32,000 nt of DNA, taken from positions 240,001-272,000 of the forward strand of contig NZ_FNLK01000012.1 of the NCBI RefSeq assembly GCF_900105015.1, read 5' to 3'. The position numbers were made by a program, and so were the translations under genes. This document shows, in pieces, positions 1-32,000 of this stretch; position 1 is the stretch's first letter; each line of letters begins with the position of its first letter. The DNA is from Schaalia meyeri. GTDB taxonomy: Bacteria; Actinomycetota; Actinomycetes; Actinomycetales; Actinomycetaceae. Below the pieces are notes generated by a model. That model worked only from the letters and a program-made list of their open reading frames with translations, did not search any database and was not told where the DNA came from.

Positions 1-1
1 C

Positions 2-199
2 GCCCAGGTCGCGCTGCGCTGGGCCCTCGACCGAGGCCACGTCGTCTTCCCCAAGACGTTGGGCCGCGAGCGCATGGCCGCAAACATTGACGTATTTTCT
101 TTCGCCCTGTCGCCCGGGCACAGAGCGCGTATCGACGCGCTCGACCGGGGCGAGGCCGGGCGCACCGGGTCTCACCCAACCACGATGGACCGACTCTAG
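2..199 (+). CDS. aldo/keto reductase family protein, C-terminal fragment (5' end outside window)
   Basis: Frame is open from the window edge to TAG at 197-199. The translation AQVALRWALDRGHVVFPKTLGRERMAANIDVFSFALSPGHRARIDALDRGE resembles the conserved C-terminus of AKR (diketogluconate-reductase-like) enzymes. Confidence 0.75.
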   Translation, partial: AQVALRWALDRGHVVFPKTLGRERMAANIDVFSFALSPGHRARIDALDRGEAGRTGSHPTTMDRL

Positions 200-218
200 G
201 GACGGGTACGATAAAGGA

Positions 219-1538
219 ATGGCTTCAAAGCTCTCGCGCGCCGACCGCGCCATCGTGCGCCTGGCCGACGGAACAGTCAAACAGCAGAATCTGCTCACCG
301 GAACAGAGGTGTGGACCGTCCCCGGACGAGGCAATCGGCCGCTGGCTCCCCCCCGCACCGACCATAACCCCGTCGATCACGAAGCGGAAGGCCACCATTG
401 CGCGTTCTGCTCGGCCCGCTATCTCGAGACGCCGCCGGAGAAGTCGCGCCTGGTGCGTCGAGACGATGGGACGTGGCAGCAGCTGGACGCGCTGGGTGCC
501 GACCAGCTGAGCGACACGGTCGCGGAATTCCGGAGAATCCCCAACCTCTTCGAGATCGTGTCCTACGACTACTGGCACCTCAACCACGGGCATGTCCCCT
601 CGGAGGAGGATCGTCACCGCATGGCGCGCTACCTGGCCTCGGACGTGGGCTACGAGCACGTCATGAGCGTCGTGCGCGCGCGTATGCTGGCATCCGGCAT
701 GAGCGACGGCGAGTTCGCCGCGACCAGCGAGAGCGCGCGCCTGCAGTCCGCCAACGGGTTCTTCTCCGGCGGCCACGACCTGATCGTGGGCAGGCGCCAC
801 TACGTGGACGGCGCGACCGAGGCACACGAGCTCGCAGGCTCGGGCACCCTTTCGCCCGAGGAGCACGCACAGTACACCGCGTACACGGCGCGCTCGATGC
901 GCGACCTCTATGACCTAGACCCGGCGGTGCGCTACGTCGCGGCATTCCAGAACTGGCTGCGGCCCGCCGGGGCTTCCTTCGACCACCTGCACAAGCAGCT
1001 CGTCGCGATCGACGACCTGGCCGTCCAAACGGAAGCCGAACTCGAGCGCCTGCGCGCCCAGCCCGACATCTACGACCAGATTTTCACGGTCGCCGCCACA
1101 CGCAGGCTACTGATCGCCCAGAACGACCACGCCGTCGCCCTGGCCGGGTTTGGCCATCGTTTCCCGGGTATCGCGATCTGGCCGCTGGGCGCGCCCGCAA
1201 ATCCTTGGGAAGTCAGTGACCAGGCCATGGCCGGTATCTCCGACATCCTGCACGCCGCACACGCCGCGACGGGCGTGGAAGTGCCCGCCAACGAAGAGTG
1301 GTACCACCGCCCGCCGACAGTATCGACCCCCATGCGCTGGCGCATCCTGCTGAAGTGGCGCATTTCGACCCTGGCGGGGTTCGAGGGCGGCACGCGCATC
1401 TACCTGAACACGATCGACCCGTGGCAGGTCGTCGAACGGACGGTGCCGCGCCTGCTGGAGCTGCGCGATAAAGGCCAGATCGCCCCCATGCGCATTGGCG
1501 AGGAGTGCAAGGTGAACCCCGCGATGCTGCGCGAGTAG
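219..1538 (+). CDS. GalT-like nucleotidyltransferase, HIT superfamily branch III (DUF4921-like)
   Basis: ATG at 219 follows AAAGGA, so the 87 start in the ORF track would overlap the upstream gene. There is a Cys/His cluster HHCAFC near the N-terminus and a HxHxQ motif (FDHLHKQLV), as in galactose-1-phosphate uridylyltransferase-type enzymes. Confidence 0.8.
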   Translation: MASKLSRADRAIVRLADGTVKQQNLLTGTEVWTVPGRGNRPLAPPRTDHNPVDHEAEGHHCAFCSARYLETPPEKSRLVRRDDGTWQQLDALGADQLSDTVAEFRRIPNLFEIVSYDYWHLNHGHVPSEEDRHRMARYLASDVGYEHVMSVVRARMLASGMSDGEFAATSESARLQSANGFFSGGHDLIVGRRHYVDGATEAHELAGSGTLSPEEHAQYTAYTARSMRDLYDLDPAVRYVAAFQNWLRPAGASFDHLHKQLVAIDDLAVQTEAELERLRAQPDIYDQIFTVAATRRLLIAQNDHAVALAGFGHRFPGIAIWPLGAPANPWEVSDQAMAGISDILHAAHAATGVEVPANEEWYHRPPTVSTPMRWRILLKWRISTLAGFEGGTRIYLNTIDPWQVVERTVPRLLELRDKGQIAPMRIGEECKVNPAMLRE

Positions 1539-1583
1539 GATCTGGGTGGGGCGGCGGCACGGCCTTGGGGCCAGATTATTTCT

Positions 1584-2798
1584 TTATTTCTCTCCGGCTG
1601 AGGTGCCTCCCGCCCCCTGCTGGGGTTGCGTTGGAGCAGGCGAGGACAGGGCAGAGCTCCAGGTCGCCAGCCACGCGCTGAGCGCGTCCGGTGAGGCAAT
1701 CGTTTCGTCGGCCACGGCCGCTTCCCCCGTGATCCCCATGAGCCAGGCGGCCTTCGTGTCGGGCGCGAGCCCGCCGTCAATCGGGTAGGCGCTGCCCGTG
1801 GTGGCCAGGGAGCGCTGCGCGGTCTCGCCCTGGAGCCAGGCGATCAGGGATTCCGCGCCGTCGGACGCCGGAGAAGCCGTCGAAGCAGCGTACATGATGC
1901 GCGCGATGCACGTCGACGAGATCGGCGTGCCATAGGAGTCGGCGCCCGTGTTCGTTGCCGCGGCCGCCGCCAGGGAGCGCGGCGCGACAACCAGCGGATA
2001 CGCGCCGGACTCACCGGCTGCCCCACCCACGAGCTGGGAGACGTACCCTTCAGACACGTGCGCGCCGGCCGTCCACGCGCCCACGGTCGCACCGAGGGAC
2101 GCATCCACGTGCGGATTCAGGGACTGAGCGAAAGAACCCAGGCCCTCGCCCGTCTGGGCGGCGGCCTCCTGCACGAACGCGCGACCCACCGAGGACGAGG
2201 CCGGGTCGGGGACCGCCAGCAGGGCGCGCACGCGCGGGGAGGTCAGATCGCCAAAAGAAGTCGGCAGGGAACGGCCATTCGCGCTCAACCACGACTTGTC
2301 CGCGATGACGCACACGTCGTCGCGGCCGTACGCAACCGCGGCCGCAGCCCCCTCGACCGCCGTGCCGCTCACGGTGACCGTGTCCTGCGGGGCGGACGGC
2401 GCAATCGCGCCCGCCGCGCTGGCCGAAATGGCGTCGGCCCCGTCCAGCCCCAGCACGACATCCGCGCTGGTCTTGGACAAAGAGCCTGCCCCATCAACCG
2501 AGACCACCGCAACCGTGAAACCCGTCGCCCGCGTGAACGCCTGAGCCGTCTCGGGCGGCAGCTGCGCGCCACCCACCAGCGCAACGGTCACCGTCCCCGA
2601 GCCGGAACGCGGCGTCGGAGCATTAATCGTCCCGTGTCCGCCGCCCGCGGAAGATGCCCGCGCGCTCTGCCCGGGCACGATCGGGGACACGAAAGGATCC
2701 CGAGGAGCACTGGAGGACACCGCCGGCGTACAGGCCGCCACCGTCGTGGCAGCAACAACGAGGGCTGACAGCGCAGAAACAGAGCGGGCGCGATCCAT
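1584..2798 (-). CDS. secreted lipoprotein, solute-binding-protein-like (ThiB/PotD-type fold suspected)
   Basis: Internal ATG at 2796-2798 is preceded by AAGGA. The signal peptide with lipobox is MDRARSVSALSALVVAATTVAAC. The Ala/Gly-rich mature part has an alternating beta/alpha pattern typical of ABC substrate-binding proteins. No permease or ATPase gene is adjacent. Confidence 0.65.
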   Translation of the reverse strand: MDRARSVSALSALVVAATTVAACTPAVSSSAPRDPFVSPIVPGQSARASSAGGGHGTINAPTPRSGSGTVTVALVGGAQLPPETAQAFTRATGFTVAVVSVDGAGSLSKTSADVVLGLDGADAISASAAGAIAPSAPQDTVTVSGTAVEGAAAAVAYGRDDVCVIADKSWLSANGRSLPTSFGDLTSPRVRALLAVPDPASSSVGRAFVQEAAAQTGEGLGSFAQSLNPHVDASLGATVGAWTAGAHVSEGYVSQLVGGAAGESGAYPLVVAPRSLAAAAATNTGADSYGTPISSTCIARIMYAASTASPASDGAESLIAWLQGETAQRSLATTGSAYPIDGGLAPDTKAAWLMGITGEAAVADETIASPDALSAWLATWSSALSSPAPTQPQQGAGGTSAGEK

Positions 2799-2938
2799 GA
2801 GGAATCCTTCGGACGGGAACACTACCGTCCAAGCATAAGACAGCGGAGCCGTGGGCCTCGCGCGAGAGCGCCGCGTGGGGCATGATGGGACCACACGTTC
2901 GCACGCGGGGACAACCGCAACCACGCCAGGAGTCAGCC

Positions 2939-3217
2939 ATGGATTCAGAGACCATCGAGAAGGTCGCCACGACCGTCGTCATCGCCGGAGCCGCCTTTGC
3001 CGCCTCCAAACTCGTCGAAGTCGGCTGGAGGGCCGCCACCAGGCGCCCCGTCCCCGTCGAAGACTCCGACGACGTCACGCTGACCTCCCTGGTCCTCTTC
3101 GCCGCAACCTCCGCCGCGATCGCCGCAGTCGCCCAGCGCTACGCGTACAAGGGCTCCCAGAAGTGGCTGGCCCCCAGGCTCACCGCGCGCTTCGGCGCGC
3201 CCGCCATTAAGGCCTGA
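2939..3217 (+). CDS. DUF4235-like small membrane-associated protein
   Basis: ATG at 2939 follows CCAGGAG. The 92-aa product MDSETIEKVATTVVIAGAAFAASKLVEVGWRA... has the hydrophobic helices typical of actinobacterial DUF4235 proteins. Confidence 0.7.
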   Translation: MDSETIEKVATTVVIAGAAFAASKLVEVGWRAATRRPVPVEDSDDVTLTSLVLFAATSAAIAAVAQRYAYKGSQKWLAPRLTARFGAPAIKA

Positions 3218-3236
3218 ACTCGCCCCTTCCGCGGCC

Positions 3237-3605
3237 TCACGCGAGCGGCAGGAGGGCCCCCAGGTCGGCGCGTTCCCCCGACGCCTCGACCAGTGAGGCA
3301 GCCACGGCCTCGTCCCACGTGATGATTCCACAGGCCAGGGACAGCCACGTGGGCGCATCCGTTTCCACCACCGCGGGCGGGGTCCCGCGCCGATGCCTGG
3401 TACCGGGCAGGATCTGGACCGCGCCCGCGGGAGGCACGCGCACCTCCACCGAACGGCCCGGATGCAGCGCACCCAGCTCCTCAAGCGTGAAACGCACCGC
3501 CGTGAAAACCACCGCGCACTCCGCGTCTTCACCGCGCTCATGTAAGTCGCGCCACAAAAGCAGGGCCTCCATCCCCTTTGCGGGGTCGATCCGTCGTTTC
3601 GCCAT
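3237..3605 (-). CDS. sterol carrier (SCP-like) family protein
   Basis: 122-aa ORF. The C-terminal pattern RGTPPAVVETDAPTWLSLACGIITWDEAVAASLVEASGERADL matches the actinobacterial bacterial-SCP-orthologue family as I remember it. Confidence 0.7.
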   Translation of the reverse strand: MAKRRIDPAKGMEALLLWRDLHERGEDAECAVVFTAVRFTLEELGALHPGRSVEVRVPPAGAVQILPGTRHRRGTPPAVVETDAPTWLSLACGIITWDEAVAASLVEASGERADLGALLPLA

Positions 3606-3675
3606 GCGTCGATTCTACGTCCGGCCCGCTCCCGCACCATCGCGTGCGTTCCGACCGCATCGTCAGGCACAATTG

Positions 3676-4614
3676 ATGGGATGCATTCACGACGAGAGGA
3701 CAACCGTGACCGACACAGCATCCCTCATTACGCTGCGCTCAATCCTCGACCTTGAGATCGCGCAAGCCTACCAGTGGGATGCGGCCACCATCATCTCCGT
3801 CTCGGGCGTCGACCGCGCCGGCGACCTCACGACCCGCGTGATCGAAGACCCGGGAGTCCTCGCCGACATCGCCGACGAGGGATTTTCACCGCACTCCGCC
3901 GTCGGGCACGCCCTCTCCCACGAACTGCACGACGCCATCCAGCGACGGGTGCGCCTGTGGGTCACCGTCATCCCCACGGACAAGCTGGAGCGGCTGCGCA
4001 GCGCCCTGGGCGCGAGCCTCATCCACCGGGCCGGTGTCCCATCCAATGGTTACACGCCCATCGCGCTGTCGCCCCTGAACCTGCTGGAGCAGTGGGCCGA
4101 CGGCTCAGCCGAACAGCGTGAGTTCATCCGCGTCGCCATGGCCGGGCTCGACACGCTCACGACCTCCTCGCACGCCACCCAAGCGGCGCGGTCGGTCGGC
4201 GCGCCCATCATCGAGCGCTCGGCCGTCCTGAAGCTGTGCCGCAACCCCAAGTTCATCGCCTACGTCGTCGTCTTGATCTATTCCATGGCGCGCGCCGTGC
4301 CGGTCATCTACGTGCCGCATTTCCGGGGCGACTGGCGCATCCTGTGGTTCATCGACATGGTCACCGCCATCCCCTACACGTGGGGCCTCATCGAGATGGT
4401 CGCCGGGCAAAAGCTGTGGCACCGCATCGTGGGCGCTTTCACCACCGCGATCACTTTCGTCGCGCCCTACGTGTATTTCCTGATGTACGGCAGGCACGCT
4501 CCCCCGGGCGTGTGGCTGGCGATCGCCGTTATTTTCTTTGGCGGCATCTTCCTGGAGGTATTCCGATACCTGCGCGACCGGGCCGTAAAGAACGGGCTGG
4601 CGGCGCAGCCGTAG
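3676..4614 (+). CDS. hypothetical membrane protein (about 170-aa soluble N-domain plus about 4 C-terminal TM helices)
   Basis: The long ORF 3319-4614 is trimmed because its 5' part overlaps the divergent gene. Candidate starts are ATG 3676, or GTG 3706 preceded by GAGAGGA. The C-terminal hydrophobic segments are FIAYVVVLIYSMA, ILWFIDMVTAIPYTWGLIEMV, IVGAFTTAITFVAPYVYFLMY and VWLAIAVIFFGGIFLEVF. Confidence 0.7.
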   Translation: MGCIHDERTTVTDTASLITLRSILDLEIAQAYQWDAATIISVSGVDRAGDLTTRVIEDPGVLADIADEGFSPHSAVGHALSHELHDAIQRRVRLWVTVIPTDKLERLRSALGASLIHRAGVPSNGYTPIALSPLNLLEQWADGSAEQREFIRVAMAGLDTLTTSSHATQAARSVGAPIIERSAVLKLCRNPKFIAYVVVLIYSMARAVPVIYVPHFRGDWRILWFIDMVTAIPYTWGLIEMVAGQKLWHRIVGAFTTAITFVAPYVYFLMYGRHAPPGVWLAIAVIFFGGIFLEVFRYLRDRAVKNGLAAQP

Positions 4615-4684
4615 GACCCTTGCCGTAGGTCCCTTTTCACCGCTCGCCCCGCGGTCATTGGACCGCTGGGGCTGCAACGCGGTT

Positions 4685-4713
4685 GCGGTTGCGGGCGGGG
4701 CGCCCGCAACCGC
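4685..4713. terminator. GC-rich hairpin (13-bp perfect stem, GGG loop) in a convergent intergenic region
   Basis: GCGGTTGCGGGCG-ggg-CGCCCGCAACCGC, read directly. It lies about 70 nt after the + strand stop at 4614 and has no U-tract (I-shaped terminator type). Confidence 0.55.
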
Positions 4714-4740
4714 GGGTTCCACCCCAATAGGTCGAGGGCC

Positions 4741-4783
4741 GAAAAAGCGACCGTCCCCCGCGGTAGGGAGCGGGGGACGGTCG
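4741..4783 (-). terminator. rho-independent terminator of the pcs-like gene
   Basis: 14-bp perfect stem: CGACCGTCCCCCGC (4748-4761) pairs with GCGGGGGACGGTCG (4770-4783). On the minus strand the stem is followed by CTTTTTC. It starts 25 nt after the stop at 4808. Confidence 0.8.
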
Positions 4784-4807
4784 CACCTGAGGTGAGGGCA
4801 GACGCCG

Positions 4808-5593
4808 CTACTTGTCCTCGCCGGTAGCCGTACGGATGAATCCGGCGAGCAAGAACCAGCCGCCGCCGATCCAGAACAGGACGAACACCCACACGGGCTG
4901 CGCCGGGTAGACGGCCACCAGGTACGCACACGCGATGATCCAGGTGGTAGCACCGATGATGTTCGGGATCTGGAAGCGTTTCACGCGCGCGGGATGCGTG
5001 TAGTGGATCGGCACCAGCGTCAAAATTGCGAGGATGATCGTCGCGGCGATGTTCAGCCAGGCGGAGGTTTGCAACAGGTACATGGTGATCGCGACGCAGT
5101 TCCAGGCCGCGGGGAATCCCACAAAGTAGTTGTCGTTCGACTTCTCACCGTCGTTCGCGTAGCAGAACACCGAGGAAGCGAGGATGACGATCATCATGAT
5201 GGCGGGCAGCGGCTTTGGCCCGAAGGGCAGGTACATGGCCATGAACAGAGCGGGCAAGAACGTCCACGTCAGGTAGTCGACCAGGTTATCGACGACGGCC
5301 CCGTCAAACCACGGGATGACCTGTCGGACGCCGACCTTGCGAGCCAGGGTACCGTCGACTCCATCGACGATGAGGGCGATGACGGCCCACAGCCACATCA
5401 TGGGGATGTCGTTGTTCAGTATGGCGAACAGAAACAGCGTTGCCCACACGAGGCCAGAGATCGTCAGCGCGTGCACCAACCACGCGGCGATGACGCGGCC
5501 AACGCTGGGCTTGCTGGGGGTATCGGAGGAGGCCGGGACCTCCTGGGCGGGAGCCTCCTGCTCGCAGGCGGCGGGGACGGGTTGCTCAGACAC
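4808..5593 (-). CDS. pcs: CDP-alcohol phosphatidyltransferase with phosphatidylcholine-synthase-type motif
   Basis: GTG start follows AGGAG. The 261-aa polytopic membrane protein carries DGTLAR-x12-G-AVV-D-NLV-D, that is DGx2ARx12Gx3Dx3D. This is the x12-spaced variant described for bacterial Pcs, not the x8 spacing of PgsA/PssA enzymes. Confidence 0.7.
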   Translation of the reverse strand: MSEQPVPAACEQEAPAQEVPASSDTPSKPSVGRVIAAWLVHALTISGLVWATLFLFAILNNDIPMMWLWAVIALIVDGVDGTLARKVGVRQVIPWFDGAVVDNLVDYLTWTFLPALFMAMYLPFGPKPLPAIMMIVILASSVFCYANDGEKSNDNYFVGFPAAWNCVAITMYLLQTSAWLNIAATIILAILTLVPIHYTHPARVKRFQIPNIIGATTWIIACAYLVAVYPAQPVWVFVLFWIGGGWFLLAGFIRTATGEDK

Positions 5594-5876
5594 GAACGAC
5601 TCCTGTCGTGACGGTTATTTTCCGCCCTTTAGTATGCCAAAGATTGGCGAAGCGGTGGTAGGACTTCCGGCAGGTTCCGGGGCGAGGAGCCACCGATGCT
5701 GCGGGCGGTGCGCGCGATGCCGCAGGTGCGGGCTATCTCGCCCACGCCCGCGGCATCAGAGCATCCCAGAAGTGTGGATATCCCGACTCGTTCAGGTCAT
5801 AGCGTATCGAGGGAGACGACCCGGCCGACGGACAAAGGCATGGCGTACTCACGGCGAGGGCGAGGCGTGGATGGCC

Positions 5877-6863
5877 TCACCAGGCGCCTTTCGGGTTGCC
5901 GACGCGGCCCTCGTCCCGCTTCTCGCGCTGTTCCTTTCCGCGGTTCTCGTTTTGGTTTTGCAGGTCCTCCCTGCGCTTCTTCTGCTCCTTGGACTCGCCC
6001 TGGTAGGGATCTTCCTTCGGACTCGGGCTGGGGCTGGGCTGCTGGTTCTGCTGCCCCTGGTCCTGCTGCTGGCCTTGCTGCTGACTGTCGGAATCGCTGC
6101 GGTCCTCGGACTGTTCCTCGGCCTTTTGCTTCTTGTCCTCGACGCGGGACTTGTTCTTGTCGGCGGGATTGTCCGATTCCCCGCCGGACTGTTGCTTGTC
6201 GCCGGACTGGCCCTGGCCACCGGACTGCCCCTGATTCCCCGACTGGCCGGACTGGCCGCCATTGGACGTGCTCTGGCACGGGGAGATCAATTCCTCGGCT
6301 TCCTGGTAGGTGTTTGCAGCCTCGCTGTGGGATCCCGCAGCGTTCAGGATGTCTCCCTGTATTTCGATGCCGATGCCGAGGTTGACGCGTACGCGGCACT
6401 CGTAGGAGAAGGCCTCCAATCGCCCGGGCTTGACCTCGATGGCCTTGGGGACCAGTTCGAAGGCGGTACGCAGCTCGGCCACGCCCTCGTCCACGCGGTT
6501 TTGACGGGTCAGCGTTGTCCCGAGGTTGTAGTGCGCAACCCAGCGTTCAATGCCGATGGCGGTCCACTTCATCTGCCCTTCGTATCCCACCTGGGCGGCC
6601 TCATACTCCTGGGCTTTCCAGTGGCCCAGGGAGGAGCGCGACCAGAGGGTGACGCCGATCAGGTAGGCGGATGCGACCAGGGCGATCACCAGAAACGGGA
6701 TGGAGTAGAGCAGGGGCCGCAGGGCCCGGCCAGATCGTTTCACCTTCTGCTTCCCGGGCGAGGCCGGGTTCAGTTTCGCGCGGACCGACGGGTTGACGGG
6801 ATCTTCCTCGGGGGCCCCGAAAGGCAGGAGGTCCTCTTCGGGCAGGGAGTTGTCAGATGGCAT
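5877..6863 (-). CDS. BatC-like TM/TPR protein with Q/G/S-rich and K/E-rich low-complexity C-terminal tail
   Basis: The start overlaps the upstream VWA gene stop by 11 nt. One TM helix (LLYSIPFLVIALVASAYLIGV) is followed by a TPR-like helical region (HYNLGTTLTRQNRVDEGVAELRTAFEL). The tail runs SNGGQSGQSGNQGQSGGQGQSG...QQQGQQQDQGQQNQQPSPSPSP...KEQKKRREDLQNQNENRGKEQREKRDEG. Confidence 0.8.
   Translation of the reverse strand: MPSDNSLPEEDLLPFGAPEEDPVNPSVRAKLNPASPGKQKVKRSGRALRPLLYSIPFLVIALVASAYLIGVTLWSRSSLGHWKAQEYEAAQVGYEGQMKWTAIGIERWVAHYNLGTTLTRQNRVDEGVAELRTAFELVPKAIEVKPGRLEAFSYECRVRVNLGIGIEIQGDILNAAGSHSEAANTYQEAEELISPCQSTSNGGQSGQSGNQGQSGGQGQSGDKQQSGGESDNPADKNKSRVEDKKQKAEEQSEDRSDSDSQQQGQQQDQGQQNQQPSPSPSPKEDPYQGESKEQKKRREDLQNQNENRGKEQREKRDEGRVGNPKGAW
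6180..6262. repeat. in-frame 18-nt periodic repeat (CCGGACTG core) encoding a SGxQGQ-type low-complexity tract
   Basis: CCGGACTG recurs at 6184, 6202 and 6220, with a variant at 6238 and another copy at 6248. Confidence 0.6.
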
Positions 6864-7887
6864 GGGAGTTCCTCAGCTGTTGGGCTCGCAGCGCCAGGGT
6901 TGCGCCCTCCCACGCGAGGAGTCCTCCGAGGAGCAGAGCGAAGGGCCAGATGATGTAGCGATACGTGGATTGCTTGTTGCGCGACTCCGAGATGGTCGTG
7001 GCGCCCTCCAGGACGGAGCGCGCGTGGGACTCGATAGCCGATTTGTCGGGCGAGTGCACGTAGTCGATGCCGACACGGGAGGCGACCGTCTTCATGGCTG
7101 CCTCGTCAATCTTTGAGATCGCGATCGGGCTTCCGGGTTGGGAATAGTCGCGAATATACTCTGGCTCACCGCCGCTCTGGGCACCCTTGCCACCCAGGCG
7201 CAGCACCTTCATGCGGCCACCTTCCTGTGTCCCGTAGCCCAGGATGAGGCCGCCGTCCACGTGCTCCTTGACGGCATCCCAGTCGTTTTCCTCACCGGCA
7301 GGGGCCTTAGCCCAGTGGTCCTGGTTGGACGTCTCGCCGTCGGAGAAGACAAAGACGGCGCGGATGTTCTGGGGGTGACGCTTCTTATTCTTCGCGAGGA
7401 GCGCGGCGAGGTCCTTTGCCGGGCGGTTCACCGAGGATCCCTGCGAGGAGCTGGAGAGCTCCCGATCGAAGCTGGCCATGTACGCATCCACGGCGGAGGC
7501 GTCGGTCGTGAGCGGCATGTCCGTGTGCACCGCCGAGTCCCACGACATGATGGAAAAGCGCGAACCGGTCAGGATGCTCATGAGGATCGAGACGTCGTTG
7601 CGCACTCCGTCGATGCGGGGTTTTGTTCCGTCCCAGTCCTCGGCGCCCATGGAACCGGTACGGTCGATGACGAAGTAGACCTCGAGCGCTGAGGTCACCT
7701 CGCGGGCTTCGCCGGGGACGGAAGGACCCGCCCCCATGATGATGACGACCGCGACGATCAGGGCGCGTCGGACGATGTCCTTGATCCGTCTGCGCGCGGA
7801 GCGCCTGGCGGAAAGGAAGACGAATCCCGAGGCGATCAGGGCGATTAGTACCAGCAGGGCCAGGTTGACGACGGGTTGAAATACCAT
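6853..7887 (-). CDS. VWA domain membrane protein (BatB-like)
   Basis: ATG at 7885-7887 lies 1 nt after the upstream stop and is preceded by GGGAGG. The track start at 8067 lies inside the upstream gene. The protein has two N-terminal TM helices, the MIDAS motif DRTGSM, and a C-terminal TM helix YIIWPFALLLGGLLAW. Confidence 0.85.
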   Translation of the reverse strand: MVFQPVVNLALLVLIALIASGFVFLSARRSARRRIKDIVRRALIVAVVIIMGAGPSVPGEAREVTSALEVYFVIDRTGSMGAEDWDGTKPRIDGVRNDVSILMSILTGSRFSIMSWDSAVHTDMPLTTDASAVDAYMASFDRELSSSSQGSSVNRPAKDLAALLAKNKKRHPQNIRAVFVFSDGETSNQDHWAKAPAGEENDWDAVKEHVDGGLILGYGTQEGGRMKVLRLGGKGAQSGGEPEYIRDYSQPGSPIAISKIDEAAMKTVASRVGIDYVHSPDKSAIESHARSVLEGATTISESRNKQSTYRYIIWPFALLLGGLLAWEGATLALRAQQLRNSHAI

Positions 7888-7888
7888 C

Positions 7889-8908
7889 TCAGAACCTCCC
7901 GTAGGCGAGCAGCCCGAGCAGGGAAAGGACTCCGACGATGGTCCATCCCAGGGCGGCGCCGGGACGGTCGGTTTCCAGCATCTTTGCGGCAGAATCGAGG
8001 TCTTCCTTCTGCTCGGATTCGATCTGCTTGACGACTTCGTCGACGGCCGACGGGGACGAGGCATCATAGAACTCGCCGCCGGTCGACCTGACCTGGTCCC
8101 TCAGCTCGTAGGCCTCGCTGGTCATGGCGTACGTCGATCCCGGGTAGAGGGCCGACACGGTCACTTTCTGGCTCTTCGCGAACTCGATGGCCTCGGACAG
8201 GTTGTATATGCCCTGACCGTACACCTCGTTGTCGGTCGCCAAAAGGATCGTGCGGGACCGCTGCTTGTCGGTGTGGTCGAAGCCCAGGACGCACGAAGCC
8301 AGGCCGTCACCGACCAGCGACGCCTTCGGATCGTCGTCGTCCGAAAGCGTTGGACGCAGGTACTTCTCCAGATTCGCTGTCACGGAGATCCGCCCGCCGA
8401 TGGTAGAGAATCCGCCGTCGATGGTTTCGGCCATCTCCGTGAGGACGTCGTTAGCCAACTCGTAGTCATCGGTCAGCGGAAACATGGTCATCGAATAGGC
8501 GTTCCACAGCTGCAAAGAGATTCGTTCGCCTTCGAAGTGGGAGATGATCTGCTTGAAGGCGTCGCCGATCTTCGAGTCGTAGGGAAGCATCGACCCCGAG
8601 GCGTCCAGGCAGATCACGATATCTCGGCTGGAGGACTTATCGTGCTTGACGTAGCGATCCACGGGTGCTCCCGCCGACACCGAGGTCGCGATGACCGCGA
8701 TCAGGAAGCAGACGACGGCCATCGCCAGGGAGGCGCGCGTGCGCCTCACGAGCGTCTGGTACTTGGGCAGGCCTCGCAGGTAGCCGGTGTTGGCCACCCA
8801 GCCTTTTCCTCCCGAGCGTTGACCAGCGCGGCGCGCGAGCAGCCAGCCGGCGCAGGTTGCGGCAAGGACGACGCCGAGGACGACAAAGATGAGCCAGGTA
8901 AACCTCAT
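7889..8908 (-). CDS. VWA domain membrane protein (BatA-like)
   Basis: The start overlaps the upstream stop as ATGA (8905-8908). The protein has two N-terminal TM helices, the MIDAS motif DASGSM, and a C-terminal TM helix ALGWTIVGVLSLLGLLAY. Confidence 0.85.
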   Translation of the reverse strand: MRFTWLIFVVLGVVLAATCAGWLLARRAGQRSGGKGWVANTGYLRGLPKYQTLVRRTRASLAMAVVCFLIAVIATSVSAGAPVDRYVKHDKSSSRDIVICLDASGSMLPYDSKIGDAFKQIISHFEGERISLQLWNAYSMTMFPLTDDYELANDVLTEMAETIDGGFSTIGGRISVTANLEKYLRPTLSDDDDPKASLVGDGLASCVLGFDHTDKQRSRTILLATDNEVYGQGIYNLSEAIEFAKSQKVTVSALYPGSTYAMTSEAYELRDQVRSTGGEFYDASSPSAVDEVVKQIESEQKEDLDSAAKMLETDRPGAALGWTIVGVLSLLGLLAYGRF

Positions 8909-9465
8909 GCGTCCACCGCCTGCGAGGCGAGGAACAGGATGTCGGTGGCGCGGGCGCCGCCCGGTATCGGTGACGCGGCAAGTCCTCTGCCGTGGGGTGG
9001 GCCATCCGGGGGGGTGGGAATCGCGTCGCGCCCGGCAGGGTCCCCTCCCTCATCGTCGCCGACGAAGCTGGGCGTCTCGCAGGCCTCGAGCACATTTGCC
9101 AGTTGGGGCCACGTGGGCACCAATGCGCGGATTTCAGAGACCGTGGCGACCTCAAGGTCACGACCCGAGCGTTCGGTGCCGAGGGCGCGCATGAGGCCCG
9201 CGACCGCCAGGTGCGTGCCGCGCTCGTCGAGTTCTCCGCTGGCGCGCCGCTGGGCAATCTGATCGACGAACTCGTGGTAGCGTGCGCGACGGGCCGCGGA
9301 GATTGTCTGCAGGTTAGCGACGCTGCCCTCACGCGAGTGCCACCAGGCCCACAGGCTATAGGCCACCCAGCCGACCACCAGGAGCAGGAGCGCCGCACCG
9401 GCGACCCACATCCAGTGCGGGTAGATGATTGGGTCTTGGAGGCTGTCAATGAGGTTGCCGGACAT
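8905..9465 (-). CDS. small single-pass membrane protein (DUF4381-like position in Bat-type operons)
   Basis: 186-aa ORF with an N-terminal TM helix (HWMWVAGAALLLLVVGWVAYSLWAWW) followed by a helical soluble part. It is translationally coupled to the following VWA gene. Confidence 0.7.
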   Translation of the reverse strand: MSGNLIDSLQDPIIYPHWMWVAGAALLLLVVGWVAYSLWAWWHSREGSVANLQTISAARRARYHEFVDQIAQRRASGELDERGTHLAVAGLMRALGTERSGRDLEVATVSEIRALVPTWPQLANVLEACETPSFVGDDEGGDPAGRDAIPTPPDGPPHGRGLAASPIPGGARATDILFLASQAVDA

Positions 9466-9704
9466 CGCCGTACCTTTCGCCCGGGCGGGTGAGCGGGGCG
9501 GTGTTGGCGTGAACGGCGCGGTGTGCTGCCATCGCTCGTGGTGCCATTCCGACTCTCTTCCCAGTGTTCATCGGAGCGTCGGACCGACCACCCATTCCCG
9601 TGTCAGAGCCGACGCCGCGTTCACCTGATTGTGCCACGACGGGAGCGATAGTGCTAATGCCCGGTGCGGCGCCTGGCCGCAGGTGTCACCCCGGGAGACC
9701 GCGT

Positions 9705-10691
9705 TTATTCGACAGGCGTTTGAGCAATTTGTTCGATGTTTGCGCGCTTCTTCGGGCGCGCAGGATACCCGGAGCGCCACACGTAGAGCCCAATCAGTGA
9801 GACTCCCCCCAACAGGCCGACGGCCCACCAGGGGAACCCGGGGATATCGGGAACATCGCCTGCCGCGTCGAGGTCCTTCTGGGGGGTGGGATAGACGCGC
9901 TCGCCGGTGATCAGGATGCGGTGCGTGTTGATGCCCAGGGGCGTGCACGTCACCAGCGTAGCCAGATCCCGCCCCGGGTCGGCGCGCAGCGCCTCGGTTT
10001 CCTCGGGTTCGACGACCTTTTTATCAAAGACCCTGTAGGTGAGGACCTCGCCGAACACCTCGAAGGTGAAGGTGTCGCCCACCGAAACCTTGTCGAGGTC
10101 CGTAAACATGCGCGCTTCGGCCAGCCCGCTGTGCCCGGTGACGACCGCGCGTTGCCCCTGCCCGCCGACGGGCAACGAGGTGCCCTCCAGGTGCCCGAGC
10201 CCCCTGAGGAGGGTGTCGTCGGCGGTGCCGTGGTAGATGGGCAGGTCGATGTCGGCGGTGGGGACCTTCAGCCTGCCCATGAGTCCCGTATCGTCGGCTC
10301 TCAGGATGGAGTTATAGTCCAGGCTTTCGTCACCGGAGGTGCCGTCGCCGGTGGGCACGTTCGTGTTCGCCTTCAGTACCGCCCCGTAGTTCAACGCGTC
10401 GTTGTACCTGTGGGCGAGCGCCAGCTGTTCATCGGCCGACGGGTCGGCGCGGCCGACCGAGTCCTTGTACTGGGCGATGACCTGCGACTGGTTGTATTGG
10501 ACAATCCAGGCGGAGATCGACGGGTACAGGCAGAGCAGCATGGCCGCCAGCGCCAGCAGGGACGGGATCAGCGAGGGTGCCGAGAATGTCCACCGTCGCT
10601 GCTCCTGGGCAGGCGGGCGCGATCTGGCGGGCGTTATCTGTGCACCTGGCGCGTCGGGCGCGGTGCTTCCGGTTTCGTGCGTGTGGGTCAT
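9705..10691 (-). CDS. srtC: class C (pilus-polymerising) sortase
   Basis: N-terminal TM helix, His motif VVTGHSG, TLVTC catalytic cysteine motif, Arg motif ILITGER, and the extra C-terminal TM helix (WWAVGLLGGVSLIGLYVW) typical of class C sortases. Confidence 0.9.
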   Translation of the reverse strand: MTHTHETGSTAPDAPGAQITPARSRPPAQEQRRWTFSAPSLIPSLLALAAMLLCLYPSISAWIVQYNQSQVIAQYKDSVGRADPSADEQLALAHRYNDALNYGAVLKANTNVPTGDGTSGDESLDYNSILRADDTGLMGRLKVPTADIDLPIYHGTADDTLLRGLGHLEGTSLPVGGQGQRAVVTGHSGLAEARMFTDLDKVSVGDTFTFEVFGEVLTYRVFDKKVVEPEETEALRADPGRDLATLVTCTPLGINTHRILITGERVYPTPQKDLDAAGDVPDIPGFPWWAVGLLGGVSLIGLYVWRSGYPARPKKRANIEQIAQTPVE

Positions 10692-10703
10692 AGTGCGGGC
10701 GCG

Positions 10704-10731
10704 CTGGGGGACCCGGGTCGGGGTCCCCCAG
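10704..10731 (-). promoter_or_regulatory. 9-bp GC hairpin in the 45-nt adhesin-sortase intergenic gap
   Basis: CTGGGGGAC (10704-10712) pairs with GTCCCCCAG (10723-10731), read directly. Confidence 0.5.
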
Positions 10732-10736
10732 TCGCG

Positions 10737-13598
10737 TCATGCCTTTCGGTTCTTGCGGCGCTTGATGGCCGCGCCTACGCCAGCGGCACCCAGGCCGGCG
10801 ACGATACCGCCGATGATGTATGCATCAGCACCGAATCCGCCGGTGAGCGGGAGGCTTGGAACATTCTGCTTCTCATTCGTGATCGGCTCGAAAGCAAAGT
10901 CCAGTGCCTTTGCATCGATTGTGAATTCATGCGGGGTCGGATCCAGGCGGTACCCGGCGGGAGCCTTCTTCTCTTTGAGAGTGTAGGTCTTCTCGCTCCA
11001 CGGCAGCCCCTTCACGGTGAAGGAACCGGCGGCGGGGTCCGTGTCGTAGTAGGTGCCGTCCGGGGCCTTCGGACACTGGGCGGCCGAGTCAGCCTGGCAG
11101 TCCGCGATGGTCACCGCGCCCGGCAGCGCGCCGCCGCTGATCGTCCATTCCGAGCCTGCGAGAGGCGAGGTGCCGTCGGAGGCATCCACCTTCTTCCAGG
11201 TCACCGACCCGGTGAGCCTCGTATTGATGATGGCACCGTTGTCAGTAACCTTGCCATCAATTGCCGCGAGTCTAGCCTCAAGGGCAGAACCGTTGAGCTG
11301 TGGGAAGGTAAAGGTGTCGGTCAACACCGCATACCCGTCGGGGACGGCGGACTCCTTGATAGAGTAGGTCCCCCACTTGAGACCCGTGAGTTTGAACTTA
11401 CCCGGCGCCGGATCCTGATCCTTATAGGCGCCCGTCGGGCAGATACCCGAGGAGCAGTCAGTCACGGTCGTGCCCGTCGGAACGTCGGGACCCGTCAGGG
11501 TCCAAGTGGTGCCTGCCAGAAGAGTGGTCCCGTCGGATTCAACCTTATCCCAGGTGAGGGTGCCCGGTTTCGTCGTGTTAACAATTGTGCACGTCACACG
11601 ATCAGCGTTCTTGATGGTAACCCGCGAGCCTGACAGAGTTGACGAGTAGGAGGTTCCCTGAGCGTTGACGGTTCCGGCGGTCTGGCCACAGGTCCATTCG
11701 CCAGCCGCGTACCCACCCGCCTGAGCATTCACCGATTCCTCGGACAGCGCGTACGTGCCCTTGAGCACTCGCTGGATGTTCGTGTCGCCTGCACCCGTGA
11801 TGGTCTTGAAGGGAGCATTCACCGAGGAATTCTTACCTGTGAGGGTCCATTCCGATGCGGCGAGCGCGGGGACCTCCGTCGAGGCGTAAAGCCCGTCAAC
11901 ATTCTTGACAATCTGAAGGGTGGGAATGCGGACTGAAATCTTGTAGTCCTCGACCTCACCGGTCGTCGTGTTACCGGTAGCCTTCTGATTGTCACCATTA
12001 GAGTCGTTGGTGATACGCAGACGCATGAAGGTATCACCGACACTTCCCGCCTCTCCGGTCACCGAACGGACAACGTCGTCGGGAACCGTCCAGCTGAGCT
12101 TCACGCTGGACCCCAGGCAGGGTACCTCATCGGACTTCTCACCCAAGTCGAAGGAGCCGTTGTGGTTCCAGTCGATCCATCCGGCAACCTTCCCCGGTCC
12201 CTTACAGGCAACCGTCTGTTGATGGGTCGCTCCCGCCTGAGTAGTGATTCCCTCGGCAATGGTCTGCACGCTGAGACCATCCTCGTCTGCGGTTCCGTTC
12301 TGATCATCACCAAGGGCGTCGTCCGAGTGCTGCTGGTACCCCTCGGCGTCGATCTCGGTGCCAAGAATCGTTTGGGCAGAATGCATCGTCGCCTTGCCGA
12401 CACTAAAGGCATCAACGGTGTGCGTCACCTGACCGCCGCTCCACGTGGGCTGGAAGAGCGCGGATGCTTTGCCATAGGACTCTGGGGCGTCGCCAAAGTC
12501 GGTGGCGATGACCAGGCCCAGTGCGACCGCCGAGTAGCCTCCACCCTGAATGGTGATCGTCGCCTTGGTCGCACCTTCCATGAACATAACGGCATCCGGA
12601 CCACCCAGGCCGTTAGGGCGACTGTACTTTCCACCATTCTGGTAGACACACTCCTTTCCGGTAGGCATCAGCCGGACCGTCGAGGAGTCAACGAATTTTG
12701 CTTCACTAGTCACGCCATTGCAATTAGCAGAACGCAGGGTATCGAGGACGCGCCACTTGACATTCTGCTGCGAGGTGCTTGCCTGCACCCACTCATTCTG
12801 GAAGTCATAGTCGTCACCTGGCTTCCGATTGCTAGAGGCCTCGGCGTCCGCGAAGACGAGGCCGGAAAGGGGGACAGCGAGGGTCGTACCGTCATCGCCG
12901 CGAAGCTCTGCGGAGCAGTTGAGGTCAACGCTCACTCGGGCGTTCACACCCGTCGGACGGTTCCCCGGCTGCCATGGAGCGTTCGGATTCTCGTAGGAAT
13001 TGCTCCCGATGTTCGCGTAGCCATTGGCCAGGCCGACGACCATCTTGTTCTTGTTGACGTAGTCCTTGGGGTACGTAAGCCCTTCGTGCCACTCGGCGGA
13101 ACCGTCGCTCCATGAGCCGGGGCCGCCGACGTTGTAGAGGTTGTCCAGGGCGTCGCCTGCCCAAGTTCCTGGAATGGTCGCGACTAGGGGGCCATTGGAT
13201 TGTTCATCCGTGCTTCCAGTGCCGTGCCCCAAGTGTTGAAGATTCGACAGGGTGCAGGTCGTCACCAGAACGCCAGCGTCGCCCATGTCCCGCGAATTCG
13301 TGAACGCTTTCACCTCGCCCTTATCGAGAATCGGCGCGTAGGGCTGCGTCTGGTTTGCGAAGTACTTGTCATAGTCCGCCCATTGGAGCCACTGGATGGA
13401 TTCTTTGAAGCGCCCCGAGCCTCCCGTGGCGAAGGTCGCGGGCAGGGAACCACTGGGGACCCTCTCGGCAGCCGCCTGGGTCTGCTCCACCACGTGGGGC
13501 AGGATCGGCGCGGTGCCGATGGCCGCGCAGACCGCGAACGCGACCGCGAAGCGTGCGAGCCGCCTGCTGCGGGACTGTAGACGGGCGTGTTGGGTCAC
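10737..13598 (-). CDS. LPLTG-anchored pilus-associated adhesin (putative tip/minor pilin) with GEVED-type and SpaA-type domains
   Basis: GTG start follows GGAG. Domain order is as follows:
- signal peptide;
- about 320-aa N-terminal domain that I do not recognise;
- DFGDAPESYG ... WIDWNHNGSFD ... TGEVEDYKI (GEVED-type domain);
- three prealbumin/SpaA-like domains, two of them with Cys-x-Cys loops (TDCSSGICP, ADCQADSAAQCP) and ...APAGY/VPDGY strands;
- C-terminal LPLTG, hydrophobic helix and KRRKNRKA. Confidence 0.9.
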   Translation of the reverse strand: MTQHARLQSRSRRLARFAVAFAVCAAIGTAPILPHVVEQTQAAAERVPSGSLPATFATGGSGRFKESIQWLQWADYDKYFANQTQPYAPILDKGEVKAFTNSRDMGDAGVLVTTCTLSNLQHLGHGTGSTDEQSNGPLVATIPGTWAGDALDNLYNVGGPGSWSDGSAEWHEGLTYPKDYVNKNKMVVGLANGYANIGSNSYENPNAPWQPGNRPTGVNARVSVDLNCSAELRGDDGTTLAVPLSGLVFADAEASSNRKPGDDYDFQNEWVQASTSQQNVKWRVLDTLRSANCNGVTSEAKFVDSSTVRLMPTGKECVYQNGGKYSRPNGLGGPDAVMFMEGATKATITIQGGGYSAVALGLVIATDFGDAPESYGKASALFQPTWSGGQVTHTVDAFSVGKATMHSAQTILGTEIDAEGYQQHSDDALGDDQNGTADEDGLSVQTIAEGITTQAGATHQQTVACKGPGKVAGWIDWNHNGSFDLGEKSDEVPCLGSSVKLSWTVPDDVVRSVTGEAGSVGDTFMRLRITNDSNGDNQKATGNTTTGEVEDYKISVRIPTLQIVKNVDGLYASTEVPALAASEWTLTGKNSSVNAPFKTITGAGDTNIQRVLKGTYALSEESVNAQAGGYAAGEWTCGQTAGTVNAQGTSYSSTLSGSRVTIKNADRVTCTIVNTTKPGTLTWDKVESDGTTLLAGTTWTLTGPDVPTGTTVTDCSSGICPTGAYKDQDPAPGKFKLTGLKWGTYSIKESAVPDGYAVLTDTFTFPQLNGSALEARLAAIDGKVTDNGAIINTRLTGSVTWKKVDASDGTSPLAGSEWTISGGALPGAVTIADCQADSAAQCPKAPDGTYYDTDPAAGSFTVKGLPWSEKTYTLKEKKAPAGYRLDPTPHEFTIDAKALDFAFEPITNEKQNVPSLPLTGGFGADAYIIGGIVAGLGAAGVGAAIKRRKNRKA

Positions 13599-13664
13599 TT
13601 CAACTCCAATGACTAGGTTTTTAAAAAATCGTTCTCAAGCAAGTATTGTCTGGGATGTACTGCG

Positions 13665-13708
13665 GGGTCGGCACGGCTGGAGAACCGGTCTCCCGGCCGT
13701 GCCGACCC
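13665..13708 (-). promoter_or_regulatory. long GC stem-loop between the major pilin and adhesin genes (candidate partial terminator/attenuator)
   Basis: GGGTCGGCACGGC (13665-13677) pairs perfectly with GCCGTGCCGACCC (13696-13708). There is also an inner 5-bp stem GGAGA/TCTCC. The structure lies 47 nt after the pilin stop. Confidence 0.6.
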
Positions 13709-13754
13709 GCACGGGGCCTCGGTGCCAGGGCGACACCCTGACAGCCCCGAATTG

Positions 13755-15413
13755 TCAGGCTTCCCTGCTGCGCTTACGCGAGCGGATAACCAGGGTGGAA
13801 CCAACGGCGATGAGTCCCAGGGAGACGCCGCCGATGGTCATCAGCAGCTGGCCGTTGGCACCCGTGAGGGGCAGCTGAGGCACGGGCTGCTTGGTGTTGC
13901 TGATCTCGGCGTTGTACGAACCCACGTTCTGGGTACCCTTGGCAACCTCGATGCCGGTCGTGGCGTTCTTGGGCAGGACGTAGCCCGCGGGGGCCTCGAT
14001 CTCCTCGACCACGTAGCAGCGCTTGAGCGCACCCTTCGAGGCAGGGCCGACCGAGCCGACGGAGTCGCCGACGTAGAGGCCGTCGATCTTCACCAGGCCG
14101 TTCTCGTCAGAGACGAACTCGGTCTTGTCGTTGACCTTGATCGGGTCGCCAGTCTTGGTCGCAGCCTTGCAGTCGGCCGCGTAGGGGTCGGTGGCGTTGT
14201 AGACGTTGAACTTCGCGCCCTTGATGCCGGTCTTGGCATTGCCGGAATTGCCGTCGAACTTCAGCAGCTGAACGCTGCCCCAATCCGTGGAGACCTCGGG
14301 GGAGGTCGGCGGGTTTTCGGGCTCGAACGGAGGCAGCGAGGGCGGGTCGTTGGGGGGAACGGCGCCGTAGGTCGTGTCCTGGATCAGGTCGGCCGTGTTC
14401 TTGATGGTACCGTCACCAACGGCGCTGACCTTGCCGCTGAAGATCGCCTCAAGCTTCTTGCCGGCATTATCCTGCAGCTTCTGCAGACCGGCGCGCTTGA
14501 AGGAGACGACAACCAGGCCGTTCGTATTGGACTGCTCGTAGTCGGTGCCCTCGGTCAGGGTCTCGTCGCCCAGGGTGATCTTGTCGACCTTGCCGTCGGT
14601 GAGGCGCGGATCCAGCTGGTCACGCAGGTAGAAGTACTTGAACTGCAGGTCGGCGTCAAGATACGGAACGGCCACAGGGACAGGGCCGTCGTCACCAAGG
14701 TTCGGGATGGTCGTGGAGACGGGGAAGGTCACGCGAGAACCCAGGCCGAAGCCGTTCGCACTCTGATCGGAGATGGTCTTGTCGATCTCGATCTTCTGGT
14801 TCTTCGGGTAGGCGTGCACGTCGTAGAGCCACTTGCCGTCGCCATCATTGGTGGTGTTCGGGAACGGGATCGTCACGACGAAGGGCTTGGCCTTCTCGAC
14901 GATGTTGGCAGGAGCCTTGGTCTCACAGACCAGGTACGCGGCGACCGAGAGCTGCTCCAGCTTGGTCACGCCACCACCGGCGGTGGTACCCTCGGCTGCT
15001 GCGTTCGTCTCGACGGCGGGCGCACCGGCTCCGAGCGTCGGGGCAGCAGGATCCGCACAGGCGCTGGCGGGAACATTGTCGACAAGCTCTGCCAGCTTGT
15101 CCCAGTCGGCGGGCTTGGACAGGTCCAGGCCGGAGACCTTGTACGCCTTGAAGGTCACGCCATCAACGCCGTCACCGCCAGCATCGGCAGAACCGTCTAC
15201 CTTGCCCATCTGACCCGAATCGTTCTTCAGGTGCTTGTGGATGGTGATCGAGCCCTTGGCGTTTTGATCGATGGTGCCGTAGGAGGGATCCTTGGCAAAA
15301 GCAGCCGCGCTGGTGGCAACAACTCCCGCAACTCCGATACTCAGGGCACCCGCGGCGGCGAGCATTCGCCGCCCCAGGGGCGAGTGTTTGCTGTTCACTC
15401 GTCTTCCTCTCAT
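13755..15413 (-). CDS. LPXTG major (shaft) pilin, SpaH/FimA/FimP-type
   Basis: Signal peptide, pilin motif WLYDVHAYPKN (14799-14831), E-box YVVEEIEAPAGY, two Cys pairs (C119/C163 and C415/C466), and the sorting signal LPLTG followed by a TM helix and RSRKRSREA. The start could instead be the GTG 15 nt downstream, which is preceded by GAGGAAG. Confidence 0.92.
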   Translation of the reverse strand: MRGRRVNSKHSPLGRRMLAAAGALSIGVAGVVATSAAAFAKDPSYGTIDQNAKGSITIHKHLKNDSGQMGKVDGSADAGGDGVDGVTFKAYKVSGLDLSKPADWDKLAELVDNVPASACADPAAPTLGAGAPAVETNAAAEGTTAGGGVTKLEQLSVAAYLVCETKAPANIVEKAKPFVVTIPFPNTTNDGDGKWLYDVHAYPKNQKIEIDKTISDQSANGFGLGSRVTFPVSTTIPNLGDDGPVPVAVPYLDADLQFKYFYLRDQLDPRLTDGKVDKITLGDETLTEGTDYEQSNTNGLVVVSFKRAGLQKLQDNAGKKLEAIFSGKVSAVGDGTIKNTADLIQDTTYGAVPPNDPPSLPPFEPENPPTSPEVSTDWGSVQLLKFDGNSGNAKTGIKGAKFNVYNATDPYAADCKAATKTGDPIKVNDKTEFVSDENGLVKIDGLYVGDSVGSVGPASKGALKRCYVVEEIEAPAGYVLPKNATTGIEVAKGTQNVGSYNAEISNTKQPVPQLPLTGANGQLLMTIGGVSLGLIAVGSTLVIRSRKRSREA

Positions 15414-15613
15414 AACTTCCGCACTGTGTGTGACGGGGTGGATGGTTCAGCAATAAGCATAGGAGCGACTTCGGCCAGATGCTACATTTACCGGAAAAAT
15501 ATGAAATACCTTTCACGTTTTGACGTAAAATACCGAAAATCCTATGAGCCAGCTCTCATTTCATTACCGTTCGGTAGAGAAATTTGCGGGATTGTCACAC
15601 ACCAAACGCGTCT
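15414..15613 (-). promoter_or_regulatory. AT-rich upstream/promoter region of the pilus locus
   Basis: 200-nt non-coding gap. The core at 15484-15590 is far more AT-rich than the flanks. It contains four A-tract repeats (GAAAAATA, GAAATAC, TAAAATAC, GAAAATC at about 15494, 15503, 15526 and 15535) and the motif ACGTTTTGACGT. Confidence 0.6.
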
Positions 15614-16507
15614 CTACGCGCGGTTTCCCGACCGCTCCAACGCGCGCATGAGAGCGCGAGGAACCTCATCCGAGGAAGCAACGCTCACCTGGATGACGCC
15701 GCGCGTGTCAAGCATCTGCGAGACCGCCATGCGACGCTGCTCCACGACACCCCGGGCCTCCTTGGCCAGCTGCTCATCCCTGCGCAAGAAATCAGGCAGC
15801 GGCCCCTCGTTGACGTCAATAACCGTCATGTCTGGATCAACATCCGCCGGGTTCATATCGGCCACCGATATCTGCACGACCTGATGGCGCACGGTCAGCG
15901 ACTTGATGATGTCGTCCGCCTCCTTCGTCGGAAACGGCTGAGTCTGATCGCTGACGATCACGACAAGCGAGCGCCTCCTGGTCGTCGTGAGCGCCCGACG
16001 CAAAAGGCGCAGCACGTCCGAACGCGGAGAGGCCAGGGTAATATCCTCCGCGATGCGACGCATGATCGTCTCCGCGTGGCCATTGCCCGTCCGGGCCGGC
16101 ATGAAGCGCACCCTGCGCGAATCCCCGGCGACCAGGCCGATCTGGTCCCCCCTGGCCACCGACAACCACGCGATCGCCTCGCACGCCGCCAGCGCCACCT
16201 CCTCCTTCGACTCCCCCGACGGGGCCAGAGCGCCCATCTCGCGCCCCGTATCGACTACCAGGATCACCTGAACGTTCGCCGTCGCCTCGTGACGCTTGAT
16301 CGTGGGAGTCCCCGTCCGGGCGGTGGCCGCCCAGTCGATCTCGCGCACGTCATCGCCCGGCTGATAGGGGGCCAAGTCCATGAACTCCCAGCCCCGCCCC
16401 CACCTCAGCGCCGAATGTTGCCCGTCCATGACGGACAGGAGCTTGCGCATAACGGGAAGCTGGATGCGCGTCGACAACGCGTGGATCTCACGCGACCTCA
16501 CAGGCAC
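15614..16507 (-). CDS. DUF58 domain protein (MoxR-operon partner, degenerate VWA-like)
   Basis: GTG start follows AAGGAGG. The signature ...FMDLAPYQPGDDVREIDWAATARTGTPTIKRHEA...VILVVDTG... is typical of DUF58. Confidence 0.9.
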   Translation of the reverse strand: MPVRSREIHALSTRIQLPVMRKLLSVMDGQHSALRWGRGWEFMDLAPYQPGDDVREIDWAATARTGTPTIKRHEATANVQVILVVDTGREMGALAPSGESKEEVALAACEAIAWLSVARGDQIGLVAGDSRRVRFMPARTGNGHAETIMRRIAEDITLASPRSDVLRLLRRALTTTRRRSLVVIVSDQTQPFPTKEADDIIKSLTVRHQVVQISVADMNPADVDPDMTVIDVNEGPLPDFLRRDEQLAKEARGVVEQRRMAVSQMLDTRGVIQVSVASSDEVPRALMRALERSGNRA

Positions 16508-16546
16508 GATAGGCCTCCTTAAACTGGCCGGGAAAAGCGGCAGCCG

Positions 16547-17536
16547 TCACGGCACCGGAACCGCGTTGAACACCGCGTCGATCAGCCCCTCAACAGAAAC
16601 GTTATCCGCCAGCGCGTCGAAGGTACGGATGATGCGGTGGCGCAGAATCGCGTAACGCAGCCTCTTGATATCGTCGGGCACCACGTAGTTGCGCGCCTCC
16701 ATGAGCGCCAGAGCCTGAGCGATCTGCATGAGCGCAATGCCGCCTCGCGGAGAGGCACCCACGCGCACGTGCTTGGTCCACCCAGGCAGCGGATTCGGGC
16801 CCGCTCCCCTGGTGGTGTTGATGATGTCAACGATGTACGCCTTGAGGGTGCTGTGCACGTACACGCGGCGCGTCAAATCCTGCAGCAACAGAACATCGTT
16901 GACGGAGACCGGCTCCGAGGCGACGGGGACCTCCATCGCACCCGAATCGATACGCTCCAGGACCTCTAGCTCGTCAACCGGCGCGGGGTAGGTGATGACC
17001 TCCTTGAGCAAGAATCGGTCCATCTGCGCCTCAGGCAAAACATAGGTGCCCTCTTCCTCGATGGGGTTCTGCGTCGCCATCACCATGAACGGCCTGGGCA
17101 GGCGGTGGTTGACGCCGCCGATCGTGGTCTGCCCCTCCTGCATCGCCTCCAGCATCGCCGACTGGGTCTTCGCACTCGATCGGTTAATCTCATCGAGCAG
17201 GACCAGGTTCGCGTGGACCGGTCCCAGCTGGGTGACCATCTCGCCCGAGGCCTGGTTCCAGATCTGCGAACCCACGATGTCGTTGGGCATCAGATCCGGC
17301 GTGCACTGGATACGGTGGAACGTACCGGAGACGGCGGAGGCCAGGGTCTGAGCGGCGGTGGTTTTGGCCAGGCCCGGCACCGACTCGACCAAGACGTGTC
17401 CGTCCGCCAGCAGGCACGCCGTGAGCGCCGTACGCAGATCCTCCTGCCCGACAACTTTCGCCTGATAAATCACGGTAATGCGGTTCAGAATGTCCTTGGC
17501 CTGGGCAAGTTCCGCATCGGTCAGGTAAACGGCCAC
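16547..17536 (-). CDS. MoxR-family AAA+ ATPase
   Basis: GTG start follows AGGAG. Walker A is VPGLAKTT and Walker B is LLDEINR. The rest reads like MoxR/RavA-class ATPases (GPVHANLVLLDEINRSSAKTQSAMLEAMQE). Confidence 0.93.
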   Translation of the reverse strand: MAVYLTDAELAQAKDILNRITVIYQAKVVGQEDLRTALTACLLADGHVLVESVPGLAKTTAAQTLASAVSGTFHRIQCTPDLMPNDIVGSQIWNQASGEMVTQLGPVHANLVLLDEINRSSAKTQSAMLEAMQEGQTTIGGVNHRLPRPFMVMATQNPIEEEGTYVLPEAQMDRFLLKEVITYPAPVDELEVLERIDSGAMEVPVASEPVSVNDVLLLQDLTRRVYVHSTLKAYIVDIINTTRGAGPNPLPGWTKHVRVGASPRGGIALMQIAQALALMEARNYVVPDDIKRLRYAILRHRIIRTFDALADNVSVEGLIDAVFNAVPVP

Positions 17537-17603
17537 AAAGTCTCCTAGTGTGCACGGGAAAAGGTGCTGCTGTGGTTAGTCTAGTGCGCGGGGCGCGTTT
17601 TGG

Positions 17604-17617
17604 TGGACATGTGTCCA
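17604..17617. promoter_or_regulatory. 14-bp perfect palindrome TGGACAtgTGTCCA upstream of the MoxR gene
   Basis: Read directly. It lies about 70-80 nt upstream of the MoxR start, in the 117-nt gap after the preceding gene. Confidence 0.35.
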
Positions 17618-17653
17618 GACGCACCCCGCTCCGGGCCTGCCCGCGTCACCGGG

Positions 17654-18397
17654 TCAGCCCGCAGCACCCTGAACGACGCGCACGACCTCCGCGAAGTCGA
17701 CGCGCCGCCTGCGCTCGTCCTCGGGGGCAGCAAGGCACGTGTACACGCCCGACTCGACCGTCACCCCGCGCGCCACGCCCCAGGCCCACAGGGTTTCGAG
17801 TTGCAACTGCGCCGTGACGATCGCCTTACGTGAATAGTCGTCGAAATACCCAACTCCGATCAACGGCACATCGCCATAACCGGGCATGAGCAGGTGGATA
17901 TTGACGCTACCGGCGATATAGTCATCCCCGTAGTCACTCGGCTCACTGAGGCAAATAAAGAGATCCGAATGTGATCTCGGCCATGCATAGTCCGACCGAT
18001 TCGTCCCCTCGACCAGGTGAAAACCCATTCGGTCCACGACGAGCCGGTCGTTGCCGCGTATCTTCACGTCGTAGACGTAGTAGCCGATCACGCCAAAGGG
18101 AACCACGCACATGACGACGAGCGCGACGATGTCGGAGGACGAGCGGATAGCTCCGGACGCGCTATCCGGGTTCGTGAGAAAAATCAGCCCCACGACGAAC
18201 GGACACAGCAAAGAGAGACAGATCCCGCCGACCCACATGACCTTCGACCATGTCGAGCGGGAAGCGGATCGTTTGAACACGAGCGGCTCCTGCGCCATCC
18301 ACACCTGATTCGGCGCCAAAAATGGCTGAAATGCCGTGGGGCCGACAGTGCTCGCGCCCCCAGCATTTGGGACGTTGCCTGGACTATTCGGAGTCAC
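17654..18397 (-). CDS. hypothetical membrane protein (Pro-rich N-terminus, two TM helices, about 130-aa cytoplasmic domain)
   Basis: 247-aa ORF with TM helices VMWVGGICLSLLCPFVVGLIFL and IVALVVMCVVPFGVIGYYVY. I recognise no motif. The start is uncertain: GTG 18397 has no RBS, and ATG 18298 is an alternative. Confidence 0.6.
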   Translation of the reverse strand: MTPNSPGNVPNAGGASTVGPTAFQPFLAPNQVWMAQEPLVFKRSASRSTWSKVMWVGGICLSLLCPFVVGLIFLTNPDSASGAIRSSSDIVALVVMCVVPFGVIGYYVYDVKIRGNDRLVVDRMGFHLVEGTNRSDYAWPRSHSDLFICLSEPSDYGDDYIAGSVNIHLLMPGYGDVPLIGVGYFDDYSRKAIVTAQLQLETLWAWGVARGVTVESGVYTCLAAPEDERRRRVDFAEVVRVVQGAAG

Positions 18398-18630
18398 CGG
18401 GGGAGCAGTAAACCACGCATACGGATTCTACGGGTTCGTGCCAGGGTATCGTCCGCTCATCTCGTCTCTTTCCTCGCCTCTGCACACATTCTACTCACGC
18501 CGTTCAACGCCCTCAGTGCCTCGTGGCCGCCGCGGGGCCCACTTGTGGCACCCGGCCGGGTGGAGGCTGCGGGAGCTATTGCTGGACCTGCCCAGTCTGG
18601 GACTGTGGAAGCCGACTTCCAGCGACACAC

Positions 18631-18662
18631 GGGAGGCCGGGCCCGATCGGGCCCGGCCTCCC
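18631..18662 (-). terminator. 32-nt perfect palindrome downstream of pckG (I-shaped terminator)
   Basis: GGGAGGCCGGGCCCGATCGGGCCCGGCCTCCC equals its own reverse complement. It lies 33 nt after the pckG stop. Confidence 0.7.
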
Positions 18663-18694
18663 GCACTCGGTGTGCGCGAGATGCAGCGAGGCGC

Positions 18695-20530
18695 TCAGGC
18701 CTTCGCGGCGGCGATGCGCTGGCGGAACTTGGCCAGCTGCTCGGTGATGGCGGCGGGGAGCTTATCGCCGAACTGCTTAAAGTACTCCTCCGTGTCATCC
18801 ATCTCGGCGGCCCACGCGTCGGGATCGATCGCAAAGAGCTTCGCCCACACGGCCTCGTCGATGTCCAGGCCATCAAGGTTGAAGTCCTCGAACTTCGGGT
18901 AGCGTCCCGTCACGCCGTCGATGGCCTCGACCTCGCCGGCGGCGCGGCGGACGATCCAATCCAGGACGCGGCTGTTGTCGCCAAAGCCGGGCCACATGAA
19001 GTTGCCGTCCTCGTCCTTACGGAACCAGTTGACCTGATAGACCTTCGGGAACCCATCGCCCAGTTCCTTCTGCATATCAAGCCAGTGGCCCCAGTAGTCG
19101 GCCATGTTGTAGCCGCAGAAGGGCAGCATGGCGAAGGGGTCGTGGCGCAGCGAACCGGCCTTGACGTCGGTCGCGGCCGCGGTGACCTCGGAGGCCACGG
19201 AGGCGCCGATGAACACGCCGTGGGCGGGCTCGTACTGCTCGGCGACCAGCGGGACGTTGGTGGCGCGACGTCCGCCGAAGAGGATGGCGTCAACCGCAAC
19301 GCCCTCGGGGGCTTCCCAGTCGGGGCAGATGATCGGACACTGCGAAGCGGGAACGGTGAAGCGACTGTTCGGGTGAGCAGCCTTCTCACCGGACTCGGGG
19401 GTCCAGTCGTTGCCGTGCCAGTCGATGAGGTGCGCGGGAACCTCGCCGTCGATGCCTTCCCACCACACGTCACCGTCGTCGGTCAGGGCGACGTTCGTGA
19501 AGATGGAGTTAGCCTTGCCGGTCTCCATGGCCATGGGGTTGGTCTTGTAGGAGGTGCCGGGGGCGACGCCGAAGAAGCCGGCCTCGGGGTTGATGGCGCG
19601 CAGTCGCCCATCGGGGCCGGGGCGCATCCACGCGATGTCGTCGCCGACGGTCTCGACCTTGTAGCCGGGGATCGTGGGCTGAAGCATGGCGAGGTTGGTC
19701 TTGCCACAGGCGCTCGGGAACGCGGCAGTCACGTGGAACTGCTGGCCCGTGGACTCGCGGGTCAGGCGCAGGACGAGCATGTGCTCGGCCATCCACCCGT
19801 CGCGGCGGGCCATCGTCGAGGCGATGCGCAGCGCGAAGCACTTCTTGCCCAGCAGAGCGTTGCCGCCGTAGCCGGAACCGTAGGACCAGATCTCGTTGGT
19901 CTCCGGGAAGTGGGTGATGTACTTCTCGTCATTGCAGGGCCACGAGTCATCTTCCTGACCGGGCTCGAGCGGGACGCCGACGGAGTGAACGGCGGGAACC
20001 CACACACGGCCTTCGCTGATGAGGTCCATGGCGCCCGCGCCCATGCGGGTCATGATGCGCATGTTGCACACGACGTAGGGGGAGTCGGTGATCTCGACGC
20101 CCAGCTGAGAGATGGGGCCGCCCAGGGGACCCATCGAGAAGGGAATCACGTACATGGTACGGCCCTTCATGGAACCCGTGAACTTCTCACGCAGGGTCGC
20201 CTTCATTTCCTTGGGATCCGCCCAGTGGTTGGTCGGACCCGCGTCCTCTTCCTTCTCGCAGCAGATGAAGGTACGGGACTCGACGCGCGCAACGTCGGAC
20301 GGCTTGGAACGCGCGAGGAAGGAGTTGGGGCGCTTCTCCTCGTTGAGCTTGGTGAACATGCCGCTGGCGACCATCTGAGAGGTCAGGCGATCCCACTCCT
20401 CCTGGGACCCGTCGGCGAATTCGATGGCATCAGGGGTGGTCAGCGCTGCGATTTCAGCAACCCACTTGATGACGTCTTCGGGAGCGTTCGCCGGAGCGGC
20501 CGCTCGCACGTCCTGTTCGGTTACGGACAT
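18695..20530 (-). CDS. pckG: phosphoenolpyruvate carboxykinase (GTP)
   Basis: ATG at 20528-20530 follows AGGAGG. The translation shows hallmark GTP-PEPCK segments ([52 protein letters not shown]). Confidence 0.95.
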
Positions 20531-20901
20531 TTTGCCTCCTGAGGCATTTTGGGTTGTCGGGGCCGCCTCGTGCGCCCCCGCTTGGCACAATCCATCATGC
20601 CGGAACGAATGCCCACGCTTGCGGGCGCTTGGTCCCGGTCACACCTCAATCCTAGCCGAACGAATCACGCGCCGCCCGGCCCGCAGGGACCTTCAGCCCA
20701 CCCGCGAAGCACCCCCGACGACCAGGGCACACCCGGGCCTCGCGAGCGGGAAAGAAACGAAGCCCCCACACCATATCGTGAGATAGAACACGAAATATGG
20801 TGTCACAAATGCGCATCTGAACTTGAAGTAGCACCGCACCATGACCGACGATTACAGGTAGCACAACAGTGCTGTTCACCATTGGAAGGACCGAGTACAC
20901 C

Positions 20902-21534
20902 ATGGGATTCCGAAACAAGACCCAAGGCCCTGACTTTTTTGAATACTTCACCTCCCAGGCGCGCCAGCTCGTGCAGGCCGTCGAGTTCCTCTCACACATT
21001 TATGCCGCCTCCCCCGAAGAACGCATCGCCCTGCGCGACCAGCTCCACGAGGTTGAGCACCGCGGCGACGAACTGAACCACGAGATCATCCAGCGCATCA
21101 ACTCCTCGTTCATCACGCCTTTCGACCGCGAAGATCTGCAATCCCTGGCATCCCACCTGGACGACTGCCTGGACTTCATTGACGAGGCCGGCGACCTGCT
21201 GGTCGTCTACGGAATCGCCGACATCCCTTCCTCCCTGGTCTCCCTGCTCAACGTGCAGCTCGATGTCATCAAGAACTGCGCCGACCTCACCGCCGAGTCC
21301 ATGCCCTCGCTGAAGTCCCCAGTGGACATGCGCGACTACTGGATCGAGATCAACCGCCTCGAGAACGACGGCGACCTGGCCTACCGCCGCACCCTGACGG
21401 CCCTGTTCGACTCCGGCCTGGATGCGATCACGATCATCAAGCTCAAGGACATCGTTCAGGGCCTCGAATCCTGCGCCGACGCCTTCGAGGAGCTGGCCAA
21501 CGTCATCGAGTCCCTTGCACTGAAGGAATCCTGA
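20902..21534 (+). CDS. DUF47 / PhoU-like phosphate-transport accessory protein
   Basis: The translation MGFRNKTQGPDFFEYF... with ...EHRGDELNHEIIQRINSSFITPFDREDL... and ...ENDGDLAYRRTLTALF... is typical of the DUF47 (YkaA-type) family found upstream of pit genes. ATG 20902 is preferred over the upstream GTG at 20869. Confidence 0.85.
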   Translation: MGFRNKTQGPDFFEYFTSQARQLVQAVEFLSHIYAASPEERIALRDQLHEVEHRGDELNHEIIQRINSSFITPFDREDLQSLASHLDDCLDFIDEAGDLLVVYGIADIPSSLVSLLNVQLDVIKNCADLTAESMPSLKSPVDMRDYWIEINRLENDGDLAYRRTLTALFDSGLDAITIIKLKDIVQGLESCADAFEELANVIESLALKES

Positions 21535-21537
21535 ACC

Positions 21538-22602
21538 GTGGATCTGAACCTGATCCTCGTTAGCGTCGTCATCGCCGTCGCGCTGTTCTTCAGCTACACG
21601 AACGGATTCCACGACGCAGCGAACGCGATCGCGACCTCGGTATCGACGCGCGCTTGGACGCCTCGAGCGGCGCTCCTGATGGCGGCAGTCATGAACGTCG
21701 TCGGCGCCATGATGGGCACCGCCGTCGCTAAAACGGTCGGCAAGGGCATCATTTCGATCAGTCGTTACGCCGAGTCAACGCAGCCGGAGATGCAGCACAA
21801 GGGCCTGGTCATCATCCTGGCCGCGCTGCTGGGTGCCTGCATCTGGAACCTGGTCACCTGGTGGTTCGGGCTGCCCTCTTCCTCGTCGCACGCCCTCATC
21901 GGCGGCCTCGTCGGCGCCGGCATCATGAGCGGCACGGCGGTCCACTGGTGGGGCATTCTGGACCACGTCATCATCCCGATGTTCGCCTCGCCGATCATCG
22001 GCTTCATCGTGGGCTACATCGTCATGCGGTGCGTCCTTCAGCTGCTGCGCAAGGCGCAGTATCACCGCTCCATGCGCCGCTTCCGTGCAGCGCAGCGCTT
22101 CTCGTCAGCAGCGATGGCCCTGGGCCACGGCATCCAGGACGCTCAAAAGACGATGGGCATCATCATCATGGCGCTGCTGGCCGGTGGATACGGCGAGACG
22201 CACCAGATCTACGACCCCATCACGGGCGACTTAACGGTGCCCCTGTGGGTCAAGGTTTCGGGCGCTCTGGCGATTTCGTTGGGCACGATGGCCGGCGGCG
22301 GGCGAATCATGCGCACGATCGGCCGCAAGATCATCGACCTGGATCCGGCGCGCGCCTTCACCGCCGAGGCCGTGTCCTCCTCGATCCTGTACCTGTGCTC
22401 CTACGTCATCCACGCCCCCATCTCGACGACGCAGGTCGTATCGACGGCGATCATGGGCGTGGGCTGCACGAAGCGCTTTTCGGCGGTTCGTTGGGGCGTC
22501 GCGGGCAACATCGTTGTCGCGTGGTTCCTGACCCTGCCAGCCGCGGCCCTGGTGTCGGCGATCGTGTACCTGGCAGTGGCTCTGCCGCTGGGGGTCCACT
22601 AG
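21538..22602 (+). CDS. pit: inorganic phosphate transporter, PiT family
   Basis: GTG start lies 3 nt after the DUF47 stop. The PiT signature is YTNGFHDAANAIATSVSTRA, and the protein is polytopic. Confidence 0.92.
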   Translation: MDLNLILVSVVIAVALFFSYTNGFHDAANAIATSVSTRAWTPRAALLMAAVMNVVGAMMGTAVAKTVGKGIISISRYAESTQPEMQHKGLVIILAALLGACIWNLVTWWFGLPSSSSHALIGGLVGAGIMSGTAVHWWGILDHVIIPMFASPIIGFIVGYIVMRCVLQLLRKAQYHRSMRRFRAAQRFSSAAMALGHGIQDAQKTMGIIIMALLAGGYGETHQIYDPITGDLTVPLWVKVSGALAISLGTMAGGGRIMRTIGRKIIDLDPARAFTAEAVSSSILYLCSYVIHAPISTTQVVSTAIMGVGCTKRFSAVRWGVAGNIVVAWFLTLPAAALVSAIVYLAVALPLGVH

Positions 22603-23033
22603 TGACACGCATTCGTCTCGTTGCTCTGGCCGCCGCACTCGGCATCGTCACGGCCCCGCTGGCTGGGTGCTCGGATTCCTCCGTCAGGCACATGCGGGTC
22701 GGACAGTGCATACGCCTGCCCCACGAAGAGACCGCGACCACCGTTGAGACCACCGGCTGCGCCCGCGAACACGACGCCGAGGTGTTCCACGTGACCTCCG
22801 CGCCCGACGGCGACTTCCCCGGGGCGGATACGTTGAACAAGCAAGCCGAAACCGAGTGCATCTCGGCGTTTGACGAGTACGTGGGAACGGACTACCTCAC
22901 GTCATCCCTAGATGCCACGTGGATGATTCCGACGAAGGACTCGTGGGCGCAAAAGGATCGGTCGATCGTGTGCCTGGCGCGTCCGCTGGATCATTCAAAG
23001 CTGACCAGTTCGGTGAAGAAATCCGGCATGTGA
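22602..23033 (+). CDS. Cys-rich secreted lipoprotein (septum-formation-domain-like), paralog 1
   Basis: GTG at 22602 overlaps the pit stop (TAGTG). The lipobox is LAGC. Four further Cys residues sit in the conserved contexts VGQC, TGC, ETEC and IVC. Confidence 0.75.
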   Translation: MTRIRLVALAAALGIVTAPLAGCSDSSVRHMRVGQCIRLPHEETATTVETTGCAREHDAEVFHVTSAPDGDFPGADTLNKQAETECISAFDEYVGTDYLTSSLDATWMIPTKDSWAQKDRSIVCLARPLDHSKLTSSVKKSGM

Positions 23034-23089
23034 CGCTGTGCCGCCATCCGCGTGGCGGTTTGGCCCAGGCCGGGCCGCCGCGCGTTGTT

Positions 23090-23129
23090 AACGGGGGAAG
23101 CGTCATCTGTGCTTGACGCTTCCCCCGTT
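23090..23129 (+). terminator. 16-bp perfect hairpin after lipoprotein paralog 1
   Basis: AACGGGGGAAGCGTCA-tctgtgct-TGACGCTTCCCCCGTT, followed within 20 nt by a T-rich tract (GTTGTTATAGTTTTT). Confidence 0.7.
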
Positions 23130-23252
23130 CGGCAGTCTCGTTGTTATAGTTTTTGCAGCGCAGCGGTATCTGCCCATCACACCTCACCCGTCCTCGCCGT
23201 GCCGCGCGCCCGCACTCGACGAAACCACGGTCCCATCGCATCAAGGAGCACC

Positions 23253-23708
23253 ATGTCCCACGCTTTTCCCCGCACTCTCACCCTCGCTGTCCTGGCCGCC
23301 GCCCTGGGGGTGAGCCTGCCGGCGTGCTCTCTCTACCCCTTCGGTAACAGCACCTCCGCCTTCAACATGAGGGTCGGCCAGTGCGTCCAGCTCCCGGACG
23401 ACTCCCAAGTCTCCAGGCTCGAGACCTCCGAGTGCACCGAGGCGCACGACGGGGAGGTCTTCCACATTGCGAAGCTCACAGATGCCACACTACCCTCCGA
23501 GGACGAGATGAAGGAAAAGGCGAAGGACAACTGCACCGGTGCTTTTGAGCCCTACGTCGGCAAGTCGTACGAAGAATCCGACCTTGAAGTCACGTGGCTG
23601 TACCCCACCACGCAGACTTGGGCGACGGGCGACCGCGAAATCATCTGCATCGCCACCTCGATGAACGAAGACAGGCTGATGGATTCGGTGAAGGATTCCG
23701 GCATGTGA
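23253..23708 (+). CDS. Cys-rich secreted lipoprotein, paralog 2
   Basis: ATG 23253 follows AAGGAG. The lipobox is LPAC. It shares with paralog 1 the blocks MRVGQC[IV].LP, EC/GC..EHD.EVFH, AF.[EP]YVG, W...DR.I[IV]C.A and SVK.SGM at the C-terminus. Confidence 0.8.
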   Translation: MSHAFPRTLTLAVLAAALGVSLPACSLYPFGNSTSAFNMRVGQCVQLPDDSQVSRLETSECTEAHDGEVFHIAKLTDATLPSEDEMKEKAKDNCTGAFEPYVGKSYEESDLEVTWLYPTTQTWATGDREIICIATSMNEDRLMDSVKDSGM

Positions 23709-23752
23709 GGTACAACGGGTTGGGTGCGCCGCGCGGGCGCTCCCAGCCCGCG

Positions 23753-24997
23753 TCAGCGGCGCTTCGCGCCCTTTCGGCAGGGCGCTGAGGGATCTTTCGT
23801 GGTGACGCCGTGCGTTTCAAACGCGGCCACGACCGGACCTTCGTCGCCATGCTCGACGTGCGCGACCAGGATCTGCCCACACGTCAGGACGGGGACGCAG
23901 GCGCTCGCGATGCTGCCCGCCCCGTGGGCTCGTATTTCCTCGATGATCGCCTCGCGCGCCTCGCCCACGACGGACAGGACGGCCGGGCTACCGTGTTCGC
24001 GCAGGCGTTCGGCCGCAAAAGCGCGAATCCGCGCCAAACGAGCGTCGATGTGATGCCGCCCGGCGTCGGCCCCACGGGTAGCGTCAAGGGAATCCACCAG
24101 GGTCACCGACCCGCCCCCCATCGACGCCCACGGGGTGAGGACCTGGCGCGCCCGAGCGCTGGGCGACGCGTAGGCACGCTCCGCCCCGAAGGCACTGAGC
24201 AGATCGATGAGGTCAAAAGCCTGACGCACGCCAAACCGGCTGAGCGGGGGATCAGCGGGGATCGAAGCTCCCTCGGCCTCCCCCGACGACGCCCGCTCCA
24301 CCTGCGCCGCCCTCCTGGCCGCCGCCGACGCCACCATCGCGGGGGTGGGCGCACGGCGGGAAGGGTGGGGCGCGGGGGCGGGGGCTACCCCCGTCCCCGG
24401 AACGGGACCAGGCTCGGAGGCGGCCAGGGCCTGGTTCGCGGCAGGAGCAGCGCCCTCGCCGGGGCGTAAGACGATAAGGGTGGTGGTGGCGAGGCGACCC
24501 TCGCGGGCGCGGGCGACGAGGTCGGCAAGGAGGCGGCGGTCGCCCCGTCGGGTGAGCATGTTGGCCGCCCGCTCGGGAGTGGCCCACGCGGTTCGGTCGA
24601 TTTCGGTGCGGGGTGCCCGGGCGACGGGGGCGCGCAGCCGCTCGAAGGCGCTGCCGGGGGACACGGGGGTACCCACCCAGTAGTGGACCTCCTTCGTTTG
24701 TCCACCGCCGAGCCTGTAGCGCTGAGTGGTCAGGGGCGCGCCGAGCGTGACAATCTGGCCGGTTTCTTCCTCTACCTCGCGGACGGCGGCCGCGACGAGG
24801 GCTTCCCCGTTTTCGGCTTTTCCCTTGGGCCAAGACCAGTCGTGGTAGCGGGGCCGGTGGACCATGAGGACCTCGATGACCGCGGGATCAATGGCCTCAC
24901 CGGGAACGGCGGCGCGGTCGGGGTCGGCGAAGCGCCAGACGAGCGCGCCGGCTGAGCGAACGAGTCGCTGAGGGCGTGGGGCTGGCATCGCAGACAT
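23753..24997 (-). CDS. NUDIX hydrolase fused to a degenerate histidine-phosphatase (SixA-like) domain (MutT1-type architecture)
   Basis: The Nudix box GKAENGEALVAAAVREVEEETGQ is intact. The C-terminal half has SixA-like blocks (LSRFGVRQAFDLIDLL...YASPSARARQVLTPW, ILVAHVEHG). The start is taken as ATG 24997, with ATG 25045 as an alternative. The track start at 25429 overlaps the upstream gene. Confidence 0.8.
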   Translation of the reverse strand: MSAMPAPRPQRLVRSAGALVWRFADPDRAAVPGEAIDPAVIEVLMVHRPRYHDWSWPKGKAENGEALVAAAVREVEEETGQIVTLGAPLTTQRYRLGGGQTKEVHYWVGTPVSPGSAFERLRAPVARAPRTEIDRTAWATPERAANMLTRRGDRRLLADLVARAREGRLATTTLIVLRPGEGAAPAANQALAASEPGPVPGTGVAPAPAPHPSRRAPTPAMVASAAARRAAQVERASSGEAEGASIPADPPLSRFGVRQAFDLIDLLSAFGAERAYASPSARARQVLTPWASMGGGSVTLVDSLDATRGADAGRHHIDARLARIRAFAAERLREHGSPAVLSVVGEAREAIIEEIRAHGAGSIASACVPVLTCGQILVAHVEHGDEGPVVAAFETHGVTTKDPSAPCRKGAKRR

Positions 24998-25077
24998 AGG
25001 GCCCAGGGTAGTCGCCCGACGGCACACGCGCCCTGGCGGGCGCATCACGTCACCCCAGGTGGCGTTGCCCCGCACCC

Positions 25078-25707
25078 CTAGTCGAGTGTGCCGGCGGCTG
25101 CTTCGCGCGCGGCGACACCGAGTTCGTCGGCCGTGATCGCCAGCGCAGAGGTACGCATGGTGACGCGGTGAGCCAGGGGGTCGGCCGGGTCTTCGATCCA
25201 CAGAGCCCCAGCCTCCCCGGCTGCCAGGACACGCATGGCACGCGAAGCCTGGGCCAGCACGTGTTCGAGGTCGTCGTCGGTGAGGCCGCCATGCAGCAGG
25301 GAGTCGACCTCCTCCATAACGAGGCTCAGGGGCCGCACGTGGGTGGGGCCTTCGAGGCTCTGGATGGTCGGCGCGTTCGCTCCCTGCGAGTATCGAGATT
25401 CGACAGGGCCAGGGTCGCGGTGGTACCACTCATGCAGCAAGTAGAGGCGCCACAGGGCTCCGGGGAGAGTGAACTCGGGGCTGCGGGACCACACGTGCGC
25501 GATCGCATCGACGCCGCGGGCGCGCACGGCCTCGCGCAGCCGGGCGACGTCCTCGTCGGTGAAGGAATCGTCCCCCACCCCCATGAGCGCCCACGCGGCG
25601 GTGTGTGCGACGGCTGCGACTTCTGCTGGATCTTCGTCGCCAACGATGGACTCAGCCCTCGCTGAGTCGAGCATGGCGGGGCGGCGAGGAATGTTTGATT
25701 GGGCCAT
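25078..25707 (-). CDS. conserved-looking hypothetical protein (acidic, soluble)
   Basis: 209-aa ORF with a clean ATG. It is on the same strand as, and immediately upstream of, the NUDIX gene. I recognise no motif. Confidence 0.6.
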   Translation of the reverse strand: MAQSNIPRRPAMLDSARAESIVGDEDPAEVAAVAHTAAWALMGVGDDSFTDEDVARLREAVRARGVDAIAHVWSRSPEFTLPGALWRLYLLHEWYHRDPGPVESRYSQGANAPTIQSLEGPTHVRPLSLVMEEVDSLLHGGLTDDDLEHVLAQASRAMRVLAAGEAGALWIEDPADPLAHRVTMRTSALAITADELGVAAREAAAGTLD

Positions 25708-25738
25708 GGGGACCGGTTCCTCCTACAATGGGATCAAT

Positions 25739-25810
25739 GGGCCTATAGCTCAATGGTAGAGCAGCGGACTTTTAATCCGTAGGTTGGGGGTTCGAGTCCC
25801 CCTGGGCCTA
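25739..25810 (+). tRNA. tRNA-Lys (anticodon UUU)
   Basis: Cloverleaf read by hand:
- acceptor GGGCCTA/TGGGCCT, with two G-U pairs;
- D arm GCTC-AATGGTA-GAGC;
- anticodon arm GCGGA-CTTTTAA-TCCGT;
- variable loop AGGTT;
- T arm GGGGG-TTCGAGT-CCCCC;
- discriminator A, with no encoded CCA. Confidence 0.85.
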
Positions 25811-25882
25811 CTGGTCGCCTCGGGTTTTCCGGGGCGTTCATGCTATCTGTGGGCGTGGCTGCCCGCGTTGGGAGGCACACCG

Positions 25883-27964
25883 ATGGATCCTCTTTTTTCC
25901 CGCGCGTACGGGGCGCTGGCCGGGCTGGCGCTCGGCGATGCCCTGGGCATGCCGACCCAGGCCATGTCTCCAGATCACATCGCCAGCGTGTACGGCGAGA
26001 TCAGGGGCCTGGTGGACGCGGACGCGAGCCAACCCTACGCGCCGGGCATGCCGGCGGGGTCGATCACGGACGACACGGAGCAGGCGCTGTTGGTGGCATC
26101 CCTCCTGCTGCGAGGCAAAAACACCTCGGAAGGTCGGGGGATCCTGGATGCGGGCGAGTTCGCCCACGCGCTGCTGGAGTGGGAGGAAGCGATGATCGCC
26201 CGCGGGTCTTCGGACCTGCTGGGCCCCTCCACGAAGGCGGCCCTGGAGCGGGTGCGCGCGGGCGAGGAGCCGCTGACCGTGGGCGGCGAAGGCACGACGA
26301 ACGGGGCGGCGATGCGGGTTACACCGATCGGCATCGCGACCTCGATGGCAGACCCCCAGGCCTTCGCGGACGCCGTGTGGTCATCCTGCCGGGTCACGCA
26401 CGCGACGCGCCAGGGCTTCCAGTCGGCTGCGCTGGTGGCCGCCGCAGTATCGATCGGGATAGGTCGGCCCGGCTCTCCCCCGATGGACGTGAGGAGCGTC
26501 CTGTGGGAAGCCGTCAGCTTCGTGGCCTCCCTGCCTGCGCGCGGCGCATGGACCCCGGAACCGGACGTGGTGGCGGCGACGCGCAGGGCGTTGAACATCG
26601 CCAGCAACCACAACGCGCACGGCGGCCATCCCATTCAACGCCTCGTGGAGCAGATCGGCACGTCGGTGGCTTCCGCGCAGGCCGTTCCGATGGCTTTTGC
26701 GCTTGCCTTCCTTCACGCGGACCACCTCGCCCTGCGCGCTGCCGCGAACGTGGGCGGCGACACGGACACGATCGGAGCCATCGCCGGTGCCATGATCGGC
26801 GCGGTCCGCGGAGTCGAGCAGTTCCAGGGTCACGGCCTTGAGCAGGTAGAGGAGGTCTCCCACCTGGACCTGCAGGCAGTTGCCGAGCAGCTGCTGGCCC
26901 TCCGCGCACCCTACCCCGTCGACATGAGCCACCACGCGCTCTTCGAGCCCGTCTGCCCACCCGCCCCATTTAGCCCTACCCGCGAGGACTCGCAGGCGGG
27001 GCGCGTCGTCCTCATGGGGCAGATCCTCGTGGACCTGGCCCTGCGGGGCGATTCCTTTCCGCACCCGGGCGGCGACGTGTGGGCCACCCACGAGGGGGCC
27101 CACGTGGGCGGGGGCTTCAACGCCCTGCTGGCAGCGCGCCGCATGGGGGCCGAGGCCGTTTCACTCAGCCCGATCGGCGAAGGCCCCAACGCCTCGTCGA
27201 TTCGCCAGGCTCTCCAGCGAGAGGGCATCGCGGACGCCGGGCCGCGCGTGGCGGGAATGGACAACGGCTACTGCGTGGCCTTCACCGACTCCACCGGCGA
27301 GCGCAGCTTCATCTCCACGAGAGGAGCGGAGACCCACACGCCGCCGCGCGCCTGGGCAGACTTCGTCCAGACCATGGGCCCCTTAGACGTGCTGTACATC
27401 GACGGATACCTCATGGCTCACCCGGCGAACGAGGAGGCGGCGCGACAGGCGCTGCGAGTGCTGCCCGAACACGTCCGCGTCGTGGTTGATCCCTCCCCCA
27501 TTGCTCGCGTGCCCTCGGGTCTGCCGCGTGACAACGTGATCCTCTCGATGACCGCGACGGAGGCCCACGGACTCGGCGCCTCGATCGTGGCTGACCGTTC
27601 GGCATGCGACGCCTGCCAAACACCCGAAGGGGCAGCGGGGTTCATCGCACAGCTCTTCAACAGCCACGCCGTGATCCGCGTTGGCGCCAACGGCGCGTAC
27701 TTCGCACACCCCACTCACGACGACAAACTTTTTAACCGGCCCGCCGTCACCCACGTTCCCACCCCGAGCGTCGATGCGATCGACACCAACGGCGCGGGCG
27801 ACGCGCACACCGGCGTCCTGGCCGCCTCCCTTGCACTCGGAATCCCCCTCGAGAGAGGCCTCCTACTGGCCAACTGCGCGGGCGCGCTGTCCACGAGGGT
27901 CGTCGGGCCGGCCTCCTGCCCCTCCCGCGAAGAGATCGAGGCCGCTGCCCACGCCCTGGGGTGA
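25883..27964 (+). CDS. ADP-ribosylglycohydrolase-family domain fused to PfkB-family (ribokinase-like) kinase
   Basis: ATG 25883 follows GGGAGG; the track's TTG at 25784 lies inside the tRNA. The N-terminal half has ARH motifs (GDALGMP, SITDDTEQ, GGDTDTIGAIAGAM). The C-terminal half, from about 26998, has the PfkB GG motif (HVGGGFNALLAARRMG) and the DTNGAGDAH catalytic/anion-hole motif. Confidence 0.88.
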   Translation: MDPLFSRAYGALAGLALGDALGMPTQAMSPDHIASVYGEIRGLVDADASQPYAPGMPAGSITDDTEQALLVASLLLRGKNTSEGRGILDAGEFAHALLEWEEAMIARGSSDLLGPSTKAALERVRAGEEPLTVGGEGTTNGAAMRVTPIGIATSMADPQAFADAVWSSCRVTHATRQGFQSAALVAAAVSIGIGRPGSPPMDVRSVLWEAVSFVASLPARGAWTPEPDVVAATRRALNIASNHNAHGGHPIQRLVEQIGTSVASAQAVPMAFALAFLHADHLALRAAANVGGDTDTIGAIAGAMIGAVRGVEQFQGHGLEQVEEVSHLDLQAVAEQLLALRAPYPVDMSHHALFEPVCPPAPFSPTREDSQAGRVVLMGQILVDLALRGDSFPHPGGDVWATHEGAHVGGGFNALLAARRMGAEAVSLSPIGEGPNASSIRQALQREGIADAGPRVAGMDNGYCVAFTDSTGERSFISTRGAETHTPPRAWADFVQTMGPLDVLYIDGYLMAHPANEEAARQALRVLPEHVRVVVDPSPIARVPSGLPRDNVILSMTATEAHGLGASIVADRSACDACQTPEGAAGFIAQLFNSHAVIRVGANGAYFAHPTHDDKLFNRPAVTHVPTPSVDAIDTNGAGDAHTGVLAASLALGIPLERGLLLANCAGALSTRVVGPASCPSREEIEAAAHALG

Positions 27965-28119
27965 CCGGGCGCGGGCGTGGCCCCGTCTCTCGTACGAGCG
28001 ATACCGGTGGACGTGGGCGGTACGCCTCAACCGGGCCGGGTCGGCGCGCCGCGCGAGGAGGCCAACCGGGAGAACGGAGCAAAACGCCACGATAGCGGGG
28101 CGAAAAGCCTGGAGAGCGG

Positions 28120-29004
28120 CTAGGGCCTCGAGGCGAGCCACACGGCGGCCGACACCAGCGCCAGGCCGACCATTTCAAAAACGCCGGGGATTTGCCGCAG
28201 CATGACCGCTCCGACCAGGGCGGACGTGGCGGGCAGGATCGCGGCAAACAGGGCGAATGTCGGGGCGGCCAGTCGCCGCATGGCGATGGCCTCGAAGGAG
28301 TACGGGATGACCGTGGAAAGCAGGCCGACTCCGACGACGATCGCGATGAGATTCCAGGAAGCGGTGGCCGCCATCGCGCGCGGTCCGAGGACGGGCGCGA
28401 AGACCAGGGCTCCCCACGCACATCCGAGGGCGAGGTTGGTGACGCCGTCGCGGGTGGAGGAGGCACGCTGGCCGACGACGATGTAGGCAGACCACGCTGC
28501 GGCTGCCAGCAGGATCCAGGCGACCCCGACACGCACGCCGGTCGAGCCGAGATCGAGGGCGAGACCACTGATGCAGGCGACGCCAGCAAAGGCGAGGACC
28601 GCTGCGATGCGGGGGCGCATTCCGTGGCCGCGCAGGACGGCGACGGCGACGGGACCGATGAACTCGATGGAGACGGCGGTCCCCAGAGGGATGCGCGCAA
28701 TGGCCTCGTAAAAGGAGGCATTCATGGTGACGACGATGATGCCAAAGAGCGCGGAGATGGACAGGTCGGAAAGAGTCAGGCCGCCGCGCCAGGGGCGTTT
28801 CCATGCGAGGAGGACGAGCGCTCCCGTGACGACGCGCCACCATGCGACGGATGCGGGCTCAACCGAGGCGAAGGCAACGACGGCGAGCGCGGCGCCGACG
28901 TATTGGATGAGCGCCGAGCCGACAATGTAGAGCTGGGCTGGGATGCGGTCGCTGACGATCAGGCGCGCGGTGGCACGGCCGGAACAGGGAGCGGGTCCAC
29001 TCAC
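28120..29004 (-). CDS. EamA/RhaT (DMT superfamily) transporter
   Basis: About 10 TM helices in two EamA-like halves. The GTG start overlaps the msrB stop (GTGA at 29001-29004). Confidence 0.85.
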
Positions 29005-29405
29005 TGCGCGGGAGCGAAGGTGAGCGCAGCCGAGTTCATGCAGTAGCGCATGCCGGTGGGTTGTCCGGGAGCGTCGGAGAATACGTGGCCCAGGTGGGAG
29101 TCACAGGTAGCACAGCGCACCTCGGTGCGGATCATGCCGTGACTGGTGTCGACGTATTCGGTGGTGGCGCCGGCGTGGGCCTGGAAAAAGGAGGGCCACC
29201 CGCACGAGGAATCGAACTTTGCGTCGGAGTCAAAGAGCTGGGATCCACACCCTGCGCACGAGTAGGTGCCGACCCGTGCCTCATCCAGGAGCTCACCGGT
29301 AAAGGGGCGCTCCGTACCAGCTTCGCGCAGCACGTGGTAGCGCATGGGGCTGAGGAGTTTCTTCCATTCGGCGTCGGTGCGGGCGGCAGGATCGGTAGCG
29401 TTCAT
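29001..29405 (-). CDS. msrB: peptide-methionine (R)-S-oxide reductase
   Basis: Two CxxC zinc motifs ([21 protein letters not shown]), the block GWPSF, and the catalytic block RYCMNS. Confidence 0.95.
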
Positions 29406-29519
29406 GCCTCCATTGTTGCGCGCCGACCGTGCACGCGCACGTTTCGCGCTCGTGAGCGAGGGCGTTCGCCGCCTGCGCCGGGATCATTCCCCAGGCCGCA
29501 GAGGCCTCGACGGTCCTGT

Positions 29520-32000
29520 TCACTCGTCGCTTAAGGACCGTGCGGTCGAGCTTTTCTTTCCTCCCGTCGCCTTCGCGCTTGGCTTCTTCGCACCCGTTTT
29601 CTTGGTGGCGCCCTTTTTGGTGTTGGTGGTGCCCTTTTTGGTGGAACTCTTCTTGGCCGCGCTCTTCTTCGCGGTTTTCTTTTCCGCGCTACCCCCCTTT
29701 GCCGCGCTACCCCCCTTTGCCGTGCCCTTCTTCGCGGGGGCCTTCTTAGTGGGTGTTTTCTTAGCTGTGCCCTTGGCGGGTACAGACTGTGAAGAGGATG
29801 CCTTACCCGTCGCTTTCTTTGTCTTAGCAGCGCCCGCGGATTCGCCGCGTGCGCGGGTGACGGGAATGACCAGGGTTTCATCAAGCGCGGGCTGTTCCTC
29901 GATCGCGGGCTGTTCCTTGAGCGCGGGGAGGACCTGCGTGGACTCGGCATCAGGCGCGGGCACTCGAGGAGCTTCGACGGTTTCCATGACGGCGGTCGCA
30001 TCGGCCTCCGGCTCAGCGTTCCGAGCCTGCGCGGCGCCCGCGAGATGTGCGGGATCGGGGACCTGCGCTGCGGCCTGTTCCGCCGTTTGGGCACCAGTTT
30101 GAGGATGATCCTCACGTTCGCCGTGTCCGGCGACGGGGATTTGGCTGGTCGCGGCGCCAGTGTTATCGGACTCGGGACCTGCCGGGGACGTAGGGGTCGC
30201 CGAGGGCGTGGGGGCTGCGGGGGGAGTCGAAACCGCCGAGGGCGTGGGCACCGCAGAGGGAGTCGGGACCGCAGAGGGAGTCGGGACCGCCGAGGGGAAG
30301 AAGTCCATGATGGACACGCGCTGGGGCGTCACTTTCGGCGTGGGACGCGTTTTGGTGTCCAGGCGTGCCTCTTCGGCGACGGCGTACCAGCCGGGATGGA
30401 TGGCTGCGTCGCCGGCGTCTACAGTGTCGCCGGTGTCCCTGACGTTGGTCCTCGACGCCGCCATCTCCGCTGGGGTGGGCGCGGGCGGTGGCACGAGTGC
30501 GGGCGCCAGGGCCTGCACCGTGTCGGTCACGACAGGGCGCCCGGTGCGCTCGGGGGGCGGCACCTGGATGGGCTGCTTCGCGGAGGTTTTACGCGCAGGG
30601 ATGGGAATGGTTTCCTGTTCGTCCTGCCTCGTCGTCTCCTGCAACCGGGCCGTGGCCGCCTTCTCATCTTCCTCACCCTCGGGAGCAACTGGATCGTGCT
30701 TACTCTCACGCTGGGGTTCGTCGGACTGCGCGGCGGCGGGGGGCGCGGGGACCGCGTCTGCTACTTCCTGCGCATCGGCGCTGCCCGCTGTTTCATGAGT
30801 TCCGGCGTCGCCCGCACCCACCTGGGTATCAGTATCACCCGCGCCCACAGGAACCGTCTCGGCGCCACCAGGGGCGGGAGTTTCCTCGTCCGCGGCATGA
30901 ACTAAGGCGCCTTCGGTCACGGCTGACTCGTCGGTCGCGGGCTGGTCGCTTGCAGCCTGGTCGCTTGTAGCCTGATCGGTTGTGGACTGGTCCGTGAGGG
31001 ACTCGCGCGCGGCAGCACCTTCGTTCGCATGTTCCGCCGTTTCCGGCGCGGAATCGTCTGTTTCCCGCACGGGATCGACGTTTTCCTGCGCGGGGTCGTT
31101 GATGTTCTCGCTGTCGCGCGGCTCCTCGTCACGCTCGGGCGTGGCGGCGTGTTCATCCGCTGTGGCCTCGGCGGTGTTCTCCGCGGCGTCGGGGGACTCG
31201 CCGCCCGTGGCCTCGCGGTCGCATTCGACGGGTTCGACGCCGACGGCGGCCAGGGCCGTCGTTACCTCGGGGTCCAGGGCGGCGGCGTGGCCGCGACGGG
31301 CTTCGCGACGGTCGCGGGCGCGGCGGGCCTCGGCCTCACGTTCGGCGTAAGCTTCCTCGCCGGGTCCTTCGAGGGCGGCGGCGCGTTCGTCGGCCTCTGC
31401 GGAGCCGGAGAAGAAACGCTCACCCCGTCCGACGAACGCAGCCGGCAGGATCTGGGTGCTCTGTGGGATGGTCTTGCCTGCCGCTTCAATGATCTTGCGC
31501 AGGGCGGACTTGGAAATGACCTGCGTTTCGTCCTGGGATGATCCGCCTTCCGCCAGTTCGCGCTGGCGATCGGCCATGGCGCGCCGACGCGCCCGCTTGG
31601 CCTTGCGGCGGGCGGCAACCATGCGTGCGGCGTGGGCGGCGTCTTTGGGCTGGCCGCTCCGACCGTCTCGCTGCTCGGCCGCCGCCGGCGCTAAAGAGGC
31701 CGCGCCGCCCGTGGCGGAATCAATGGAACCGCGCGCGCTGCCCGCGTGAGTGGTGGGATCACTCATCGCGGCCACGGCCTCGTTGGTGCCGGAGATACCG
31801 GCCAGTTCGGAGGCCAGGCGTGCGATGTGTTCGCGGCTGGTGTCGTGTTCAACCGTGACCGTTTGACGCGGTTCGATACGCTGGGCGGGTCGCGCCCACG
31901 GCTCTTCGGCGACGATCCACGCGATCAGCTGTTCGCGCAGGTAGGCGCGCAGGTCGGATAGGGCGCCGGAGTGTTTGGCAGAGACCAGGACTCGGACGGT
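29520..32000 (-). CDS. large, mostly disordered protein with lysine-rich histone-H1/HU-tail-like C-terminus (5' end outside window)
   Basis: The frame stays open upstream of the track's GTG at 31775, all the way to the window edge (...VRVLVSAKHSGALSDLRAYLREQLIAW...). Going downstream there is an Arg/Glu-rich helical region, a long acidic Pro/Ala/Thr-rich region with several tandem repeats, and a tail KKATGK...AKKTPTKKAPAKKGTAKGGSAAKGGSAEKKTAKKSAAKKSSTKKG. Confidence 0.8.
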   Translation of the reverse strand, partial: TVRVLVSAKHSGALSDLRAYLREQLIAWIVAEEPWARPAQRIEPRQTVTVEHDTSREHIARLASELAGISGTNEAVAAMSDPTTHAGSARGSIDSATGGAASLAPAAAEQRDGRSGQPKDAAHAARMVAARRKAKRARRRAMADRQRELAEGGSSQDETQVISKSALRKIIEAAGKTIPQSTQILPAAFVGRGERFFSGSAEADERAAALEGPGEEAYAEREAEARRARDRREARRGHAAALDPEVTTALAAVGVEPVECDREATGGESPDAAENTAEATADEHAATPERDEEPRDSENINDPAQENVDPVRETDDSAPETAEHANEGAAARESLTDQSTTDQATSDQAASDQPATDESAVTEGALVHAADEETPAPGGAETVPVGAGDTDTQVGAGDAGTHETAGSADAQEVADAVPAPPAAAQSDEPQRESKHDPVAPEGEEDEKAATARLQETTRQDEQETIPIPARKTSAKQPIQVPPPERTGRPVVTDTVQALAPALVPPPAPTPAEMAASRTNVRDTGDTVDAGDAAIHPGWYAVAEEARLDTKTRPTPKVTPQRVSIMDFFPSAVPTPSAVPTPSAVPTPSAVSTPPAAPTPSATPTSPAGPESDNTGAATSQIPVAGHGEREDHPQTGAQTAEQAAAQVPDPAHLAGAAQARNAEPEADATAVMETVEAPRVPAPDAESTQVLPALKEQPAIEEQPALDETLVIPVTRARGESAGAAKTKKATGKASSSQSVPAKGTAKKTPTKKAPAKKGTAKGGSAAKGGSAEKKTAKKSAAKKSSTKKGTTNTKKGATKKTGAKKPSAKATGGKKSSTARSLSDE
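29684..29719. repeat. perfect 18-nt tandem duplication in the lysine-rich tail (GGSA[A/E]K)
   Basis: CCGCGCTACCCCCCTTTG occurs twice back to back (29684-29701 and 29702-29719). Confidence 0.85.
30187..30297. repeat. tandem 18-nt in-frame repeats encoding (PTPSAV)n
   Basis: There are five full units from 30199. Units 30253-30270 and 30271-30288 are identical (GCAGAGGGAGTCGGGACC). Confidence 0.85.
30927..31001. repeat. 15-nt periodic repeat encoding [ST]DQ-type pentapeptides
   Basis: CTGGTCGCTTGCAGC / CTGGTCGCTTGTAGC / CTGATCGGTTGTGGA / CTGGTCCGTGAGGGA. The protein reads ...SLTDQSTTDQATSDQAASDQPATDE... Confidence 0.75.

Follow-up and report, generated by a model that had tools for sequence, protein, structure and literature searches.

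The window analysed here is a 32,000-nucleotide stretch of Schaalia meyeri DNA (contig NZ_FNLK01000012.1, positions 240,001 to 272,000), in which the genes of a sortase-assembled pilus lie inside an operon of the Bat type. An earlier sequence-only reading had proposed nine open reading frames for this locus. All nine are present at the positions given, all on the minus strand, and profile searches upheld the domain assignments; the order is MoxR and DUF58, then a FimA-type pilin, a CshA_NR2/GEVED LPLTG adhesin and a class C sortase, then a DUF4381-like membrane protein, two BatA/BatB-like VWA proteins and a membrane protein with a weak TPR region.

16547-17536, minus strand: MoxR-family AAA+ ATPase, with which the split operon begins (Pfam AAA_3, E 2.9e-58; AAA_lid_2, 1.2e-17)
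15614-16507, minus strand: DUF58 protein, 297 aa; its 3' end forms the left junction of the islet (Pfam DUF58, E 2.2e-34)
13755-15398, minus strand: major pilin, FimA/SpaH type, 547 aa from a GTG start (SpaH/EbpB family NF033902, E 2.6e-128)
10737-13598, minus strand: LPLTG-anchored tip-type adhesin, 953 aa (CshA_NR2, 9.8e-46; GEVED, 1.7e-14; SpaA, 6.2e-26)
9705-10691, minus strand: class C (pilus-polymerising) sortase (NF033745, E 1.5e-73; TLVTC motif)
8905-9465, minus strand: small single-pass membrane (TM) protein, 186 aa, DUF4381-like, heading the distal half (TM segment at residues 13-42)
7889-8908, minus strand: BatA-like membrane VWA protein, VWA1 (VWA_2, 1.4e-05; NF047508 BatA, 1.2e-10, under its cut-off)
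6853-7887, minus strand: BatB-like membrane VWA protein, VWA2 (VWA_2, 5e-09; NF047506 BatB, 3.9e-10, under its cut-off)
5877-6863, minus strand: single-pass membrane protein (TM segment at residues 47-76) in the BatC position, with a tail rich in Q/G/S and a region weakly resembling TPR

The pilin carries the YPKN pilin motif (WLYDVHAYPKN) and an LPLTG; among solved structures it is best matched by 3QDH ('Fimbrial structural subunit', E 1.4e-58). Its more likely start is the GTG at 15398, which follows the SD sequence GAGAGGAAG and is also the call of the NCBI record. The adhesin has its LPLTG at residue 916, and for the sortase the best solved relative is the class C sortase 8T28 (E 1.2e-98). 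Among the distal genes, the two VWA/MIDAS assignments hold; the small TM protein reaches DUF4381, and the last gene TPR, only below threshold (DUF4381 in 9/9 family members, best E 7.7e-5; TPR at E ~1e-3, in S. meyeri and S. odontolytica alike). The S. meyeri TM protein is of the long, georgiae-type form. VWA1 has its MIDAS, DASGSM, at residue 102 and hydrophobic segments at 1-26, 56-84 and 316-337; its top PDB profile matches are BatB 3IBS and 4JDU, with marginal E values of 0.03-0.05. In VWA2 the MIDAS, DRTGSM, is at residue 75, and the NF047506 match spans profile positions 76-321 of 324. The coordinates of the four distal genes bear out the coupling geometry claimed for them, with an overlap of 4 nt between TM and VWA1, a gap of 1 nt between VWA1 and VWA2, and an overlap of 11 nt between VWA2 and the last gene.

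We then compared the locus with 27 species representatives of the Schaalia/Pauljensenia clade, within which NJ trees were made from few genes. In 22 of the 27 the operon is uninterrupted, lies in the same PEPCK...purD context and has its DUF58 and TM genes overlapping, stop on start (ATGTCCGGTGA); two more metagenome scaffolds also have a contiguous, overlapping DUF58-TM pair. The pilus block lies at exactly this junction in 5/27 representatives, and also in S. meyeri and one S. odontolytica genome. Together with the relics at the junction, the intact operon of the 22 sister species supports the insertion proposed from the sequence. In the intact state the DUF58 and TM genes share 11 nt, and in the filled state both genes are complete. 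DUF58 measures 297 aa in filled and intact loci alike, with a C-terminus reading ..ALERSGNRA* in S. meyeri as against ..ALERGAHVR* in intact operons. The ..ER..VR* end occurs twice in filled loci, at the end of DUF58 and at the end of a leader ORF described below. Because DUF58 has the same length in both states and a relic of its 3' end precedes the TM gene, the filled junction appears to derive from the intact one. The duplication is short and diverged; a hand count upstream of the ATG gave about 14/25 matches. Part of it is SD sequence, possibly convergent. All filled loci have in common the left leader, the right-end box and the leader ORF, and to judge from these sequences the islet is of single origin in all of them.

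The pilus block had been said to bring its own AT-rich upstream region and, from spot counts, to be less GC-rich. The first statement is correct, the region being 45% GC against 65.6% for the window. The second is true of the adhesin gene, which has the lowest GC3 of the block (0.735), but not of the pilin (0.834) and sortase (0.842) genes, which are like the flanks (0.80-0.87). The compositional argument for insertion is thus weak, because the adhesin gene alone deviates and because synonymous-site divergence points to an islet that is old at this site.

15399-15613, minus strand: AT-rich pilus control region with a putative promoter, TAGCAT (15484-15479), 17 nt, TATGCT (15461-15456)
13665-13708, minus strand: strong stem-loop between the pilin and adhesin genes, without a U tract (dG -47.9 kcal/mol, z -3.72)

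Also conserved in the control region are a GGTAA(A/T) box and the 5' UTR, which includes the pilin SD sequence. When seven species were aligned, TATnnT was conserved and the leader CGTCACACAC(A/T)GTGCGGAAGT..GAGAGGAAGAC invariant. The pilus promoter in this region is putative; a generic sigma-70 scan made no call for it, nor for the box between the sortase and TM genes. The hairpin between the pilin and adhesin genes is conserved: S. odontolytica and P. hongkongensis have equivalents (z -7.75 and -4.96, respectively). It may serve in attenuation or transcript stabilisation.

The 239-nt spacer between the sortase and TM genes has features of its own, the last of which runs into the TM gene.

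9614-9656, minus strand: invariant 42-43 nt box TAGCACTATCGCnCCnGnCGTGGCACAATCAGGTGAACGCGGC, a putative promoter with -35 TAGCAC, a 17-nt spacer and extended -10 TGGCACAAT
9572-9619, minus strand: conserved leader stem-loop directly after the box (RNAalifold, 5 sequences: stem columns 10-59, two compensatory pairs)
9446-9547, minus strand: leader ORF of 33 codons, MAPRAMAAHRAVHANTAPLTRPGERYGDVRQPH*, after the SD sequence GGGAAGAG and ending 20 nt into the TM gene

The box occurs once in the window and has no match in Rfam; 8/8 filled loci have it, and the intact ones lack it. All 52/52 metagenome occurrences are at the sortase-TM junction, so that 60/60 overall are found at this junction only. 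It is nearly invariant across four species whose 4-fold sites are saturated, and no other non-coding element of the locus is as well conserved. The evidence for conservation of the stem-loop is weak, coming from few independent lineages. Every one of the 60 loci with the box, which comprise 27 distinct spacers, also has the leader ORF. It is 28, 30 or 33 codons long and stops either at TM+20 or at TM+11, the nucleotide at which DUF58 stops when the operon is intact. In 27/27 distinct spacers its length shifts in multiples of three only and its stop keeps its place, whereas the untranslated stretch between box and ATG, 68 to 73 nt long, varies by any number of nucleotides. We read the leader ORF as a relic of the 3' end of DUF58, and it may well be translated; the box is a candidate promoter for the distal four genes. 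Since a leader ORF ending on the TM start follows the box, the distal genes probably have expression signals of their own. To our mind the rewired regulation proposed earlier is plausible, although read-through from the pilus promoter, the route then suggested, is the less likely one given the invariant box and the conserved leader ORF, both of which are new observations.

It is nevertheless conceivable, if rather unlikely, that the TM-VWA-VWA-TPR genes are mainly read from the pilus promoter and that the box is no promoter but serves, say, regulator binding, processing or stability. The spacer has no significant hairpin or terminator (z +0.70), as had been noticed, and since no terminator was found after the sortase gene, read-through may contribute to distal expression or dominate it. 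Moreover, the box matches a canonical -10 poorly (CACAAT, without the usual first T), escaped the generic scan, and is followed by a conserved stem-loop. However, its spacing and extended -10 (TAGCAC-N17-TGGCACAAT) suit a promoter, its degree of conservation is unequalled among non-coding elements here, the SD sequence and leader ORF follow at a set spacing, and the pilin gene is followed by a strong hairpin, which should already lower read-through further downstream.

The ancestry of the S. meyeri locus is mosaic, as seen in per-gene, sliding and 4-fold-site identity.

8750-18690 (approximate), no strand: georgiae/hongkongensis-like recombinant tract in S. meyeri, roughly 10 kb

The tract takes in hyp208, MoxR, DUF58, the islet and TM. 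The S. meyeri MoxR is 94-95% identical in amino acids to those of S. georgiae and P. hongkongensis, versus 81-84% to those of the odontolytica complex, and 4-fold-site identity between S. meyeri and S. georgiae is 0.64-0.71 from MoxR to TM (adhesin 0.50) whereas neighbouring genes that lack strong codon bias give 0.37-0.47. By these identities S. meyeri demonstrably received its islet copy on a georgiae-like tract, and further combinations of flank types occur among metagenome contigs. The pilins are 85-90% identical across strains whose flanks share 99-100% identity, and the central ~2.3 kb of the adhesin gene has just 50-70% identity to the S. georgiae or S. odontolytica allele. Between S. 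odontolytica and S. georgiae, 4-fold-site identity is saturated in the sortase (0.47) and likewise in the flanks (0.41-0.45), and is 0.67 in the pilin and 0.70 in the adhesin; by this measure the islet is old at this site. As had been remarked, integrases and transposases are missing, here within +/-10 kb in the precomputed Pfam matches of the identical NCBI locus, and a search for terminal repeats of the islet found none.

Alternatively, the filled order could be the original one in the clade, the 22 contiguous operons being precise deletions or replacements by intact alleles; no insertion would then have taken place on the lineage of S. meyeri. The earliest-branching pair, S. georgiae and P. 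hongkongensis, is filled, as is S. meyeri, and the sortase is as diverged at synonymous sites as the flanks; gains and losses within the clade are for these reasons not countable. The two short ER..VR-coding copies could also allow precise excision. Yet the duplicated junction is the signature of an insertion into the DUF58/TM overlap, the S. meyeri copy came on a georgiae-like tract, and contiguous MoxR-DUF58-VWA clusters are the usual state in spirochaetes and Bacteroides (PMC5700661). We hold an ancestral split to be improbable; if true, it would change only when the events happened and how many there were; what the block is would stay the same.

We therefore propose, as the probable explanation, an accessory FimA/SrtC2-type pilus islet carried by some oral Schaalia species. 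The major pilin, tip adhesin and class C sortase genes would have been inserted once, long ago, exactly at the overlap of the DUF58 stop and TM start in a conserved Bat-like operon (MoxR-DUF58-DUF4381-VWA-VWA-TPR-like) of the Schaalia/Pauljensenia clade. Having no mobility genes, the islet would persist as a presence/absence polymorphism, and homologous recombination within the conserved flanks of the operon would carry it from one species to another or exchange one copy for another. Its genes would be driven from their own AT-rich promoter region, with the hairpin after the pilin gene setting how much pilin is made relative to adhesin and sortase. The promoter-like box at the islet's right end would serve the distal genes left stranded, and the leader ORF, with its duplicated DUF58 3'-end relic and its stop in the region of the TM start codon, would mimic the termination-reinitiation coupling that DUF58 gives where the operon is uninterrupted. 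The pilus and the MoxR/VWA module would then be neighbours through an accident of insertion, not partners.

A partnership, in which the MoxR/DUF58 and VWA-MIDAS proteins help pilin folding, secretion or anchoring and selection holds the linkage, had been offered as an alternative and is very improbable: it could account for the same site being kept across lineages with saturated synonymous sites and in many oral metagenome contigs, and for the absence of a terminator on either side of the block in S. meyeri, but the 22 sister species have the operon without pilus genes, a canonical terminator separates DUF58 from pilin in S. georgiae and P. hongkongensis (z -5.6), the islet has promoter-like regions of its own on both sides, and flank recombination explains persistence at one site. 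Neither idea was thought to have been described, and our literature search likewise found no paper combining MoxR, sortase and pilus. MoxR proteins are viewed as chaperones for VWA/MIDAS partners (PMC3557215), and in the PFNA cluster of bifidobacteria a surface FN3 adhesin gene adjoins MoxR and DUF58 (PMC8430577), both of which would suit a partnership. The segments and MIDAS of VWA1 are laid out much as in BB0173 (PMC5700661). Against a partnership, MoxR/VWA genes are absent near the homologous pilus clusters of six other Actinomycetaceae loci. In three Actinomyces lineages, homologous adhesin-pilin-sortase clusters lie between tuf and rpsJ; others adjoin PAP2, a two-component system and topA, or peptidase S9, LuxS and Fur. 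Because the Actinomyces homologues sit elsewhere and never near MoxR, the S. meyeri block is best taken as an accessory pilus islet and not as a functional MoxR-pilus unit.

The conserved operon MoxR-DUF58-TM-VWA1-VWA2-last gene, where TM is a small membrane protein, has an identifiable empty site at the point where Schaalia meyeri carries pilus genes. The sequence-only reading had offered, as one of two alternatives, that a pilus islet was inserted into this operon, and asked whether DUF58 and TM are adjacent where the pilus genes are absent. A clade scan with one genome per species returned 27 loci, and nine window proteins were mapped onto each. The six genes are contiguous in 22 of the 27 species representatives, with DUF58 and TM adjoining, and the insertion is supported by the empty site (..GAAAGGGGAGCACATGTCCGGTGA..) in these 22 sister species; the block is thus present or absent among close relatives, as an islet is. 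In the other five (P. hongkongensis, S. georgiae and three uncultured Actinomyces MAGs), pilin (adhesin, sortase) lies between DUF58 and TM; S. meyeri and S. odontolytica CP133472 are filled as well. The operon of the window is split by 6.1 kb and its order is not contiguous. The DUF58 protein is identically encoded, in the same gene order, in the complete genomes CP012072.1 and CP066065.1, and two Pauljensenia-like metagenome scaffolds have the intact operon in the same chromosomal context (PEPCK upstream, purD downstream). Relatives named in the scans belong to Schaalia, Pauljensenia and Actinomyces. The contig scan, made with very specific peptide patterns, returned the close clade only (77-90% identity), so polarity is read within this clade. 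Three loci labelled Sanguibacter keddieii 250_SKED (L028), Xylanimonas cellulosilytica 352_XCEL (L029) and 'uncultured Xylanimonas' (L027) share synteny and 78-79% identity with the Schaalia/Pauljensenia operon; these taxonomic labels are probably wrong. The genes of the window, in order of transcription, gave the following matches.

Minus strand: MoxR ATPase; AAA_3 2.9e-58 (195.9 bits) plus AAA lid, over the Pfam cut-off
Minus strand: DUF58 protein; 2.2e-34 (119 bits), over the Pfam cut-off
13755-15398, minus strand: major pilin; SpaH/EbpB family NF033902 2.6e-128, GramPos_pilinD1 4.5e-27
Minus strand: adhesin, 953 aa; CshA_NR2, GEVED and SpaA domains, LPLTG at residue 916
9705-10691, minus strand: class C sortase; NF033745 247 bits against a cut-off of 160, TLVTC at residue 245
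Minus strand: small membrane protein (TM); weak match to DUF4381, 18.7 bits against a cut-off of 27.2
5877-6863, minus strand: last gene, a membrane protein; TPR matches sub-threshold only (E about 1e-3)

All nine minus-strand ORFs described from the sequence are present at their coordinates with every motif quoted for them (DASGSM, DRTGSM, YPKN, LPLTG twice, TLVTC), and the coordinates give the coupling geometry of the distal genes, from TM onward, as a 4-nt overlap, a 1-nt gap and an 11-nt overlap. The start of the pilin needs a correction, being probably the GTG at 15398 and not the ATG at 15413. It is a major pilin by its N-terminal D1 domain, the motif WLYDVHAYPKN at residues 190-200 and LPLTG at residue 509, and among solved structures 3QDH, a "Fimbrial structural subunit" that we take to be FimA, is its best relative (E 1.4e-58). 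The 953-aa adhesin is the second LPXTG protein, as a tip or minor pilin would be, and may occupy the pilus tip. The sortase, a dedicated enzyme encoded in the cluster, has as its best solved relative the class C sortase 8T28 (E 1.2e-98). By sequence, the pilus block is a FimA/SrtC2-type sortase-pilus locus.

On the side of the host operon, profile searches place a MoxR-proper AAA+ ATPase before the DUF58 protein, as in Bat-like operons. The VWA proteins have the MIDAS and TM layout and a weak but specific similarity to the BatA and BatB models; with NCBIfam scores of 40.9 bits for BatA (cut-off 380) and 39.3 bits for BatB (cut-off 350), they fit in architecture and fall short, by sequence, of membership in these curated Leptospira models. 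A VWA1 profile search of the PDB gave marginal BatB/BatA matches only, the best being BatB 3IBS and 4JDU at E 0.03-0.05, and PDB searches with the single adhesin, VWA1 and VWA2 sequences gave no match. All nine TM family members (9/9) match DUF4381 and no other family, with a best E of 7.7e-5, below threshold. The host operon is Bat-like in architecture; in profile searches its VWA proteins stay far under the BatA/BatB cut-offs, and TPR and DUF4381 are sub-threshold. The Q/G/S-rich C-terminal tail of the last gene product is highly variable, the protein ranging from 313 to 396 aa across species; in one Pauljensenia-like scaffold (L008 13414-14604) it scores as collagen-like repeats (PF01391, E 3.8e-5).

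The pilus block had also been described as less GC-rich than its surroundings. Only the adhesin gene (GC3 0.735) and the upstream spacer are lower than the flanks; the pilin (GC3 0.834) and the sortase (0.842) are indistinguishable from them (0.80-0.87) and do not have the deviant base composition of a genomic islet. Because GC3 in pilin and sortase equals that of the flanks, a recent foreign origin of the whole block, as argued from composition, was rejected. There are no mobility genes or IS elements within +/-10 kb, in line with the earlier remark that integrase and transposase are absent. Neither direct nor inverted terminal repeats flank the islet in a repeat search; the one repetition is a short, diverged duplication at the junction. 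Wherever the operon is intact, the stop of DUF58 lies over the TM start (...GAAAGGGGAGCAC ATG TCC GG TGA), with 11 nt coding for the last residues of the one and the first of the other. In filled loci the two genes are nevertheless complete, DUF58 having 297 aa in filled and intact loci alike, with a C-terminus ..ALERS(G/S)xR(A/R/K) in the former and ..ALERG(A/S)HVR in the latter; the junction was therefore duplicated or rebuilt. The filled loci retain, 5' of the TM ATG, a right-hand copy GCGAA(A/G)GG...ATGTCCGG, and contain an open frame ending ..GER..VR* at the same nucleotide as the DUF58 stop in intact operons. By hand count, some 14 of the 25 nt that precede the TM ATG match. This right-hand copy is suggestive of a footprint of insertion into the overlapping junction, and no more than suggestive because the stretch is short and partly Shine-Dalgarno sequence.

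The history of the locus was followed by a mosaic analysis of per-gene identities, sliding windows and identity at 4-fold degenerate sites. By the neighbouring genes in which codon bias is not strong (PfkB, hyp209, NUDIX, a Septum_form paralogue, VWA1, VWA2 and the last gene), S. meyeri groups with the odontolytica complex, and in these genes outside the recombinant tract the meyeri-georgiae 4-fold identity is 0.37-0.47. In the small ORF upstream of MoxR, MoxR, DUF58, pilin, sortase and TM, S. meyeri is closest to S. georgiae/P. hongkongensis. The 4-fold identity to S. georgiae is 0.71 in MoxR, 0.68 in DUF58, 0.69 in pilin, 0.64 in sortase and 0.65 in TM, and the MoxR protein is 94-95% identical to those of S. 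georgiae/P. hongkongensis. One breakpoint of the tract falls close to the PEPCK 3' end, the other some 150-250 nt inside VWA1. Since the meyeri-odontolytica values of MoxR and DUF58 drop to the georgiae-odontolytica level, the donor was georgiae-like and the recipient the meyeri lineage. Between S. odontolytica and S. georgiae, 4-fold sites are saturated in the flanks and the sortase (0.41-0.47) and not in the pilin (0.67) or the adhesin (0.70); in S. odontolytica these last two genes were therefore exchanged later, and the sortase is as old as the flanks. Metagenome contigs show further flank-type combinations. Phylogenetic incongruence is thus seen in the discordant flank trees and identities, in the 4-fold-site contrasts and in the mixed metagenome flank types. 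Neighbour-joining trees put the filled taxa in three lineages; as the earliest-branching pair is filled, gains and losses are not countable within the clade. From these comparisons of sequence, the block is an accessory sortase-pilus islet exchanged by flanking homology.

Several parts of the locus vary in their own way. The central ~2.3 kb of the adhesin gene (window 10900-13400) is 50-70% identical to the alleles of S. georgiae and S. odontolytica, which share 75-89% identity; the centre of the S. meyeri adhesin is a replaced, divergent allele. Between strains or contigs with 99-100% identical flanks (L001, L003, L004 and L005 against L002), the protein sequence of the major pilin diverges by 10-15% and its length varies too, the called lengths being 523, 534 and 547 aa, which suggests allelic/antigenic variation, or recombination confined to the pilin gene. 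Between PEPCK and MoxR, within the recombinant tract, lies a small ORF (window 17654-18397; 208 aa in the NCBI record) without a Pfam match, found among the fetched species only in S. meyeri and S. georgiae, at 88% identity. The MoxR upstream region (window 17537-17653) is of two unrelated types, with a -10 TA(G/A)ACT in meyeri/georgiae/hongkongensis and TACACT in the odontolytica complex, consistent with a recombinant tract carrying its own MoxR promoter.

The islet also has control regions of its own. The AT-rich region noted earlier upstream of the pilus block is the 45% GC DUF58-pilin spacer, in which a TATnnT about 75 nt before the start and a GGTAA(A/T) box are conserved in seven species and the leader with its SD is invariant. 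In P. hongkongensis and S. georgiae (L010 10905-10950 and the same region of L011), a canonical intrinsic terminator directly follows DUF58, with a 16-bp GC stem, then UUUUCC (z -5.6). This terminator and the ~45 extra bases found after DUF58 in these two species are absent in S. meyeri and S. odontolytica, so that lineages differ in how far the islet is isolated transcriptionally. In S. meyeri a strong hairpin, with no U tract, lies between the pilin and adhesin genes (z -3.7). It recurs, even in double form, in S. odontolytica (z -7.75) and P. hongkongensis (z -4.96), and would plausibly give more pilin than adhesin and sortase.

The 239-nt spacer between sortase and TM holds a conserved 42-nt box and, downstream of it, the start of a short leader ORF that ends within the beginning of TM.

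9614-9656, minus strand: box, a putative promoter, single in the window
9446-9547, minus strand: leader ORF

Alignment of four species gives an invariant block TAGCACTATCGCnCCnGnCGTGGCACAATCAGGTGAACGCGGC; synonymous sites between these species are saturated. Its layout is that of a putative promoter, with a -35 TAGCAC, a 17-nt spacer and an extended -10 TGGCACAAT. The box is present in all filled loci (8/8) and in none of the other loci compared, and its 19-nt core has 52 exact matches in the metagenome collection, every one of them at a sortase-TM junction, or at a contig end just before TM. Rfam had no match for the box and, at a permissive E-value, gave a chance miRNA match only, on the pilin-adhesin hairpin. 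A generic sigma-70 and terminator scan returned nothing in either the DUF58-pilin or the sortase-TM spacer. A sigma-54 reading of TGGCAC within the box was rejected, as the -12 element is absent and Actinobacteria are not known to have sigma-54. Downstream of the box come a stem-loop with two compensatory pairs and an SD-like GGGAAGAG, then the ATG of the leader ORF. Across 60 loci (27 distinct spacers) this ORF has 28, 30 or 33 codons and stops always at TM+11 or TM+20, and the untranslated distance from box to ATG is 68-73 nt. This distance varies freely and the ORF length by codons; any indel is therefore tolerated before the ATG, and only in-frame ones within the ORF. The N-terminal part of the leader ORF (..PRAMAAH..) might also come from DUF58 (..PRALMRA..), the stretch compared being a very short one.

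In the mechanism that we propose, the distal half of the operon would be driven by its own promoter, the box, and the leader ORF would restore the termination-reinitiation coupling formerly given by DUF58. We hold such a repair of the operon after insertion, by a promoter and a leader ORF on a duplicated stub of the upstream gene with translational coupling kept, as a tentative reading, with chances slightly below even. Alternatively, the distal genes may be transcribed by read-through from the pilus promoter, the form of rewiring first suggested. Scanning and folding agree with the earlier observation that the spacer has no strong terminator, and no significant hairpin follows the sortase gene (z +0.70). 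However, the spacer has its own promoter-like box and leader ORF, and regulation was probably altered in this other way.

Far less well placed is a role of MoxR/DUF58 and the VWA-MIDAS proteins in pilus biogenesis (metal loading, folding or membrane staging of pilins or sortase, for example), the islet being kept for co-expression: we regard it as very improbable, and the repair of the operon is the likelier reading. The 22 pilus-free operons and the other contexts of outside clusters leave the functional link, as first raised, unsupported. In the protein searches the best 120 matches were listed; close oral relatives dominate them, and one search reached other genera. Among the matches listed, the closest sortase relatives outside the clade belong to homologous adhesin-pilin-sortase clusters in other surroundings: between tuf and rpsJ, as described below; beside PAP2, a two-component system and topA, in A. 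ruminicola and a second genome; and, at another cluster, beside peptidase S9, LuxS and Fur. No MoxR or VWA genes were found near those homologous clusters, which, with the 22 operons free of pilus genes, argues against coupling. A literature search returned no paper uniting MoxR, sortase and pilus, and the locus gives no reason to seek pilus functions in MoxR/VWA systems. In three Actinomyces lineages, clusters of 2 to 6 genes with homologous pilin, CshA_NR2-adhesin and class C sortase genes stand between tuf and rpsJ, in the gap that parts the str and S10 ribosomal operons (L039 8189-11239, L094 1827-11098 and L095 1717-15450; the sources label the sortases Actinomyces sp. oral taxon 170, A. 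bowdenii and A. trachealis). The tuf-rpsJ gap has the appearance of a second conserved site at which pilus cassettes land.

Both S. odontolytica, the model host of Saccharibacteria, and S. meyeri colonise the mouth in abundance and occasionally cause disease. A FimA-type pilus that is an optional islet, swapped between species with variable pilin and adhesin alleles, matters for adhesion, tropism and typing at the level of strains. The locus is also a clean natural case of an operon cut at an overlapping stop/start junction yet kept, and offers testable features in the 42-nt box and the leader ORF, which would mimic the lost end of the upstream gene.

The pilus block resembles the type 2 fimbrial locus of Actinomyces oris/naeslundii (fimB-fimA-srtC2) in its pilin motif, LPXTG, large LPXTG adhesin and class C sortase. 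The order is pilin-adhesin-sortase here and adhesin-pilin-sortase in A. ruminicola and a JGI metagenome contig, and the cluster lies inside the MoxR operon instead of between tuf and rpsJ as in the three Actinomyces lineages. The FimA sequenced from A. odontolyticus PK984 has 535 aa and was linked to haemagglutination that depends on sialic acid (PMC1473193). The host operon shares with the Bacteroides Bat and spirochaete bat-MoxR clusters (B. burgdorferi bb0170-bb0176, Leptospira) a MoxR AAA_3 protein, DUF58, a small TM protein, two membrane MIDAS VWAs and a last protein that is weakly TPR-like, and VWA1 has the BB0173 layout of three TMs with the MIDAS near residue 100. It differs in BatA/BatB scores far under the curated cut-offs, in having no BatD/BatE, in a Gram-positive host and so no periplasm, and in being split by 6.1 kb.

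The streptococcal islets (rlrA/PI-1 and PI-2; GBS PI-1 and PI-2a/2b) are accessory sortase-pilus cassettes at a fixed site between conserved genes, spread by recombination. Presence or absence at a fixed site, with allelic variation of pilin and adhesin, is common to these islets and to the one described here. The pneumococcal rlrA islet is variably distributed (PMC2270847). In contrast to them, the Schaalia islet has no regulator such as rlrA and no flanking IS elements, and its site is inside an operon, at an overlapping stop/start, with putative compensating signals for the downstream host genes. The nearest thematic precedent for actinobacterial MoxR/DUF58 next to a large surface adhesin-like gene is the Bifidobacterium PFNA cluster, pkb2-fn3-MoxR-duf58-tgm, where the neighbour of MoxR and DUF58 encodes an FN3 surface protein (PMC8430577). 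Neither sortase nor pilin is listed in the cluster as described, and a transglutaminase-like membrane protein stands as partner instead of VWA proteins (PMC8430577). All species with the PFNA cluster reportedly keep its order (PMC8430577), whereas the adhesin block is optional in the operon studied here.
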